From contig CAWBKB010000007.1 of assembly GCA_963789265.1 (NCBI GenBank), positions 256,001 through 320,000 of the forward strand: a stretch of DNA of 64,000 nt. The letters run 5' to 3'. A model generated the notes under the pieces. That model was not told the DNA's origin and did not search any database. It saw nothing but the letters and a program-made list of their open reading frames with translations. Both the position numbers and the translations under genes were made by a program. Origin of the DNA: an uncultured delta proteobacterium. Lineage in GTDB: Bacteria > Desulfobacterota > Desulfomonilia > Desulfomonilales > Desulfomonilaceae. Positions within the stretch are counted from its first letter, which is position 1. Each line of letters opens with the position of its first letter. Shown here one piece after another: positions 1 to 64,000 of this stretch.

Positions 1-1
1 G

Positions 2-148
2 GCTTTCTGCAGTCTGGCCGTGCTCTGGGATCGTATCCCCGACCATTCTGGAGCCAAGAAGACAGCCAAAGCAGTTCTGTTACTTCTCTTTTTCGGCAAT
101 GTGATGATGGGCCTACTACTGGGTGGCACGGGCTCGCTGTCTGGATAG
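2..148 (+). CDS. C-terminal fragment of a probable membrane protein (runs off the window start)
   Basis: Manual translation of frame 2: AFCSLAVLWDRIPDHSGAKKTAKAVLLLLFFGNVMMGLLLGGTGSLSG*, with a hydrophobic stretch. Confidence 0.3.
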   Translation, partial: AFCSLAVLWDRIPDHSGAKKTAKAVLLLLFFGNVMMGLLLGGTGSLSG

Positions 149-403
149 GCCAACGATGAGTCTTTGAGGGAGGCACCGCACCACGATATAGTGCTTTGCG
201 GACGGAGCGTGAGTGGGGTACGTATGAAAAAGCAGGAAGGCCGTTCACCTGAGCGAGTTGTTCTCGGTACGCGGAAATTAGGATGAAGAACCGTCGCTTG
301 ATCCTGTAAGTGCTCTTTTGGCTTGCGGTCGCAGCATATTTCGCGTCTCGCAGGACGGTGATCCCGCGTTCCGCGTGGATTGATCGCCTGGTGAACGGTA
401 ACC

Positions 404-1258
404 TTAATAATAGTATATGAGTTCCCCGAACCATCCGCCGATCACGACGTCGAAGTCGGTTGAACCCGAGGCGTCCTTGAAAGCTTGAGAACTTTGGAAC
501 TGCAAAGATGTCTGGCGATACCCCCCTTTGATGGCGACAGTCCCAAGCATGGTCTCGGGGCTTGCCAATCCTCCGGAGATCTCCCAATCGGTGACCTTTG
601 TCTCTGATATCGGCCAACGCGCACGCACTTCTAATAGGGGCGATATTCCCCAGAAGTTCATCACCGGGTTGTAAATCCCGTGAATGCCCATGGTTACGGC
701 TGCATTGCCGGTTATGCTCTTCCCGCCGGCGGTTTCAACGGATTCAGTAAAGTTGGGAGCGAACAAGTCGAAGTCCATGTCCACTCCAAAGCGGGTCCGG
801 CACCGCTGATAGAAATCCAGGTCCGCCCCAAGCCGCAATCCTGTATATGAGAATCTTGCAGTGGCTCCAGGTTGGCCGGGCACATTTTGAAAGCGTGATG
901 ATTTGGCGAAATCACTTATTTCATAGTAGAGTCGCCCAGATAGCCGGCTTAGCTGCACCCGTAGCATGTAGTCCAGGAAGAAGTGTCCGTCCGTCAAGTT
1001 GAAGGTGTCCCTGAGATCCCAGTCTTGCCCCAGGCTAGGTATAGTCTGCTTCCCGCTGACGATCCGGGCCCAAACTACCCTCCCTCTCATTTCTCCCTGG
1101 AGCCAGGGTAGGGAAATGACCGGAGAGAAACCGTCCAGGAGCCCTGACAATTCTTGGGCTCCGGCCGATGAAACTACGGCCGGCACCAACAACACGGCCC
1201 AAACTATGGCTGGGGCCAAATGAGACAGCGAACGGCGAAATAGACCCTTTATCGGCAT
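404..1258 (-). CDS. Exported hypothetical protein, probable outer-membrane beta-barrel
   Basis: Signal-peptide-like N-terminus (AIVWAVLLVPAVVSSAGA), alternating hydrophobic strands, aromatic C-terminus (GGWFGELIYYY). Confidence 0.55.
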   Translation of the reverse strand: MPIKGLFRRSLSHLAPAIVWAVLLVPAVVSSAGAQELSGLLDGFSPVISLPWLQGEMRGRVVWARIVSGKQTIPSLGQDWDLRDTFNLTDGHFFLDYMLRVQLSRLSGRLYYEISDFAKSSRFQNVPGQPGATARFSYTGLRLGADLDFYQRCRTRFGVDMDFDLFAPNFTESVETAGGKSITGNAAVTMGIHGIYNPVMNFWGISPLLEVRARWPISETKVTDWEISGGLASPETMLGTVAIKGGYRQTSLQFQSSQAFKDASGSTDFDVVIGGWFGELIYYY

Positions 1259-1339
1259 TCAGACCTCTTCTCTGGGTCTGTCCAAGGCATTACAGACGGG
1301 GGTATCTGTAGCCTCCCTTTTGCACAAAGTCAAGAATAT

Positions 1340-1390
1340 TTATGACATTAGATTAACGGATTATGACATATATTAAATGTTATAGGACAG
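1340..1390. promoter_or_regulatory. Direct repeats TTATGACAT 21 bp apart in the AT-rich region upstream of 404..1258
   Basis: TTATGACAT at 1340 and 1361, degenerate ATAGGACAG at 1382. Confidence 0.3.
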
Positions 1391-1529
1391 ATATATAAAA
1401 CAAGCCAGTGTAATATATGATTTATATCCTCCCCCAACTGTAGACTTGAACATCTGCATTTGCGGAAAACAGGCAGCCGGCGAGCATCAAGCCCCCCCCG
1501 TACACAACGGAGGAATCCGGCATAAGGCG

Positions 1530-2171
1530 CTATTCCGCTATGCAGGATAGATATTTCGTAATCAGATGGTCCAGTACTACGTGCACGTCCTCAACAGGAC
1601 CGTATTCACCATTGTCCGTCTCCACATGGATCACATGCCGAGCTATCTGTTTCATCTTCCCGCCGTCAAACCCGACTATGGCAACCGGCACTCCACCGTT
1701 TTGGTCTGCGTACTCGAGCGCTTTGACCGTGTTGGGCGAATTTCCGCTGGCCGAGATCCCTACCACCACGTCGCCGGGCCTCATCAAGTTTCTGAGCTGC
1801 CAATAAAAGATGTTTTCGTAACCTATGTCGTTGGCCAGGCACGTGATGAAAGCACTGTTGGATGTCAAGCTGACGCAGCGGAACGGTTTATGCCCTTCAG
1901 GGGACGCGCCGAACCCGAAATCGTTTGCGAAATGGCACGCCGTGGCCGCGCTGCCGCCGTTCCCGAGGAAAAAGATTGTGCTTCCTTTCGAACGGGCCTC
2001 CAGGAACAGATCGATAACACGTCCGATCGCTGTGCAATCAAGATCGCGCAGGATTCCTATGAGACGCTCCACGTACCCGCGGGCGAACTCAGGGCCGCTC
2101 ACGTTCCGCGAATCGCCTTTCCCCATGCTGGATATGTCCACAGCCTTTCGCGTCATATTACACCTCAACAT
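1530..2171 (-). CDS. gmhA: Phosphoheptose isomerase / SIS-domain sugar isomerase
   Basis: Motifs GNGGSAATACHF, ANDIGYENIF, GISASGNSPN, GFDGG, VEDVH. Confidence 0.85.
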   Translation of the reverse strand: MLRCNMTRKAVDISSMGKGDSRNVSGPEFARGYVERLIGILRDLDCTAIGRVIDLFLEARSKGSTIFFLGNGGSAATACHFANDFGFGASPEGHKPFRCVSLTSNSAFITCLANDIGYENIFYWQLRNLMRPGDVVVGISASGNSPNTVKALEYADQNGGVPVAIVGFDGGKMKQIARHVIHVETDNGEYGPVEDVHVVLDHLITKYLSCIAE

Positions 2172-2256
2172 TTCCGATGCGCCTTTTCAGCCACAGTTCC
2201 CGAGTCCCTTCCGAGTGGAAGAATCTCGCAGCAGTACCCCCATGGCTAGGTAATCG

Positions 2257-2452
2257 TTCACCGCGGAGAACGCAGAGACCGCGGAGAATTCTATTTTCTC
2301 CGAACGCTTATGCGAATTGTGTACAGCAGGTTCCAGTATGTGATCCCACGACGCGGGAAGGACAATGCCGACCTGACTGTACGCGCGGTGATTGACGTTG
2401 AATTGAACAAACTATCCTTTATCTCTGCGTTCTCTGCGGACTCTGCGGTGAA
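2257..2452. repeat. REP-like inverted pair (CACCGCAGAG-type family)
   Basis: TTCACCGCGGAGAACGCAGAGACCGCGGAG at 2257 and an imperfect inverse CTCTGCGTTCTCTGCGGACTCTGCGGTGAA ending at 2452. Confidence 0.65.
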
Positions 2453-2480
2453 TCTTGAGGCCCGCTGAACGGTCACATAG

Positions 2481-4500
2481 CTACTTTACCAATCTCTTTG
2501 CTTGGTTGGCAAAAACCGCTGACCCCAATGCCTTGGTCGGGACGGCCACTGGTCCCAAAGCAGCGGGCTGAACGGAAAAAACAGGATCGTATTCCGGAAC
2601 AATCTCTTTCAGAATGCGGCGTACTTCCGTTTCATCATTACCCGTTCGCACCATTTCCACAGCATTATCTATTTTCGCGATGATCTTGGAGCCCGGGGCG
2701 TCTATTTCGTTGAAAACCTTTATTTTAGCATGTGAGGTCGCGAGGCACTCTTCGCTATCCTGACATATTTCTTCCGACAACTTTTCACCAGGTCTAAGGC
2801 CGATAAATTCTATGGGAATTTCATCTTCTTGCTTTCCCGATAGCTGGAACAACTGGTGTACCAGGTCAACAATTCTGATTGGGTCACCCATATTCAGGAC
2901 CATGATCTGGCCGGACTTTCCAAGAGCGGTAGCTTGCAGTACCAGCGCGACCGCTTCCGGAATGGTCATGAAGTATCTGCGCATATCCGGATGGGTAATA
3001 GTAACAGGTCCTCCCCGGGCGATCTGGTCCATAAATATCGGGACCACGCTACCTTCGGAGGCAAGGACGTTTCCAAACCTCACTGATAGGAAGCGCGTGC
3101 GGCTTACGCGGCCAAATGCCTGACAGTAAATCTCACATACTCTCTTGGTTGCGCCCATGACGCTGATGGGATTAACGGCTTTGTCTGTCGATATCAACAA
3201 GAAGCGCGAGACGCCGAATTGATCCGAAGCCCTGGCCAGCGTCTGGACTCCTTCAACATTGTTCTTGAAGCACTCCACTGCATTGAGTTCCTGCATGGGA
3301 ACGTGCTTGTAGGCCGCGGCATGGAATACCAGGTCCGGACGTAACTTTTCAAATTCATTGTCAATTCTAGCCCGGTCCCTCACGTCGCACAACAGCGGGA
3401 TTACCACGCTGTCCGGAGCAAATTCCAGGAGCCGCCTGTGCACGAAAAATAAACTATTTTCGGAACGTTCCACTAATATAAGGCTCTTCGGCCTTCGTTT
3501 CAGGACCTGACGGCAGAGTTCGGACCCGATGCTCCCCCCCGCGCCTGTAACGAGAACAACTTTGCCCGCGATAAGGTTTCTGAACCTGCTCAGTATCTAT
3601 TTTGACTTCCTCGCGTCCAAGCAGGTCTGAGAGGGTGATATCCCTGAGCTGAGTCAGGGTTGATGATTCGGCTATGATTTCCACTAGAGAGGGCAAAGTC
3701 TTGACTGTTAAGTTTAAGTTCTTCAGAGTGTTATAAATGCGCTTCATCTGGGCGCGATTTGCAGAAGGAATGGCCACAATTACCAATTGGACCGGATTAT
3801 CCCGAATGTAATCCGGAATGTCTTCCACCTTGCCCTTTACTCTAATACCGTGAATCGTTAACCGCTGCTTTTTCGGATCGTCGTCGAAAATTGCCTCCAC
3901 TTGGAACTGCGACTCCGGATTTCGAATAATTTCACGAACGATCATCTCGCCGGCATCGCCTGCTCCGACCACCACCGCCCGCCGCCGCGTGCTGTTCGAA
4001 TCCCCGCGGCGGACATAGAGTCGAGCCCGCTCACGGAGAAGCCTCATGCCTACGCGGGCCCCACCGATCAGTACGGTGCTCGTGAAGAAGTCTATGAGAA
4101 TCACCCCTCTAGGAATTCGCAGATATTCCCGGATCATGGGCAACAAGAACAGCGCCAGGGCGCATATAAGGCCGTGCAGCAATAATGTCGGGATATCGCT
4201 CAGTCCCACATAGCGCCAGTTGGTGGAATGCGCTTTCAAAACATAAAAGAAGAATATCTTCAAAAAAACTACGTACGGTAATAGGAGCAAGCGCTGGTGA
4301 AAAAATTTGAACGGAACCCGAAAATCAAAGCGGAATTCGTAAGAAAACCAAAAGCTGATCGCAGCAAGAAGAACGATTATGGCGAAGAGCAAATGATTGA
4401 AATGAACGTACCGTCCTACAAAGCTCAAAGCCTTTTCGGCCTGTTTCAGGAGTCGATTTGTTGTAGACGGATTGTCCGGAACCGGCATCACAGATCTCAA
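2481..4500 (-). pseudogene. CapD/WbpM-type nucleoside-diphosphate sugar dehydratase split by a +1 frameshift (probably a sequencing error)
   Basis: ORFs 3454..4500 (TM helices, GAGDAG, DLLGRE) and 2481..3473 (HAAAYKHVP, STDKAVNP, MGATKR, RFGNVL). Removing one base of the run at 3577-3579 restores QNLIAGKVVLVTGAGGSIG. Confidence 0.85.
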
Positions 4501-4751
4501 ATTTGAAAGGAACCTCCCGGCGGGATCGGCTCAATAGCAGCTCAGCAAAGCCTACTCGACAAATTATGAACCGGTCGAACTGCAAAAGCAAGCCGCGTTT
4601 AACAACCGTTTTCTGCTCTCCGACTTGCTAATAATCTTGATAGCCCTAGAGTTCAAGAGTGCTTGATCATTTCTTTGCGGACAAGTAATCCTGTTATCGG
4701 CAGAATCATCGCAAGACAAGGACCAACCTTCGGCATCACGGAGCACATGAA

Positions 4752-5912
4752 TTGAACCAATTCGACTTTGAATCTCCGGCTGAAGATTCACCCGGTTTCA
4801 CCAAACTCGGCCCGGCTTCCAACGAAACCCTATCGGGTGTCGTCCGTCGGCTCGTAGCGGATTTAAGTACGGATCGACCTGTCGGTCCGGATCGTTGCAG
4901 CGATTGGACTACTCATCATATCTCAACGGCCTTGTCCCAAGGCATCGGCCCGTGGCTGTACAGGGCTCTTGAGGACCATCCCGAGGTTGAACTGGCGCCA
5001 GATTTCCGTGAGAGGCTCAGCCAGGCATACGCGCAATCCATGATTCACAGCCTTTCGAACCAAGCGTGTTTTCGAGAAGTTGTTGCCTTTTTTGCGAGGG
5101 AACAGATACCTGTGTTGGCCCTCAAGGGGGTCTATCTCGGGACTTTTGTTTACAGAAACCCTGCTCTCAGGCCGATGTGCGATCTGGATTTGTTGGTACG
5201 CGAGGAACATTTTGCTCAGGCGAGGAAGCTCTTGGACAAGCTGGGATTCGGGATCGGCGCGGAGCCGCTACAAGGGGCGTACAGTAAATTGCAGCCCGCA
5301 CTGGCTTATATTCGGCCGGGAACGATTCCGTGCGCAGTGGATCTTCACAGCGCACTTTTATCAATGGATTACTACAGCTTCCCTTCTTCGCTCGTTTGGC
5401 AAGACGCGGTGGAGGGCCAACTTTATGGGCAGCCTGTATTCTTCCTGTCAAACGAGCTTAATTTTATCCATCTGGGAATCCATACGCTGACCCACCTCAA
5501 TCTGATACGTGACTGGCTCGATCTGATTCTTTTTTTGCGCCGTATTACCCTTGACTGGGACAGGCTGGCCTCGTTAGCGGGATCGCTTGGCGTCTTGAGG
5601 CCGTTGTATTGGGTTTTTCGCGACCTTAATGAAAAATGGGGGGTCCTGGCACCGAAGCGGTTTGTCGGTTCACTCGCCGCTTATGTCCCGGCACGCATGG
5701 AAGACCGGGTAATCCGGCACAGATTCAGGTACATCTGGCGAATAGTGGCTAGACTCCGACTCCTCCCTAGTTGGGAACTTCGACTACGGTATTTGCGTAT
5801 GAGGATATTCTCTCCGGCCGGTCAAGGGGACCAAGCGTTGGGGCTGCGAGGGCGCCTAATGTTCGTATTATCTAAAGTGAACTTGCTGGTGGCCTTTTTC
5901 CGGCGGCGCTGA
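4752..5912 (+). CDS. Nucleotidyltransferase (NTP_transf_5-like), lasso-cluster-associated type
   Basis: LALKG...Y.NPALRPMCDLDLLV, VDLH and RDWLDL motifs; converges on the lasso operon. Confidence 0.8.
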   Translation: MNQFDFESPAEDSPGFTKLGPASNETLSGVVRRLVADLSTDRPVGPDRCSDWTTHHISTALSQGIGPWLYRALEDHPEVELAPDFRERLSQAYAQSMIHSLSNQACFREVVAFFAREQIPVLALKGVYLGTFVYRNPALRPMCDLDLLVREEHFAQARKLLDKLGFGIGAEPLQGAYSKLQPALAYIRPGTIPCAVDLHSALLSMDYYSFPSSLVWQDAVEGQLYGQPVFFLSNELNFIHLGIHTLTHLNLIRDWLDLILFLRRITLDWDRLASLAGSLGVLRPLYWVFRDLNEKWGVLAPKRFVGSLAAYVPARMEDRVIRHRFRYIWRIVARLRLLPSWELRLRYLRMRIFSPAGQGDQALGLRGRLMFVLSKVNLLVAFFRRR

Positions 5913-5924
5913 TTTGGAGCTTCG

Positions 5925-5986
5925 TAGTGGGACAGGCTTCCAGCCTGTCATTTTGTTGATAGACAGGCAAGATGCCTGTCCCACTA
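5925..5986. repeat. REP-like palindrome (GTGGGACAGGC family)
   Basis: TAGTGGGACAGGCTTCCAGCCTGTC...GACAGGCAAGATGCCTGTCCCACTA between convergent genes; same family as 11185..11237. Confidence 0.75.
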
Positions 5987-6059
5987 ATACAATGGCATAG
6001 GATCAGCGTTTGTTGATCTCGATCTAACGACGCTTTTCCTGAATTATGAATTGGACCTC

Positions 6060-7865
6060 TCAGCTTGCCGTCTTTTCCAACAGGCCGCGACTCTTGAACT
6101 TGTCCTTAAACACTTCCGGCAGCCTCACGGCCTGCACTTCTTTGGTGCCGTGTTTCTTGAACAACACCTGACAACCGGCATGTTCTCTTATTTTTGGTAT
6201 AAATTTGAAGCGACTTGCCTTAGCCTCACTAATGAATCCAAGCACGTCGTGAGAGAATTCCTCCACAAGCATTTGCCGGTCCACGGTTTCGGCGGTGCCG
6301 GCTGCATGCCAGGTCAAATCGAATTTTATGAAGTCGTGGATCGGGTGGTCTTCGAAGCCCAGGTCGTTCACCACTTGCCTGACGAAGACAGAAATAGCGG
6401 CCAAAGAGTGCGAGTCGCCCAAGTGGTTGAAGATGTTGTCGGATGGAAGCTCCAAATCGACTATCCGTTCAAGAAGACTATCCGGATATCCCAATTGCGC
6501 GTCTCTCAATAGCAAGAAAGCCGTGTAACGCATGTGCAACAGGTTGAGCATTAGATACGTGACCCGGACGAAAAGCTCTCTGTCAAGATGCTCAGGAACG
6601 TAATGATAAAGCGTTGAAAACACCTGAGGGTACTTCTTTATAAACTCCATATCCACCGGAGTGGATGGGTAAACGGAGAAATCCGATAGATGTTGGTCTA
6701 TGGCAAGGGAGTGCCCGTACTGCTCGTACAATGGGCTCCCTGGAAAAGGCACGAGCAGGCGGAGATGCAAGGCGGCTTCGTCCCTATCTCCGGAGAAATA
6801 TATCTCGAGCATAAGACTCATAGTTTGGGCTACATCCTCGATCCGTTCCCGAGGAAAGCCCACGATAAATCCGCACGTGGCCAAGATGCCCAGTTCGCAG
6901 GCTTTGCGGACGATTTCGGGCGCGCGATTCAGCTTCAACTTCTTATTCACGATCTTCTGCATTCGGGGCGAGCCTGTTTCGATGCCGAAGAATATTTCAT
7001 CGCACCCTGCCTCGGCCATTTTAGAGAGCACTTCGTCGTCCACAGTGTCGACTCTTGAGAAACAGCTCCACGGTCTGCAAAGATTTTCTTCTACCAGGGC
7101 ATCGCATAGGTCGAGCAGCCACCTGCGATTCAGCGTCAAGAGATCATGCTCGAACCTAAGCTTCTTGGCTCCGAAATCGGCAACGATCTTCTTCACTATT
7201 TTGATTACGTTTTCCACAGACCTTTGGCGAAATCTTCCTTCAGCCATTTTGTTGGAAACACAATAGGAACATCTGAACGGACATCCACGACCCACGTCGA
7301 TGGGAATGTATTCCATCAACCCCATGGAGGGAAACAGACTGTAGTCGGGCAGAGGAAGAGTGTTCAAATCTCGTACAGGAGAGGCGTCGGGAGTTCTCAC
7401 TATCTTTCCGGCGTGACGCAATGTCAGTCCCGGGACCGACAGCAGGGCTTCCGGGTCGTCAAGCGATGCGATAATTCTGCCAATCGTATGATCGCATTCT
7501 CCTCGAACTACAACATCTACTTGTGGGAACACTTCTATGGTTTCCCTGTCTGTGTTGGAGGCCTGAACCCCTCCGAAGAGGATCTTGACGTTGGGTCTTT
7601 GTTCCTTAACAATTCCTGCGAATTTGACCAGGTCGAAATAGAAATTGCACCATGCGGAAAAGCCAACCACATCGGGGCCACGTGAAATAATCGTGCCAGG
7701 GACATCGGAAAAAGTTGGGTTTGAGCTTATGGCGTTTATATCAAGGATCTCGACGCCAAAACCGTCTTTGTGTAGCACTGTCGCCAGAGAAAGAAGGCCC
7801 AAGGGAACGTACGGCTCCGGACCTTTTTCTTTCAAAATAGGATTTGGAATGAGGAGAATCTTCAT
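6060..7865 (-). CDS. Cobalamin-binding radical SAM protein (class B methyltransferase-like)
   Basis: B12-binding N-domain (PLGLLSLA, DVVGFS, GGVQAS, VVRGECD), GRGCPFRCSYC, FGIETGS; its ATG overlaps the kinase-frame stop at 7862. Confidence 0.9.
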   Translation of the reverse strand: MKILLIPNPILKEKGPEPYVPLGLLSLATVLHKDGFGVEILDINAISSNPTFSDVPGTIISRGPDVVGFSAWCNFYFDLVKFAGIVKEQRPNVKILFGGVQASNTDRETIEVFPQVDVVVRGECDHTIGRIIASLDDPEALLSVPGLTLRHAGKIVRTPDASPVRDLNTLPLPDYSLFPSMGLMEYIPIDVGRGCPFRCSYCVSNKMAEGRFRQRSVENVIKIVKKIVADFGAKKLRFEHDLLTLNRRWLLDLCDALVEENLCRPWSCFSRVDTVDDEVLSKMAEAGCDEIFFGIETGSPRMQKIVNKKLKLNRAPEIVRKACELGILATCGFIVGFPRERIEDVAQTMSLMLEIYFSGDRDEAALHLRLLVPFPGSPLYEQYGHSLAIDQHLSDFSVYPSTPVDMEFIKKYPQVFSTLYHYVPEHLDRELFVRVTYLMLNLLHMRYTAFLLLRDAQLGYPDSLLERIVDLELPSDNIFNHLGDSHSLAAISVFVRQVVNDLGFEDHPIHDFIKFDLTWHAAGTAETVDRQMLVEEFSHDVLGFISEAKASRFKFIPKIREHAGCQVLFKKHGTKEVQAVRLPEVFKDKFKSRGLLEKTAS

Positions 7866-8774
7866 GTTTTTCCGGTCTTATCGGCTTGCGCTCCATTCAA
7901 AATGCCCTGCTCCAGCAGTTGCACCACATCTGACATAGTCGCGGCAGAGCGCGGTCTTATCAATCGCAGCGTCGGCACCCTTTCACACAGCTTCGCACAT
8001 TGATGGAAGTAGGACCCGGGCCTGGCATCATGCATCAGGCGAATCCAGTACCGAGTGGCGGACCAACTCAAACACCGCTCTATGGCGACTCACGTTTTCG
8101 ACCCGAACTGAAGGACCCTCCTCTAGGATGTACAAACGATACAGCGGCACGGCGTGTTGAGAAAATTCACCAGAAAATCGCCATGTAATCTTTTCTTCAA
8201 GAGGGTGTAATCCTTGGCTTTCTTGCGTAGAGCAACCAAAATGTTTCGCAGCATCGGGGAGAAGTTGTAGACCTGGAAAGCCGGGATATACCGACGCACC
8301 TGCACCGCCGACATCCACCACGGTGACGTCATCAGCTATCACTGCGTGGCCTCTGGAATGCAGAGCGGCTGCTATGAATGATTTTCCCGCGGTAGAGTCG
8401 CCCAGGAAGGCAACCGCGCCGCAGCCTAAATTCACGCAACTCGCGTGCAGAGTAACGTAACCCCGTTGATGGAGCAAAATAGAAAGGCCCAGAGTCTGGG
8501 CCAGCCCACCGAGCAATTTAATGTCACTTCCCGGTGCGGGTTGGCCTATGATTTCACGGCCATGGCTGACTCGGCATCGGCCCATCTTGTGGTAGGAGAA
8601 ATAGGCATCATCGGATTTGAGCTGCAGACACAAAGGGGTACCTACATCAGTAGGCCCCAGGGGCTCGGGCTTTCCAAGACGCATAACCACGTCGGCAGGG
8701 GCTTCCTGCTCGATCAAATCGGGGAGCGCAATGTCGCATTGAATCCCCATTCCATAAGCAAGATAGGAATACAT
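7862..8774 (-). CDS. HPr-kinase-like lasso peptide kinase (+1 frameshift at about 8051, probably artefactual)
   Basis: LHASCV, Walker A GDSTAGKS, ADDV. Removing the extra G in CAC TCG G TAC joins ...ELVRHS to YWIRL...HQCAKL...RLIRPRS. The ATG overlaps the precursor stop (TGATG). Confidence 0.8.
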
Positions 8775-8938
8775 CAAGAATGGTTCCCAAGACCTTGCTC
8801 GTTTTGGCCTCCCTGGCCCGTGTGCTCTGTAAGCCTCTCAACCGCGCCATGGACAATCAGCTCGGGGGGCGTGTACGGCTTCTTGGTCTGGGCGTCTTTG
8901 GTTTCCGAGGCGGGAAATTCCTCTTGATCCCGTGTCAC
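8774..8938 (-). CDS. Lasso peptide precursor (54 aa)
   Basis: RBS AAAGGAG then GTG: MTRDQEEFPASETKDAQTKKPYTPPELIVHGAVERLTE-HTGQGGQNEQGLGNHS. Leader YxxPxL...G...T motif, Glu9 acceptor, C-terminal Ser. Confidence 0.85.
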   Translation of the reverse strand: MTRDQEEFPASETKDAQTKKPYTPPELIVHGAVERLTEHTGQGGQNEQGLGNHS

Positions 8939-9009
8939 GGGGCTGGCTCCTTTCGTCCATTTGTTGCGGTGGACTTTTTCCCAATACATATTGATTATAG
9001 GGTTGATTC

Positions 9010-9076
9010 TCGAGTGTGACAAGCGGACTGTCGTCTCTAAACATGTGACGCACCGGATGACATCTTCACTCCGCAT
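9010..9076 (-). pseudogene. 5' remnant of a HEPN (DUF86) toxin gene
   Basis: MRSEDVIR followed, after a 1-nt shift, by RHMF; resembles the DxxRLxHM start of DUF86 and lies directly after the MNT gene. Confidence 0.5.
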
Positions 9077-9083
9077 ATTGGAC

Positions 9084-9371
9084 CTATGCAGAAGCCACTA
9101 CTTGGTCACGGAAGTACTTGCTAAGATCTCGTGCGGTTCGTAAGTCAACTTTTCGTCCGCCCAAGAGTTCGGATAGCTCTCGTTCCATTCCGGCGATCCG
9201 AAGCAAACCGGGAATGTGTTCCGGATCAAACTCCACAAGAAAGTCTATATCGCTCTCCGGCCCGAAGTCCTCTCGCAAGTACGATCCGAATACGGACAGT
9301 TTCCGGATGTGATGGATTCTACAGAACTCTTCGATGAAATTCTTGGGAATGTCGGGACGCTGTCTGTCCAT
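9084..9371 (-). CDS. Minimal nucleotidyltransferase (MNT antitoxin)
   Basis: [39 protein letters not shown]. The TAG at 9084 looks premature because the frame continues VQYAE*. Confidence 0.8.
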
Positions 9372-9450
9372 GTTATCCCTCCGTCGGATATTACTTCGGT
9401 AAATTGCAGCAAAACAGCACTGACCTGGCGTCGGGGACGCTGCCAAGTCA

Positions 9451-9506
9451 GTGGCACCCAACATCCGGTCCTGGGTGCCACGGATCTGGGCTTTGCCAGA
9501 TCCGTG
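9451..9506. repeat. Two adjoining hairpins (REP-like)
   Basis: GTGGCACCCA...TGGGTGCCAC and ACGGATCTGG...CCAGATCCGT. Confidence 0.5.
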
Positions 9507-9559
9507 CTGGATTTAGCTGATTCTTCATTGTATGATCGCGAAATGATATAACACTGGCT

Positions 9560-11554
9560 TCACAGCTCCAAGCCTGACCGCGCCAACCATTGACCGAATG
9601 ATGCAGCATGCATCATATAGTGCAGCGACCCCACAGGTCGCGCTCGGAATCTCGAATAAGCCCTGCTGAGGGCCTGCACGTCGATGTACTCCGGAATAGC
9701 CTTTGAACTGCCCAGTATCGCCTCTTCCGCGAGTTCTCGGTCCAACCGCATCAGCCAATAGCTGACGCTGGGCCCAAAGTCCACTTTGTCTGCGCGGTGC
9801 TGAATCTCTCCTGGCAATATCCCCGCCATTGCGCGGCGCATGACCATTCTGGTCAGCCCTTTGTGCAGCTTCTGCTCCGGCGGAAGGGCCAGACAAAACT
9901 CCATGAGCCTTTGATCCCGAAACGGGTGCCGCACCTCCATCTTGAAGCGGGCTGACATCTTATTGATGGATTCTATCTGATGGGTAATACCACCCCAGGT
10001 GATTTCATACCAGTGTACAAGCCTGGAATTCTTCGGAGGCCCCAGCCTATGGGCCTGCAACGCATTGAATCGTTCCTTGAGCCCAATTCGTTTTGCAAAA
10101 TCTCGGTTGATAAAGGTGTCGCGGTCCCAGGGCCGCTCGCCCCGCCCGGAAAGAAGTCTCCAGGTACGCCGAACCCCGGCCGGTGTGAGTGGTTTGACGG
10201 CCTGTCGCCACAGCAACCCCCAAAAACCGCAATGCCTATTTCTGGAAAGAGCACGCACTTCACGCAGCAACGTGGGCAATTCCCCTTTTCGCAAAAGTTC
10301 CGGAAGCCAACCGTAACCGTGAGATACGGTGGTGTCACCGTCAATGCCGTCAAGGACTACACGAACTCCCAATCCCAAAACCAACCCTCCCAATGAGGCG
10401 GCATAAGAATTGGGCGCATCAAACGGATCGTCGTGGTCCCAGGGATCGCACTCAACGTACGGCAGGGTTCCTACCTGCTCACCGTCGAAATAATGTGGCT
10501 CGATCCCACCCTGATCGACCACGGCCTTTATGTAGCCTCTTTCATCACATTCGGAAACATTGTTGTAGACCAATGACATAGCCCGCAGTATTTCGGTTCT
10601 TGTTTCGGGCAATAGATTTCGTGCCACGCAAGTCACCGATGAAGAATCGAGGCCTCCACTTAAGCTGGACATCATCGGATAAGCGCTCCGTAATCGGCAG
10701 CGGACGGCTTCGGAGAAAATTTCTCGGAACGCGTCGGCATATTCCGCATCGGAGCCCAGGTGCAATTCTCTGTTGGGATCGAGGGACCAGTAGCATTTGA
10801 GCCGGTATCGGTTCGGTTCGATAGTTATGCTGTGCCCGGGAGGGAGACGCTGAATCCCCTTGTAAAAGGTCATGACCTGGTCATCGGACATTCCTATGAG
10901 ATAGTCGCCAACCATAAGTTCATTGAGCCGTCTCGGGATCTCCGGCAAGGCGAACAGAGCGCGAATTTCCGACCCGAAGACAAATACTTTATCCGAAAGG
11001 TAGTAATAGAAAGGTCTGTCCCCGGACGCGTCCCGGGCACAGAACGCGACGCTCTGTTTGCGATCCACGATGCAGAAGGCGAAATCCCCCACGAGCTTCT
11101 CTGCACAGCCTTCGCCCCATTTTTCGTACGCCCGGAGTATAATGCAGCTATCGGTAATGTCCCGCGCAGGCCCTCCTGTTCTGGGTGGGACAGGCATCTT
11201 GCCTGTCTCTAAATGACAGGCAAGATGCCTGTCCCACTGGTCCTTGGGTAGAACCGCCACTTCTTGGATGGCGCCTTGACGTGAGCCCCACAGAGCGGAA
11301 ACGAGTTCATCCCGGTTGTCTATGCGGGCATCAGCAGTGATGACGAAACGCCCGGTTTCATCGGATTTTGGGAGTTTTTCAAGCAAGGACTCCGGCGTAG
11401 TATGGAGCATCAGATGCCCGAGCCCCAACGAGCCCCCATTCCAGACCGACGATCCATCGGGACCCCGATAAGCTATCGCTTCGAGCATACCAGTAACCAC
11501 GGAGCTATCCAGAGGTCTTCCGTCGCGGAAAAATGCGCCGACGAGGCCGCTCAT
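9560..11554 (-). CDS. Lasso peptide cyclase (asparagine-synthetase-like C protein)
   Basis: N-terminal MSG (no catalytic Cys), RGPDG, ARIDNRDEL, GDFAF, SLSGGLDSS, PFRDQRLMEF; adjacent to B2 and RRE genes. Confidence 0.9.
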   Translation of the reverse strand: MSGLVGAFFRDGRPLDSSVVTGMLEAIAYRGPDGSSVWNGGSLGLGHLMLHTTPESLLEKLPKSDETGRFVITADARIDNRDELVSALWGSRQGAIQEVAVLPKDQWDRHLACHLETGKMPVPPRTGGPARDITDSCIILRAYEKWGEGCAEKLVGDFAFCIVDRKQSVAFCARDASGDRPFYYYLSDKVFVFGSEIRALFALPEIPRRLNELMVGDYLIGMSDDQVMTFYKGIQRLPPGHSITIEPNRYRLKCYWSLDPNRELHLGSDAEYADAFREIFSEAVRCRLRSAYPMMSSLSGGLDSSSVTCVARNLLPETRTEILRAMSLVYNNVSECDERGYIKAVVDQGGIEPHYFDGEQVGTLPYVECDPWDHDDPFDAPNSYAASLGGLVLGLGVRVVLDGIDGDTTVSHGYGWLPELLRKGELPTLLREVRALSRNRHCGFWGLLWRQAVKPLTPAGVRRTWRLLSGRGERPWDRDTFINRDFAKRIGLKERFNALQAHRLGPPKNSRLVHWYEITWGGITHQIESINKMSARFKMEVRHPFRDQRLMEFCLALPPEQKLHKGLTRMVMRRAMAGILPGEIQHRADKVDFGPSVSYWLMRLDRELAEEAILGSSKAIPEYIDVQALSRAYSRFRARPVGSLHYMMHAASFGQWLARSGLEL
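11185..11237. repeat. Perfect 23-bp inverted repeat (REP-like) inside the cyclase ORF
   Basis: GTGGGACAGGCATCTTGCCTGTC-tctaaat-GACAGGCAAGATGCCTGTCCCAC. Confidence 0.85.
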
Positions 11555-11994
11555 AGGCTATTCCCGTCGAAGCGAGGCAACACAGTGAAGCGACTTGAGG
11601 CCGGTGCGCCCACAACTATCACCCCCTGTGTTTCCACCCAGGCATGGGCTTCCAAGCGCCCGTCTTCTCCTCTGCTTACACCGATGCGCATGAGCGCAGG
11701 ATAACCCCAGCACGCAAATAATATCTTTGCAGCAAACGCTTGAGTAAGACACCCGGCGCCAAAAGGCATTCGCCGGCTTACAGCGGTAACGGCCCAGACT
11801 ATGCGTTCAGAAGAGGGAGACAAGGAGTTCGCTCGTTTTGAAAACCGTTGCGGCAACTCATCGGCGAGATGGAGCAGTCTCCTGAACGAAAACAGCCGGA
11901 GAGCCGCTCCCACGAGGCCCAGTACGAGAGCGGCGCTGAGAAGGAGGCGCCGATCAATCGAGGAGAGACCTACAAACTTACGCAGGAGCCTCAT
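11551..11994 (-). CDS. Lasso peptide B2 leader peptidase (transglutaminase-like)
   Basis: CLTQA...IGV...EAHAWVE catalytic Cys/His. Confidence 0.9.
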   Translation of the reverse strand: MRLLRKFVGLSSIDRRLLLSAALVLGLVGAALRLFSFRRLLHLADELPQRFSKRANSLSPSSERIVWAVTAVSRRMPFGAGCLTQAFAAKILFACWGYPALMRIGVSRGEDGRLEAHAWVETQGVIVVGAPASSRFTVLPRFDGNSL

Positions 11995-12295
11995 TCCTAA
12001 CCTCTATAAGACCTGCGTCCTCAAGTTTGCCGAGAAGCACAATGAGGTCTTTTTCACACCGCTCCACATCAACATCGTATTCACGTTCAATTTGGTTTCG
12101 GATTTGCTCGACTCTAATCGGCTCGCTCAGCAGGCTCCAAATTCGGGCACCAACTTCATTCAGGCCGTAGTACATGCCGTCATTGAGATTGAGAATCGCG
12201 GCCTCACCAGTCAAGTCACAGGATACCTGGTCCTTGCTCACGACCACGATCGATCCATGAGAAATTTCTGACATCGGGGATGATTCTCGATCCAA
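11978..12295 (-). CDS. PqqD-family RiPP recognition element (lasso B1)
   Basis: DQVSCDLTGEAAILNL..GMYYGLNEVGARIWSLL...EYDV...DL..LL.KLEDAGLI. Confidence 0.9.
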   Translation of the reverse strand: MDRESSPMSEISHGSIVVVSKDQVSCDLTGEAAILNLNDGMYYGLNEVGARIWSLLSEPIRVEQIRNQIEREYDVDVERCEKDLIVLLGKLEDAGLIEVRNEAPA

Positions 12296-12357
12296 TTTTC
12301 TCGTTCACAGTCGCTGGGAATGCCTGCCTTGGAAACTCTACTTCGAATATGACATTG

Positions 12358-12673
12358 AAGTGAAGGCTCCACCGCCTGAAGGCGGTGGCTTCGGCGGCAT
12401 TTTCGCTCCCCCGGATGAATCCGGCGGTCGCTGCCGCCAGAAGACCGGGGTCGGTCTCGACGTAGGATGCTGGTGAGCCCGCGTTCCGCGGTGGGAGAAC
12501 CGCATCAATCGAGAAAAAACCGCGAACGATGCGGTTCGTCTAGCGTGCCGCGGGACTCACCGGCATCCTACGGGAATCTTTGCATCTTGTTCCGCGCCAG
12601 CACACGGTTGTATGTACTGAAGTCTTCGCCTGAAGGCGAAGGTTTTTCTCCCATTCCCCGAGGGGGACAATAA
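12358..12673 (-). mobile_element. Non-autonomous IS200-like element lacking tnpA, with a GTAG REP doublet inside
   Basis: Minus strand starts TTATTGTC...CCTTCGCCTTCAGGCGAAG and ends GCCACCGCCTTCAGGCGGTGG...CACTT (IS200-type subterminal hairpins). Interior GTAGGATGC...GCATCCTAC at 12462..12571. Confidence 0.55.
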
Positions 12674-12751
12674 TGGCGGTCTGAGAGCAGAGCCAGCCAG
12701 ATGTGGGTTCCCACGCGGAGCTTGAGAACCGGAAAGCCGTGAACTCATGCC

Positions 12752-15061
12752 TCACGCGCTGCGCTTCTGATAGTACCTGTGGTAGTGATAATCGTACCGG
12801 CCGCGACCGTACTTGTAGTAGCTATAGCCTGACGACCTTCCCCCGGCCATGTTCAACACTATTCCGAGTACACGCCCCTGGCCTCGGAACACAGAGTCTT
12901 TTGCCTGCCGCAACACCTCGACAGGAGTCTTGCCGGCTTTCATCACGAGGACCAGGCCGTCGGCGTAGCTGGAAAGAATTGTCGCATCAACTAGCCCCAG
13001 CACCGGAGGAGCATCAAGGATCACATAATCAAACGTTTTCCTACACGCTTCAAGGATTTGCCGGAAGATTTTGGTCTTTAGCAGGGGCACAGGGTTGTCC
13101 GGCGTAGTCCCTGACGTCATGTAGAACAGCCCCGGGATATGGGATTTCCTGATAGCATCCTTGATTTCCACGCACTTACCCGTTATCAGATCGCTGAGGC
13201 CGGTGGCGACGGGCTCGCTATTGAACACTTCGTGAATGCGCGGCCTCCTCAGATCGCAGTCGATTATAAGCACCTTCTTATGCTCTGATGAGATAACTGT
13301 CGCAATAACAACGGAAACGAGGGTCTTCCCTTCAAGAGGGAGCGCGCTGGAGACACACATTATTGAAGACCCTGTATCGGCTGGGATACAGGTTGAAATA
13401 GTATTTTGAATGATCCGGACCGCATCGGTGAACGGAGATGAAGGAAATTCATGAGCCATAAATTCAAATCGGGTTTTCTTCGGGTTAATTTGCATGAAAC
13501 CACGGCCGCGCTCTATTATCGGAACCGCTCCCAGAATAGGAAGATTGAGATGTTTCTCAATCTCATCGGGCGTCTTGGCGGTAGTGTCGATAATAGCGAG
13601 CCCCACGGCCAAGACAATCCCTCCAAACAATCCTAACATAGCGCCCATTAGTATGATCTTGTGTTTCTGAGGGCTTATCGGCGCTACCGGCAGCGTGGGC
13701 GAGCTGTTTATCGTAACATTGTGGCCCATAATCCCATGATCCAATTCGGCCTGCTTCGTCTTCTGGAGGAGCATCAGATACGTTTGGCTGTTGGCCTGAA
13801 CCAACTTCTTCAGGATCTCGGACTGAACCGCCAGGGATTTTATATTCAACGCGGCTTGCTTTGTCTTCTCGTACGCGGCTTTGGACACGGCCTCGTTTTT
13901 GCGCGCCTGTTCCACAGCAGAAGACAAAGTGTTTTTTTCGATTTCGGCTATGGCCTCCTCCATTGACCGAATTTGGTTCTTCAACAAGGCCATCTTGAAG
14001 TACTCGGGAGCATATATGGCCTTCTTGCCGGTATATTCAGACTTCAGCGAAGCAAGTTTGCTCCTCAGGGTCTGCAAATACTCATTGGTAACATTGGGAG
14101 GCAAAGCCTTCTCTTTTTCATATTGCTCAGCCTCGAGGTTGATGCGCTGCTCTTTGGATTGCAGCACGGATTCGTTGGCTTTTTCAAAGGAATTGAGCAC
14201 TTGATTGGCGGTCCTATCGGTAAAAAACACCCCGTGCTCTTTAGTGAACTCGAGGAGCTTGGCCTCAGACTGTTTCAATTGTTTCTCGGTTTCAGCCAAC
14301 TCGCCGTTCAACCAGGATCTGACTCTGGAAACGATCTCGCCCCTCTTTCGGCGGGTTTCGTCTATATACGTATTGAGGTAGGCCCGGAGCCTCCTCTTTG
14401 CCACCAACGGATCTGATGCCCCCATTTCCACCCGTATTAACTGCGTCCCTTTAATAGGCTTAACGGTAATTTGTGAAAGGACGGCGCTGATCGCCGCGTC
14501 GTTCCCGCGCTCCCGCGCGTCGGCGTCTCTGCTGTCCGACCCGGCGGGATTTGACGGCTCGGCCGTCGGAACCTCGGGTTGGGAAGCCGGCGCCATGTCG
14601 GCAGGCTTCTGACTCGCGGCTTCGGACGACCGCGCTTCATTCACCCGTTCCAGGAACTTTGCCGCCAGGCTTCTGCTTTGCAAAGACTCTATCTGAGTCT
14701 GGTAATAAAGATCGAATTGACCGAAAAACGAAAACAAATCATTCAAATTCGTTGAAGTTGGAAATATCTTTTCAATTTCTATGGTTGCACGCGAACGGTA
14801 CAGAGGAGTGGCATGGTAAGCGTAGCCAGCTCCAATACTCGCGCCCAAGAGGAGCATCGCGATTACGATCCATTTTCGATAAAGTATTGCATATAGATAG
14901 TCCGAGAGAGGTTTGCGCTCTTCAAACGGCACATCTATGAACCCGGGGATTTGGCCGTAGCCCTGGGTCAATTCCATCCACGGTGGTTGGCCGTTCTCGC
15001 TGAGGGTTTTGCCCGGGGGAAGAGGATTGCTCATTCCGGAACCCTGGTTGATGCCATTCAT
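12752..15061 (-). CDS. wzc: Polysaccharide co-polymerase / BY tyrosine kinase (Wzc/GumC)
   Basis: Two TM segments, coiled coil, Walker A SALPLEGKT, IDCDLRRP, ILDAPP, C-terminal Tyr cluster. Confidence 0.85.
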   Translation of the reverse strand: MNGINQGSGMSNPLPPGKTLSENGQPPWMELTQGYGQIPGFIDVPFEERKPLSDYLYAILYRKWIVIAMLLLGASIGAGYAYHATPLYRSRATIEIEKIFPTSTNLNDLFSFFGQFDLYYQTQIESLQSRSLAAKFLERVNEARSSEAASQKPADMAPASQPEVPTAEPSNPAGSDSRDADARERGNDAAISAVLSQITVKPIKGTQLIRVEMGASDPLVAKRRLRAYLNTYIDETRRKRGEIVSRVRSWLNGELAETEKQLKQSEAKLLEFTKEHGVFFTDRTANQVLNSFEKANESVLQSKEQRINLEAEQYEKEKALPPNVTNEYLQTLRSKLASLKSEYTGKKAIYAPEYFKMALLKNQIRSMEEAIAEIEKNTLSSAVEQARKNEAVSKAAYEKTKQAALNIKSLAVQSEILKKLVQANSQTYLMLLQKTKQAELDHGIMGHNVTINSSPTLPVAPISPQKHKIILMGAMLGLFGGIVLAVGLAIIDTTAKTPDEIEKHLNLPILGAVPIIERGRGFMQINPKKTRFEFMAHEFPSSPFTDAVRIIQNTISTCIPADTGSSIMCVSSALPLEGKTLVSVVIATVISSEHKKVLIIDCDLRRPRIHEVFNSEPVATGLSDLITGKCVEIKDAIRKSHIPGLFYMTSGTTPDNPVPLLKTKIFRQILEACRKTFDYVILDAPPVLGLVDATILSSYADGLVLVMKAGKTPVEVLRQAKDSVFRGQGRVLGIVLNMAGGRSSGYSYYKYGRGRYDYHYHRYYQKRSA

Positions 15062-15172
15062 TCTATTTGTCCTTTATAGCCATGATATCCGGTCGAAGAA
15101 CACGTTTCAACGGCTTTGTTGATACTGCGGCTGCGAAGCCATATTTGCAGCGCTTTACCGCGGATTGTTAAG

Positions 15173-15841
15173 TTATTTCAGTCCGCACGAGGCAAGCAGC
15201 CCCTGCTCCGCCGGATGCGCTCCCATCCAATCGACTTGTCCCGACTCTATATCATAGACGGCGCCTACCAACGCCAAATTGCCATTCTTGACCTCCCTGC
15301 GAACGATTGCGCTGGATTTCAACAGCGTCTCTGCCGTAATCCAAACATTGGCCTTCACTGCCTCGTATACGAGTAGGTCTCCAATCGCTCCCGGATAATC
15401 AGCCTTTGCCTTGGCCACTGCCGGAGCAATGAGGGCCGCAAGCTCGGCAATATTTCCGGAGCATTCCTCACCTTGTACGACCGCTCCTACGGCACCGCAG
15501 CGGGTGTGACCGAGCACCACGACCACGGACGTTCCCAGATGCGCTACGGCGTATTCTATGGAACCCATTTCAGTGCCGGATGCGACGTTCCCAGCCACGC
15601 GCACAACGAATATGTCGCCTATTCCCCTGTCAAAAATGAGCTCCACCGGCACCCTCGAGTCTGAGCAGGCAAGAACCGCGGCAAATGGCTGTTGTCCTTG
15701 CCAGGCGGTCAAGCTCCGCCGTTGCCGATCCTGATTCGGATTCTGCCCATTACCGCGGACATAGCGGCCGTTCCCCTCCCTGAGCCAATCCAGGGCTTCA
15801 TAGCTTGGCAGCTTTGCGTCCGGCATCGCCATAGTCTCCAT
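15173..15841 (-). CDS. Beta-class carbonic anhydrase
   Basis: ACSDSRVP, RVAGN, GHTRCGA. Confidence 0.9.
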   Translation of the reverse strand: METMAMPDAKLPSYEALDWLREGNGRYVRGNGQNPNQDRQRRSLTAWQGQQPFAAVLACSDSRVPVELIFDRGIGDIFVVRVAGNVASGTEMGSIEYAVAHLGTSVVVVLGHTRCGAVGAVVQGEECSGNIAELAALIAPAVAKAKADYPGAIGDLLVYEAVKANVWITAETLLKSSAIVRREVKNGNLALVGAVYDIESGQVDWMGAHPAEQGLLASCGLK

Positions 15842-15890
15842 CCGCCTGGGTCATCAAGTCTTCCCGGGCCTTCAGGACGAACAAATTGCC

Positions 15891-16973
15891 TTAACTTTCC
15901 GGGGTCGCACCGTGGGCCAGAAACTCCGCGATCAGGTAATCCGGCAGCATCTTTGTCACCAACCCCTTTTCCAAAACCGCTAGAGGCATGGAAGGATCCA
16001 CACAGTTGTTTATATCCTGAATAACTGAGACTCCGCCCGCTTCGCGAATTTGAGACAGCCCTTCAGCCCCGTCCCTCCCGGGACCCGTCATAATTATTCC
16101 CACTGCCCGGCGACCCGCGATCTGAGCGCAGGATTCAAACAGTTTATCAATGGCCCCGTCTCCGTTGTTGTGAAAGGTGTTAGATCCGAAACTCAACATC
16201 ACGTTGCCATCGACTTCAGGCTCAAGGAAGGGACCGGAGTCGCCCGAACAAAGATAGCAAGTCCCGGTTTCAATCGGCGAGGCGCAATCAGCCTTCTTTA
16301 CAGAGACCGTACTGTGTGCATCGAGATAAGCTACAAAGGGATCCAGGTAACGCGAACTGACCATAATGACCGCGATCAAGACGTCTTGGAAATCCGCAGG
16401 AAGGTACGGGATTACCCTTAGCAAGCCATAGTATCCACCCGTTCCCGTACCGATGCCGATGAAGCGAGTTGCAGGACCTGGAGCTAGCTTGTTGGAGTTG
16501 AAGCTCCCAAGCTGCTCCTTGGGTGCCAGCCTCATGTATCGGAATCGTCCCGTCCTGATCGAAGCGGCTCGCTTGACTTTGGTTATAATGTCATTCTCTT
16601 GAGCCTCAAGGCTCACATCCTCACGCCGAGAAGGCTTGGCTATCACGTCGATTGCGCCATACTTGAGGGCATCGAAGGTGGTCTTGGCCCCTTCCACTGT
16701 GAGGGAGCTGATCATAACCGTGGGGACTGGATGCTTCACCATGATGTGCTTGAGCGCGGTTATGCCATTCATCACGGGCATCTCTACATCCATGGTAACT
16801 ACGTCCGGATTGAGATTCCGGATCATCTGGAGAGCTTCCAAGCCGTCTTTAGCCCATCCCACGACCTGGAACTTCTCGTCATTCTCCAGAATGTTAGTGA
16901 TCTGGCGGCCCATAAGCGCGGAATCGTCCACCACCAGGACCCTAATTTTTGATTCACCGGGCTCCCGGGTCAT
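15891..16973 (-). CDS. cheB: CheB-like protein (REC + methylesterase fold), catalytic Ser and His missing
   Basis: REC (VVDDS, DVEMP) plus CheB domain; GTGTGG replaces GASTGG, no QHM, TGPGRDG retained. Confidence 0.8.
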   Translation of the reverse strand: MTREPGESKIRVLVVDDSALMGRQITNILENDEKFQVVGWAKDGLEALQMIRNLNPDVVTMDVEMPVMNGITALKHIMVKHPVPTVMISSLTVEGAKTTFDALKYGAIDVIAKPSRREDVSLEAQENDIITKVKRAASIRTGRFRYMRLAPKEQLGSFNSNKLAPGPATRFIGIGTGTGGYYGLLRVIPYLPADFQDVLIAVIMVSSRYLDPFVAYLDAHSTVSVKKADCASPIETGTCYLCSGDSGPFLEPEVDGNVMLSFGSNTFHNNGDGAIDKLFESCAQIAGRRAVGIIMTGPGRDGAEGLSQIREAGGVSVIQDINNCVDPSMPLAVLEKGLVTKMLPDYLIAEFLAHGATPES

Positions 16974-17763
16974 CTGCTCCGCCTTTGGGTCCTTTTTTTC
17001 CCGATAAAACCTCCCTTGCCAATTGAATGTAGGCTTTGGCACCGGGAGACTGAATATCAAATGCAATAACAGGCGCTTGGCGATAAGGAACCTCCGCCAG
17101 ACGAGGGTCTCTGGGAACGATGGTCCGAAAGACGTGGTCCCTTAAATACTGCCGCACCTCCTGTACCACTTTCACGGTGAATCCGGCTCTTTTGTCGGCC
17201 ATAGTCAAGAGAAAGCCGAAAATCGCAAGTTTGGTATTGTGAAGCCTCTTGACTTCGAGCGCGGCCCTTAATACTCGGCCTACGGTTCCCATCGAGGCAT
17301 ACTCACATTGGACCGGGACCAAGTACGAATCAGCCGCGATCAAGGCGGCATACGTGGGATTGTCCATCCTGGGAGGGCAATCGAGAAAGATGAAATCGTA
17401 CGCGGGCCTGATTCGCTCGAAGAAACGGTAGAACATACCGGTGTCTCGCTGCAAGACTCCGCAATAAAAGGCCTCGTCGGAAATAGACCTTACATTGGAA
17501 GGAATGAAACTCAGATGGGGCAAACGGGGATGAGCCGGATATATTGCATCCTGGGGGGCTGTACCATCTCGGATGACGTCGAGCACGCCGGTAGGCGCAT
17601 CCTCGGGTTCCAGGCCAAAGCTCTTTGCCAATCCACACTGAGGATCCACGCCGACCAGGAGGACTTTCCTCTTGATGGCAGAAATGCAGGCTCCCAGGTT
17701 CACGGCTGTTGAGGTTTTGCCTACCCCGCCTTTCTGGCTGACAATGGCAATGATCTGGCCCAT
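16954..17763 (-). CDS. ParA/Soj-family ATPase (ParC-like, within the chemosensory operon)
   Basis: QKGGVGKTS, DPQ, LDCPP, PVQCEY. Confidence 0.85.
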   Translation of the reverse strand: MGQIIAIVSQKGGVGKTSTAVNLGACISAIKRKVLLVGVDPQCGLAKSFGLEPEDAPTGVLDVIRDGTAPQDAIYPAHPRLPHLSFIPSNVRSISDEAFYCGVLQRDTGMFYRFFERIRPAYDFIFLDCPPRMDNPTYAALIAADSYLVPVQCEYASMGTVGRVLRAALEVKRLHNTKLAIFGFLLTMADKRAGFTVKVVQEVRQYLRDHVFRTIVPRDPRLAEVPYRQAPVIAFDIQSPGAKAYIQLAREVLSGKKGPKGGADDPGAR

Positions 17764-17779
17764 AGGCTTGGATTACCTC

Positions 17780-20700
17780 TTAAACGTCCGAAGTGCTGAC
17801 GAGGGAAGTCCGATACGTCTGTTGACCGTATCGGATCGCGGTCGCACCCAATTGTCTTTGGCCGGCAATGGCGTCTTCGATCACTTCCGTAACGTCCAAT
17901 ACCAGTGCGATGGTACCATCGCCGAGTATAGTAGACCCGGCCATGCCTCTACTTTCACACACATGCTCGGCAAGCGGTTTGATAACCACGTCCTGTTCAC
18001 CCACAAGCTCTTCGACAAGGAACCCAATCGTCTTTAGGCCGGAGTTGGCAAGGACAAGGAATTTCGGATGCTTGGAAGTATCATAGTCTTTTAGGTGGAA
18101 AACTTCGTTCATTCTGAGAACCGGAATTGTCTCGTCTCTGAACTTGATCACCTCGAAACCTTCAATGGTAGATATATCAGTCGGAGCTACTTGAATGATC
18201 TCCCGCACGGAGGTAAGCGGGATGGCAAACGTATGTCTCCCCGTCCTGATCAGCAGGGTCTGTATGATGGCAAGAGTCAGCGGAATCTTTAATGAAATTC
18301 GTGTGCCCTGATTTTCCCACGATTCAATTTCAATGTGCCCGTTGATTTTCTCAACGTCCTTTTTCACCACGTCCATTCCTACGCCGCGACCGGACGTACG
18401 CGTAACTTTCTTGCTCGTGGAAAACCCCGGTAAAAACAAGTAATTGTATATTTCCTGCGGCGGCACATTCTTTGCCTCCTGCGCTTCAAGCAGACGATTT
18501 TCTATCGCCTTCCGTATCACCGCCTCGTGGTTTATTCCCGCCCCGTCATCTTCTACATCGATCACGACCAGGTTTCCCTCAGAGTAGGCATTAAGTCTGA
18601 TTGTTCCTTCCTCAGTCTTGCCCACTCTTTTTCGGTCTTCTCGTTCTTCTATGCCGTGGTCCACCGCATTTCGGATCAAATGAACGAGTGGATTATAAAT
18701 CTGTTCAATCACCCTCTTATCTACCTCTGTATCCCCACCTAGGACCTCCAGGCCCACCGACTTGCCTACTCTACGGGAAAGATCTCTGATAAGACGAGGC
18801 ATCCTGTTGAAAAGCTGGCCGACGGGCAGCATCCGGAGCTTCATGACACCTTCTTGAATGTCGTTTGCCACGCGCCCCAATGACAAGCTGGCTTCCCCCA
18901 CTTTCAGGCTAAGGTCCTTGACCGACTGAATTTCTTTCTTAGTCACCTCTTGAGTTGTCATGAGTGTTCGGTGCAAGTTCTTCAGCTCCAGAGAAAGTTG
19001 TTCGACGTACGAGCGATTGACGACCAATTCTCCGACCTGGTTCAGAAGGACGTCCACCTTGGTCGAATCTACGCGCATGGTCCGGACCATACCGCTTTCC
19101 CTGGCGTCCCTCGCCGTGGCGATTTCTTGGAAAAGCTTGGTCTCATGGCTGCGAGTAATTTCGGACGTAGTGGTCTCTTCCTCAACGGACGGAGTTACCC
19201 CGCCAGCAGGAGCCGGCATTGACGGAGAGGGTGTCATCGCTCTCAATATCTCTTCCGTGGTAGCCTCTTGCCCAATACCACCAGGCTCAACAGCCGTGGT
19301 TTCCCGGGTAACGTGTTCCGCGGTTGCTACGCCCATTTTGTCGGTATGCAGAGGAACGTCTGTGAACCCTCGATCCGCACGGCTTGTGCCGGGAAATCCT
19401 TCAACCGAGGCTGCGTAAGACTCCGGCCGGTCAACTTGCCGACGAAGAGGTTGCGCGACCTCGACCGGCGCAGCACCGTTGAATCCGGTTACGGCATTGG
19501 CATTCAGAGCAGCTTCCAAACCGTTCAGAAAGTGCTCAAACTTCACCATGCTCTCTTCCATGAAAGCCAAATTCCCGGTGGAGAGCGAGTCCATTCTGTC
19601 TGCGCACCAGAGCACTTTTTCGTGCCATTCGTCCAGGAAGGCTGCGAGATTCTGATAATCCATGTAGCTCGACGATGAGCGGATAGATTTGATCAAGTCT
19701 GCACAGGCCTCCATCTCGCCGCGGTCCGCGGTCCCCTGCTTAATCTTATCGCCCAGCCGACGAAGCTTGTCGGTAATCTCCCAGGCGTAGGAGAGGAAGA
19801 TTTCTATTATTTCACGATCGGTGCCTTCCCCCACAGTGTCCAGTTCCTCAAGCAAGTCCGATGCAATCGAAGACTGCGAGGGACTGGAACCGGACGCGTA
19901 GGGTTCGGTCAATATCTTCCCGTCGCCGAAAATTCCTTCAAATTCGCGAAGAAGCTCATCATCGACGTCCGCCAGCATGGACTTCTCGCCCTGTTTGCGG
20001 GAACGCGATGGCGGCTTGGGAGGTGCAGAGGCTTCACCTACAATCTTTAGAATGAACTCAGCAGTAGAAGGAGTTACAGCGGGGATGCTCGTCAGTGTAT
20101 GCAAATCGGCACTTGCCAACTGCTCCATTGAAGAGAAGCCGGCCTCTTCGAGGGCAGCTATTACGGGGGCCTCCAGGCCCGGAATGTCCTCGAGGGCTTG
20201 GCGAAAAGCAGAAGGTTCCAGTGAGGCTTGGGAAGACGACTCAATTGCGGGAATCTCCGCCAGGGCATGCGATGCTTCCTGTTCCAAGGGGAAAAGCTCT
20301 TCAGGATACCACGGCCGCAGTTCGTGTAGAAAAGCTCGCAGATCTTCGATCTCTTCGGGCGAAAGACGCTCCTGGTCCTCAGGTATAGCCGAAAGACGGG
20401 CTTCCATGGATCGGATAATGCCTGCGGCTTCGGGAAAATCCATGGCACTCATGCTTTCAGTCAAATGTCTCAGCGTGTCAAGTATGGATACCATTACCTC
20501 TGAAGGTTGCAAACCGTCCTCGAGATCGTCTAAGTAAAGCGAAACATTGAGAATATGAGGAATCGTCTCTTCCAGTGACCCTCCCGAATCCGACCTCGGC
20601 GCAACGACGGACTCGAATTGCTCCCCTGATTCTCCCGCTGATTCTTCCGCTGTGATTACCTCTGGTTCCCTGTCGTGCTCCGTGAAGACCGTATCTTCCG

Positions 20701-21397
20701 TAGAAGTGGAGGCATCTTCGATAGCCAAAGCCGAAATGTCCTTGTCAACTGCCGTTTGTTCCGTTTCTTCCGATCCCAGGTCGCCCAATACAGATTGGGT
20801 ATGTTCATAGAGACTTTCATCCTCGCTTTTTACTTCACCGGCGTAGGAAGAAGTTTCCTGTTCGACAGCATTCGGCGCCTCGGCCATCTCTGCCGACGCA
20901 ACGCCGATGCCCAGTTCAAGATTAGCCTCCTCTTGGGGCTCAGTTTCCGACACTTGGGCGTGCTCCTCGATCAAAGCTTGGTCGGCGAGGCGCGAAACCT
21001 CAGAGGAAGTGTTCGGTGATGCCCCCAAGAATCCGTCCAGTTCCTCCATTATGCCCGAGATAGGCGTCTTCTCCTCGTGGACCTCCGCCACTTCCATAAT
21101 TAGAGTCGAGATCAGATCCTTTGCTCGAAACAGGAAGTCTATGATTTGAGCGTCCAATCTGATGGCCCCTTCGCGAAGACGATCCAGAAGGTTCTCGACA
21201 CCGTGCGTGAGGGTGCTTGAACGTTCAAGCCCTATATATTCGGCTGAGCCCTTTATGCAGTGAACTGCTCGGAAAATGTTGTTCAGCAAGTCGGGGCTCT
21301 CACCTTCCTTTTCCACCCGCATCAGGCTGTTGTCCATCTCTTCCAAGAGTTCACGAGCTTCGCTGCTGTAGTCTTGAAGAATTTCGGTGTCAATCAT
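17780..21397 (-). CDS. cheA: Chemotaxis histidine kinase CheA with extra HhH and pseudo-Hpt domains
   Basis: Hpt (FRAVHCIKG), dimerisation (LLNQVGELV), HATPase (HLIRNAVDHG, EDDGAG, GFST, SGRGVGMDVV), CheW domain. Confidence 0.92.
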   Translation of the reverse strand: MIDTEILQDYSSEARELLEEMDNSLMRVEKEGESPDLLNNIFRAVHCIKGSAEYIGLERSSTLTHGVENLLDRLREGAIRLDAQIIDFLFRAKDLISTLIMEVAEVHEEKTPISGIMEELDGFLGASPNTSSEVSRLADQALIEEHAQVSETEPQEEANLELGIGVASAEMAEAPNAVEQETSSYAGEVKSEDESLYEHTQSVLGDLGSEETEQTAVDKDISALAIEDASTSTEDTVFTEHDREPEVITAEESAGESGEQFESVVAPRSDSGGSLEETIPHILNVSLYLDDLEDGLQPSEVMVSILDTLRHLTESMSAMDFPEAAGIIRSMEARLSAIPEDQERLSPEEIEDLRAFLHELRPWYPEELFPLEQEASHALAEIPAIESSSQASLEPSAFRQALEDIPGLEAPVIAALEEAGFSSMEQLASADLHTLTSIPAVTPSTAEFILKIVGEASAPPKPPSRSRKQGEKSMLADVDDELLREFEGIFGDGKILTEPYASGSSPSQSSIASDLLEELDTVGEGTDREIIEIFLSYAWEITDKLRRLGDKIKQGTADRGEMEACADLIKSIRSSSSYMDYQNLAAFLDEWHEKVLWCADRMDSLSTGNLAFMEESMVKFEHFLNGLEAALNANAVTGFNGAAPVEVAQPLRRQVDRPESYAASVEGFPGTSRADRGFTDVPLHTDKMGVATAEHVTRETTAVEPGGIGQEATTEEILRAMTPSPSMPAPAGGVTPSVEEETTTSEITRSHETKLFQEIATARDARESGMVRTMRVDSTKVDVLLNQVGELVVNRSYVEQLSLELKNLHRTLMTTQEVTKKEIQSVKDLSLKVGEASLSLGRVANDIQEGVMKLRMLPVGQLFNRMPRLIRDLSRRVGKSVGLEVLGGDTEVDKRVIEQIYNPLVHLIRNAVDHGIEEREDRKRVGKTEEGTIRLNAYSEGNLVVIDVEDDGAGINHEAVIRKAIENRLLEAQEAKNVPPQEIYNYLFLPGFSTSKKVTRTSGRGVGMDVVKKDVEKINGHIEIESWENQGTRISLKIPLTLAIIQTLLIRTGRHTFAIPLTSVREIIQVAPTDISTIEGFEVIKFRDETIPVLRMNEVFHLKDYDTSKHPKFLVLANSGLKTIGFLVEELVGEQDVVIKPLAEHVCESRGMAGSTILGDGTIALVLDVTEVIEDAIAGQRQLGATAIRYGQQTYRTSLVSTSDV

Positions 21398-21484
21398 CTT
21401 CTTTCCTCTCGGTCGGCCGCGGCTCACAAAATGCGACCGCAATGCGCTGTTCCGGGTCCGGATGAAAGACCGGCCCGGGGCCGC

Positions 21485-22219
21485 CTATCTTTTACGACTG
21501 TGTTCCCTCGGGGTGGGAACGACTTTGCGGCCATCGAAGCGGGTCTGATAGAACTCGAATTCCTTCACTATGGAACCGAGCATCTCCAGATCTCTCTTGA
21601 TAACCTCAACATGTTCCCGCAGTTCCTTTGCGCCCGTCCAGTTGTCGCCCGGCTCGAGCGCCTTTTCAATCCTTTCGACTGCGTACGAGGACTTACCCAC
21701 TGCGGTTCCCGTCAACAAGAGGACTTCCTGGTAGTTTGCCGACAAATCATTAATGACGTCAGCTAGTTGACCGACCTCGCCATGGTCGGTTGACTGGATA
21801 ATGATGCTAAGATTCCCGTTTGAAAGTTCTTTCGTAGCCCTGGTCAACCTGTTGATTGGTCGCAGTATCTTTTGCACGTAAAGATAAATCATGGACCCGA
21901 AGCAAACGATCATAATGCCCAGAAGCAGGGACATCCGACTCCTGAACGACGAAAGTAGATCGGCCCGGGGCAGCGCAGTAAGTTGCGGTCCAGCCGCGGC
22001 ATTGCTCTGCTGAACGTTTCGGACCGCTGTGATTTCATTGCCGACGTCGAGCACGAACTTCATCTGCATGACCACCGCGACCGAGGCCAATAAGCAGAAG
22101 ATCAGTAAAACCTTGTGCCGAGCCAACGCGCTTAGCGAAGTCGAAAGCGGCTTCCCATGCGAAGGGGAAGGATCGCGCCGGCTGGGAAACGGTTGGTCTC
22201 CGAAGGGTGTAGAGGCCAT
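21485..22219 (-). CDS. Two-TM HAMP-domain protein without a signalling hairpin
   Basis: Two hydrophobic helices, HAMP (LRPINRLTRATKELSNGNL...GEVGQLADVINDL), short coiled-coil tail. Confidence 0.75.
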   Translation of the reverse strand: MASTPFGDQPFPSRRDPSPSHGKPLSTSLSALARHKVLLIFCLLASVAVVMQMKFVLDVGNEITAVRNVQQSNAAAGPQLTALPRADLLSSFRSRMSLLLGIMIVCFGSMIYLYVQKILRPINRLTRATKELSNGNLSIIIQSTDHGEVGQLADVINDLSANYQEVLLLTGTAVGKSSYAVERIEKALEPGDNWTGAKELREHVEVIKRDLEMLGSIVKEFEFYQTRFDGRKVVPTPREHSRKR

Positions 22220-22224
22220 AGCTC

Positions 22225-22590
22225 TTATTGCTTGAACTCCATTTCTTGGATCGCTCGCGCTATCGAGAAGTGGTCGGTCTTATTTATGAATCCTTTTGCC
22301 CCTAATTTTTCAGCTTCAGCTTTGTATTTCTCATCGTTGAGAATCGTAAGAAACAGGATCTTGGCGTCCGGGTAATCGTGGAGAATTTCCTTGGCCGCGG
22401 TGATCCCGTCCTTGTCCCTCATCGTGATGTCCATGGTCACCAAATCAGGCCTGAGAGTCCTGTATAGCTCAATAGCCTCATTGCCGCCTTTTGCTTCGCC
22501 GACGACGGAATGGCCCTGAGCCTTCAGCTCTTCAACAATCCGTTTACGCATAAAGCCCGAGTCATCAACCACAAGGACCCGCATGCCCAT
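22225..22590 (-). CDS. cheY: Single-domain response regulator (CheY-like)
   Basis: VLVVDDSGFMR, PDLVTMDITM, GAKGFINK. Confidence 0.8.
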   Translation of the reverse strand: MGMRVLVVDDSGFMRKRIVEELKAQGHSVVGEAKGGNEAIELYRTLRPDLVTMDITMRDKDGITAAKEILHDYPDAKILFLTILNDEKYKAEAEKLGAKGFINKTDHFSIARAIQEMEFKQ

Positions 22591-22675
22591 CACACACCTC
22601 GCAACACCCACTTCACTCAACTTCCGTCATAGTGCCATGTTTTGGGAACTGCGCCTGAACAACCTGTATCAAGAT

Positions 22676-22768
22676 CACCCTCCACTAGCCCCCTCCGTCG
22701 AGGGAGGGGAAATGAATTTACCCTCTTCCCGCGTCCCGCGGGACGGGGGAGAGGGAACGGTCAGGGGG
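22676..22768. repeat. REP-like GC-rich palindromic element (CCCTCTCCC/GGGAGAGGG family)
   Basis: CCCCTCCGTCGAGGGAGGGG and CCCTCTTCCC...GGGGGAGAGGG hairpins. Confidence 0.5.
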
Positions 22769-22824
22769 AACTTCGCGGCAATTCCAACGCGTCCTTCTGT
22801 CCCCGCAGATTGATCCGGTACCGA

Positions 22825-25239
22825 CTAGATCTCCCGCGTGATTCTGAATTGTTCAACCATCTCACTGAGTTCCTCGGCAACTTTCGCAAGTTCTACCGTG
22901 GTTTCCGAAGCCGAAGCCGCGCCTCTTGCGTTTGCGGTCGCAACGTCGGACATTTCAGCCATGATTTGTCGAAGGACAGCAGCCCTCTCTGTCTGAAGGC
23001 CCGTGAGCTTGGTGATGTTGTCTGCACGTGCCGTAACACCGGTCATTTCCTGCGCGACCGCATTGGAGGTATCCACCTCGGTTCCGGCCTTCTCCAGAAT
23101 GTTCCGGCTGAGAGCTCGAATCTCTGCCATAACGCTCGCAGCCAATTCTCGGCGCTTGGCCTGCTCATCCGTAAGGCCGAGAATGTCCTGGGCCAAGATA
23201 GTCAGTCGTCCCATAGCTTTCTGGACATTGGTCGCGTCGTCGGTCTGCTGCACAGCTCCTTGAGAAATACCGCCGATGAGAGAGTTGGTTCTTGCAACGG
23301 CTTCCTGGATCTGCGTTAGAGCTTCACGGCTGGTGGACGACAAACGCTCTCCTTCTTCGACTCTTTTGTTACTTTCTTTAATGAGGTCCGCAATTTCATT
23401 GGTAGATTCTGCGGTTCTCTCTGCCAGTTTCCGGACTTCGTCGGCAACAACTGCAAAGCCTTTACCGTGTTCGCCGGCTCGGGCCGCTTCAATGGCGGCA
23501 TTAAGCGCCAGGAGGTTGGTCTGCTCTGCGATGGACTGAATAACGACCATGATGTCGTTAATCTGCTCGGAGCTGTCTGCAATTCCTCGCATACCTTGCA
23601 CCACCTTTTCCACGGCGAGACCACCTTCACGGGCATATCGGTCGGCCGATTCCGATTGGCGTGCAGCTTCGGCAGCGCTTTGGGCCACTTCCTCAATCGT
23701 CTTTGCCATACGGTTGACCGCGTCGGCGGTTTGTTGGGCCGCTGAGAACTGATCGCCGGCCTTTCCGGCGACTTCTCGCGCGGTGGCGCCCATCGCCTCT
23801 ACGATGTTCTCACCTTCTCGTGATTGCTGGTCCTGGTCCCCGGCGCTCTGGGCAACTCCTTCGATTTCAGACGTCATGGCCTGAAGAGCCTGGGAAGTCG
23901 CGGTTGCAGTATTGAGGGTGTCCTGAGCGTTACCCGAAACTTCCAGAGCGGTTTCACCCATGGCTGCCACCCGATCCAGCACGTTACGGGCACGCTCGGC
24001 TTGGGCCGTAGCATTCACCACGATATTCTGAGCGGCGTCGGTCACGACAGTTGAAGCCTGGCGAACTCTGCCGACACCTTCCAGGACCGATGAAAACGCT
24101 CCCTGGAGACGTTCGAGAAGGGTATTGAACGTTGCCGAGGCTGTCCCGATTTCATCCGTTGTCGTAACCGGCGATCGTAGTGTGAGGTCGAGATTCTCAC
24201 CTACCTGCCCCATGACCTGGGCCATGCGCGCAACAGGCCGAGAAATAGTTCCCGCGACCAGAATGGCTAAAATGATGACGACTATGAGAACCGCAAGGCC
24301 CATGTATGTGTTGTTCAAAATAATGGTCCACAGGTAACCCAAAATTTCCTGCCTATCGACTCGCACGCCGATTACCCATCCCAATCCGGGAAAGTGTTCG
24401 AAACCCTTGGTATAGACCATACCGGCTAAAGTGTACGCAGTTCTACCGGCCTTATCCGGGGGCGAATAGTAGCCGATACTGGTTTCTCTCTTCTTGATAG
24501 CCTCGGCCAGCGCGGGCAGATTGACTTTCGGACTGCTCACTGTGCTCAGGTAGAGATCTCTTCGTGGGTGCAAGATCGTCCGCATATTGCGGTCCAACCC
24601 CCAGACTACACCACTCTTGTACCCGGTAATTCCTTTCATCATGGCCTCGACCGGCGCCCATTTGAGATATGCCAGAACGGCTCCCTGAACATTTTCCCCC
24701 ACCTTCACGGGCGCTGCGATGCCTACGGTATAGCCGTCGGAAGCAGGGTCGAGCTGTTTCACAAGGGCCAATTGTTGGAAATCAACGATTTTGAGCTTTC
24801 CTTTCTTAGCCCCTATGAAGCCTTCGTTCTTTGAGAAGTCGATCCCCACCAGAGCGGGCGCGCTCGATGCAATGCAGTTCCCTTTGGAGTCAAGCAGGAA
24901 AATGCATTCGTACGATCCGTACCGTTGGACCGTCTCTCGCAGCATCTGCGATGCGTCCTCACGGACCTCGGCCACGTCGATGGCTTCTTTGATCGACCGC
25001 AGGTCAGCCCAAACCACGACGTCATTGACTCGGTCGTTCATCCAGATGTTAAGAGATTGAGCCGCAGACCCGGCAATCGTTTTTAGCTGGCTGTACGCCG
25101 AATTCTGCGCTTCACGGGTGATGGTCCATATACCGATCGCCGCCGAGGCGACCATTGGGATGATAGTTATCAAGAGGAACCAGAACAGAAGCTTGGTCCT
25201 AATACTTCTGCCCAGACGTATTTTACTGAAGATTCTCAT
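22825..25239 (-). CDS. Methyl-accepting chemotaxis protein (Cache-like sensor, HAMP, long signalling domain)
   Basis: Two TM helices, [42 protein letters not shown]. Confidence 0.92.
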
Positions 25240-25323
25240 GGCCCTTCCTCCTGGGATTATTGCCGTCAAAAACGTTTGAAACTTTTATTCTCGCCCGCCA
25301 CGATTCCCGCATCGGCTGCGGGG

Positions 25324-25860
25324 CTATGCTTCCGCCGCCGCTGGAATCATTCTGGCCACAGTGTCCAGAGCGGTCTTTTCCTCTATTGAAAGAATCCTCT
25401 TGAAATCCAGGACAATGAGGATGCCCTCATCGAGATGGACCACTCCGCTGATGTACGCGCTCTGCACCCCGGCGACAATAATATCCGGAGGCGGTGAGAT
25501 CCTGGAGGCTGGAACAGTTATAACCTTCGCCACAGAATCCACAATGAAGCCGGTCACATTGCCTTCTATCTCTACCACCAAAATTCGGGTTCCGGCTTTT
25601 GCTCCGTCAGGTCGAGGCTGGCTCCGTAGCCGAAGCCTCTTTCTAAGGTCCAGGACCGGGATTATGTTCCCTCGAAGATTGATGACGCCCTCCACAAAAT
25701 CCGGCGTGTTCGGGATTTCGGTAATGTTGGACATCATGATGATTTCCTGAACGACAAGGATTTGCACGCCAAATCTCTCCGGCCCGATGGTGAAGCTGAT
25801 CATCTGAACCGATTCTTCTACCTCCGGGATCCTCTTTCTCGCTTGTTCTCTGCCATTCAT
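25324..25860 (-). CDS. cheW: Chemotaxis coupling protein CheW
   Basis: VQEII, IPNTPDFVEGVINLRGNIIPVLDLRKRL, GFIVDSV. Confidence 0.92.
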   Translation of the reverse strand: MNGREQARKRIPEVEESVQMISFTIGPERFGVQILVVQEIIMMSNITEIPNTPDFVEGVINLRGNIIPVLDLRKRLRLRSQPRPDGAKAGTRILVVEIEGNVTGFIVDSVAKVITVPASRISPPPDIIVAGVQSAYISGVVHLDEGILIVLDFKRILSIEEKTALDTVARMIPAAAEA

Positions 25861-25904
25861 AATGATGTCTCCTGTCCAGGCGTCGCGTGCATATCTAACA
25901 CAGC

Positions 25905-27866
25905 CTACTTGATTAACTTTTGAAGCCTTTCCACCAAGCCGTCAGCCGAGGACTTGTGGTCTACGATACCTTCCAGCAGGGCCGCTTCAGCCATCCTGGG
26001 ATCCACACTCGAAACCGGATCTTGAACCATTGTCGTTCCGCTAGCTTGTTTCACAGCTCTCAAACCCGCCATGCCCCGATACGGCCCGCCGGATAGAAGC
26101 ACCGCGAGGAGATTCTCGCCCATGATCCTCGACGCTGAGATGAGGAAATGGTCCAGCGCATCCGCCGCGGGGGAATCCGAAGGAATTGTTAGCACGGGTC
26201 TGCCGGATACATCGGTCAACTCCAGTGGAACAGTAGCCGGATGAATGTAACAGATTCCGTCAACCAGGGGCGCGCCGGATTCGACAGACTTCACCTCAAG
26301 TTTGCTCCGTCTCGCGAGATAATCGACAAAAGCGCCAATGGCCTCCTGTTGCATGTCGTGAATGACGACAATAGCTGTCGGCAACTCGTTCGAAAGAAAC
26401 GGGACGATCCGGATCAGGTCCGTGCAACCGCCGGTGGATGAGCCGAATACCGAGAGAAACTTGCTGGGAGCGGATTTGTCAAGCGATCCCTGGGGTGCAT
26501 TGACGGGGGAAGGTATCTTTATCCGCCGAATTCGATTGAATTTGATGCCACAAGCTTCCTTGACACGCGTGACCAGATCCTCCACCCGACCATCAACGCG
26601 CCAGTTGTTCTGAGGTTTCCGGAGAAAGTCCACCCCGCCAAGGCATAAGAGATCAAATGGGTTTGCTCCGACCCCGCCGACAAATCCACTGAAAATTACA
26701 ACAGGACAGGGGCTTCTGATCATTATATGCATAAGAGTGGTGCTGCCCTTCATCACGGGCATGTCCCAGTCCAGAAGGATAAGGTCGGGCTTTAGCTCGT
26801 CGATTTTTTCCAATGCCTCTTGGCCGTTGGTAGCGTACCCAGCGACCGACAGACCGGGATCCGATTGAAGCACTTCCTGAACGATCTTTCGTATAAAACG
26901 GGAGTCATCAACGATCATTATTCTCTTGGCAGATTCCGCTTGACTAGGGATCCGAGGACCTTGGGCAGACACCACATTCAGGGCCTTGCCGTTTCCAGGC
27001 CGCTTAAGTTTGGCGGCTTCGCCCACCGGCTGGGGAACAGGTTCCAATGCATGGCGAATCTCGTCACGCTGCCGTATCCCCTCCATCAACAGACTCTGCC
27101 AATCCATAAACACGGTCTGCTCGGGTACACCAAACACAACTTGCGAGAGAAATTCACCGGACTCCCATCCCAGGATCTCGTAAAATGCTTCAACCCCGGT
27201 AATCATACCGCATTGCGCGTGGACGATTCCTCCGTCATGAACATAAATAGAGCCCCGATTTCCATCGCTGAATATCCTAAGTAGAGTGCTGTCTTTCCGA
27301 TAGCAGAACATCTGAATCACATCTTCCAGTCTAATTCCCACCACGCGGCCCTTGAACCCTTGTTCAGGCCGAAGCATATTGAAAAGCAATTCTGCCATCT
27401 TTTCGAAAGTGAAGGGCTTGCTTACGAAATTAGCGCAGCCCATAGCAAGCGCTGTGAGTTCGTCACCTGCCAACTCTTCTCCGGCCACCAGCACCACGTG
27501 AACGGGCAGTTCTATGCGGCGGGTCTCACGTAGTAATTCCAAGCCATCAAGCTTTCCGGGACGGTGATGATCCAAGACCACCAGGTCGACAGGCTCGCGG
27601 CGCAGCATATCAATAGCTGCGGAAACGGAACTTGCGGACAAAACAGCGTATCGGGGCCCCAACTCCGTAAAATGGGCTTCGATAAATCTATGGAGGACCT
27701 CTTTATCTTCCACGACAAGGATCCTACTTTCCGACAACGGCGGCTCCTTTAGACCTTTGTTCCCATTACGACGCAAAACCGCGTGGTTTTGGATGGTCGT
27801 TTCACTTGGTGGCGGACCGGTCGCCAGGGGGTTTGATTCGACTGCCATATTCGATCCGAAGATCAT
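25905..27866 (-). CDS. REC-DUF4388-REC-CheB-like fusion, catalytic His and Asp missing
   Basis: REC (VVEDK), DUF4388 (LEDVIQM...GSIYVHDGGIVHAQ..GVEAFYEILGWESGEF), REC (IVDDS, DWDMP), CheB domain with GSSTGG, IHDM, SGGPYRG. Confidence 0.8.
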   Translation of the reverse strand: MIFGSNMAVESNPLATGPPPSETTIQNHAVLRRNGNKGLKEPPLSESRILVVEDKEVLHRFIEAHFTELGPRYAVLSASSVSAAIDMLRREPVDLVVLDHHRPGKLDGLELLRETRRIELPVHVVLVAGEELAGDELTALAMGCANFVSKPFTFEKMAELLFNMLRPEQGFKGRVVGIRLEDVIQMFCYRKDSTLLRIFSDGNRGSIYVHDGGIVHAQCGMITGVEAFYEILGWESGEFLSQVVFGVPEQTVFMDWQSLLMEGIRQRDEIRHALEPVPQPVGEAAKLKRPGNGKALNVVSAQGPRIPSQAESAKRIMIVDDSRFIRKIVQEVLQSDPGLSVAGYATNGQEALEKIDELKPDLILLDWDMPVMKGSTTLMHIMIRSPCPVVIFSGFVGGVGANPFDLLCLGGVDFLRKPQNNWRVDGRVEDLVTRVKEACGIKFNRIRRIKIPSPVNAPQGSLDKSAPSKFLSVFGSSTGGCTDLIRIVPFLSNELPTAIVVIHDMQQEAIGAFVDYLARRSKLEVKSVESGAPLVDGICYIHPATVPLELTDVSGRPVLTIPSDSPAADALDHFLISASRIMGENLLAVLLSGGPYRGMAGLRAVKQASGTTMVQDPVSSVDPRMAEAALLEGIVDHKSSADGLVERLQKLIK

Positions 27867-27888
27867 GTTTACCCGGCTAACCAGTGAG

Positions 27889-28215
27889 CTAGGTTCGGCC
27901 TTTCATCAGGTCGAGAAAGACGCTCGTGGATATTCGAACGTTCTTTTCAGGCGGATCAGGTTCGTTAACATCACTGTGGGAGGCATTCTTCCACGAGAGG
28001 ATCTCAAAGAAGGCTTCATCGCCCTGGCGATCGTCTGTCTCAACGCGATAAATTTCTCCCCCCTTGATGAACATGAATCCATGCAGGCGGCCCTTTTTCA
28101 CGTCGATTTTCCTGGACTCTCCGCTGGAAACTATCAACCTGACGGTTGTAAAGAGGTCGTATCCGGAAAAGTCTATCACCTCCGCAAGATCCTCGGGGTG
28201 TTTGCTCTCTGACAC
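27889..28215 (-). CDS. Stand-alone DUF4388 (PATAN-like) protein
   Basis: GFMFIKGGEIYRVE...GDEAFFEILSW, similar to the DUF4388 segment of the downstream fusion. Confidence 0.65.
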   Translation of the reverse strand: MSESKHPEDLAEVIDFSGYDLFTTVRLIVSSGESRKIDVKKGRLHGFMFIKGGEIYRVETDDRQGDEAFFEILSWKNASHSDVNEPDPPEKNVRISTSVFLDLMKGRT

Positions 28216-28717
28216 GTCCTCTGAGTTGGCATTGAAGCGATAAGTATCCGTGACGTCTCCTCGCCGCAGTTTACGCCCTTTTCAGAAACCTTGCCCCTGC
28301 GCAGGCGGCCTCGAGAGGCGAATCTCCTCGATACAGCTAGCCCTTTGCGGTCAAATAAACCGCTGCACCGACAGCGATTTCAGCGCCGACGCACTAAGGG
28401 CAAATCAGTTCTGGTCTCGGTTAAGGAATCTGTTCTTTCGCATTTGACTATATCACACGCAACTCCGCGTAATCAAGAACAATTGACTTGGGTCGATAAC
28501 CATTCGGTTAAGTGGAGAGAAACAGATTCACCCCTCACCGGCATTGCCGCGGCTTGCATGCACGCAGTGACGGATCACCGCGAGGAATATATGACCTCAG
28601 GGCAGGTAGAGATTAATTTTGGCAATCACGGTAGCCCATCGGAAATGTTAAAAACTTTGGGCAATATCCATCACGCTTCTTTTCAGGATGGTGAAGGATT
28701 AACATGGGAGTGAATCG

Positions 28718-30709
28718 CTATTTGCGGAGAATGGGACCGGTGGTCGGGTGATTCGCGAGCGAGGATGCGCCCCTAAAAAATCGACGCGCGCCTGCCCTGA
28801 GCCCTACAAGATTCGAAGCTGAAGCCAGGCCGGACTTCCATCTCTCTTCTACGAAGCTCCTCCAAGCAGGCTTCCTATTCGCCCACGGTATTACCCTTGC
28901 GTGATTCGAATGAATCGAATCGCAGCCTCCCCACGAGATGCCGGCGGAGGCCATCTTCGAGTTCTCCGTTACCTTGTCTACCCATACCAGATTTGTGCCA
29001 TGGCGCCTCAACAGTACCAGGCTGTCATGAGGGGCCGGTTTGTCGAAGCTCACCCCTCGGCTCACGAATCCCCTGGGAAGAACAAAAGCCGGTTGGCAAC
29101 CGGCATTTAATCGATCTCGCTCCGAAGGATAAACGTACCAGGCACGCAGTGTGCGATCGCCGTAAAGCATTCTGATCATGTCCCTCAGGCCCGCCCAACC
29201 GCGTATAACAACGGCCCGTTTGTGATACGATTCCAAGTCAAAAAATACAAAGTTGGTCTTTGGTTTGACTCCAGGGACCTGGCTGATGAGGCTTCTCAAC
29301 AGAACGTTCCTGTCGTGGGCGGCTTCTTTCCAGTCCACACTAAGACCCGCATGAAAAAGAACCATGAAACCTGCACACGTAACAGCGGCGGAATTAGCCA
29401 GCAGTTTGGCTTTCCTGCCTTGCGGACAGGTTACCAGAGTCCCCAGGAGTATTGCGAGCCCGAACGATGCAGAGGAATAGATGCGACCTGCCTCGTGGAA
29501 ATTGAACCAGGCACTGCTTGAGTCTTTAATTACTCCCCATTTCGTCAAAACCGTATTGATGAGCGTTGGGGGCTCACTGCCGTATCCCGCAAGCTGATAG
29601 GGGAGCATACCGCAAAACAGAATCCCAATACCGATTATGATCAAAAAAAATAGATCGCGGCGATTTCCTCCGGTATTCGCCTCCACAGCTTTCTCCGCAC
29701 ATTCGGTGTCCCGAACGACGAAGAATAGCATCCCGGCCGCACTGAGGGTCACCGCGAGGGCCAAAACCCAAATCTGTAGTTCGCCTGGAACCGCTGTGAA
29801 AGGAGCAGCAAGGTATAATGGTAGAAGAGCCCAATAGCCCCACACCAGCATCGGCGATGGGAGAATGCCGGTGCGCTGGACAACTCCGCCGTTTAAAAGG
29901 AGGAACCTTATTGCCAAAGCCGTCACGAACGCGGCCATCACGCCCACGCCGATTCGCGAAATAAAGCTTTTGTCCGATCGTTTGACATTGCGCCTATGGA
30001 TCGGCCACAAAAGCAAAGGGACAATGAATATCAAGAAGCCCTCGGCCTCGTAGGTCAGAAACGAGAGGAGATAAAGGAGTATCGCTGGTACCAATCCCTT
30101 CCACGATTGCGAGCGTTGCGCCCACGTCTGGAACGCCAAAACTCCGGTCCAAAAGAACAGCGCACTAAGCCTGGAATTATCGGTGAATACGACGTATGTA
30201 AGTGACGCTACCATGGGAAGAAAAAACGCAAACAGTACCGACAACACTATCAGTGCGCCGCGTCCCGGGAACGCTTTGGAAAGGCACGCACCCATCAGTA
30301 CGCAAGATCCGGCCAGGAGCAGCAGAGAAAACAAATGAAAGGCAATGCTATTGAAGCTAAAGATCTTGAACATGCTGATCCAATATACGCCTTCCACCGG
30401 GCGGAGAAATTCCTCGGCATAACCCCAGATAGATCCCGGAAACTGGTGCCAGTAAGACCAACCTAGTATCGTCCAATCGTCTCCTTCGAACCCTATGTCC
30501 CCGGTCAAGGCAGTTAACGTGATGGAGTAAATGACAAGTATCGCAGCAAGTAGTAATAACAATCGAATGTTTGAGGCGGCAGAATCTTCAAATCCCGGGT
30601 TTCTCAATTTGCGCTCCGTAAAATTACCAAAATCGACATATCGACAGGTATGATCATTACCAGAGCCAGGATGGCAAGAAAAGAAATTATTTGCCCCGCA
30701 TCTGAGCAT
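28718..30709 (-). CDS. Polytopic membrane protein, possible GT-C glycosyltransferase
   Basis: About 11 hydrophobic helices, acidic GFEGDDW motif after the first TM, SFLTYE, soluble C-terminal domain. Confidence 0.5.
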   Translation of the reverse strand: MLRCGANNFFSCHPGSGNDHTCRYVDFGNFTERKLRNPGFEDSAASNIRLLLLLAAILVIYSITLTALTGDIGFEGDDWTILGWSYWHQFPGSIWGYAEEFLRPVEGVYWISMFKIFSFNSIAFHLFSLLLLAGSCVLMGACLSKAFPGRGALIVLSVLFAFFLPMVASLTYVVFTDNSRLSALFFWTGVLAFQTWAQRSQSWKGLVPAILLYLLSFLTYEAEGFLIFIVPLLLWPIHRRNVKRSDKSFISRIGVGVMAAFVTALAIRFLLLNGGVVQRTGILPSPMLVWGYWALLPLYLAAPFTAVPGELQIWVLALAVTLSAAGMLFFVVRDTECAEKAVEANTGGNRRDLFFLIIIGIGILFCGMLPYQLAGYGSEPPTLINTVLTKWGVIKDSSSAWFNFHEAGRIYSSASFGLAILLGTLVTCPQGRKAKLLANSAAVTCAGFMVLFHAGLSVDWKEAAHDRNVLLRSLISQVPGVKPKTNFVFFDLESYHKRAVVIRGWAGLRDMIRMLYGDRTLRAWYVYPSERDRLNAGCQPAFVLPRGFVSRGVSFDKPAPHDSLVLLRRHGTNLVWVDKVTENSKMASAGISWGGCDSIHSNHARVIPWANRKPAWRSFVEERWKSGLASASNLVGLRAGARRFFRGASSLANHPTTGPILRK

Positions 30710-30929
30710 TCGCTTGCGCTCGGGAAAAGATAGTCATTATCTAACATCTACAGCAATGACAAAGGACAGAAGATCCCACGCTTAAAAGAATGCTTCCCTT
30801 GGCATGGATTCCGACGGGGACTTGACCGCCAGATATCCTTTTGATAGCGTCTCACAACAATAGTTGCATCGAAATGGCGCAATATCAAGCCGGTGATTCG
30901 GGGCGTCGCCGGTATTGTGAGAAAATCTA

Positions 30930-32162
30930 ATGTCCGGCGATACAGTCATCAAAATAGACGGTCTCTGGAAACGATATGGTTTGCCGGTTCCGGACGTTTT
31001 TGGAAAAGTTCGTAGTCTTCTGGGAACTTCAAAATCTGCCCGGCGTAATGGCGATGCCCGTGACTGGGCGCTCAGGGATCTTAACCTCGAGGTTCGCCGA
31101 GGAGAAACCGTTGGCATTGTGGGGCGCAATGGCGCAGGAAAGAGCACGCTCCTGAAAGTGCTTGCCGGTGTCACCGCGCCTACTAAAGGCAGAGTGGAGA
31201 TTCACGGCAGAATCTTCCCCATGATAGAGCTCAACGCAGGGTTGAACAAAGAGCTGACCGGCAGAGAAAATGTGCGCCTTCTGGGCGCCGTGATGGGCAT
31301 GACACGCCTTGAGATTGAATCTCGTTTGCCGGAAATAGAGTTTTTTACCGATCTCGGAGAATGGTTTGACAAGCCTGTGAGAATGTATTCCAGCGGAATG
31401 TTGAGCCGCCTGGGCTTCGGCGTTGCCGTGAACGTTGAGAGCGATGTGATTCTTATTGATGAAACTTTTGCCGTGGGTGACCTGAAATTCCAAAACAAAA
31501 GCATGGCCAGGATTAAAGAAATGCGGGAGAGCGGGGTTACGGTATTGCTGGTGAGTCATGGCCTCGAAACCCTGCAATTCGTGGCGCGACGCGGCCTTTT
31601 TTTGGAAGAGGGCCGACTATTGGCCGAAGGTACCGCCCTGGACGCGATCAATGCCTACGAAAAGGCTGTCTTTCGGTCAGACACGGGAGGAGCGGAGGTC
31701 CGTACGAGAAGTCGAATTTCAACCCAGGAAGTTAACATTTACAATGCTCGGCTATATGACGCAGACGGACGGACTCTTAATGAGATTGTAACTGAGACAC
31801 CGTTCGGCATCGAGGTGGATTTGCGCCTGAACCAAATCCTGGAGCGACCTATGTTTTCCATGGGGATTCACAATGATGCCGGAGTGCTATGCAAGTGGAA
31901 CATTTCCTTGGAGGACGGCCTTTCTGTACCCGGTTCGCGCGATCGCTTCCTCGTTAGAGCATGGTATCCTGAAAATCACTTGATGAATGGTCTCTATGAA
32001 GTCCATTTTGCCGCGAGGGACGGCGCTTCATTTGAGACGCTTGAACGTATTGCAGGGCTTCTGAAGTTCGCCGTGAAAGGTCCTGACGGCGCGAAAGGGA
32101 TTGTTTCCGGACCTTGTCTCTGGACCGTTTTGCCGCAGTCTTCCAACTATGAATCTTCATGA
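30930..32162 (+). CDS. wzt: Polysaccharide ABC exporter ATPase with a C-terminal Wzt_C-like domain
   Basis: GRNGAGKSTL, ELTGRENV, YSSGM, IDETFAVGD, VSH. Confidence 0.85.
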   Translation: MSGDTVIKIDGLWKRYGLPVPDVFGKVRSLLGTSKSARRNGDARDWALRDLNLEVRRGETVGIVGRNGAGKSTLLKVLAGVTAPTKGRVEIHGRIFPMIELNAGLNKELTGRENVRLLGAVMGMTRLEIESRLPEIEFFTDLGEWFDKPVRMYSSGMLSRLGFGVAVNVESDVILIDETFAVGDLKFQNKSMARIKEMRESGVTVLLVSHGLETLQFVARRGLFLEEGRLLAEGTALDAINAYEKAVFRSDTGGAEVRTRSRISTQEVNIYNARLYDADGRTLNEIVTETPFGIEVDLRLNQILERPMFSMGIHNDAGVLCKWNISLEDGLSVPGSRDRFLVRAWYPENHLMNGLYEVHFAARDGASFETLERIAGLLKFAVKGPDGAKGIVSGPCLWTVLPQSSNYESS

Positions 32163-32189
32163 CGCGTCCACAGATCGGACAAAAAGAGC

Positions 32190-33071
32190 TTGATTATGGA
32201 ACTTGTTGTAGACGACCGGGCTTACAATGTTCAAGTGACTCGAAATGTCACTCTTCCGCCGGATGCGCCTCGCTTGGCCGTGATTTCGCGTCAACAAAAC
32301 AAGACTGCAACAAATTTGATGCGTGTTTGTATTGATGCCGTTCGGTATTTCACTTCCGAACCTCATGAATTATGGGTAATTGACAACAATTCCCCTTTGG
32401 AGAATATCCGGTGGCTCTTGGAGCAGCCCGGCATCAATATTGCTCTGAACCGAACGCAACCTCTGCCGCCGCAAGCGCGAAACGCCTTTAATGTTGAAAA
32501 CGATCCGGACGCTCAGTTGACCTGGGATAGTTACGCAAATGCCATTGGATTGGAAATTGGGGCAAGACTGATCGACCAGAGATCGAATTATCTCATGTGC
32601 ATGCACATGGATACCATGCCCTGCCGACCGGGATGGCTGTCTTATTTGAGATCGAAAATCAAGGACAAGGTGGCCACGGCCGGCGTTCGCATGGACAGGA
32701 CAAGAACTCCAAACGGGGTCCTGCATGTTTTGGGATACATGGTCGATTTTCAGTTGTTTAAGCAGCTCGAATTGGATTTCTTTCCCGACTTGCCCCAATT
32801 GGACGTGGGCGACGGGGTGACTGTGCGCTTGCGAGAGGAAGGTTACGAAGTATTTGCCTGTCCCAACACGCTTTGGGATCCGTCCATCGCGGAGAAAATA
32901 CCGCCATCTTCGCCGTTAAGAGATTTTCGAGTCGATAGAGCTTTAGACGACAAAGGCAACGTGATTTTTCTGCACCTCGGTAGAGGTGTGAGAAAATCTC
33001 TCGGCGTGCATACTCAGGGAACTCCGGCCGACGAATGGCTTAGAATTGCTTATCAACATCTTCTGACTTAG
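32190..33071 (+). CDS. Glycosyltransferase-like protein (GT-A/GT2 fold)
   Basis: ELWVIDNNS, HMD, DVGD, FLHLGRG; follows wzt. Confidence 0.55.
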   Translation: MIMELVVDDRAYNVQVTRNVTLPPDAPRLAVISRQQNKTATNLMRVCIDAVRYFTSEPHELWVIDNNSPLENIRWLLEQPGINIALNRTQPLPPQARNAFNVENDPDAQLTWDSYANAIGLEIGARLIDQRSNYLMCMHMDTMPCRPGWLSYLRSKIKDKVATAGVRMDRTRTPNGVLHVLGYMVDFQLFKQLELDFFPDLPQLDVGDGVTVRLREEGYEVFACPNTLWDPSIAEKIPPSSPLRDFRVDRALDDKGNVIFLHLGRGVRKSLGVHTQGTPADEWLRIAYQHLLT

Positions 33072-33199
33072 AGGCACGAGAAAGCGCCGGGTGTGCCGTG
33101 CCCCCTCTGGAAGAATGTGAAGGGCCGTTGGGCCGATGACATCATGGAACAAGAAAGACTCATACCTATTCTCGTTCAAGCAAGTGACTCCAAGTTTCT

Positions 33200-33312
33200 G
33201 GTGGGGCAGGCATCCAGACTGCCGTCATGCCGGCATCCAGACTGGACCCCGGATCAGGGTCCGGGGTGACAAATGGCCGGCAGTCCCACGTTCCGCGCGG
33301 GACTGCCCCACC
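33200..33312. repeat. Nested REP-like palindromes
   Basis: Outer GGTGGGGCAG...CTGCCCCACC; inner GTCATGCCGGCATCCAG-ACTGGACCCCGGATCAGGGTCCGGGGTGAC. Confidence 0.55.
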
Positions 33313-33383
33313 ATACCTTGTCCAGGATGTCACTTGTTTAGCAGCGCATTGATATCATGCTCCTATTCGATGAGTATTCGGCA

Positions 33384-35123
33384 ATGAGGTATTACGGATC
33401 GATAGTGACTTTTGCACTAGCTGCTTTTTTGCTCACGCCTGCGGCCGTCCTCGGCGAGAAGCCACCTGCTCCAGGGGCTATCCTGGTCGTGCAGGGAAAA
33501 GTCCTGGATTCCGCGGGCATGCCCCTGTCAGATGCAAGTGTTCTCCCGTATCTCGACGGCAAGCTCTATATGCCTTCTGTTAAAAAGGCCGATCTGAGAA
33601 AGGTCTACTCAACAGGCCGAAACGGTCTGTTTATGTTTCAGATAGCGGCCTCCCCGGGAAAAATCCAACGCGGGCAATGGTCACTGAAGGTCACCAGGCC
33701 GAGTTTCAGGCCATCCCAGGCAATCCCTCTAAAGCTACTCGATGAGGGAAAGGGTGAGACGGGCATACAGCGTCTCGTCGCTACCGCTTCAGTGAAGCTC
33801 GCCCGGTATCGGGGGACCCCTTTCTTGATCGCCCTGATCGTATTCATCGGGGTCTACGTGATGATCGCCTTTGAAATTGTGCACCGGACCATGGCTGCGC
33901 TCCTGGGGGCCGTGACCCTCCTGGTTATTACCCACACCTTTGGGCACTTTAATGACGCCTACAAGGTGCTTACGTACGACCAGGCCCTTCAGGCCGTGGA
34001 CTGGAACGTCATCTTTCTTTTAATGGGAATGATGATTATTGTCGGTGTGTTGAAGGTGTCCGGAGTTTTCCAGTGGCTCGCGTACAAATCGTTTCAAGTG
34101 GCCGGCGGCAGGATCTTTGTGCTCGCATCTGCTCTTTGTCTGGTTACGGCCGTTATCAGCGCGTTTCTCGACAATGTCACTACCATGTTGTTGTTGACAT
34201 CTGTGACGATGGAATTGGCACTGGTCTTGGAGATTTCCCCATTTGTGTTTCTTGTTCCCGAGATAGTCGCGTCGAACTTCGGTGGTGCGGCCACCCTAAT
34301 TGGGGATCCGCCCAACATTATGATCGGTTCTTTCGCGGGCTTGACATTCAATGACTTCTTAATCCACTTGACACCCGTGGTGATAGCCGTGGCCGCAGTA
34401 CAAATCGTCTATAACAAAATTTACTACCGGGCCGATTACTACAAGGCCCAAGTCAAGGACGTTCCCGCGATGGTCTCCTTTCTCAGGGAGAAGTACAGCA
34501 TTACGGACCGCAAGGTCCTGATCATAGGCGGAACAGTGCTTACCGGCGTTATCCTGATGTTTATCCTGCACGGTTTCTTCTATATGGAGGTCAGTGTTGC
34601 AGCGCTGTTCGGGGCCGCGGCAATCATCCTGCTCAACAGAATGGATATTGTAGAACTGCTCGAAAAAGAGGTTGAATGGCCGACTCTTGTATTTTTTATC
34701 ATGCTGTTCATGGTGGTCGGCGCTGCCGAACAAACAGGGATTCTTCAGGCCATTGCGGACTGGATAGTTAAAGTATGCGGGGGCAATCTCACCGCAGCGG
34801 TGCTGGTTATCTTGTGGGTATCGGGCTTGGGCTCGGCGATAGTAGACAACATTCCCTACACTGCCACCATGCTCCCCATAATATTTTTCCTGAGTAAGAC
34901 CATCCCGGGCGCCGACTCCGGCGTCCTCTGGTGGGCCCTTGCTTTAGGGGCCTGTTTCGGCGGGAACGGCTCAATCATTGGGGCCTCGGCAAATGTAGTG
35001 ACAGCGGATATTGCCGAAAAAGCGGGGTACAAAATTACCTTTTACGATTTTATGAAGCAGGCCGCGCCTATCACCGTCATCAGCCTGATAATCTCTTCGG
35101 TCTATCTGCTGATTTTCTACTAA
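33384..35123 (+). CDS. ArsB/NhaD (SLC13/CitMHS-like) ion transporter with an N-terminal exported domain
   Basis: SAFLDNVTT, SNFGGAATLIGDPPNIMI, SAIVDNIPY, LGACFGGNGSIIGASANV. Confidence 0.85.
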   Translation: MRYYGSIVTFALAAFLLTPAAVLGEKPPAPGAILVVQGKVLDSAGMPLSDASVLPYLDGKLYMPSVKKADLRKVYSTGRNGLFMFQIAASPGKIQRGQWSLKVTRPSFRPSQAIPLKLLDEGKGETGIQRLVATASVKLARYRGTPFLIALIVFIGVYVMIAFEIVHRTMAALLGAVTLLVITHTFGHFNDAYKVLTYDQALQAVDWNVIFLLMGMMIIVGVLKVSGVFQWLAYKSFQVAGGRIFVLASALCLVTAVISAFLDNVTTMLLLTSVTMELALVLEISPFVFLVPEIVASNFGGAATLIGDPPNIMIGSFAGLTFNDFLIHLTPVVIAVAAVQIVYNKIYYRADYYKAQVKDVPAMVSFLREKYSITDRKVLIIGGTVLTGVILMFILHGFFYMEVSVAALFGAAAIILLNRMDIVELLEKEVEWPTLVFFIMLFMVVGAAEQTGILQAIADWIVKVCGGNLTAAVLVILWVSGLGSAIVDNIPYTATMLPIIFFLSKTIPGADSGVLWWALALGACFGGNGSIIGASANVVTADIAEKAGYKITFYDFMKQAAPITVISLIISSVYLLIFY

Positions 35124-35162
35124 CGTCAGCGCACCGGCGCAAGACGCGGAAAGGAGCGAAAC

Positions 35163-35663
35163 ATGCCGCATTCGATGCCGGTTTCGAAACTTATGATTGA
35201 CCGCAATGAATGGGCGATATTCAGGGCTGACTCTGATGTTCGCACGGCCATCAAAATCTTGAGAATTGTCACGGAAGACAAAAAGTTGGAACACGGGCAT
35301 TCAACTCCTCTGGTACTGGACGAAAATAACAATCTCCTTGGCTTTGTGCGGCTGACCGATTTACTGAAGGAAGTGAGGCATCTCTGCGACAAAGAAGATC
35401 AACCTTGCGAATTGGACAAAGCCGTGAGACCTGTGAAAGAGCTGGTGATACCCTTCAAAGGGACTGTGACGGAAGAAGACAGTATTCTCAAGGCCCTCGA
35501 CATCATGATCGATTACGGTGTATCTCTCGTGCCGGTGCTGAAAGACGGCAAGCTCAAAGGGATCGTCAAACTGGCCGACATATTCAACACGGTTGCCGCC
35601 TTGCTGTTTGACGAAGAAGATCCGGAAGAGAGGCACAAGATCCTTCGAGACTACAATTTGTAG
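35163..35663 (+). CDS. CBS-domain protein
   Basis: Two CBS repeats (LVLDENNNLLGFV, VPVLKDGKLKGIV); RBS AAGGAG. Confidence 0.8.
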   Translation: MPHSMPVSKLMIDRNEWAIFRADSDVRTAIKILRIVTEDKKLEHGHSTPLVLDENNNLLGFVRLTDLLKEVRHLCDKEDQPCELDKAVRPVKELVIPFKGTVTEEDSILKALDIMIDYGVSLVPVLKDGKLKGIVKLADIFNTVAALLFDEEDPEERHKILRDYNL

Positions 35664-35724
35664 CCGCGTTGCAGTCCGGTTCAGAGAACTTGGGAATCCA
35701 GTCGTAATATTTCCTGTATTCGAT

Positions 35725-35967
35725 TCAGTTCGCCTTCTTCGTGGTTTGTTCCCTAAGCTTCCTCCAGGAAGCCCACTCACATCTCGTTTTGCACGACGAG
35801 CAGGCCCAGTCCATTATCCCATTACGATTGCACGGACACCTGGCGTAACATGCATCCAAGTCAGAGGGTCCCGATTGAGCTGGGTTCGTCGCCGCGGTCG
35901 GGCTGTACATCGCAACCAGCAACAAAGCGGTCAAAATTAAGATTACCACGAACATTCGGTTCACCAT
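35725..35967 (-). CDS. Small secreted six-cysteine protein
   Basis: RBS AAAGGAGG, signal peptide, CxxxCxC...CxxCxxxC. Confidence 0.6.
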   Translation of the reverse strand: MVNRMFVVILILTALLLVAMYSPTAATNPAQSGPSDLDACYARCPCNRNGIMDWACSSCKTRCEWASWRKLREQTTKKAN

Positions 35968-36061
35968 TGTGGCCTCCTTTGTCCCAACCGGAATGCACCG
36001 GTGGTCTTATGATGTCGCGGGCTTAAACCCGTAGGTTTATGATTGAATCCCTTTTCAGGAG

Positions 36062-38314
36062 TTAACGCATACGCCGAAGCATTGCCTCGAAACGCGGGTC
36101 CTGTCTGAGTGACGCGAGTCCTACGTCCCGATCCAATTTGTCCGCGTCAACGCGCCCATCGCGAGCGGCTGCTTCGAGCACCCCTAAGGCTTCATCCTTT
36201 CGATGAGCAAGAGCGTAGATTGTAGCCAGATCGTAAACGTACCGGGGATTCGCGGGCTCTTTCCGGCGTGCGTCAAGCACCCACGGAATCCCTTCCGCGG
36301 GCTTTCCGGAAGCGGCCAGCGCCAAGCCGTACGTGTCCAGGAGTGTCGGGTCGTCGGGACTCTTCTGCAGGCCGGTCTTCGCCGTGTCGATCGCCTCGGT
36401 AATACGACCGGCTCCAAGATAGATCAGCGCGAGTTTGGAATATGCCCCGGGGATCTTTTCTCCGCGATCCACCAGGCGCCGCAGAATGCGTTCCGCCTCA
36501 TCTTTTCGGCCCGACATGAAGGATGCGACAGCCAATCCGTAACCCATAGTCGGGGCATTACCCGACAGCTTGACCGCCTTTTCGGATTCCTCAACAGCCC
36601 GTTCGTAGTTCCCCTCATCCAACAGGAAGCTGGCGAGCATCGCGTGCACTCCGGGATTTGAGTCCATGTGTTTCGCCGCTCTGAGCAGCGCGGCCTGCGC
36701 CTCGACCTTTTTGCCGGCCCAATACAGCGTCTTGGCCAAATTCCAATCTCTCATGGCGAAGAACTTTTGATCGAGGCTTGCCATAACCCTTGCATAGATC
36801 GCATCCTTTTCCCGGCGGCTCAGTTTCTTCGCGGGATGGACGAGCCCCAGCCTCGCCATCTCTTGGAGAAGTGCTTCTGCCAGTCTCTGGTGCCCCTCAA
36901 TTCTGGGATGGACATGATCGAGGAATGCCTCATTTCCCGGGATCGTGGAGTAGCCTCCTTTGCCGCTCGAAATCTCAGAGACAACGTTGGGGAAACGTAT
37001 GTACGCTGTCGCGTCCCCGGCTTTTCTACCAAGAGCTTCAAGAATCGAGGTCGTGGCCCGCAAGGGGCATATATCGAGATCTTTCGCTCGAATGAAGCTT
37101 TTCAATGCGTCTTTGGAACGCCTGAGCCCCAGAAGGGCCTTTCCGGTCAAGTAGTGGGCCATCGCGCACAAAGGATCGACTTCAGTGCACTCCGCGAGTA
37201 GTTTAAGGGCCTTTTGGAACTGTCTCAGCTCAATTAAGCGAGCCGCCTCTGCTACGGTTTTCTCTATCTTGGCTTTTGTCCGCGCATCGAGACGTGGGTC
37301 ATGTTCGGACTTGAACGGAGAGAAGTCCTTGAGATTGGAGGCCGGCTCCACAAAGATTATCGGCACGTCGGCCCGTTGGCATATCCGAATCATTCTGCCC
37401 AAATTGTAAGAAAAATGCTGAACCACACCTCGTGAGAATTCCTCGTCCCGGTGGTAGAGATACAAACCCGCGCTCTGGTCCAGGATCGTGGTGAGATCGT
37501 CCTTCAGCACGGTTTTTGGAGGATTCCTGCATCCGGGATTTGGTTTGATCGACTTGTGGGGTGCCGGACCGGTGATTCCTGACTTGAGGACGTCCCGCCG
37601 CTCGAAACTGAATCGAACGACCGGTTTCAGCAGGAGCTCAAGAGCGCGATCGACGCGAAGCCGCACCAGCGCAGACCTCAGCGTTACCAAGGCTCGTCCC
37701 TGATGCAGAAGCTCCGAATATGTGCGCCGTTCCAGGAATTCATTCTGCCCGGCGTACACGATGACCAGATCCGGCTTGAAGCCCAACGTTTCCTTGATCA
37801 GCGGAACGATCCGATACGAAGCGTAAGAGATGCCCCCTGCGTTGATCACCTGGAAAACTCTACCCGACACGGAAGCTGCCAAGAGTTCCCCGAGCCATCT
37901 CGGAAAGGCCGTTCTCCCGTCGAACGGATGGCCGTAAGTTGTCGAACCTCCGAAGCAGAAAATCCTGAAGGTGCCAGGCTTCTTTTCAACAGGGAAGGAA
38001 ACCTGATTGAAATACTTCAGCTTCTGAACGGCAGTTGATGCCTTACCGTCCTTGACCGAGAAAAGAGGCTGTAGCGCCGAGAATCCGACGTACGGGTCTC
38101 CTGTGTCAGGTGCGCTTGGAATGCCGGCAATCCTGAGACCGACTTCCAAAGTGCCGAAGAAGGCAGCACACACGATGAGGCCGATCATGAGATCCCGAAA
38201 GAAACTGCATCGCGGCATGGCAAGCGGCTCGGGTGCAACTCGAGGTTTACTCCCTTTATTCTCCCCGCGTTCGGCACCATGCCGAATTTTGCCTTTTTTT
38301 CCTCGTTTGCCCAT
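36062..38314 (-). CDS. SGNH/GDSL-like hydrolase-fold protein with TPR repeats
   Basis: FGGSTTYG, INAGGISYAS, YAGQNEF, DHVHP, several TPR helices, N-terminal TM. Confidence 0.75.
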   Translation of the reverse strand: MGKRGKKGKIRHGAERGENKGSKPRVAPEPLAMPRCSFFRDLMIGLIVCAAFFGTLEVGLRIAGIPSAPDTGDPYVGFSALQPLFSVKDGKASTAVQKLKYFNQVSFPVEKKPGTFRIFCFGGSTTYGHPFDGRTAFPRWLGELLAASVSGRVFQVINAGGISYASYRIVPLIKETLGFKPDLVIVYAGQNEFLERRTYSELLHQGRALVTLRSALVRLRVDRALELLLKPVVRFSFERRDVLKSGITGPAPHKSIKPNPGCRNPPKTVLKDDLTTILDQSAGLYLYHRDEEFSRGVVQHFSYNLGRMIRICQRADVPIIFVEPASNLKDFSPFKSEHDPRLDARTKAKIEKTVAEAARLIELRQFQKALKLLAECTEVDPLCAMAHYLTGKALLGLRRSKDALKSFIRAKDLDICPLRATTSILEALGRKAGDATAYIRFPNVVSEISSGKGGYSTIPGNEAFLDHVHPRIEGHQRLAEALLQEMARLGLVHPAKKLSRREKDAIYARVMASLDQKFFAMRDWNLAKTLYWAGKKVEAQAALLRAAKHMDSNPGVHAMLASFLLDEGNYERAVEESEKAVKLSGNAPTMGYGLAVASFMSGRKDEAERILRRLVDRGEKIPGAYSKLALIYLGAGRITEAIDTAKTGLQKSPDDPTLLDTYGLALAASGKPAEGIPWVLDARRKEPANPRYVYDLATIYALAHRKDEALGVLEAAARDGRVDADKLDRDVGLASLRQDPRFEAMLRRMR

Positions 38315-38472
38315 GAATGCCTTGATTGACAGGTCCCTTAGGATTCATCGCAACCAACGATTCCCTACGAAACGGCATCTTATTAGTTTAATATAATGTT
38401 ATTTGTCAATATAATTTAATATGTAACTGTATCATTTTAGTTATCATGAGTAAGCTATCCGTTCCAACCGGT

Positions 38473-38557
38473 GTCATTGCGAGCGAAGCGAAGCAATCTC
38501 ATTTCTGGAGAGCGTCCTGAGCCGAGATTGCTTCGTCGCTTTGCTCCTCGCAATGAC
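38473..38557. repeat. REP-like palindrome (GTCATTGCGAG family); partial copies at 38766..38849
   Basis: GTCATTGCGAGCGAAGCGAAGCAATCTC...GAGATTGCTTCGTCGCT..CTCCTCGCAATGAC. Confidence 0.75.
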
Positions 38558-38902
38558 TATCTTTTGCCTGTACGTAAGTGAATGCTGATCGCGCTCTCAA
38601 ATTTTTTCTGGACAAGAACACGCGGGTGTGTAATGCTTACTTACGTGTATGCCATACATACATGTAGTCACTTCACGGCGACGAATCCCAGTCCTGTCCC
38701 TCGTTGAGCCAATGGAGGACTTGGTACTGTTTTTCGTAAGTACGGTCGCGGATTTTCACGGTAGCGATTGCTTTCCCGCGGGACGCGGGATTTCACTCCT
38801 CGCAAAGACATTCCCACTACCTGTCATTGCGAGCGAAGCGAAGCAATCTTCTTCCAGACTGGGGGCTTAACATCACTGTATTTGCGAAAAGGAGGACTTC
38901 GT

Positions 38903-39550
38903 ATGCCGGCCCCGAAACTCAAATCACCTCCGATGGAAACAATCCCGCCGCATATGTTGGAACCCCGAGTTCTGCCCGCCGCCGGGCAACGACTGACCGA
39001 AGCGTTTATAAGCCTGATTAAGAAGAAAGATTTCAATTCAATTACAACCGCTGAAATTGCCAAAGACGCCCAAGCCAATGAAGCCCTGATCTATCGGTAT
39101 TTCGGAGATAAGAGAGGTCTACTCCATCACACGTTTGCCGAAACTTATAAAGAAGCCCTGGCAGCTATAGTAAAGGACCTGCAGGAAGATTACGACGTTA
39201 AGAGGAAGATTGAAAAGCTCATTTGGCGGACCTTCGATTGCTACAATAGCGACTTAGTCCTGGCAAGGATCCTTCTCTTCGAAGTCAGGACTTTTCCGAA
39301 GTATTTTCAGAGTGAAGCGTACAAACTCGTGCGTGCGTACGCTCGCCTGCTATTGGCACTCCTTGAAGAAGGGAAAGAAAAAGGACTGATTCGTCCGGAA
39401 ATCTCCGCCAAAGCGGCCAGAGATATTATTTTGGGCGGGATTGAGCACCTGTATATGCCCAAGGTAATCTTTGGGGCCGCATTCGATGTGCAGGCGGCAA
39501 CGAGCGCTCTGTGCAACGTTATCTTTGAAGGAATACTGAACCGAACTTAA
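38903..39550 (+). CDS. TetR/AcrR family regulator
   Basis: HTH ITTAEIAKDAQANEALIYRYFGDKRGL; RBS AAAGGAGG. Confidence 0.88.
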   Translation: MPAPKLKSPPMETIPPHMLEPRVLPAAGQRLTEAFISLIKKKDFNSITTAEIAKDAQANEALIYRYFGDKRGLLHHTFAETYKEALAAIVKDLQEDYDVKRKIEKLIWRTFDCYNSDLVLARILLFEVRTFPKYFQSEAYKLVRAYARLLLALLEEGKEKGLIRPEISAKAARDIILGGIEHLYMPKVIFGAAFDVQAATSALCNVIFEGILNRT

Positions 39551-39661
39551 AGTTTTGTATTGAGTCCATTATGTTCGGGAGAACGCCCGTCGCCGGTTGA
39601 CCTGAGCGAAGTTGGTCGGAGGGGCCCGAAACGGATCAACGTCGCTTTCTTGGAGTGAGAG

Positions 39662-39680
39662 GTAAGTAAAGCTCACTTGC
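39662..39680. promoter_or_regulatory. Candidate TetR operator
   Basis: Imperfect palindrome GTAAGT-AAAGCTC-ACTTGC upstream of the catabolic operon; GTAAGT half-sites also at 38574 and, inverted, ending at 38644. Confidence 0.3.
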
Positions 39681-39866
39681 TAGAAACCGCTTTTCGGATG
39701 CGGACTTGATCGGTCGAGAAAATGCCGAAAAACAAAGTAGCCGAAATCACCGGCTAAGGCAGAGGTCTCGGCCGGGCCCAAGCAGTCATTTCTGCCGAGT
39801 ATTTCCAGAAGTTGCGTTCAGAAGGCGTAGTGTGATGCGAACGAGCAGCTAAAACGGAGGAACTCA

Positions 39867-41996
39867 ATGCCCCTGAATCTAAAAAGTATCGGAAGAAGGA
39901 TCGGGCCTATCACCAAAGAGTACGGATGGAAAGACGTAGTACTTTACGCACTGGGTGTCGGCGCCGGCTTCGATGAACTGGACTATTGCTACGAGACTCG
40001 TCTCAAGGTGCTGCCGAGCTTTTCGATCGCGGCGATTTTTGAGTTCCTTGCCGAAGCCGGGCTCGCTGCGGAGGTCAATCTTGCCGGCGTGCTCCACGGA
40101 GAGCAGGATCTGGTTTTCCACAACCCGATCCCCTCCGAGGGAAAACTAATCACCGAAGGTCGGATCACCAACATCTACGACAAGGGCAAAGAGACCGGCG
40201 CGCTTGTGATGGCTGAAGGCGAGACATACCATTCCAACGGCCAAAAGCTCTTCACCAACGTCATCACTATCTTTAGCCGGCTTGACGGAGGCTTCGGAGG
40301 TCCGGACTCGCCCAAGGAACCGGTGGAATTTCCCGACCGACCTCCGGACTTTGAGGAGGACGCCCGGCCGACAGCAGACCAACCTCTCCTGTACCGGCTG
40401 AGCGGCGACATCTTTGCGCTCCACGTGGACCCTAACTTTGCGCGTACCAGCGGCTTCGAAAAGCCGATCATGCACGGGCTGTGCACCCACGGTTTTGCCT
40501 GCCGTGCTGTGATCAAGCACCTCTTTCCCGGCGAGCCGGAACGGATGACTCGGTTCCGTAACCGATTTTCCAAGACACTTTACCCCGGCGTACCCATCAA
40601 GACCCAGATTTGGAAGATCGATGAAGGTCGGGCGGTCTTCAGGACCATCAATGCGGATACGGGGGCAGTGGCGATCGATCGCGGCATCGTGGAATGGATG
40701 AGCCGAGAAGAACTGCGGAGGCGTCAATCGAGCGGGTGGGTAAGTTTTGACGGCAAGGTTGCGGTAGTAACGGGTGCTGGAGGGGGTTTGGGTCGGACGT
40801 ATGCACTGGAACTGGCCAGGCGCGGTGCCAAGGTGGTGGTGAACGACTTTGGCGGCGCGGGTGACGGAACCGGCTCGTCAGCAGGCCCCGCCGACCGGGT
40901 GGTCTCTGAGATTGAGGCCGCGGGCGGCAAAGCCGTGGCGAGCTACGACTCTGTGGCCACACCTGAAGGCGGCGAAGCCATCGTCAACAAGGCGATCGAG
41001 GTCTTCGGCCGCGTGGATATCCTGATCAACAATGCAGGGATCCTCCGCGACCGGACTTTGGCCAAGATGGAGCCCGCCGAATGGGACGCGGTGCTGTCCG
41101 TGCATCTGAACGGTGCGTACAACGTCACACGGCCCGCGTTCGTCAAGATGCGGGAACAGGGGTACGGCCGGATCGTGATGACCACATCCGCAGCCGGTTT
41201 GTACGGCAATTTCGGACAGACCAACTATTCCGCGGCCAAGATGGGGTTGATCGGCTTCATGAACACGGTAAAGCTCGAAGGAGAGAAGCACAACATCAAG
41301 ATAAACACTGTAGCGCCCGTGGCCGCTACGCGTCTCACCGCGGACATCCTCCCGCAGGATTTGATGGAGAAACTCAAACCGGAATTCGTCACTCCGTTGG
41401 TGGTCTACCTCTGCTCGGATCAATGTCCGGTCACGGGGGCGGTTTACAACGCGGGTGCAGGTTATTTCAGCCGCGCTGAGTTGGTGACGGGTCGCGCGAT
41501 TGCAGTGTGCGACCCGAAGCAGGTCCCGGCACCGGAAGAAGTTGCACGAGCCATCAGCCGCATCGGGTCCCTGCAAGCCGCGGTGGGCTCTCACGACGCG
41601 ACTGCGGCACTAGGCGACTTGATGAATGCATTATCCGCTCCAGCAGTGCCCGCGCAGGAAACCGAGGCGCAGCCGAAACTCACCGTAACTTCAATTTTTG
41701 ACCGACTTCCCGATGCGTTTTCCGCGGACAAGGCAGCGGGCGTGGATGTCGTGTTCCAGTTCAAGATATCCGGCCCCGCGGGCGGTGACTGGCACGTCGC
41801 AGTGAAAGACGCAAGGTGCGCGTGCACCAAAGGGATCCACGAAAAACCCACGACGATCGTCCTCATGGAGGACTCGGACTTCGTGGCCATGATCTCAGGT
41901 AAGCTCAACGCGATGAAGGCGTACACTTCGGGCAGGCTGAAGGTCGAGGGCGACCTCATTAAGTCCCAGCTTATCGAGAAGCTGTTCAAGTTCTAA
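39867..41996 (+). CDS. MaoC-type (R)-hydratase + SDR 3-hydroxyacyl-CoA dehydrogenase + SCP2 fusion (MFE-2-like, hydratase first)
   Basis: LYALGVG, LHGEQ, YRLSGD..LHVDP..A...GFEKPIMHGLC, TGAGGGLG, NNAGILRD, YSAAK, C-terminal SCP2. Confidence 0.88.
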   Translation: MPLNLKSIGRRIGPITKEYGWKDVVLYALGVGAGFDELDYCYETRLKVLPSFSIAAIFEFLAEAGLAAEVNLAGVLHGEQDLVFHNPIPSEGKLITEGRITNIYDKGKETGALVMAEGETYHSNGQKLFTNVITIFSRLDGGFGGPDSPKEPVEFPDRPPDFEEDARPTADQPLLYRLSGDIFALHVDPNFARTSGFEKPIMHGLCTHGFACRAVIKHLFPGEPERMTRFRNRFSKTLYPGVPIKTQIWKIDEGRAVFRTINADTGAVAIDRGIVEWMSREELRRRQSSGWVSFDGKVAVVTGAGGGLGRTYALELARRGAKVVVNDFGGAGDGTGSSAGPADRVVSEIEAAGGKAVASYDSVATPEGGEAIVNKAIEVFGRVDILINNAGILRDRTLAKMEPAEWDAVLSVHLNGAYNVTRPAFVKMREQGYGRIVMTTSAAGLYGNFGQTNYSAAKMGLIGFMNTVKLEGEKHNIKINTVAPVAATRLTADILPQDLMEKLKPEFVTPLVVYLCSDQCPVTGAVYNAGAGYFSRAELVTGRAIAVCDPKQVPAPEEVARAISRIGSLQAAVGSHDATAALGDLMNALSAPAVPAQETEAQPKLTVTSIFDRLPDAFSADKAAGVDVVFQFKISGPAGGDWHVAVKDARCACTKGIHEKPTTIVLMEDSDFVAMISGKLNAMKAYTSGRLKVEGDLIKSQLIEKLFKF
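40744..41389 (+). repeat. 646-bp direct repeat, copy 1 (SDR domain)
   Basis: Near-identical to 43506..44151 (about nine substitutions by eye). Confidence 0.9.
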
Positions 41997-42016
41997 CTGC
42001 GAAAGGGGAGCCAACC

Positions 42017-44752
42017 ATGATCGGCATAGTTTCCTATGGCGGATATATCCCTAAACTTCGACTCGACCGAATGAGCGTATTCCAAAACATGGGCTGGTTT
42101 GCGCCCACGATCGTGATGGTGGCGCAGGGCGAGCGCTCGTTCTGCAACTGGGACGAAGACAGTATCACCATGGCTGTGGCTGCGGCGCAGGACTGTCTCA
42201 AAGGCGTCGACAAGCGAGCCCTCGACGGTCTGTTTCTATGCTCGACCACACTGCCGTTCCAAGACCGTCTCAATGCAGGGATCGTCAAGAGTGCGCTTAA
42301 TCTTGAGGACAACATAGTCGCGCAGGACGTTACTTCATGTCTCAGGGCCGGCACCACAGCACTGATCACCGCGCTTAACTCTGTAGCCGGCGGTGGGATG
42401 CATCAGGCGCTCGTGGTGGCCACGGACAAACGACAGACCCGCACCGCGAATTTTTACGAGATGTGGTTAGGCGACGCAGCGGCCGGGGTGGTTGTGGGCG
42501 ACACTAATGTGATTGCGGAATTCAAGGGCTCGTACTCGGTGGCCCACGACTTCGTCGACCACTACCGGGGCGACGGCAACCGCTTCAATTACACCTGGGA
42601 AGAGCGCTGGGTCCGAGATGAGGGATACTCGCGGATTATCCCCGAGGCGGTAAAAGGCCTGTTCGACAAGCTCTCCATCACCATGAATGATGTGGACAAA
42701 TTCGTTTTCCCCTGCTTTTTGAAGGGCGAACATCGAAAAATAGCCGGAAGCCTGGGCGCGGGACCTGACAAGGTCGCGGACAACCTCCATGAAGTTTGCG
42801 GGGAAACCGGTGCAGCGCATCCTCTAGTGATGCTCGTCCAGGCATTGCAGCACGCGGCGCCGGGTGATCGGATACTGGTGGCCGGATTCGGCCAGGGCTG
42901 TGACGCTCTGTACTTTCATGTGACCGACAACATTGAGAAAATGCCGCAGCGTACTGGGATTACCGGTTCGTTGGCCAATAAGCGACAGACGAGCAACTAT
43001 CTGAAGTTCCTTAAGTTTCGCGACTTGCTCCCCACCGAGATGGGCATCCGTGCCGAAGTCCCCATGCAGACGGCGATGTCGGTCCTCTGGCGCAAGAGAA
43101 AGATGCTCCTGGGAATGGTGGGCGGTAAATGCGCAAAATGCGGGACCCCGCAGTTCCCCAAGATGGATATCTGCGTCAACCCCGACTGTAAGGCCATATA
43201 CTCACAGGAGGACTACGAGTTTGCCGACGTGCCTGCTACGGTCAAAAGTTTCACCGGCGACCTTCTCGCTGTGTCCCTGGACCCTCCCGCCGTGTACGGC
43301 ATGGTCCAGTTTGAAGGCGGCGGCCGTTTTATGGCGGATTTCACCGACTGCGAGATGTCCGATGTGAAGGTCGGACAGCCGGTGACTCTGTCATTCCGTA
43401 AGCGGTACCTCGATAAGGATCGCGGCTTTACGGGCTACTTCTGGAAAGCAGTACCCTTGCCTGTGCCTGAAGGGGTCAAGGAGCCGGAAACGGCTGAGGA
43501 AATCCGTTTTGACGGCAAGGTTGCGGTAGTAACGGGTGCTGGAGGGGGTTTGGGTCGGACGTATGCACTGGAACTGGCCAGGCGCGGTGCCAAGGTGGTG
43601 GTGAACGACTTTGGCGGCGCGGGTGACGGAACCGGCTCGTCAGCAGGCCCCGCGGACCGGGTGGTCTCTGAGATTGAGGCCGCGGGCGGCAAAGCCGTGG
43701 CGAGCTACGACTCTGTGGCCACACCTGAAGGCGGCGAAGCCATCGTCAATAAGGCGATCGAGGTCTTCGGCCGCGTGGATATCCTGATCAACAATGCAGG
43801 GATCCTCCGCGACCGGACTTTGGCCAAGATGGAGCCGGCCGAATGGGACGCGGTGCTGTCCGTGCATCTGAACGGTGCGTACAACGTCACACGGCCCGCG
43901 TTCGTCAAGATGCGGGAACAGAGGTACGGCCGGATCGTGATGACCACATCCGCAGCCGGCTTGTACGGCAATTTCGGACAGACCAACTATTCCGCGGCCA
44001 AGATGGGGCTGATCGGCTTCATGAACACAGTAAAGCTCGAAGGAGAGAAGCACAACATCAAGATAAACACTGTAGCGCCCGTGGCCGTTACACGTCTCAC
44101 CGCGGACATCCTCCCGCAGGATTTGATGGAGAAACTCAAACCGGAATTCGTGTGCCCTCTCGTCATGTACTTGTGTTCCAATCAGTCCGAAGAGACAGGC
44201 CAAGTGTACAACGCGGGCATGGGGTGTTTCAACCGAGTCGCTGTGGTCACCGGACCGGGCGCGGTCCTCGGCGACGGTATCAATCCACCGACTCCGGAGC
44301 AGATCCATGAGCGTTGGAACGCGATCAACGACCTTGTTGGGGCTGTAGAGCTTCACAATACCGCTGCTGCGATGGGCGAACTGCTCAACGCGTTCTCGCC
44401 GCAAAAGAAAGAACAAGGACCTGCCACGGGCAAGCCTTCGGTGAAGGCGGTTTTCGAGAGTCTGCCCGGATCGTTTCAGGCCGACAAGGCAGCGGGGATC
44501 GACGCGGTCTTCCAGTACAAGATCACCGGTCCGGGCGGAGGTGAATGGTACACCATCATCAAGGACGGAGCCCTGGAAGTTAAGGAAGGGACACATGACA
44601 AACCGCACACGACCATCATCATGTCCGACGAGGACTTCACTGCGTTCATGAGCGGTCAGCTTAACGCAATGAAAGCGTTCACATCGGGCAAGCTTAAGGT
44701 GGAGGGCGACATCATGAAGTCGCAGCTCATCGCGAAGCTTTTCAAGTTCTGA
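42017..44752 (+). CDS. HMG-CoA-synthase-like + DUF35 (Zn-ribbon/OB) + SDR + SCP2 fusion
   Basis: GIVSYGGYIP, DEDSITMAV, GETGAAHP, GFGQGCD, CAKC...CVNPDC, YFWKA, then SDR and SCP2. Confidence 0.85.
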   Translation: MIGIVSYGGYIPKLRLDRMSVFQNMGWFAPTIVMVAQGERSFCNWDEDSITMAVAAAQDCLKGVDKRALDGLFLCSTTLPFQDRLNAGIVKSALNLEDNIVAQDVTSCLRAGTTALITALNSVAGGGMHQALVVATDKRQTRTANFYEMWLGDAAAGVVVGDTNVIAEFKGSYSVAHDFVDHYRGDGNRFNYTWEERWVRDEGYSRIIPEAVKGLFDKLSITMNDVDKFVFPCFLKGEHRKIAGSLGAGPDKVADNLHEVCGETGAAHPLVMLVQALQHAAPGDRILVAGFGQGCDALYFHVTDNIEKMPQRTGITGSLANKRQTSNYLKFLKFRDLLPTEMGIRAEVPMQTAMSVLWRKRKMLLGMVGGKCAKCGTPQFPKMDICVNPDCKAIYSQEDYEFADVPATVKSFTGDLLAVSLDPPAVYGMVQFEGGGRFMADFTDCEMSDVKVGQPVTLSFRKRYLDKDRGFTGYFWKAVPLPVPEGVKEPETAEEIRFDGKVAVVTGAGGGLGRTYALELARRGAKVVVNDFGGAGDGTGSSAGPADRVVSEIEAAGGKAVASYDSVATPEGGEAIVNKAIEVFGRVDILINNAGILRDRTLAKMEPAEWDAVLSVHLNGAYNVTRPAFVKMREQRYGRIVMTTSAAGLYGNFGQTNYSAAKMGLIGFMNTVKLEGEKHNIKINTVAPVAVTRLTADILPQDLMEKLKPEFVCPLVMYLCSNQSEETGQVYNAGMGCFNRVAVVTGPGAVLGDGINPPTPEQIHERWNAINDLVGAVELHNTAAAMGELLNAFSPQKKEQGPATGKPSVKAVFESLPGSFQADKAAGIDAVFQYKITGPGGGEWYTIIKDGALEVKEGTHDKPHTTIIMSDEDFTAFMSGQLNAMKAFTSGKLKVEGDIMKSQLIAKLFKF
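43506..44151 (+). repeat. 646-bp direct repeat, copy 2 (SDR domain)
   Basis: Near-identical to 40744..41389. Confidence 0.9.
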
Positions 44753-44831
44753 TGGCAACGACCCGACCGGTGTCCTGGAACGAACCGAGCTTCGAAAACC
44801 AATGCGGAACAGCCTTCAGGAGGTTTGACCT

Positions 44832-46037
44832 ATGGCTACAGGCATTAGAGATAAGGTTGCGATTATTGGCATGGGATGTACCCGTTTCGGCGAACGCTGG
44901 GACGTGGGCGGCGAAGAGCTTATGGTGGAAGCGTACACCGAATGCCTTGCGGATGCGCAGCTTGACCCGGACGACATTCAGGCCGCGTGGTTCTCTACCT
45001 GTCTGGAGGAGATCGGCGTAGGAAAGAGTGCAATTCCGCTTGCCGTCACGCTTCGGCTGCCTCTCATCCCGGTGACACGCGTGGAAAACTTCTGCGCCAG
45101 CGGGACAGAAGCGCTTCGCGGCGCGGTGTACGCAGTGGCGTCGGGCGCCATCGACATCGCGCTGGCTCTGGGAGTGGAGAAACTGAAGGACACCGGGTAT
45201 GGCGGCCTACCGAACCCCGGTTCGAATGCCGGCACGTTAAATTGGTTGTGGTGGCCAAACGTGACTGCTCCGGGCACGTTCGCTCAGTTGGCGACCGCTT
45301 ACGCAGCCAAATTCAACATCCCCGAGCAGGAACTCAAGCGCGCCATGGCTCATGTGTCGGTAAAGAGCCACGCGAACGGCGCGTTGAATCCTAAAGCGCA
45401 CTTGCGCAAGCCCATCACCGAAGACCAGGTGATCAATGCGCCGATCATCGCGTATCCGCTCGGTCTCTTCGACTGCTGCGGCGTGAGCGACGGAGCGGCT
45501 TGCGCGATCGTCACGACGGTTGAGAAGGCTAAAGACCTCGGCAAGAAGGATATCGTCGCTGTAAAGGCGCTCCAAGGCGCACTTAGCTCCGGCGAAGAAG
45601 CGGGGTTCAACAGTTGGGACTGCGACCATTTCATCACCACATCCAAAGCGAGCACCAAAGCCTACGAGGAAGCCGGCATCACGGACCCGCGAAAAGAGAT
45701 CAGCATGATGGAACTCCATGACTGCTTCTCCATCACCGAACTCGTCACGTACGAGGACATGCACATCTCAGAGCGGGGCAACGCCTGGCGGGACGTGCTG
45801 GACGGTTTCTACGACCTGAGAGGCGGCGGGGTTCCGACCCAGGTGGACGGCGGCCTCAAATGCTTCGGTCATCCCATCGGCGCATCTGGGCTGCGGATGC
45901 TGTACGAAATGTACCTGCAACTCCACGGCCGCGCAGGCGAACGTCAGATCGAGGACCCGAGGTATGGCCTCACCCACAATCTGGGAGGCTTTCCATTCCA
46001 AAATGTTTGCAGTATCGCCATTGTCGGCAAGTATTAG
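44832..46037 (+). CDS. SCP-x-type thiolase (acetyl-CoA acetyltransferase)
   Basis: ENFCASG, DCCGVSDGAA, ELHDCF, GHPIGASG, HNLGG. Confidence 0.88.
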   Translation: MATGIRDKVAIIGMGCTRFGERWDVGGEELMVEAYTECLADAQLDPDDIQAAWFSTCLEEIGVGKSAIPLAVTLRLPLIPVTRVENFCASGTEALRGAVYAVASGAIDIALALGVEKLKDTGYGGLPNPGSNAGTLNWLWWPNVTAPGTFAQLATAYAAKFNIPEQELKRAMAHVSVKSHANGALNPKAHLRKPITEDQVINAPIIAYPLGLFDCCGVSDGAACAIVTTVEKAKDLGKKDIVAVKALQGALSSGEEAGFNSWDCDHFITTSKASTKAYEEAGITDPRKEISMMELHDCFSITELVTYEDMHISERGNAWRDVLDGFYDLRGGGVPTQVDGGLKCFGHPIGASGLRMLYEMYLQLHGRAGERQIEDPRYGLTHNLGGFPFQNVCSIAIVGKY

Positions 46038-46094
46038 AGCGCGCGTTCGCCACGCGCCGCAAGCCGTCCGCGATGAAGTCTGAGAGGTATTTTT

Positions 46095-47237
46095 ATGGAA
46101 ATTGTACCCTATTCGGAAGAGCACAGGATTTTCAGAGAGTCAGTACGAAAGTTCTTCGAAAAAGAAGTCATACCCCACATTGACCAATGGGAAGAAGATG
46201 GAATCGTACCGCGCTCAATCTGGAAGAAAATGGGTGACAACGGGTTCCTCTGCATGGATGTGCCCGAAGAATACGGCGGTCTGGGCGCTGATTTCCTCTA
46301 TTCGGTCATCCTGATCGAGGAACTCGTGCGCACCAACCACGCCGGACTTGCCGCACCGCTGCACTCCGACATCGTGGTCCCCTACATCACCGCGTTCGCG
46401 TCTGAGGAACTCAAGCGCCGCTATCTCCCAGGGTGCGTGTCGGGCGACATTATCACGGCCGTCGGCATGACCGAACCCAACGCGGGAAGCGACTTGGCCG
46501 GCATCCGCACCACCGCGGCGGAGGACGGTGACCACGTGGTCATCAACGGCCAAAAGACTTTTATCAGCAATGGTATCCTCTGTGACCTGCTGGTACTGGC
46601 GGTCCGCGATCCCAAGGAATCCAACCCGTACCAGGCCATAGACCTGTATCTCGTGGAAGCAGAAACGCCGGGCTTCGAAAAGGGCCGGAACCTTAAGAAA
46701 ATCGGATGCCGCAGCCAGGATACTGCAGAGCTGTTCTTCAACGACTGCCGCGTTCCCAAGGCCAACCGCCTCGGACAGAAGGGGAGCGGCTTCATGATGC
46801 TAATGGACAAGTTGCAGCAAGAGCGCCTCGTTTGTGCGATCGGCGCGGTGCCCGCAATGGAACATATTCTCGATATGACCATAGCTTACTGTAAGGGACG
46901 CAACGCGTTCGGCCGCCCCATCTCCAAATTTCAGCACACCCAGTTCCAGCTTGTTGAAATGGCCACGGAAGTCAAGCTGGCACGCACCTTTGTCGATAAG
47001 CTCGTAGTCGATCATATTGAGGGGAAAAACATCGTAGTGGAAGTCTCCATGGCCAAGTACTGGACGACGGAGACCGCGTGGCGAGTCGCGGACAGATGCC
47101 TGCAACTCCACGGCGGGTACGGATACTGCGAAGAGTATCCGATCGCGCGAGCGTGGAGAGATCTACGGGTGGCGCGGATCTACGCCGGGACCAATGAGAT
47201 CATGAAGGTGATCGCGGCCAAGTTCATGGGCTTGTAG
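46095..47237 (+). CDS. Acyl-CoA dehydrogenase (LCAD-like)
   Basis: GMTEPNAGSD, NGQKTFISNG, QDTAELFF, QERL, QLHGGYGY, IYAGTNEIMK. Confidence 0.9.
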   Translation: MEIVPYSEEHRIFRESVRKFFEKEVIPHIDQWEEDGIVPRSIWKKMGDNGFLCMDVPEEYGGLGADFLYSVILIEELVRTNHAGLAAPLHSDIVVPYITAFASEELKRRYLPGCVSGDIITAVGMTEPNAGSDLAGIRTTAAEDGDHVVINGQKTFISNGILCDLLVLAVRDPKESNPYQAIDLYLVEAETPGFEKGRNLKKIGCRSQDTAELFFNDCRVPKANRLGQKGSGFMMLMDKLQQERLVCAIGAVPAMEHILDMTIAYCKGRNAFGRPISKFQHTQFQLVEMATEVKLARTFVDKLVVDHIEGKNIVVEVSMAKYWTTETAWRVADRCLQLHGGYGYCEEYPIARAWRDLRVARIYAGTNEIMKVIAAKFMGL

Positions 47238-47379
47238 CGAGCCGGTGGATGAGTGCGGAGGAGAGCCGGCTCCGCCGTTGCCTCGCACAAGGTGCCAAAC
47301 ATCATCGAGTTTGGGGACGTGTCGCTCAACGTTGGAAGGATGGTGGATAAGAGCCTGCTCAGACAAGGGACCGTCCCGG

Positions 47380-47570
47380 ATTGGGCACAGCAGTTCAACG
47401 CTTCATGGAACTCCGAGATTCCGAAAGTTAAACTTCTCGCGGCTGCCTCAGTGCTGTTCCTCCGCGTCCACCTTCCCCACTGAATCAATCAGAGAATTCG
47501 AGGCGGTGGCAGCCGACGGCATTGCGATTGAAGCCTACGGCATGACCGAGTCAACCGAGATGTTCTTAGG
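47380..47570 (+). pseudogene. Fragment of an acyl-CoA synthetase gene
   Basis: PRFRKLNFSRL..CSSASTFPTESIREFE......IEAYGMTES resembles the SGxAPLP...EGYGxTE adenylation motif; no full ORF. Confidence 0.5.
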
Positions 47571-47620
47571 AACCGTTCCTGTAGGGTAGGCCGTGCCCAT
47601 TGAAGCGGAACCACGATGAT

Positions 47621-47848
47621 TCAAGGGCAGATTTGACCCTTAGCACATTCCATTGCAGGCAGTTTCGGAGGAATGGGCTCCAGTCTATACAACTCCTCGA
47701 CCCTCACCGACCCCTTTTCTACAAGTTTGTCAAATAGAGCCTTTAGCTGCTGCTGTGATAGCGCATATTTCTGCATCAGTTCGTGGTCAGCCATACCGAA
47801 GCGGACGTCATCGACCAGTTCCTTTTCGTTGACCGTCCTTTTTGCCAT
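47621..47848 (-). CDS. Small hypothetical protein
   Basis: MAKRTVNEKELVDDVRFGMADHELMQKYALSQQQLKALFDKLVEKG resembles a short helical domain I recall recurring in Desulfomonile proteins. Confidence 0.5.
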   Translation of the reverse strand: MAKRTVNEKELVDDVRFGMADHELMQKYALSQQQLKALFDKLVEKGSVRVEELYRLEPIPPKLPAMECAKGQICP

Positions 47849-48750
47849 AGGAACCCCCTTTTGGCAGGAGTCATGTATAGATTGTATCACAAGAGCGTGT
47901 CAGGGAAGGAGAAGATTCCTCACCCTTTTGGCGCACCAATCAAATCTCCCAAAATCACCCATACCTTTCATCCAGGCATTCCGACCAATTTTCGGTTCTG
48001 ATGGATGCCAGTTGGACACCAAGTATTGAATCGTTATCTGAAAGGGAATGCCGTGGCATGCCATGAGAGGAAAACGAGAAATGAACTTTGAACAGCGGCT
48101 GCCACTCGCGGATGGTCTGGTTTATGCGAGGTTAGGAACTCAATCTCGTCTCGATTGGTAACATAGTGAGATGCCATGAATAGCTAAATCTAACCATTTC
48201 CGTCTCATTTGATCCTCCTTTCAACGGTTCATGCCGATGTGCTTCCGAGCACGTGCCTTGGCCCCCCCCTGCGGGCTGGGGATATTCTTCGCTGCAGACG
48301 ACGCAAAGCCGTCTAATCACTTCGCTCAGGAGACCCCCAGCCTCACGATGTTACGTGTTCGAAAGCGAATTGGTATCATCATTCCGCAAAGAGGACCGAC
48401 AGCGCCACGATACTATTCGTTTGCACCCGAATCGGTACGGGGCGCCGTGAGACTATTGCCATGAGACTTGGTATCAGCCACGTGCTCGGGTGCGCAAACA
48501 GCGTACTTTGTCAGTTATAGTGAACTGGATTGAGGATAGCGCTATCCTCAATCCAGTTCACTATCAGTCGACCAAAACTCCATCGAAATTTCACAATGTT
48601 CCGAGAGGAAACCTGTCGTTCGATAGTGCTCTGTTAGCGCAAAGTTCAATGACGTGCCCCATATTTCGCGCTCGAGGGAAAGAGCAGGGGAACCAGTTTT
48701 TCACACAAAGGATTTCCGCAGACCTCATCTCCTCTCACTGACAACCCGTC

Positions 48751-50751
48751 TCACACTTCCCGGCCGAGAGCAAATCCTGCGTCAATCGCTTCGCCGATCC
48801 TGGCCGGCTGCGCCGCGTCGCCTATAACCCGGACCTCCACTCCACTGTTTTCCAAGGCTGTTGCCAGAGAATTCACAGAGCGGGACCCCATCGCGAGCAC
48901 CACGGTGTCAGCGGAGAGTGCGATGTCTTGGCCGTCGGCATTGGTGTACACCACCTCCCCTGACCGAATGTATTTCATCGTCGCGCGGGTGATCAGCTCA
49001 ATCCCTCTCATATTTAGATTCTTCATGAGAACCCATCGCGTGGAAGGGCCGACATCCTGGCCCATGCGGGGGGCCATTTCGATGACGGTCACCCTTTTCA
49101 CGCCTTTCACCATGAGACCATACAGAACGTCGGGCTTTTCCGCCTGGTGGAGCGTGAGAAAATAGAGCTGAAACGGTGAAATGGTCCCCTGGGACGCTAG
49201 GAACGCCGCGGTCTCCAACCCAACCGATCCCCCGCCGACGATGACGACGTTGCGGCCCGTTTGGGCTCTTCCTTGAAGCACGTCCCACGCCTGAACGACA
49301 TGAGGCACGTTTACCGCGTCCACGGGGGGCTTAAAGGGCGCCGCTCCTGTGGCCACCACGACAAGGTCGGGGTCCTCTTGGAAAACGAGGTCGCGCGTGA
49401 CTTCGACCCCGGTGCGAACGTCCACTCCATGTTTGGACAACATAGCTTTGTAGTACGTGAACATGTTCATGAACTCAGGCTTGTGCGTGGGGCCCGCGGC
49501 CCATCGAACCTGCCCGCCGATCTCGGGTTCCTTATCGCATAAGATCACCCGGTGGCCGCGTTGAGCCGCGGTCCAAGCGAATTCACATCCGGCCGGGCCT
49601 GCTCCCGCGACGAGGATCGTTTTGGCGCGGTCGGTTCCGGTGATTTCGGTATCCTCCTCTCTTCCTGTTGTGGGATTCACCATGCATCCGACTGGACGAA
49701 ACGTGACCACACGATCGAAACATCTCTGATTGCAAGCAACGCAACGGCGGATTTCCGCGAATCTCCCCTCCCGAGCTTTCTTCACAAATTCGGGATCGGC
49801 GAGCAGTCCCCTGGCCACGCCAACGAGGTCTGCGATCCCTTCCCGGAGAACTCTCTCTGCGACAAACGGGTCGTTGATCCTGTTGCATGCTATCACCGGG
49901 ATAGCCACGTTTTCCTTAATTCCGCCCGCGAGGTACGCATAGCCCGCCTGCGGCACATCCATTGTTATCTGAGGCACCCGGCTTTCGTGCCACCCTCCCG
50001 TCACGTTAATGCAATCAGCACCTGCGTCCTGGCACACTTTAGCGAAGACGCGGGCCTCTTCGTTCGTGTGGCTCTCAGGGACAAAGTCATTCCCCGCGAC
50101 CCGCACGAGAAGGGCCATGCCGGGACCCACTTCTTTCCGGACCTTCTCCACAACCTCGCGGCCGAACCTCATACGATTTTCCAGCGGGCCTCCATACTCG
50201 TCACCCCGCTTGTTGGTCTTCGGCGAGAGGAATTGCGAAATTAGGTACCCGGCTGCAAGGACCTCCACCGCATCGAACCCGGCTTGTCTCGCACGTGTCC
50301 CGGCTCGCACAAAGTCGTCCTGGACACGCTCGATATCCGCCAGTGTCATGGCGGTGGTCTTGTGCCTGGAAAGAGCGCTGACGTATTCGGATGGAGCCAG
50401 CACCGGAATGCCCTTCGTGCCGCAGAATGAGTACGCGCCCGCCATGTAGAGTTGAACCGCAACTTTGCCTCCTTCTTCATGGATGGCCTGGGTAAGACGG
50501 TTCAATCCCGGGATGAATTTGTCGTCTTTGATTGAGAGGAAAGAATCAATGCCTGAAGCTTCGTCATCAATCTCCACACCCCCCACAATGATCAATCCGA
50601 CTCCTCCGCGGGCCCGGGCCCGGTAGAAACCAATGATCTTGTCGGTGACCTCCCCGTTAGGGGTGTAGTTCAGATGCATCCCGGTCATGACGACTCTGTT
50701 GGCAAGGGGCATCGGACCTAAGGATATGGGGTCAAAGAGTTTGGTAATCAC
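48751..50751 (-). CDS. fadH: 2,4-dienoyl-CoA reductase-like flavin/Fe-S oxidoreductase
   Basis: OYE barrel (GYLISQFLSP, YGGPLENRMRF, GGWHESRVP), CVACNQRC...C, GAGPAG, GGGSVG. Confidence 0.8.
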   Translation of the reverse strand: MITKLFDPISLGPMPLANRVVMTGMHLNYTPNGEVTDKIIGFYRARARGGVGLIIVGGVEIDDEASGIDSFLSIKDDKFIPGLNRLTQAIHEEGGKVAVQLYMAGAYSFCGTKGIPVLAPSEYVSALSRHKTTAMTLADIERVQDDFVRAGTRARQAGFDAVEVLAAGYLISQFLSPKTNKRGDEYGGPLENRMRFGREVVEKVRKEVGPGMALLVRVAGNDFVPESHTNEEARVFAKVCQDAGADCINVTGGWHESRVPQITMDVPQAGYAYLAGGIKENVAIPVIACNRINDPFVAERVLREGIADLVGVARGLLADPEFVKKAREGRFAEIRRCVACNQRCFDRVVTFRPVGCMVNPTTGREEDTEITGTDRAKTILVAGAGPAGCEFAWTAAQRGHRVILCDKEPEIGGQVRWAAGPTHKPEFMNMFTYYKAMLSKHGVDVRTGVEVTRDLVFQEDPDLVVVATGAAPFKPPVDAVNVPHVVQAWDVLQGRAQTGRNVVIVGGGSVGLETAAFLASQGTISPFQLYFLTLHQAEKPDVLYGLMVKGVKRVTVIEMAPRMGQDVGPSTRWVLMKNLNMRGIELITRATMKYIRSGEVVYTNADGQDIALSADTVVLAMGSRSVNSLATALENSGVEVRVIGDAAQPARIGEAIDAGFALGREV

Positions 50752-51175
50752 ATGAGCCTCATATTCATCTATGATCGGATCCTCCGCGGGGTCGAGACTG
50801 GAGCAGGAACCCCATAAACTCAAAGCGAGTGTCTTCCCGCTGTGCGTGGGTGATGAGAGGATCACGGTCCTGCCTCAGGCCCTCACCGGTCCATACCTCC
50901 GGTAACAGGCATGACTGCGCCGGTGAGGAATCGTGCGGCATCCGAAGCCAGGAAGGTGACTAGGGCGGCGACTTGCTCCACGCGGCCTGGGAGCCTGTCG
51001 CGCAGCGGCAGGCCCATGCTGCGCAGCGCTTAACCTAGCTTCACTTTGAGGAGGCATCGCAACTAGCCTCGCTGCGAATTCGCGTCGTTGCACCGTGCCG
51101 GAATGCGCGATGACCGCAGGATAGTGCAATGAGTGGCCCGATTCCCTATGCTTTTGGGGGTTGCGCGACCGGCTC

Positions 51176-52339
51176 TTAGAAGACTTGTGGGACTCCGTCT
51201 TCCAAGAGCTTCCGAGCGAGAAGCATTCTCTGAATCTCCGACGTTCCTTCGCCAATCCTCGAAGCCCTGGCCCTTCTGTAAATTCCTTCGATAGGACATT
51301 CCCTCATGTACCCCATACCTCCGTGGATCTGCAGGGCCTTGTCCGCTGCCCTGCAAAGCATCTCGGACGAAAACAATTTGACCATCCCCGATTCCCGGAT
51401 AATGTCCATGCTCTGATCGGCTTTCCATGCGGCGTGGTGCAGCATCAATCTGGCGGCATGGATCTCGACGGACATGTCTACAAGCATCCATTGGATGGCC
51501 TGATTTCGTGCAATCGGTTTCCCGAACTGGACCCGCTGCTTGGAATAATCAATGGCCAGCTGCAAGCACCTGTCTGCCATACCAATGAAAAAAGCGGCCA
51601 ATCGCAAGCGTCCTTCTCCAACTCGCTTGAGCGCCAGAAGAAACCCCTGTCCCACTGGACCGAGAACGTTGGTCTCCGGAACCCGGCAATCTTCAAAGAC
51701 CAACTCGCCGAGCCTGTCGTCTCCGCCCATGTGTTGGTGCACCCGGCCCAGAGAGAAGCCGGGGGTACCCTTGTCAACGAGAAAGCAAGTGATCCCTCTG
51801 TTAGCCTTGTCCGTCACTGCAAAGACGATGGCAAAATCTGCATACGGCGCGTTGGAAATGAAATGTTTTCGTCCATTGATGACATAATCGGAGCCCTCTC
51901 TGACAGCTCTGGTTTCTATAGACGCGGCGTCTGAACCGGCATTTGGCTCGGTCAGGGCAAAACACGACAATTTATCGGCTCTGATGGCCGGAAGGAGGTA
52001 CTTGTCCCGTTGTTCGTCGTTGCATTCCAGAAGAATGTGCGACATGGCCCCTGATTCTCCTAATATCGAGTCCGCGAGTTCCACGCCGGATCGACCAATC
52101 TCTTCTCTCAAGAGAGACATCCCCAGGTTGCTCAGACCTCCGCCGCCGAATTCTTCCGGAAAATCCCCAGCGTAAAAACCCACTTCTCTTGACCGGCGTC
52201 GTACGTGTCTTCGAACTTCTTCAGGGATAAACCCTTCAGCAGTCCGGTAGGATTCTTCCAGAGGCTTTACTTCCTTTGCTATGAACTTCTGGAGACTGGC
52301 GGTCAATGCTCTCAATTCATAGGGTATGGTGAAGTCCAT
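51176..52339 (-). CDS. Acyl-CoA dehydrogenase
   Basis: FALTEPNAGSD, NGRKHFISNA, RVQFGKPI, QIHGGMGY, IGEGTSEIQR. Confidence 0.9.
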   Translation of the reverse strand: MDFTIPYELRALTASLQKFIAKEVKPLEESYRTAEGFIPEEVRRHVRRRSREVGFYAGDFPEEFGGGGLSNLGMSLLREEIGRSGVELADSILGESGAMSHILLECNDEQRDKYLLPAIRADKLSCFALTEPNAGSDAASIETRAVREGSDYVINGRKHFISNAPYADFAIVFAVTDKANRGITCFLVDKGTPGFSLGRVHQHMGGDDRLGELVFEDCRVPETNVLGPVGQGFLLALKRVGEGRLRLAAFFIGMADRCLQLAIDYSKQRVQFGKPIARNQAIQWMLVDMSVEIHAARLMLHHAAWKADQSMDIIRESGMVKLFSSEMLCRAADKALQIHGGMGYMRECPIEGIYRRARASRIGEGTSEIQRMLLARKLLEDGVPQVF

Positions 52340-52454
52340 CGCGCACTTCCTTTCCGTGACCGCCTTGGCCTTATTGTCTGGATTAGCAACCGGCACCGTG
52401 GAGTGGTTACACGCTGCAGCCAGCACACCGATCGCGAATTGTCGTCAAAGCTTC

Positions 52455-53321
52455 TTACTCGCGAAACACCGCCGCTCTGGCTTCGCTGGTATTTGCTATG
52501 TCGCGGCCGGTTTCTCTCACGATTTTCACCAACGCGTCCACGAGTTGACCGTTATTGACGGCCTTGTTGCCATCAGGCAGGTAGAAGGTGTCTTCCAGTC
52601 CGGTCCGCAAGTTTCCTCCCAACTCCGAAGTCCTTCTGTGAAGATCCCACACCTCCTCTCGGCCAACAGCAATGGTTTGCCAATGTGTTCCAGGCTTCAT
52701 TTCCTCAATCAACAGAGGCAGCCACGACGGTTTCGCCGGCATTCCGCTGGGGACCCCCATGACGAGAGATATGTGAACAGGAGGAGTGAGCAGTCCGTTT
52801 TCTTGAAACAGCCCGACGCTCCTAACGATGCCGCCATCGAAGCACTCACACTCCGGAACGATGGAGTTCTTCTTCATTGCGTCGAGAAAACTCTGTATCT
52901 TTTCAACGGGATTGTCGAAGAGCAGCGGCGGCCAGGCCCATTCCCCATTCCTTCTTGTTTTTAGGTAGTTGAGCGATCCGCTGTTCAGTGCGGCCGTCTC
53001 GGGCTTTGCGCTGTCAAGGCAGGCAAGGGGGCCACTTATGTCACTCCCCACTGTTCCTGTCGAACAATTGACAATGATTTCCGGAACGCGCTGACGTATT
53101 GCTGAAACGATCTCTTTTGCCACAGTTGCATCCCATGTTGGCAGGTGGCCGAAGCCGGGCCTTTGATCCCTGAAGTGACAATGAACGATAGTAGCCCCCG
53201 CGTTGAATGCCTGTTCCGCTGCGAGCGCCATTTCTTCAGGAGTGACGGGCACCGCGTGCTGCTGGGGATTTGTGAGCACTCCTGTCAGCGCACAGGTGAT
53301 AATCGCCTTGTCTTGATTCAT
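52455..53321 (-). CDS. Beta-keto acid cleavage enzyme (Kce/DUF849)
   Basis: IITCALTG, PVTPEE, HCHFRD, PECECFD, RTGLED. Confidence 0.88.
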   Translation of the reverse strand: MNQDKAIITCALTGVLTNPQQHAVPVTPEEMALAAEQAFNAGATIVHCHFRDQRPGFGHLPTWDATVAKEIVSAIRQRVPEIIVNCSTGTVGSDISGPLACLDSAKPETAALNSGSLNYLKTRRNGEWAWPPLLFDNPVEKIQSFLDAMKKNSIVPECECFDGGIVRSVGLFQENGLLTPPVHISLVMGVPSGMPAKPSWLPLLIEEMKPGTHWQTIAVGREEVWDLHRRTSELGGNLRTGLEDTFYLPDGNKAVNNGQLVDALVKIVRETGRDIANTSEARAAVFRE

Positions 53322-53406
53322 GCTACCTCCACGAGTCTGTAGTATCTGCAGATAACCGCGAGACCGACCGCTCTCGCGTTTCCGATAATCACGCAGCCAG
53401 TTGCAT

Positions 53407-54184
53407 TCATCTGCCTTTCCATATTGGTTGCCTCTTTTCCAAAAACGCTTTCATCCCCTCTACGGCATCTTCGGTACCAGCCACCTCAATGAACATGTGG
53501 CTCAGATAGTCGAGTGCTCCTTCGAAATCCTTTTCCAATGAAGCGTAATAGGCTTGTCGCCCGATACGGATCGCTGCGGGACTCTTGGAACAAAGCATGG
53601 CCAAGACATGGTCTACCTCATCGTCCAACACGTCTGCCTCGACGACCTTCGTCACCATACCTAGTTCCTTCGCCTCTCTCGCCGTAATCTTTTCTCCTGA
53701 ATAGGCAAGGTACCAAGCTTGTTTCCTTGGAACGTGCCTGAAAAGGAGCGCACCGACCAGCATGGGCCATATACCGACATTTATTTCCGGTGCTGAGAAA
53801 CTTCACACTATTTTTCGCGATTACAATGTCACAAGAGAGCATCAGCCCGAGCCCTCCAGCCATACAATCTCCAGCGACCCTGGCCACGAGGGGTTTCCCT
53901 ATTTTCCCCATTTTTGCCAGGAGCTGGGCGTAAGCTGCAACCCCCTGCAGTTTACCCTCATCCTTTGCCCCGGACATCATGCCCAGATCTGCGCCGGCAC
54001 AGAAGACTCTGTCTCCCGCGCCGGTGATGCATAGTGCGCGCGCGTTGTCATCGTTGTCTGCGTCATCGAGGTAATCAGACAAGGCATGCACGATGTCGAG
54101 GCTGAGAGCATTCCTCTTTTCCGGGCGATCGATCGTTATGTACCCGACATGATTCCTGACCTCATACAATAACTCGTCACTCAA
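53407..54184 (-). pseudogene. Enoyl-CoA hydratase/isomerase split by a +1 frameshift (probably a sequencing error)
   Basis: RPEKRNAL, FCAGADL, AGGLGL. Removing one base at 53798-53800 restores FSAPEINVGIWPM and joins ORF 53407..53763 (EGMKAFLEKRQPIW). Confidence 0.85.
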
Positions 54185-54235
54185 TGCCGTCCCTCCTTGG
54201 TTTGGGTTTCGTTGCTTGTGGAGAATTCTATGCGT

Positions 54236-55798
54236 CTAAACCTTTCTGTCTCTTCCCTGCCAGTAATTCTCCCGCAGATCCTTCTTCAGCGCCTTGCCGC
54301 TCAGTGTGCGGGGAATCGCATCAAGTACCACTACCTTCTTGGGCTTCTTGTATCCGGCAATCCTGTCGCCTACGAACGCGATGATTTCCTGATCGGTTGC
54401 GCTCCAGCCGTTCTTGAAGACAATGAAGGCACATACCGCTTCACCCCAGACGTCATCAGGAATGCCGATTACGGCACAATCCGAGATAGCTGGGTGTTCG
54501 GAAAGAACCTTCTCGATCTCGAACGGATAGATATTGAATCCCCCGCTAATGATCATGTCCTTCTTTCGATCCTTGATGAAGATATAACCTTCATCATCGA
54601 CAGTGCATAAATCGCCGGTGTAAAACCTGCCACCTCTTAACGCCTCGTTTGTCTCCTCAGGCATGTTCCAGTAGCCCTTCATGACCATTGGACTCTTCAC
54701 GGTCAACTCTCCGATTTCACCTGGCTTAACTTCATCTCCGTTTTGGTCCAAGACCTTGACATCGACTCCCAAGGCCGGTTTACCGCATGACGCAAGCCGC
54801 TTGACTCTCTTGGGAGACCCGTCGAGAATATGGTCCTCAATATAGAGATGCGTGAGCAGGCCTGCCTCCGAAGCGCCGTAATCTTGCAAGAAAATAGGCC
54901 CGAAGTGCTCTATTCCAGCTTTTAACAATTCCGGAGGCATGGGCGCCCCGCCGTAGGTAAGACACTTCAGGCTACTGAGGTCGTATTTTCCAAAATCCGG
55001 AGAGTTGAGTAAGAAGTTCAAAATCACCGGCACAATGTGGCAGTCGGTTATCATGTGCTCTTCAATTAACTTCATCATCCCTGCCGCATTGAATTTTTCC
55101 ATAAGGACGGTAATGGCGCCTATCCACTGATATATTAAGTCGAATGCCATCCCAGCGAATGAATACAGAGGAAGGAAATGCAACGCTCGCGAGCCTGATG
55201 CCAACATACCCGTGTGCGGCTGATTTTTGGTGAAGGTCTCAATTATTGCGCCGGCCGTACCCTGAGTCTGTATGGCCCCTTTCGGAGGCCCCGTAGTTCC
55301 GCTGGTGTACTGAAGCCAAAGCTCATCATCTTCGGCCAATGCCACTGTTCGATCATGCTTAGGATACTTCGTTAGCACGGCTTCCAGGTGAGTGAAGCCC
55401 TCCACTCCCGCATCGATACTGAAGAAGTGGCGCACCGATGCCAAATGTTCCCTGATTTCACTGATCGCGGAGGCAAAAGCCTCGGAAATGACTAAAATAG
55501 CCGCTCCGGAATCGTTGAGGATACGCAAAATCTCTCGCGGTTTCAGCCTGCCATTCACAGGAACGAGGACAAATCCGCCTTTTCCGCAAGCCCAGAAGAT
55601 TTCTCTGTAGTAATGGCAGTTGCGACTGAGGAGTGCGATCCGATCGCCTTTGGTCAAGCCGCGGTCATGCAGCGCGGCAACGATTGAATTGGAAGCTTCG
55701 TCGATTTCCCCAAAGGTAAATCGGTCGTCACGGCAAATGAGTGCAATTTTGTCTGCGAATCTGTCAACTACCTGCAAGATCTGGTCTCTGTAAAGCAT
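54236..55798 (-). CDS. Long-chain acyl-CoA synthetase (AMP-binding)
   Basis: YTSGTTGPPKG, YGASE, YTGD, DRKKDMIISGGFNIYP, GKALK. Confidence 0.9.
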   Translation of the reverse strand: MLYRDQILQVVDRFADKIALICRDDRFTFGEIDEASNSIVAALHDRGLTKGDRIALLSRNCHYYREIFWACGKGGFVLVPVNGRLKPREILRILNDSGAAILVISEAFASAISEIREHLASVRHFFSIDAGVEGFTHLEAVLTKYPKHDRTVALAEDDELWLQYTSGTTGPPKGAIQTQGTAGAIIETFTKNQPHTGMLASGSRALHFLPLYSFAGMAFDLIYQWIGAITVLMEKFNAAGMMKLIEEHMITDCHIVPVILNFLLNSPDFGKYDLSSLKCLTYGGAPMPPELLKAGIEHFGPIFLQDYGASEAGLLTHLYIEDHILDGSPKRVKRLASCGKPALGVDVKVLDQNGDEVKPGEIGELTVKSPMVMKGYWNMPEETNEALRGGRFYTGDLCTVDDEGYIFIKDRKKDMIISGGFNIYPFEIEKVLSEHPAISDCAVIGIPDDVWGEAVCAFIVFKNGWSATDQEIIAFVGDRIAGYKKPKKVVVLDAIPRTLSGKALKKDLRENYWQGRDRKV

Positions 55799-55951
55799 CG
55801 GTCACTTCCTTACTTTTCGGGAAAAACCCCGCGTCTATGAACAGGCGCACCTCGACTGTCTTTCAGCCCTCCGGTGCAGAGCAGGAAGTATGCCCGAGCT
55901 TGTTTGCGAGATTTTGACAGCGCTAGGCGCCGCTCTGTCAGAGTGCCAGCG

Positions 55952-56638
55952 CTATCGGCGTGAACCAGACGGGACCATCGAGCGAATGTGATGCTGCCCT
56001 CGCGACACATTAATCGTGACAAGTTCCCTCACGAGATCGGCATCGTTCGCCTTCAAAGCTTCGAGTATCTTCCAGTGGTCTTCGTTGAACGGTGCGGCGT
56101 CTCCGGTCCACCATTCAGAGGACTGGCTCCAGAAGACGAGCGTTTGATCGACCAACTGCCCGATAATGCGCAAGGCTGATTTCCAGCCCGAAGCCTCGTA
56201 CAGCGCCAAATGGAACTCACGGTTTCTCAACATGCAATCCAGAGGGGAATCGGTTGCTGCTTCCATGGCAAGAATCAATGATTCCAGCCGCTCAATGCGG
56301 GCCGGAGTCATATTCTTGGCAGCGAGGTAAGCGGCTTTTCCTTCGAGCGCGCAGCGAGCCTCATACAGGCCGTCCATCTCTTCCGGCTCGGGCGGCTCCG
56401 CAACGATCACGCCCTTATTGGGAGTAGAGACGACCATTGCCGAACCGGCCAGTTCTCGCAATGCCTCCCGGATAGCCACCCTCCCCAATCCGAGCTCGGC
56501 TTCGAGTTTTGTGGGGATCAAGCGGGTGCCGGAGCGGTACTGCCCAGAGAGAACTCTTTCCCGAATGAGCCGGGTGGCCATTTCGGTCATAGTCAGGTAT
56601 TTGGGGACTTCATCTTCTTTGAGGATAGGGTAAGGCAC
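55952..56638 (-). CDS. GntR/FCD family regulator
   Basis: wHTH (LGLGRVAIREAL..L, PNKG), NREFHLALY, EDH. Confidence 0.88.
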   Translation of the reverse strand: MPYPILKEDEVPKYLTMTEMATRLIRERVLSGQYRSGTRLIPTKLEAELGLGRVAIREALRELAGSAMVVSTPNKGVIVAEPPEPEEMDGLYEARCALEGKAAYLAAKNMTPARIERLESLILAMEAATDSPLDCMLRNREFHLALYEASGWKSALRIIGQLVDQTLVFWSQSSEWWTGDAAPFNEDHWKILEALKANDADLVRELVTINVSRGQHHIRSMVPSGSRR

Positions 56639-56655
56639 GGATCGGCCCTGTCTTT

Positions 56656-56692
56656 GTATTTTGTATTTTGGATTTTATAAAATATAAAATAC
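56656..56692. promoter_or_regulatory. Candidate GntR autoregulatory operator
   Basis: GTATTTTGTATTTTGGATTTTATAAAATATAAAATAC: ATTTT repeats mirrored by AAAAT just upstream of the gntR start. Confidence 0.5.
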
Positions 56693-57436
56693 CGGGATTT
56701 CCGTGTCAAGCTTTTTTTTCACCCGCGGGCCGGCAGGAGCATCGGGGGTGAGGAGGGCCTTCGGCGCCGAGTCAGGCTGTTTGACCACGCGGCGCGTGCA
56801 AACGCGGAACATGGGAAGAGCTCGCGGCTGGGTCTCCGGGTACCGGAGCTGTCAAACGACGTCGCATCCCGCGACGCGCAGCCGGTCCTCACTCCTGCCG
56901 CGGACTGGACCCCATTCGGAAGTGCACTGGCAGGTGATATCGATTCGCCTTCGAACGTGTAACATCGGAGAGCTGGACATCACCTGAGCGAAGTGATTAC
57001 GCGCTTGGCGTCGTCCTGAGCGAAGAGGGCCCCCGGTTATCCTAATTTGTACGATTATTGGGAGGCGTGCTTCCAGGATCGACATGGGGATCAGCAGATC
57101 CTAGAGGGATCGGATTACCATGGATCCAGCGGAATGGTGTTTACAATGCTAAGAAAAGCCGGAATATGGTTCAGTTTTTATCTGTGGGACAACGATACCG
57201 CTGTATGTCACAGCTTGCTGGGCTTTTACGAAAATTGGCCGGAGGTTAGCGTCTGTAGGGGAGATGGATATGAAGGGGTCCGTATGATCCCGAATCCAAC
57301 GCTGGCCTTGATCGATCCTATTTCGATCAAAGGCGAACAAGAGAGAACCCGAATTCTGAACACACTGTATCATCTTGGTAGCAAGAGAAAAGGGGTCACC
57401 CATTAAAAGGCCCTCTGTCAAGGGAAAAGACTGTCC

Positions 57437-59031
57437 GTAACCATTCACTTACGCGCGGCACGGGCAAGGCAGACCAATTCATTGGGTCCTGAAGCTCCCG
57501 TGAATAATCATTGAAGCTGCGCCTTGAGAGGGTCGAATCAAGGGGGATTGGATCGGGAAAACAAGACCGCAGAGGGATCTGCTTTCGGATTGCGGGCCAG
57601 GAGGTCGAGAGCTTCCCTGATTCGGCCCGCCACGTCTGCGCCTCTTTTATGGATGGTAGCCGCGACGGTGGCCAAGGTGCTTCTCACCTTGGCTCTCGCA
57701 TCGGTGACCGAGCCAAAGCTGACCTTCCGGGCAATCACCGATGGCCTCAGGTCTCTTTCGGCCAAGTTATTGTCCGCTGGTACCGCACGATGGTCCACCC
57801 AATGAAAGAGACGATGCTCATTTTCCCGGAATATGTCCTGGATGCGGCGAATCCCCTGGTGCCGTGCGGGCTGTGCCATAGTGGTCTTGATCTCGTCACG
57901 CAGTGCAGCCGCCCGGCGATAGAACTCATCATCAGAAATCGGTTGTGTACCAAGTCTCATGGCCAATGACAATTGGGGAGCCGCGACGGCTACAAAGGTC
58001 GATACTTCTTTGTTATCTGGGAACTCCTTCTCCAAATCTTCCACTTTCCGCAACAGATGAGCAAAACAGTACCTGAATCCGGCACGGCGCTTTGTTGTAG
58101 CCCGCATAGCGGTCGACAACGAGAGTCCCCGGGATGAAATGCTTGCCGAAGATTGCTTGGGGAACCTTGGACGAGCGGTTCTTTCCGAACCGAAAAATGC
58201 TTAGATCCGGAGTCGCAAATAGCCACACGTACCCATTCTTCCCGTCAGTCCGCCAACCCGTCTTGTCTGCATGCTTTACCGGAGCCTGTCGATACTCCTC
58301 GATCAGTCTGTCGGTTACCCCTTCAAAGAGATCGGCGCTCTTCCGAAAGAGTTTCGCAAGGCTGCCGGGCCCAATGTCCAGATACTCACAGACCCTCCCC
58401 ATTGGCATACCGTGGAGGTAGTGCATTTCCACCGCATCTGCGATGAATTGGTTACCGTAAAGGCTCTTAGGAAGCACTCCGGGGAGCTGAGGAGTGACAT
58501 TGCGACGGCAATGAGGACAATACCGTTTGGCTACCCGAAACGTGATCTTTTCCGCCTTGTGCCGAGGAGTATCTATCACGCTGCGCTCCGCCCACCCCTT
58601 CTTCTCCAAAGGAGCCCCGCACTCCAGACACAGCTCGCTGTCGGTATCCACATCCACCGTACGGTCGGCGCTGCCATTGTCATGGCTCTTGCGACCAACC
58701 CCTTTGTGACCCCCCGGCCTGGCACCTTTGGGCTTGCGCTCCTTCGCCTCCGTGCTAGGTTTGATCGGCCGCTTGGACGACGGGGTGGACGATCCGAAGA
58801 AGCCGTCTTGCTCTCTCCGCGCGTGATAGCGTAGCTTGGCCCGAAGCTGCTCGATCTCCTCTTTCAGCTCATCAATAAGACGCTGCTTCTGAAGGCAAAA
58901 TGCGCAGCCGTTGACCGCCATGGCGCACATCCTCGATCAATAATTGGCGCCATCTCTATACAACCTTCCCGATCCGAACGCGAGAAAAATCCCTCCCGCT
59001 ATCCTTCTCCCCCACAAGAGTGAATCCTTAC
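57437..59031 (-). mobile_element. IS66-family insertion sequence (single-ORF, ISBst12-like)
   Basis: Ends GTAAGGATTCAC / GTAACCATTCAC enclosing an IS66 transposase. Confidence 0.75.
57538..58930 (-). pseudogene. IS66 transposase, +1 frameshift near 58072
   Basis: SSTPSS, GARPGGHKG, Zn ribbon, ADKTGW, VDRYAGY, YCFAHLLR, NNLAERDLRPSV..RKVSFG; extra G in CAG G TAC. Confidence 0.85.
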
Positions 59032-59241
59032 CTACGGAGAAGTTTTTTCCTTGACAGAGGGCCTTTTAATGGGTGCCCCCCCCCAGCCGCTATTCCAAAC
59101 CTTGGATATTCTGAGGGCGTACGTCCTTTCTTCGAACAATTCCGCAACGATTTGGCTCGGTTTCATGATCGGTTAGTGCAATCGGATTGACTCCCGGAGC
59201 GTGCCGTAGCCCGGTTTGAGAGGTCCGTGCCCTGAGTTTGG

Positions 59242-60096
59242 TTAAAATCCGAAAAGACTTCTGGCGTTTCCATCGAAGACGGCTTCTTGCTCTGCTTGAT
59301 CGTAACCAGCCTTCACTAGGAGATTCTCGATTTTTGAGAATTCGGTACCATGAACGAACCAGGGCCAGTCAGTCCCGAAGAGAATGTGTGAAGAGCCGTG
59401 AATTCGCAATAGCTCGACAAACTGCTCCTCTTTAAGCGTGTGAGCGGCGTTTGAGGTGTCCAGATATAGATTCGAATCGGGAGGCAAATTTTTGCGAATT
59501 TCATCAAAATCAGCAAGCAGCCCTCCCATGTGAGCACCGATAAAATTAATGCCCTGATGCCGATTAATCAATTGTGAGAGTTTGAACGGCGTAGTGAGAA
59601 AATTGGGGTTTGCGTCAAGATAAGTGTCCGCCCGAGCAAATGTGTCAAAGACCGCTACCGGCCGTATGTTTCGAGTTTGGGCTAATCGCCCCACTTCGGT
59701 CAACATGACTTCGACTTCCGGCGAGGACAAGTCGAATTTTTGGGAAAAGCTGGAAAACTTGAACCCGGTGATCCCCAGGTCAAAGATGCGTGAGATTTCA
59801 TGGGAAAGACCTTTCATCATCGGATGTAGAGTGGCAAGCGTCCGAAGCCGAGGCAACACTCTCGTGAATCCGATGAATCGGTCATTCTCGCGACGTATTC
59901 GGTCCGGTCCGGTAGAGGGAAGCAACAGACAGACTTCAAACCCATTTTCTTCCGCCGATTGCTCCAAGGCAACGGGTTCAAGTCGCTTCAACGCATCCCA
60001 CACATTCAGGTGTAATTGTTCCACTAGAGGCGGCCTGGCCTTCATATTGTCCACAATCCGGGTTGTGAAGATATGGCAGTGTGAATCAATCGGCAT
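59242..60096 (-). CDS. Amidohydrolase family protein (Amidohydro_2)
   Basis: IDSHCH, GAHMGG, YLDTS, LFGTDWP, GNARSL. Confidence 0.85.
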   Translation of the reverse strand: MPIDSHCHIFTTRIVDNMKARPPLVEQLHLNVWDALKRLEPVALEQSAEENGFEVCLLLPSTGPDRIRRENDRFIGFTRVLPRLRTLATLHPMMKGLSHEISRIFDLGITGFKFSSFSQKFDLSSPEVEVMLTEVGRLAQTRNIRPVAVFDTFARADTYLDANPNFLTTPFKLSQLINRHQGINFIGAHMGGLLADFDEIRKNLPPDSNLYLDTSNAAHTLKEEQFVELLRIHGSSHILFGTDWPWFVHGTEFSKIENLLVKAGYDQAEQEAVFDGNARSLFGF

Positions 60097-60197
60097 CGAG
60101 GTGGTTCCATTCTGGTTGCTCGATCAAGATACCGGCAGGCCAACACAGTACCATAAGCGACCTGCCTCCGGATATGTACCACTCGTCGAACTAGCTT

Positions 60198-60399
60198 ATT
60201 CCGGGGACACCATACTTAATTTATTGCCCGTCTCCGGAAGATGGGCGCATGCGCCGATGCCATGAGCGGTCCGCGGGTGAGCCTTGAGGGATTGCGACGC
60301 TGGCCGAACATTAGGGAGAGCGTCCGGTGTGATACACCGAAAATGAATGCCTGACCCTAAGCCGCAAAGCGAAAAAATTAAGTATGGTGTCCCCAGAAT
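60198..60399. mobile_element. MITE-like element with 20-bp perfect terminal inverted repeats
   Basis: GGGGACACCATACTTAATTT (60203..60222) and AAATTAAGTATGGTGTCCCC (60375..60394). Confidence 0.65.
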
Positions 60400-60439
60400 T
60401 CGATGGAAGGACCTTTGAGAAGCAGTGTCTCAGCAGCCT

Positions 60440-61561
60440 TCAGGGCAAGTTTTTGGTACTTTTCAAGATGCTTTCTATTGCAGCGAAGACCCGTTTATAG
60501 GTTTCACAGTACGGATCCTTATGATGGGGGCTTTCTTGAGCACTCATTGCTCTAACAGGGCAACCACCCGCACATAGAGCAAAATATTCACAGTTCAAGC
60601 AGTCCGCGTCTCTGACAAGGTTGGATATCCTACCGGCCAACTCCAGCCGGTTCGATGACCGAAAGATCTCATCCAGGCCCTCGCAGTCCAACACGTTCCC
60701 AAAATTCTTCTCAGGATACGAACTGACCCAGCAATCGCATTGCCCGACATCGCCGCTCGGATCTATGCAGAAGAAACCATTCACGCAATTGGAACTGAAA
60801 AAACAGGGTACACGCGAACCAAACCCTGTGCTCATTCGTTCGATGATCGACCTAAATGGGGCGATGTTTACACCGGAATCGCGCGACAGGCAGACATCCA
60901 ACAGTCCGACAAGAAAGTCGCCCAATTGATCAGCGTCTAGCAGCAAATCGCCTAGAAAACAGGCGGCAGGCCCTCCAGGGAAAGGTGTATTTACCTGAAA
61001 ATGTGTCAGTCCCACCTCCTCCATGAAATACCGGTAGAATTCCGAAGGGGGCCTGGCTAGGCTTTCGCGGTTGGGAACCGTGATGACCGATACCTCGATA
61101 CCTTTGGACGACGCCTGCTCGTAATTCCTTTTCCAGAGTTCGTTATATCGATTGCCGCTGAGATCTCGGTACCGCCTGTATACGTTGGGGTAGTCCAAGG
61201 AAGACCCGACAAAGCCCCCGAAGAGCTGAAAAATGACCTCATGCCACTGTGAAGTATAATTCATCAGATTGGTCTGCAGGTAGTGAACCACATCAAGGTC
61301 GTGTTCCGCCATGACGCGGCTTATCAGTTCACCGGCTCGTACACACCACCCTGGCGATAGAACCGTGACTTCTCCTCCCTGCCAATAGACTTCGACGTTT
61401 TTCACCCCGCATCCTGCAAGGTACGTGGAGATGCGAGTGAAAATTAGAGATAGATCTTCCAGCGACATCCTGCCGGGTCTTTTGGTTTCGAAACAATATG
61501 AGCACTGGGCATTACACTCGTAGGTGGGGAGAAATATGATAGAAACTTGAGGCCCGAACAT
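60440..61561 (-). CDS. Radical SAM/SPASM maturase
   Basis: CNAQCSYC, WQGGE, LQTN, SPASM CFFSSNC...C...CLNCEYFALCAGGCP...YC. Confidence 0.9.
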   Translation of the reverse strand: MFGPQVSIIFLPTYECNAQCSYCFETKRPGRMSLEDLSLIFTRISTYLAGCGVKNVEVYWQGGEVTVLSPGWCVRAGELISRVMAEHDLDVVHYLQTNLMNYTSQWHEVIFQLFGGFVGSSLDYPNVYRRYRDLSGNRYNELWKRNYEQASSKGIEVSVITVPNRESLARPPSEFYRYFMEEVGLTHFQVNTPFPGGPAACFLGDLLLDADQLGDFLVGLLDVCLSRDSGVNIAPFRSIIERMSTGFGSRVPCFFSSNCVNGFFCIDPSGDVGQCDCWVSSYPEKNFGNVLDCEGLDEIFRSSNRLELAGRISNLVRDADCLNCEYFALCAGGCPVRAMSAQESPHHKDPYCETYKRVFAAIESILKSTKNLP

Positions 61562-61564
61562 GGC

Positions 61565-62437
61565 TCAATTATTGTCCTCTTGGGCCCTGCTCAAATCGTT
61601 GGCAAGATTTGCTGCTTCCTCTTTTATTATTTTGAATACATCCAAAAATGGAGAGCATCGAAAACTGCTATCAACGAAACGGAGGTAACCGCCGCAAAGG
61701 TCGAAACTCTCGCACCAGGAACAGGAGGACTCTCCAAGATAGAGGGCTTTTCTCGGATTCTGCAAGAATTCATAGAGTGGCGATTCCACATCCAAGGTAA
61801 GCCTTCCGTCAAATCTGCCAAAAAACTGTTTCGCAAGAGCGAACCTGCCCGAAGCGGAGACATTTCCATTCTCATCAATGTAGAGTATTCGCTCTGGGCT
61901 CTCCGGGTATATATTCACCAGAGGTGAATCGGCCCCCTGAACCCTGGAGACGAGCATTGAATGAAAGAATTCAACAGGAACCTGCAGGTACTTTGAGTGG
62001 AGATAGTAGTCCAGAACAGAGATTAAATCCGCGCAGTCGATTGGCCCATCGAGTCCCAATACGACTGGGACACCGGCAGAAGTGACCATCCTGACTGCGC
62101 CAAACAGGCCCTTGGACGCATCGATCATGACGCCCAAATCAAAGTGTTCTCCCATCCACGTGTGTGTGTAAATCTCCGAGGCGTTCGAAGCGGGTAGCTT
62201 CCAAAGAAGGGGCAGTCCTACGGGCAAGGAACCCAAAGGTGAGACATCCAAACCACCGCCGTGCAACTCCACGCCACACACCCGGTCTCCGAGGGCTTCG
62301 CAGGCGTTTACAAGATCTTCCACATTACTGGATCGAATTACCACCGACTGAAAATCGGCAATACCGGCGAAGTTCGCAGCTAAATTGACCAAGATGCCAT
62401 CATTCACAGTGTAGCAGGCCCATAGCTCGTCTTGCAA
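61565..62437 (-). CDS. Hypothetical protein with a C-terminal half-SPASM Cys motif
   Basis: LYIDENGNVS...CSWCESFDLCGGY...C; no CxxxCxxC; lies between the repeat-protein gene and the rSAM gene. Confidence 0.65.
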   Translation of the reverse strand: MQDELWACYTVNDGILVNLAANFAGIADFQSVVIRSSNVEDLVNACEALGDRVCGVELHGGGLDVSPLGSLPVGLPLLWKLPASNASEIYTHTWMGEHFDLGVMIDASKGLFGAVRMVTSAGVPVVLGLDGPIDCADLISVLDYYLHSKYLQVPVEFFHSMLVSRVQGADSPLVNIYPESPERILYIDENGNVSASGRFALAKQFFGRFDGRLTLDVESPLYEFLQNPRKALYLGESSCSWCESFDLCGGYLRFVDSSFRCSPFLDVFKIIKEEAANLANDLSRAQEDNN

Positions 62438-62446
62438 GCGTGGAAG

Positions 62447-63061
62447 TTAGTTGCCATCCGGAACACCCCCGTTGCCCCAGACCCGACAGTTTCCGCCATT
62501 GCCCCAAACCCTACAGATTCCCCCGTTGCCCCAGACTCGACAAGTGGTGTTGCCCCAGCCTGCTCCCCTATTGGCCCAAGCCCCACCGGCATTGCCCCAC
62601 CCACCACCGGTGTTGCCCCAAGCACGACCGGAATTCGTCCACGCTCGCCCGGAGTTGCTCCATGCGTGGTGATGCTCTCTATGTCTTTCGTGCTCGTGAT
62701 GTTCTTTCTTCGTCTCGTGTTTCTTCCCAGGTTTGTGGTCCTTCTTGTGCTCTTTTTTATGTTCGTGTCCCTTCTTTTGTTCCGCTTTGTGCTGCTTCTT
62801 CGGGTGACCGCCTTTATGCTCGCCGCCTTTCTTGGCCAGGAATTGGGGTGCATCCGCTCCGGTCCCAAGTTCTTGACCTGTCGTTCCGGACCGACTGCCG
62901 AGATCTTCGGGGTTTCGAAGGGCTCCCAAAACCTCGAGCGGTCCCACCGAGACTGCACCGATTACCACGCAGGACCATTTCCCCAAGGCCCTCAGAAACT
63001 CCCGCCTGTGCAGGCTGGACTCATAATCTTCGTCCCTCGGCCGGTCCAATTGATCGCTCAT
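62447..63061 (-). CDS. Putative rSAM-modified precursor with nine W-X-N repeats (204 aa)
   Basis: GGGGGA RBS; RREFL plus a hydrophobic stretch; His/Lys/Glu-rich linker; AWSNSGR AWTNSGR AWGNTGG GWGNAGG AWANRGA GWGNTTCR VWGNGGICR VWGNGGNCR VWGNGG. Confidence 0.8.
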   Translation of the reverse strand: MSDQLDRPRDEDYESSLHRREFLRALGKWSCVVIGAVSVGPLEVLGALRNPEDLGSRSGTTGQELGTGADAPQFLAKKGGEHKGGHPKKQHKAEQKKGHEHKKEHKKDHKPGKKHETKKEHHEHERHREHHHAWSNSGRAWTNSGRAWGNTGGGWGNAGGAWANRGAGWGNTTCRVWGNGGICRVWGNGGNCRVWGNGGVPDGN

Positions 63062-63297
63062 GTTATCCCCCAAAAACGAAGTCACGAGTATCACCCGAAA
63101 TAACCGATACTCACTCATCTTTAAAATCGCGGTCCATCACAGTTGAAGTTGGCATGAATCGAATTTGGAATGCAAGAAAAAAGGATATTCACCAACGAAA
63201 ATTCCAAGAATTTTTAACAACGTGAATTTGGTTTCGTCCAAACGAATAACCGGGCTGGTTGAAATAATATACCAAAATTACGGAGGGAGGACCGGAT

Positions 63298-64000
63298 ATG
63301 AAAGGGCTACCAGCCTATTTTCTTATCATAGCAACAGTTCTTGCTGTTTGTGGCGGAGCCACATGGGCGGCCGGCAAACGAGGGGGCGGAGGACATCATG
63401 CCGGTGGCCGAAAAGCTGTTCGTCATGCCATGCGCCATATACAGAAGCCTAAAGCGGTACTCCGGCAACATCCCCACCGCCGCGCCCTTCGCGTTGCACA
63501 GCATCGGAAAGAAATGGCGCATCACCCTCGCGTTAAGCCTCGAATTGCAAGAGAAGTTCACATGCACCCGAAGGGGATTAACCAGGGCGGACCCGTCCGC
63601 GGATTGCACAGTCCTCACAACACCGTGAAGCCTACCAAACCGGCGAGACTGGCTAGCGTGGCTAAGAATGTTCGAACCCAGTTCACCGCACGCCACAGAC
63701 ACGTATTCACTCCACGTTGGTGGCAAAATCGCTCTATCACCAACGTAACCAATGTCAGGTGGTTTTCTCATTGGTGGGCACATCCCGGTCCTTATTACTG
63801 GTGGAGACGATGCAGTTGGGTCGCGCTAACGGGATGGTTGCCGGGCGTGGTCTGGTCGGCACCGACCATCTACGATTACGGAAGCAACATCTATTATCAA
63901 GATGATGGTGTGTATATTAACAGCATATGGCAGTATTCAGCGGATCAGTACTATCAGCAGGCCCGGACCATCGCTTTGAATGTACCGCAAGGCGTCTCGG
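63298..64000 (+). CDS. Exported Arg/His-rich then Trp/Tyr-rich protein (partial, runs off the window end)
   Basis: Absent from the ORF track because there is no stop. RBS GGAGG; MKGLPAYFLIIATVLAVCGGATWA...HWWAHPGPYYWWRRCSW...YDYGSNIYYQDDGVYIN...ADQYYQQA. Confidence 0.7.
   Translation, partial: MKGLPAYFLIIATVLAVCGGATWAAGKRGGGGHHAGGRKAVRHAMRHIQKPKAVLRQHPHRRALRVAQHRKEMAHHPRVKPRIAREVHMHPKGINQGGPVRGLHSPHNTVKPTKPARLASVAKNVRTQFTARHRHVFTPRWWQNRSITNVTNVRWFSHWWAHPGPYYWWRRCSWVALTGWLPGVVWSAPTIYDYGSNIYYQDDGVYINSIWQYSADQYYQQARTIALNVPQGVS

Follow-up and report, generated by a model that had tools for sequence, protein, structure and literature searches.

What does a B12-binding radical SAM (rSAM) enzyme do when its gene is joined to those of a lasso peptide pathway? 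The question is raised by positions 4752-12295 of a 64,000-nucleotide stretch of DNA from an uncultured delta proteobacterium, which as a whole is called the window here. The reading that we prefer, and hold to be moderately probable, is that a Desulfomonilaceae bacterium has here a functional lasso peptide cluster, whose product would most likely be Ser-phosphorylated and C-methylated, a chemistry that we infer from characterised relatives.

The original prediction placed an RRE, B2, cyclase, precursor, kinase and B12-rSAM on one strand, and domain and family profile matches confirm this arrangement, which lies on the minus strand. B1 (11978..12295), a PqqD-like RiPP recognition element (RRE) and leader-binding chaperone, matches PF05402 at 68.6 bits (cut-off 23.4) and the lasso-specific NF033536 lasso_PqqD_Bac at 72.9 bits, slightly below the cut-off of 80. 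It shares 17 nt with the gene for B2 (11551..11994), a transglutaminase-like leader peptidase (NF033537 lasso_biosyn_B2, 94.3 bits, cut-off 33; PF13471, 80.1 bits), which in turn overlaps at an ATGA junction with that for C (9560..11554), the asparagine-synthetase-like lasso macrolactam cyclase (NF033535, 697.2 bits, cut-off 525; PF00733, 152.5 bits). Judged by these profiles, with B2 and the cyclase passing the NCBIfam cut-offs and B1 that of Pfam, the locus is a genuine lasso cluster. The precursor gene (8774..8938) follows, and the TGATG (precursor-kinase) and ATGA (kinase-rSAM) overlaps that had been predicted are both read in the sequence. Upstream of the precursor gene, on the same strand, lies a sigma-70-like promoter match (8994..9022, TTGTCA-17-TATAAT, 11 of 12 consensus positions), a pattern match of a kind that is not above shuffled expectation in the region. 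Beyond the rSAM gene, the predicted convergent nucleotidyltransferase proved to be a member of PF14907 (NTP_transf_5; 4752..5912, plus strand, 134.8 bits, cut-off 31.2), and a terminator-like hairpin between the two genes (5931..5949, plus strand; an 8-bp stem, then a T-rich tail) was found by pattern matching alone.

A lack of linkage between rSAM homologues and lasso genes had been named beforehand as a refuting outcome, and the linkage was surveyed across 70 genomes of the Desulfomonilaceae, a family of soil sulfate-reducer relatives. An rSAM orthologue is present in 15 of them, the window's included, with 12 copies intact (53-100% identity) and three broken; outside the window this amounts to 14 genomes, 11 with intact copies. 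All 14 of these other loci proved to be lasso-linked, each with the precursor and kinase directly upstream of the rSAM, and the 12 whose contig extends far enough all carry B1, B2 and C as well, the remaining two stopping at contig edges. The refuting outcome therefore did not occur. In six of 12 loci the rSAM start overlaps the kinase stop or is no more than 2 nt away from it. With 14 further genomes repeating the gene order of the window, the order of the cluster is not a matter of chance, and the conserved unit is B1-B2-C-precursor-kinase-rSAM. The Desulfomonilaceae also have a second type of lasso cluster (L203) in which, independently, a kinase and PF14907 accompany a different B12-rSAM, 27% identical to that of the window. 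One gene of the window stands outside this unit. Between cyclase and precursor sits a gene for an MntA-like minimal nucleotidyltransferase (9084..9374, minus strand; PF01909, 52.2 bits), which the original prediction had not reported; it scores 40.6 bits on NF047752 MntA_antitoxin (cut-off 60), no HEPN partner was seen, and tblastn found it in none of the 14 orthologous loci. By this comparison, it is not a member of the conserved cassette.

The precursor is a peptide of 54 aa that can be aligned with 12 homologous precursors, and its GTG start lies 8 nt past AAAGGAG. Its leader ends ...KKPYTPPELIVHGAVERLTE; in the predicted core, HTGQGGQNEQGLGNHS, Glu9 would be the ring acceptor and the last residue is Ser. 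Matches to the NCBIfam lasso-precursor models are weak (NF033528, 25.1 bits, cut-off 33; NF033521, 17.1 bits, cut-off 19), and identification was by three features: a short peptide, a Thr at the penultimate leader position, a rule given in PMC10368454, and an Asp or Glu at core position 7-9. Thr37 and Glu38, the penultimate and last leader positions, are invariant across the 13 precursors, as are Y22, P25, L27, G31 and V33; an Asp or Glu occupies position 9 in nine of the 12 others, and an Asp position 10 in the remaining three. The core is otherwise very variable, with only Gly5/6, Asp/Glu9/10 and the tail Ser conserved.

Lasso peptides usually carry Gly, Ala, Ser or Cys as core residue 1. 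Here that residue is predicted to be H, N, R, E, Q or A across the precursors and does not follow the usual choice; this, and the 10-residue ring of three relatives, means that cleavage may have been predicted one residue away from its true place. As the original prediction had it, the core ends in Ser (...GLGNHS). The conserved Ser is strictly C-terminal in the window and in one relative (L193), whereas the remaining 11 intact Desulfomonilaceae precursors have one or two residues after it, a departure from the paeninodin type.

In the assembly, the HprK-like lasso peptide kinase gene is split into two pieces in different frames (8028-8774 and 7862-8071), which the original prediction missed; the ATGA overlap with the rSAM gene belongs to the second. 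One base, at 8051, is missing from contigs of two public soil runs (from one study, depth 2.4-3.2), which leaves a single frame of 303 codons (7862..8774, minus strand). Because both contigs do without it, the extra base is probably an assembly error. Of 11 homologous loci whose kinase gene is otherwise unbroken, 10 read through it in one frame, and the exception, L192, is split as well. The PF07475 match, at 25.3 bits, is below the cut-off of 33.3; nevertheless, across 13 kinases, H110 and K131 are invariant and D148 and D149 are kept in at least 90%, and passages of PMC9266682 name His, Lys and Asp-Asp as catalytic in lasso kinases. The predicted lasso cluster with a kinase is thus upheld by the B1, B2 and cyclase profiles and by these retained residues.

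The window resembles the paeninodin-type systems (PadeK, ThcoK, SyanK) in that an HprK-like kinase gene stands beside split B1/B2, C and precursor genes, the kinase retains the catalytic His, Lys and Asp-Asp, and the core ends in Ser. It differs from them in its sub-threshold kinase match, in that no ABC exporter gene adjoins the lasso cluster, and in the coupling of a B12-rSAM gene to the kinase, an arrangement absent from the sections available of PMC8498205 and PMC9266682. The same sections describe pseudomycoidin, in which the PsmK kinase and PsmN nucleotidyltransferase yield a phosphoglycosylated C-terminal Ser. A kinase and a nucleotidyltransferase-family gene in a lasso cluster are common to both, PsmN being likened to the window's enzyme by its description; unlike in pseudomycoidin, the nucleotidyltransferase gene is convergent, is unlinked in some relatives, and is accompanied by an rSAM.

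The rSAM gene (6060..7865, minus strand) encodes a protein of 601 aa with an N-terminal B12-binding domain (PF02310, 55.7 bits, cut-off 32.1). Its radical SAM core (PF04055, 80.4 bits) is of the CxxxCxxC kind, and the motif C195-x3-C199-x2-C202 is invariant among 72 sequences. The nearest named family is ApyD: NF050148 rSAM_ApyD aligns to residues 21-439 at 305.6 bits, and the second-best model scores 141 bits. The equivalog cut-off, however, is 750 bits, so that on its profile scores the enzyme is ApyD-like, not ApyD; distant non-lasso relatives also score equally well on this model (277-356 bits), and for both reasons the likeness leaves the reaction unfixed. According to excerpts of PMC10635010, ApyD is a B12-rSAM of aminopyruvatide biosynthesis; in its RiPP substrate ApyA it places a methyl group on C-beta of the penultimate Tyr, a residue that adjoins the C-terminus. 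The window's enzyme shares with it the B12 domain, the radical SAM core and a setting in a RiPP cluster. It differs in leaving model positions 449-645, the C-terminal part of ApyD, unmatched, and in lacking MNIO, P450 and Tyr-Leu-Tyr motif partners. Descriptions of ApyD include an RRE, whereas none was detected in the C-terminal domain of the window's enzyme (hhalign against the B1 profile, probability 0.5%; no Pfam match), whose residues 441-601 (160 aa) have no Pfam match and fall into no recognised family.

Class B rSAM C-methyltransferases of the PoyB/PoyC type methylate unactivated carbons of ribosomal peptides, according to the available text of PMC11285071. None of them is reported beside lasso machinery, the setting of the window's enzyme. 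The domain layout is identical to theirs and to that of TIGR03975 rSAM_ocin_1, but the score on the latter is only 99.8 bits against a cut-off of 282. Methylation on phosphorus, at which the original prediction hinted, finds no special support, the P-methyltransferase models scoring 115-123 bits versus 305 for the peptide C-methyltransferase ApyD. A non-lasso relative of 35% identity lies among other B12-rSAM genes, a SPASM rSAM gene and an ABC transporter gene, a RiPP-like setting. CobS and CbiD are encoded in the genome, making a supply of cobamide plausible.

In the pathway that we propose, B1 would bind the leader (KKPYxxPEL...G.VE.(L/I)TE), as its family membership suggests, and the kinase, by analogy with PadeK, ThcoK and PsmK, would phosphorylate the linear precursor on the conserved Ser that ends it or lies next to its C-terminus. 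The ApyD-like enzyme, judging by its nearest characterised relative and its genetic linkage, would act on the same precursor and would most likely methylate one of the core residues on an unactivated carbon, by means of methylcobalamin and a 5'-deoxyadenosyl radical. The best candidate for its site is the conserved (R/H/Y/F)-Ser tail, a guess, as the core residues are otherwise not conserved. From the alignment, B2 is predicted to remove the leader by a cut behind Thr(-2)-Glu(-1) and C to close a ring of nine residues (10 in three relatives), joining the unusual, non-Gly residue 1 to an Asp or Glu. The PF14907 nucleotidyltransferase may decorate the phosphate in the manner of pseudomycoidin. 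The product of this pathway would be phosphorylated and methylated, and perhaps glycosylated.

The history of the locus bears on which substrate the rSAM reads. On one side of the cassette lies a Wzz/tyrosine-kinase gene (12752-15061), on the other a CapD-like gene (2481-4500). Compared with G026, a genome of the same genus, DNA identity is 84-88% over the CapD-like gene, the nucleotidyltransferase, the first ~90 cyclase codons, B2, B1 and Wzz, and a patchy 65-71% over the cyclase body, precursor, kinase and rSAM. The proteins follow suit, with identities of 86% for B1 and 72% for both B2 and the nucleotidyltransferase, versus 52% for the cyclase, 48% for the kinase and 54% for the rSAM. The less similar part, from cyclase body to rSAM, has been swapped as a unit, with B1, B2 and the nucleotidyltransferase left in place; the variable core and the enzymes that have to read it thus move together. 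This exchange, the gene identities and the strict linkage of rSAM and lasso genes are established here.

One alternative, which we regard as unlikely, keeps the rSAM in the lasso pathway and has it act on an appendage of the tail Ser, a phosphate-linked sugar or nucleotide set by the kinase and the PF14907 enzyme, and not on a side chain; it might then methylate or deoxygenate the sugar. The rSAM gene is indeed tightly joined to that of the kinase, the closest solved structure is that of AprD4, a sugar diol dehydratase, and kinase, PF14907 and a B12-rSAM co-occur in two unrelated lasso cluster types, that of the window and a second type in the Desulfomonilaceae (L203), whose rSAM is a different one (27% identical). 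The AprD4 model of NCBIfam, however, scores 96 bits on the window's enzyme against 305 for the peptide-acting ApyD, and the rSAM was swapped without the nucleotidyltransferase, which remained with the conserved flank, an outcome unexpected if the rSAM reads a generic appendage. Moreover, PF14907 adjoins the cassette in eight of 14 homologous loci and does not in the other six; among five genomes without it at the cassette, it was found elsewhere in four and not in the fifth (G046, 86% complete). Nor does a kinase stand beside any of the distant rSAMs (0 of 153 loci).

It is more doubtful whether the rSAM acts on the peptide without methylating it, by forming a C-C, C-O or C-S cross-link or by a radical elimination or rearrangement at phospho-Ser. 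Other B12-rSAMs are known for cross-link formation, ring contraction and dehydration, and relatives in the B12 domain include non-methyltransferases such as AprD4. The score far under the ApyD cut-off is compatible with such a reaction, as is the close pairing with the kinase, which could make phospho-Ser the substrate; a B12-rSAM that cross-links ortho-tyrosines in biphenomycin-like RiPPs is reported in PMC12257519. Against this, the cores lack any conserved pair of cross-linkable residues and the nearest characterised relative is a methyltransferase.

That the cluster is decaying in the window's genome and yields no product appears improbable. Three facts point that way, of which the second and third also count against the functional cluster that we favour: the kinase frameshift of the assembly, the MntA-like insertion that parts B1-B2-C from precursor-kinase-rSAM and so splits the operon, and the decay, with stops and frame breaks, of the cassette copies in three relatives (G027, G029 and G040). 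The contigs of two read sets are nonetheless free of the frameshift, the same nine-contig assembly contains a second split gene (the CapD-like one), as fits indel errors, every other cluster gene is intact, and the promoter-like site precedes the precursor.

Least credible, and close to refuted, is tailoring by the kinase, rSAM and nucleotidyltransferase of an exopolysaccharide encoded by the surroundings, with the lasso genes as mere neighbours: the cassette does lie between the Wzz/tyrosine-kinase and CapD-like genes, but, apart from the window's genus, G040 alone has polysaccharide genes beside it, and six further loci have unrelated neighbours. In addition, the kinase gene begins within the end of the precursor gene (TGATG), and in other families of the Desulfobacterota lasso genes accompany the kinase homologue at 16 of 20 loci. 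Action of the rSAM on the polysaccharide had been raised with the original prediction; since the genes outside the cassette differ between genera (nitrogenase genes, two-component systems, a Kup transporter), the polysaccharide setting is incidental.

Linkage, block exchange and profile scores together leave peptide C-methylation beside Ser phosphorylation as the reading that we favour. The original prediction knew of no characterised lasso pathway with a coupled B12-rSAM, and a literature search, including the available portions of the reviews PMC8498205, PMC9266682 and PMC11285071, likewise found none that is tailored by an rSAM or B12 enzyme. The constant presence of a B12-rSAM beside a peptide kinase in these Desulfomonilaceae points to an undescribed kind of lasso-peptide decoration.

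The lasso operon of the window lies on the minus strand and runs from B1 (11978-12295), a PqqD-like RRE that passes the Pfam PqqD model, through the transglutaminase-like leader peptidase B2 (11551-11994; 94.3 bits in the NCBI curated lasso model, cut-off 33 bits) and the asparagine-synthetase-like cyclase (9560-11554; 697 bits in its NCBI curated lasso model, cut-off 525 bits) to a precursor gene of 54 codons (8774-8938), an HprK-like kinase (7862-8774) and a 601-residue protein with B12-binding and radical SAM domains (rSAM, 6060-7865). Converging on this operon is a gene for a PF14907 nucleotidyltransferase (4752-5912). B1 and B2 overlap by 17 nt, B2 and the cyclase gene by ATGA, the precursor and kinase genes by TGATG, and the kinase and rSAM genes by ATGA. 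The gene set on one strand, the last two overlaps and the convergent nucleotidyltransferase are as the original prediction had described them, with two corrections: the kinase is split in the assembly, and a further gene intervenes between the cyclase and precursor genes.

This intervening gene (9084-9374, minus strand) encodes a small MntA-like nucleotidyltransferase of the type VII antitoxin family. None of the 14 homologous loci has it, which makes it an insertion and not a fourth tailoring enzyme. No HEPN partner follows it, a Pfam search of 8939-9076 yielding a single match at chance level (E 0.24). Between it and the precursor gene lies a sigma-70-like match at 11 of 12 positions, which is a pattern match only. 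The kinase, as assembled, falls into two frames near 8050; its counterparts in the homologous loci are continuous in frame across this point. The base at 8051 is missing in contigs of two public soil runs, giving a single 303-codon kinase gene; the runs stem from one study, have low depth (2.4-3.2) and may represent the source sample. The CapD-like polysaccharide gene is also split, into different frames of the minus strand (3454-4500 and 2481-3473, with CoA_binding_3 and Polysacc_synt_2 parts). Given the run contigs and this second split gene, the broken kinase is most simply explained by an assembly indel. Single-base indels are probably scattered through the nine-contig assembly. The kinase retains the His, Lys and Asp-Asp motif, which one review (PMC9266682) describes as essential in lasso kinases.

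Alignment of the 13 intact precursors revealed an invariant leader end, Y..P.L...G.V...T-E. Cleavage after Thr(-2)-Glu(-1) would release the predicted window core HTGQGGQNEQGLGNHS. Across the family the core begins with H, N, R, E, Q or A; other families of the Desulfobacterota likewise show non-Gly first residues after T-x in their kinase-type lasso clusters, which supports, without proving, the predicted cut site. Ten precursors have the acceptor Asp/Glu at position 9, the remaining three at position 10. Beyond the acceptor, conservation in the core is limited to Gly at position 5 or 6 and the (R/H/Y/F)-Ser motif of the tail. The window precursor ends with this Ser, as the original prediction had stated, and so does that of one other locus (L193); one or two residues lie beyond it in the other 11. 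In another family, the rSAM-less kinase-type clusters L210 and L212 (genomes G236 and G423; precursors at approximately 10470-10880) have a leader, KKPYQKPELxVHGSVEKITE, nearly that of the window; in their cores Glu occupies position 7 and the C-terminus reads SGTV or SGPV.

Linkage of rSAM homologues to lasso genes was the test on which the original prediction had staked its reading. A survey of 70 Desulfomonilaceae genomes located rSAM orthologues in 15, the window's included, spanning seven genera; 12 are intact (53-100% identity) and three are broken. When up to 20 kb was fetched around the 14 loci outside the window, all proved to be linked, with precursor and kinase genes immediately upstream of rSAM in every case. 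B1, B2 and the cyclase gene are also there, in the same order, at all 12 loci with a contig of sufficient length, and at 6 of 12 loci the rSAM start overlaps the kinase stop or is within 2 nt of it. It is very likely that rSAM belongs to the lasso pathway.

Outside this orthologous clade, the rSAM relatives at loci L201 and L202 (33-36% identity) lack lasso linkage, and the 153 rSAM loci that are more distant all lack a kinase. Among 401 sampled Desulfobacterota genomes, orthologue-level matches occurred in three Desulfomonilaceae genomes only, one being the window's; scoring the top candidates per genome gave none in the 393 genomes outside the family. The clade appears, from these searches, to be confined to Desulfomonilaceae. 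Approximately 45 metagenomic clusters of rSAM orthologues were found at 53-80% identity; a metagenome scan with the rSAM alignment returned, among the matches listed, distant relatives only (23-34% identity). Kinase homologue loci in other Desulfobacterota families carry lasso genes in 16 of 20 cases and PF14907 in nine, a MiaB-like radical SAM gene in one and a B12-rSAM in none. None of these loci having a B12-rSAM, the enzyme is, on this comparative evidence, an addition specific to one lineage within the wider family of kinase-type lasso clusters.

Locus L203 (contig C110 of genome G032, 337-8605), from the same family, encodes kinase-B1-B2-C, four tandem precursor paralogues (4081-5421), a PF14907 protein and a B12-rSAM of 488 residues that is 27% identical to that of the window (best models HpnJ, 181 bits, and ApyD, 156 bits). 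Locus L209 (G143, contig C52) belongs to another Desulfobacterota family; in this kinase-type lasso cluster a radical SAM gene resembling MiaB/RimO (6084-7319, matching UPF0004 and Radical_SAM) sits between the precursor and cyclase genes. L201 (G056, contig C302, 822-13933), where a 35%-identical rSAM relative lies beside two more B12-rSAM-like genes, a SPASM radical SAM gene, another radical SAM gene, an ABC transporter and an 88-residue ORF that is PqqD-like by eye but has no Pfam hit, is probably another RiPP cluster. Immediately after rSAM, three orthologous loci in two genera (L191, 7267-7635; L192, 8410-8781; L193, 11057-11407) encode a protein of 116-123 residues with a hydrophobic N-terminus and the motif GTWEAEVMGS; this protein has no counterpart in the window and matches no Pfam family. 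Frame breaks or stops affect rSAM, kinase or cyclase at L198 (G029), L199 (G027; here the precursor runs on into the kinase frame), L200 (G040) and L205 (G030); either genuine decay or errors in long-read assembly could account for these.

Comparison with a locus of the same genus (L195; contig C19 of G026) exposed a mosaic. DNA identity is 84-88% over the CapD-like gene, the nucleotidyltransferase, the first ~90 cyclase codons, B2, B1 and Wzz, and a patchy 65-71% over the cyclase body, precursor, kinase and rSAM. At the protein level, the conserved flanks retain 86% (B1), 72% (B2) and 72% (nucleotidyltransferase) identity, against 52% for cyclase, 48% for kinase and 54% for rSAM; the divergent block allele, with approximately 50% protein identity, corresponds to window positions 5925-11291. 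Because three other close relatives show an even 73-78% identity throughout, this pattern argues that the cyclase body, precursor, kinase and rSAM were replaced as a single unit, the leader-handling proteins and the nucleotidyltransferase staying in place. The joint exchange is indirect evidence that rSAM joins the cyclase and kinase in reading the core peptide.

The rSAM carries a CxxxCxxC motif, invariant in 72 sequences, together with its B12-binding domain. By a wide margin its best named model is ApyD (305.6 bits, cut-off 750), followed by BchE and HpnJ (141 bits). ApyD requires cobalamin and methylates its RiPP substrate at C-beta of the penultimate Tyr (PMC10635010). Since the score lies far under the cut-off, and non-lasso relatives score like the window rSAM, we infer the reaction type rather than assign it. 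There is no close solved structure, the best being AprD4, followed by an unnamed radical SAM protein, OxsB, TokK and CysS. The C-terminal 160 residues gave no match (nothing in Pfam with 441-601, no usable Protein Atlas hit with 430-601) and no sign of an RRE when aligned with the B1 profile (hhalign probability 0.5%). Complex prediction with the 72-row rSAM alignment and 13 precursor rows (score 0.01, mark 0.32) is neutral on binding. CobS and CbiD are encoded in the genome. The peptide itself is probably the rSAM substrate; more tentatively, with chances slightly short of even, the enzyme would C-methylate the linear precursor, probably near the conserved (R/H/Y/F)-Ser tail.

The main rival, in which rSAM acts on a phosphate-linked appendage built by the kinase and the PF14907 nucleotidyltransferase, draws support from L203, a second lasso cluster type where an unrelated B12-rSAM is again combined with a kinase and PF14907. 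It is nonetheless unlikely: rSAM was swapped with the core-reading block and the nucleotidyltransferase was not, the affinity to ApyD is to a peptide-acting family, and PF14907 is loosely linked, lying beside the cassette at 8 of 14 loci, with four of five genomes searched encoding it at another site. Less probable still is a non-methylating radical reaction on the peptide. Action on a polysaccharide is disposed of, as far as gene context can, because the cassette's neighbours differ in other genera: the Wzz/tyrosine-kinase and CapD-like genes that flank it in the window form a setting limited to that genus and G040, and the cassette at six loci in other genera is bordered instead by unrelated genes, among them nitrogenase genes, two-component systems and a Kup transporter. 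P-methylation of the phosphate was set aside, the P-methyltransferase models scoring 115-123 bits against 305 for ApyD.

The kinase-type lasso cluster is already known; what appears to be new is the conserved, added B12-rSAM. As the original prediction had supposed, full-text searches turned up no radical SAM or cobalamin enzyme that tailors a lasso peptide, although a bioinformatic mention elsewhere is possible, nor does one appear in the accessible text of reviews from 2021 (PMC8498205), 2022 (PMC9266682) and 2024 (PMC11285071). The modifications covered there are disulfide formation, phosphorylation, glycosylation, O-methylation, acetylation, hydroxylation, epimerisation, citrullination and aspartimide formation, all by non-radical enzymes; the 2022 review, which claims to compile all known lasso modifications, mentions radical SAM enzymes for other RiPPs only in those sections. 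On Desulfomonil lasso peptides, only an unrelated cave-sediment study was found, and on polyphosphorylated peptides or HPr kinases only papers on HPr kinase without bearing on this cluster.

On balance, we lean modestly towards these clusters being the first lasso family with a cobalamin-dependent radical SAM maturation step, in which cyclase, precursor, kinase and rSAM would form one exchangeable specificity block and the radical step may depend on phospho-Ser. Because rSAM is always paired with the kinase, that step may require the phospho-Ser tail or act there, which would imply chemistry beyond simple side-chain methylation. The block exchange itself offers a practical hint as to the enzymes that read the core peptide. 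For testing substrate rules, seven genera supply about a dozen natural precursor/enzyme pairs, and the family provides the kinase/B12-rSAM/PF14907 trio with a peptide-linked anchor. A B12-radical SAM step would, if true, add C-H functionalisation to the lasso scaffold.

Follow-up and report, generated by a model that had tools for sequence, protein, structure and literature searches.

OscB is described as joining Trp C7 to the Cβ of an asparagine or aspartate, and XncB as joining Trp C6 to the Cβ of an arginine or asparagine, in both cases from position i to i+2 (PMC11002830). In the cyanobacterial triceptide system GrrA/GrrM, which is the same as OscA/OscB (TIGR04260 and TIGR04261), a Gly-rich precursor with repeated W-x-N motifs is encoded next to one radical SAM (rSAM)/SPASM enzyme without an RRE. 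ChlB of the ChlB/ChlA system (PDB 9GM3, 9GMC) is reported to synthesise triceptides at a YDR motif (PMC11499958), and it was co-crystallised with its own substrate's leader region (PDB 9GM3). DarE is closest in sequence to the anaerobic sulfatase-maturating enzymes (anSMEs) yet forms cyclophanes, the dynobactin enzyme DynA makes a Trp-Asn C-C link, and an anSME-like sequence combined with Trp-based cyclophanes is described for DynA and DarE/DarW alike (PMC10288494). The precursors of the latter systems are short and carry a single core. Their clusters encode dedicated transport and protease functions.

Here we describe a cassette of three intact, co-oriented minus-strand ORFs in a 64,000-nucleotide stretch of DNA from an uncultured delta proteobacterium (the window). 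The ORFs encode a precursor with W-x-N repeats, a middle protein and an rSAM/SPASM enzyme. The three-gene set is a real operon with the following features:

62447..63061, minus strand: precursor gene, ORF of 204 amino acids from the ATG at 63061, stop codon at 62447-62449
62972..63007, minus strand: leader motif RREFLRALGKWS (residues 19-30), followed by the uncharged stretch CVVIGAVSVGPL, from the family-wide leader comparison
62666..62833, minus strand: His/Lys-rich linker (residues 77-132), read from the sequence and unique to the window copy
62450..62662, minus strand: core with nine W-x-N motifs (residues 134-204), six of them Gly-rich and the last three CRVWGN
61565..62407, minus strand: middle gene, 280 amino acids from the GTG at 62407 (290 from an alternative TTG at 62437)
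61655..61723, minus strand: C-x2-C-x5-C-x12-C motif of the middle protein (C229, C232, C238, C251), invariant in 45 of 45 aligned sequences
60440..61561, minus strand: radical SAM/SPASM gene, ORF of 373 amino acids
61493..61516, minus strand: CxxxCxxC radical SAM cluster motif (C16, C20, C23), invariant in 23 of 23 family members
60506..60805, minus strand: SPASM region (C253, C259, C275, C321, C324, C330, C334, C352), cysteines invariant in alignment A1

The tight packing of the genes, with gaps of 9 and 3 nt as given in the original prediction, is reproduced by the ORFs: the precursor stop lies 9 nt from the TTG and 39 nt from the GTG of the middle gene, whose own stop is 3 nt away from the ATG of the rSAM gene. 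Homologues and a public gene call (P0121) favour the GTG at 62407. On the coding strand a Shine-Dalgarno-like GGGGGA run stands just before the precursor ATG at 63061; reading from an alternative ATG at 63118 is also open and gives 223 amino acids. A promoter and terminator scan of positions 60000-63400 yielded sites no more frequently than shuffled sequences. The neighbouring genes encode an Amidohydro_2 protein, a broken IS66 transposase, a GntR/FCD regulator and a divergent secreted protein without a Pfam family. Their inspection agrees with the earlier statement that no protease or ABC exporter adjoins the cassette.

The ORF and its motif list match the predicted 204-residue protein that ends in nine W-x-N motifs (in order WSN, WTN, WGN, WGN, WAN, WGN, WGN, WGN, WGN). 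These motifs account for all nine tryptophans in the C-terminal 74 residues, with spacings of 7, 7, 7, 7, 7, 8, 9 and 9, and none of 100,000 composition-preserving shuffles of the same 74 residues gave nine of them (maximum seven). The precursor thus presents the aromatic-x-x core beside an rSAM/SPASM enzyme, here two genes downstream, by which triceptide systems are recognised. The window core mixes two repeat types, Gly-rich and CRVWGN, the latter being shared with the closest relatives (L004, L007, L008 and L078) and with a paralogue in its own genome (L081). Across the family, 442 of the 547 tryptophans after the leader sit in W-x-N, with the consensus GG[GA]W[IAV]N[RG] and up to 16 repeats per peptide. 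The conserved side chains of the repeat are the tryptophan and the asparagine two positions later, and the middle residue varies freely (I, A, V, G, L, S). The resemblance to cyanobacterial Gly-rich W-x-N repeats, pointed out before, reappears as a sub-threshold match of the 204-residue form to the GrrA/OscA1 model TIGR04260 (18.5 bits, cut-off 31). This model is passed by none of 39 family precursors, and seven of these match it below threshold with 16.7-21.7 bits. The sole Pfam match of the His/Lys-rich linker is weak and ZIP-loop-like. From the KWS of the leader to the first W-x-N the window precursor counts 103 residues, compared to a family median of 24 (range 20-59, 71 precursors).

The window cassette belongs to a bacterial system that is widespread yet unstudied, and is an unusual example of it. 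The notion of a new, solitary system was not borne out, since the cassette is a single, atypical paralogue within a family that is large and conserved. A relative of the enzyme is encoded in 278 of 317 pattern-matched genome stretches, and all locus counts rest on 80 loci kept from these 278. A homologue of the middle gene lies directly upstream of the rSAM gene in 76 of the 80; in all four others the rSAM gene is at a contig edge. A same-strand ORF with at least three W-x-N motifs is found upstream of the rSAM gene in 70 loci, while seven of the remaining ten have no upstream DNA and three (L018, L021, L029) have it and show no such gene. The order of precursor, middle gene and rSAM gene is conserved family-wide. 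A fourth canonical gene, which had been missed, encodes an exported SnoaL-like protein in 65 of the 80 loci and is absent from the window copy. Hosts include Desulfobacterota, Verrucomicrobiota, Acidobacteriota, Chromatiaceae and others, whereas GrrA/GrrM hosts are cyanobacteria. A search of the open-access literature combining radical SAM, SPASM, SnoaL and precursor peptide gave no match.

The assignment of the third gene to the rSAM/SPASM superfamily holds: the protein carries the CxxxCxxC motif within CNAQCSYC (residues 16-23), a YWQGGEV stretch at residues 59-65 and the eight invariant SPASM cysteines, and it passes the SPASM domain model TIGR04085 (49.2 bits, cut-off 27). It falls slightly under the Pfam gathering scores for Radical_SAM (24.5 vs 29.5) and SPASM (18 vs 21.5). 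Its SPASM cysteines align with the Aux I and Aux II cysteines of anSMEcpe (PDB 4K36-4K39; TIGR03942), to which it aligns full-length (E = 1.8e-13) and which likewise has the complete RS, Aux I and Aux II cysteine sets and no RRE. It is a complete enzyme with all three cluster sites, and every invariant family residue is kept. An RRE-sized N-terminal extension is absent and the top NCBIfam model is anSME, in line with the earlier description of an RRE-less, anSME-like enzyme. Scoring against the GrrM, XyeB, FxsB and anSME models, which had been proposed as a check, left all of them below cut-off: TIGR03942 (anSME) gave 120.9 bits (cut-off 349.45), the GrrM/OscB model TIGR04261 64.5 (310), FxsB 25.3 (370) and XyeB 23.5 (450). 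The same applies to DynA (114.2 bits, cut-off 450), DarE (99.4, 650), DarW (95.5, 650), AmcB (56.1, 425) and YhhB (36.5, 445). By HMM the enzyme is thus not GrrM, XyeB or FxsB, its GrrM/OscB score, far short of the cut-off, lies under its own anSME, DynA and DarE scores, and NCBIfam offers no family for any of the three cassette proteins. TIGR04261 is matched weakly by 22 of 23 family members (best E 4.7e-27). The AF2 model of the enzyme (pLDDT 90.3) superimposes with TM scores of 0.77-0.81 on anSMEcpe (0.77-0.80) and ChlB (0.81, among the two best structural matches), fitting the triceptide synthase as well as anSME. The sequence identity of ChlB to the window proteins is just 11-17%.

The middle protein had been listed as a hypothetical protein with a Cys motif, encoded by an extra partner gene. 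Partner gene and motif stand, but the protein is better described as a degenerate radical SAM/SPASM fold. Neither Pfam nor NCBIfam holds a family for it; its profile finds 617 clusters at 50% identity, and the ESM Atlas returns unnamed 'hypothetical protein' clusters only, including one in which 17% of the members have SPASM. Profile comparison by hhalign relates it to the rSAM family with a probability of 87.9% (E = 3.2e-6). This is further supported by its AF2 model (pLDDT 94.2), for which the best folds are ChlB (Z 14.2, rmsd 3.3 over 251 residues) and anSMEcpe (Z 13.4-13.7), with nearly the whole length aligned. The four cysteines align with C321/C324/C330/C352 of the rSAM enzyme, which in turn align with C317/C320/C326/C348 of anSMEcpe, described as the Aux II ligands of that enzyme (PMC5715301). 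A CxxxCxxC motif is absent from the middle protein, and its sole invariant cysteines across 45 sequences are C229, C232, C238 and C251. On the predicted structure, the middle protein has a radical SAM/SPASM fold, is catalytically dead and keeps only the four Aux II-type cysteines.

The middle module also occurs fused to other enzymes. In L077 it is joined in frame to the window rSAM family, the only such case among the fusions examined. In P0206, P0210 and P0243 it is fused to another Radical_SAM domain, in P0176 it stands behind a third rSAM type, and in P0194 it is fused to DUF483 and a methyltransferase. We also considered that long matches to the middle-protein profile are fusions to the window rSAM type. 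This was rejected, as phmmer with the window rSAM found nothing at E <= 10 in eight longer-than-typical proteins, chosen by eye among the best 150 matches, and what they carry in addition is another rSAM type or methyltransferase/DUF483. The L093 locus pairs this leader and middle module with cores that lack W-x-N. Fusion to varied tailoring enzymes, together with these different cores, fits what one would expect of a recognition module. We tentatively propose, as a possibility that we rate below even, that the middle protein is a new RiPP precursor-recognition element, i.e. a dead paralogue with a single Aux-II-type cluster that would bind the RRxFLxxLGKWS leader and hold the precursor from export until every W-x-N has been stapled by the rSAM enzyme. 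It would then act as RRE substitute and Tat proofreading chaperone, a portable module that evolution has attached to various tailoring enzymes and put to use on various cores. While ChlB was crystallised with its own substrate's leader region, in the window family a separate paralogue may bind the leader.

The twin-arginine, signal-like character of the leader had escaped the original prediction. RRx[FYL][LF] is found within 12 residues before KWS in 69 of 71 family leaders, whose consensus RRxFLxxLGKWS is followed by an uncharged stretch. The window leader has HRREFL and a short uncharged stretch of about 14 residues, with no A-x-A beside the core. Elsewhere in the family an A-x-A lies at most eight residues before the first W-x-N in 48 of 71 precursors, as expected if signal peptidase cleavage releases just the repeats, and 23 of the 71 have no near-core A-x-A. 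Judged by its residues, the N-terminus of the precursor looks like a conserved, signal-like leader resembling a Tat signal. TatC (PF00902, 244.8 bits) is encoded on contig C4 of the same genome, and the NCBIfam Tat-signal models gave no match at E <= 0.01 in the 39 family precursors. Such a leader would explain why no dedicated protease or exporter is present. There is precedent in the bufferins, where signal peptides act as RiPP leaders in place of a classical leader, likewise with no dedicated exporter, and where a partner protein is proposed to recognise or mask the signal until the peptide has been modified (PMC12452194). Bufferins differ in their MNIO enzyme, Cys-based cores, Sec-type signal and DUF2063/RRE-type partner, for which the window family has a dead rSAM protein. 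In the open-access literature, triceptide with twin-arginine gave no match, nor did radical SAM with twin-arginine, RiPP and Trp, and triceptide with signal peptide returned nothing relevant; triceptide papers and their supplements may already list the clade.

By analogy with the characterised systems, we lean towards reading the cassette as an operon for RiPP-like maturation from a widespread, unnamed family that makes triceptide-like Trp-to-Asn cyclophanes, a chemistry that we infer, within a new architecture with an export-signal-like leader and a non-catalytic partner. In the cytoplasm the rSAM enzyme would abstract a hydrogen from the asparagine Cβ of each W-x-N and couple it to the tryptophan indole, giving one three-residue cyclophane per motif and up to nine in the window precursor. 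The middle protein, a putative non-catalytic partner that probably binds one [4Fe-4S] cluster, would recognise the conserved leader and present the core, and it may also shield the export signal until modification is complete. The leader would double as a Tat-type (or general) export signal, so that a dedicated protease and exporter would be dispensable, their work being done by signal peptidase and the general export machinery. Compared to GrrA/GrrM, the precursor falls short of the GrrA/OscA model and has its own twin-arginine, signal-like leader, and a dead-rSAM partner gene is obligatory in the family, which usually has a gene for an exported SnoaL-like protein as well. DynA and DarE/DarW are among the best HMM matches, but the window enzyme scores far under their cut-offs of 450 and 650. 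Their systems are not known to have a dead-rSAM partner or a signal-like leader, and the window family has long repeats where they have a single short core.

The idea that the enzyme is an anSME beside an unrelated W-x-N gene draws on anSME being its best NCBIfam and PDB sequence match and on Sulfatase-domain ORFs within 5 kb in 3 of the 80 loci, one of which (L029) has no W-x-N gene. We rejected it on gene context and HMM cut-offs and regard it as extremely improbable: the score stays far below the anSME cut-off, no sulfatase substrate gene adjoins the window cassette, and the enzyme keeps a conserved partnership with W-x-N precursors and the middle gene (70 and 76 of 80 loci). Closeness to anSME is moreover also reported for cyclophane synthases such as DarE (PMC10288494). 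The neighbour comparison that could have overturned the original prediction thus failed to do so, with W-x-N genes in 70 loci and sulfatases in three. A more serious contender, though one that we consider unlikely, keeps operon and substrate and assumes other rSAM chemistry, with candidates being an ether or C-N link of the kind that DarE and DynA also form, hydroxylation of Asn or Trp, epimerisation or links between neighbouring repeats. The products would then be something other than three-residue Trp-Asn cyclophanes. The clade is distinct by HMM from all characterised cyclophane synthases, the nearest models include DarE and DynA, described as makers of more than one bond type (PMC10288494), and the family member at L093 serves cores without W-x-N, so that the enzyme family is not tied to this motif. 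Against this stand the repeat itself, which conserves Trp and Asn at i+2 around a freely variable residue, and the i to i+2 cyclophanes that OscB and XncB are described to form on W-x-N (PMC11002830). The N-terminus might instead be an uncleaved membrane anchor and the product a membrane-tethered, Gly/Trp-rich (here His/Lys-rich) envelope protein that is modified before insertion. The missing A-x-A in the window copy and in 23 of 71 precursors near the core, the lack of a Tat-signal HMM match and a length of 204 residues with a His/Lys-rich linker, more protein-like than peptide-like, would fit such an anchor. We nevertheless think it improbable given the A-x-A close to the first repeat in 48 of 71 precursors and the near-universal twin-arginine motif.

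A second, fuller five-gene system, which had also gone unnoticed, lies on contig C1 of the same genome and includes the genome's only SnoaL-like gene copy. The window copy is a derived paralogue that has lost the SnoaL-like gene and has a His/Lys-rich linker and mixed repeats. As it lacks this gene and lies beside a broken IS66 transposase, its function may be weaker than that of the C1 copy. Going further, it could be a decaying or accessory paralogue, a duplicated remnant without a product of its own, with the C1 system doing the work. In addition to the missing gene and the adjoining transposase, the 103-residue spacer is unseen in 71 other precursors, and a metagenome scan with the middle protein recovered nine loci, all of the CRVWGN five-gene or canonical type, none with a His/Lys-rich linker and none a close relative of the three-gene form. 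We hold this to be unlikely: all three ORFs are intact, the rSAM enzyme keeps all invariant family residues and the middle protein its four cysteines, all nine tryptophans keep their W-x-N context, and P0122, 60% identical to the middle protein, indicates that the sublineage exists elsewhere.

Cyclophanes of the triceptide and darobactin types supply a rapidly growing number of constrained peptides, among them antibiotics that act on Gram-negative bacteria. The family described here would add a large, phylum-spanning and unnamed enzyme clade, substrates carrying up to 16 repeats, and a dead-enzyme partner that is maybe a new leader-recognition module. It would also add a possible route in which general export machinery replaces a dedicated protease and transporter. 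The window copy adds a His/Lys-rich segment to the precursors of this family.

The three genes of the cassette are all intact and lie on the minus strand in the following arrangement:

62447..63061, minus strand: precursor gene, intact, 204 aa, ATG at 63061
61565..62437, minus strand: middle gene, intact, 290 aa from a TTG
60440..61561, minus strand: rSAM/SPASM enzyme gene, intact, 373 aa

The intergenic gaps of 9 nt and 3 nt agree with the tight, co-oriented packing described in the original prediction; the first widens to 39 nt if the middle gene starts at the GTG at 62407 (280 aa), the start favoured by its homologues and by the public gene call P0121. A GGGGGA run lies ahead of the precursor ATG, and an alternative frame open from 63118 would yield 223 aa. 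The nine W-x-N motifs reported at the precursor end were recovered exactly: all nine tryptophans of its last 74 residues lie in such motifs, at spacings of 7, 7, 7, 7, 7, 8, 9 and 9, and none of 100,000 composition-preserving shuffles of this segment gave nine. Scored against TIGR04260, the GrrA/OscA1 precursor model, the repeat region is sub-threshold (17.7-18.5 bits vs 31).

The enzyme carries CNAQCSYC at residues 16-23 and a complete SPASM cysteine set. Its top NCBIfam scores are with anSME (120.9 bits, cut-off 349), DynA (114.2, cut-off 450) and TIGR04083 (113.2), followed by DarE (99.4 bits) and DarW (95.5 bits), while the GrrM/OscB model gives 64.5 bits, under its cut-off of 310, and the scores with XyeB, FxsB and YhhB are below even that. 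Among the NCBIfam models, the enzyme passes the cut-off of one, that of the generic SPASM domain. Residues 4-360 align end to end with residues 2-356 of anSMEcpe, leaving no room for an N-terminal RRE, in line with the earlier claim that this domain is absent. The AlphaFold model of the enzyme (pLDDT 90.3) gives equally good fits to anSMEcpe, with TM 0.77-0.80, and to ChlB, a triceptide synthase, with TM 0.81. According to PMC10288494, an anSME-like sequence is normal for cyclophane-forming enzymes of the DarE/dynobactin type, and the dynobactin maturase, among the nearest named relatives of the enzyme, makes a Trp-Asn link.

Pfam and NCBIfam hold no family for the middle protein. Across 45 aligned homologues only P144, C229, C232, C238 and C251 are invariant, and CxxxCxxC is absent from all of them. 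Profile-profile comparison places middle residues 69-280 on residues 168-373 of the enzyme family (probability 87.9%, E 3.2e-6), pairing C229/C232/C238/C251 with enzyme C321/C324/C330/C352, which in turn align with C317/C320/C326/C348 of anSMEcpe, the ligands of its Aux II cluster (PMC5715301). The AlphaFold model of the middle protein is confident (pLDDT 94.2). In structural comparison it comes closest to full-length rSAM/SPASM enzymes, with ChlB (Z 14.2, rmsd 3.3 Å) aligned over 251 residues across model residues 4-271 and anSMEcpe (Z 13.4-13.7) over 260 residues. From the cysteine mapping, the missing CxxxCxxC and these structural matches, the middle protein is predicted to be a dead rSAM/SPASM paralogue, in which the whole fold is kept, the SAM-cleaving cluster site is lost and one auxiliary-type four-Cys site is retained.

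A profile of 23 enzyme homologues recovered 278 relatives among 317 pattern-matched stretches of one-genome-per-species contigs; the best 80 of the 278 loci were kept. Judged by record title, their hosts include Desulfobacterota, Verrucomicrobiota, Acidobacteriota, Chromatiaceae, Accumulibacter, Geobacter and others. In 76 of these best 80 loci a middle-protein homologue lies directly upstream of the enzyme, and in the remaining four (L001, L003, L026, L073) the enzyme sits at a contig edge. In 70 of the best 80, an upstream ORF on the same strand contains three or more W-x-N motifs; in seven of the other ten there is little or no DNA upstream, and three (L018, L021, L029) have upstream DNA and no recognisable precursor. 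Just upstream of the precursor, 65 of the best 80 loci encode an exported SnoaL_3/DUF4440 protein, the fourth gene of the usual cassette. The next commonest neighbour families occur in 13 loci each at most, and no recurrent protease or ABC exporter family is present among the neighbours of the best 80. With sequences clustered at 50% identity, the middle-protein profile matches 617 clusters at E ≤ 0.001, of which 389 reach ≤ 1e-10 and 184 reach ≤ 1e-30. Around the genome of the window, itself included, the protein occurs in 17 of 41 genomes (genus, 6 of 6 others; family, 15 of 24; neighbouring family, 1 of 16).

The 70 loci with a W-x-N gene provided 73 precursor ORFs for comparison, 71 of them leader-bearing. 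Their N-termini share a layout of an acidic start, [DSN]RRxFLxx[LM]GKWS and some 20 uncharged residues in a row, often with A-x-A immediately before the first repeat. RRx[FYL][LF] is found in 69 of the 71 leader-bearing ORFs and A-x-A within 8 residues of the first W-x-N in 48 of them, and 442 of the 547 post-leader tryptophans of the family precursors lie in W-x-N, with the consensus GG[GA]-W-[IAV]-N-[RG]. As judged from sequence, this layout matches twin-arginine signal peptides, and cleavage of such a signal would free the repeat peptide and nothing else. The genome of the window encodes TatC. The Tat reading is plausible yet not established, since none of 39 family precursors matched a Tat-signal HMM. 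A Bacterium UASB14 scaffold (L011 2300-4196) has four precursor genes in tandem, each with 3 to 10 W-x-N, ahead of one middle gene and one enzyme. The highest repeat count seen, 16 W-x-N of the W[SH]NK type after a long poly-Gly run, is found at L042 3223-3933 and L095 2450-3160.

The middle module also occurs as a portable part. At L077 4182-6176 the module and the enzyme of the family form one in-frame fusion, seen in one MAG and possibly due to an assembly error. Eight longer-than-typical proteins, picked by eye from the best 150 representatives, were checked for further fusions. The module is joined N-terminally to a different Radical_SAM domain in P0206, P0210 and P0243, C-terminally behind yet another rSAM in P0176, to DUF483 plus a methyltransferase in P0194 and to DUF483 in P0229; P0141 and P0155 have extra N-terminal residues without a Pfam family. 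The module is joined to at least four different partners, namely the family enzyme, another Radical_SAM type, an N-terminal third rSAM type and DUF483 with a methyltransferase. Within the same genus, another genome (L093, about 2051-7743, minus strand) carries a tandem pair of precursors with the same RREFFNGLGKWS leader and with cores that contain no W-x-N. Beside them are a family enzyme and an open frame of 1226 residues in which a radical SAM domain and the middle module are joined to a tail resembling DUF483/methyltransferase. A constant leader and middle module combined with variable cores and catalytic domains is expected if the middle module recognises the leader, and we infer from these arrangements that it may do so, a role that RRE domains have in other RiPP pathways.

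Three observations count against a W-x-N-crosslinking family. The enzyme of L093 stands beside cores of another kind, no curated NCBIfam family cut-off is reached by the enzyme or the precursors, and Sulfatase-domain ORFs lie less than 5 kb from the family enzyme in three of the best 80 of 278 loci:

L029 459-2288: Sulfatase-domain ORF, at a locus with no W-x-N gene nearby
L035 2254-3756: Sulfatase-domain ORF
L020 460-1062: Sulfatase-domain ORF

We found nothing on this architecture in the open-access literature searched. The feature originally singled out is real, and its original interpretation holds in part: by analogy with the characterised enzymes it is probably of the triceptide/cyclophane kind, with a new architecture, and not a wholly new system. 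The cassette belongs, as an atypical copy, to a widespread family that has no name.

A second, paralogous system with more genes is present on another contig of the same genome:

Contig C1, 527000-538000 (L081, 3600-8835), minus strand: second system

It encodes an exported SnoaL_3 protein and a precursor with CRVWGN repeats, together with a further rSAM/SPASM paralogue of 362 aa. Its middle gene is 45% identical to that of the window cassette, and its enzyme, 57% identical, forms a 691-aa protein with a third rSAM domain. The closest relatives (L004, L007, L008, L078, L084-L087) likewise have the five-gene form. The window copy has three genes only and lacks the SnoaL-like gene, and its core combines six Gly-rich repeats with three of the CRVWGN type. 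Further features of this copy and its surroundings are:

62666-62833, minus strand: His/Lys-rich precursor segment, 56 residues, KKGGEHKGGHPKK...HHEHERHREHHH
57538-58930, minus strand: broken IS66-family transposase, split into overlapping frames of 305 aa and 193 aa, some 1.5 kb downstream of the cassette
63298-64000, continuing to position 2357 of L082, plus strand: divergent 352-aa gene, signal-like N-terminus

The His/Lys-rich segment looks like a metal-binding stretch and was not found in the other family precursors examined; because of it, 103 residues separate leader and first repeat, compared with 20-59 across the family. An amidohydrolase gene and the broken transposase flank the cassette. 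The divergent 352-aa protein belongs to no Pfam family and contains a basic region rich in His and Arg as well as a segment rich in Trp and Tyr. All reading frames and invariant residues of the window copy are intact. This copy could be a functional, specialised variant or a duplicate in decay.

In the mechanism we propose, the enzyme would act in the cytoplasm and join Trp to Asn by one C-C bond in each W-x-N. PMC11002830 describes two enzymes that act on this motif: OscB joins C7 of Trp to C-beta of Asn/Asp, and XncB joins C6 of Trp to C-beta of Arg/Asn. The middle protein would bind the leader and perhaps shield it. The leader would then direct export and be cleaved by general machinery, which would account for the missing protease and transporter. 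Bufferins, with signal peptides as leaders and a partner proposed to mask them, provide a precedent (PMC12452194). The main points of interest of the family are the predicted dead-enzyme partner and the signal-like leader.
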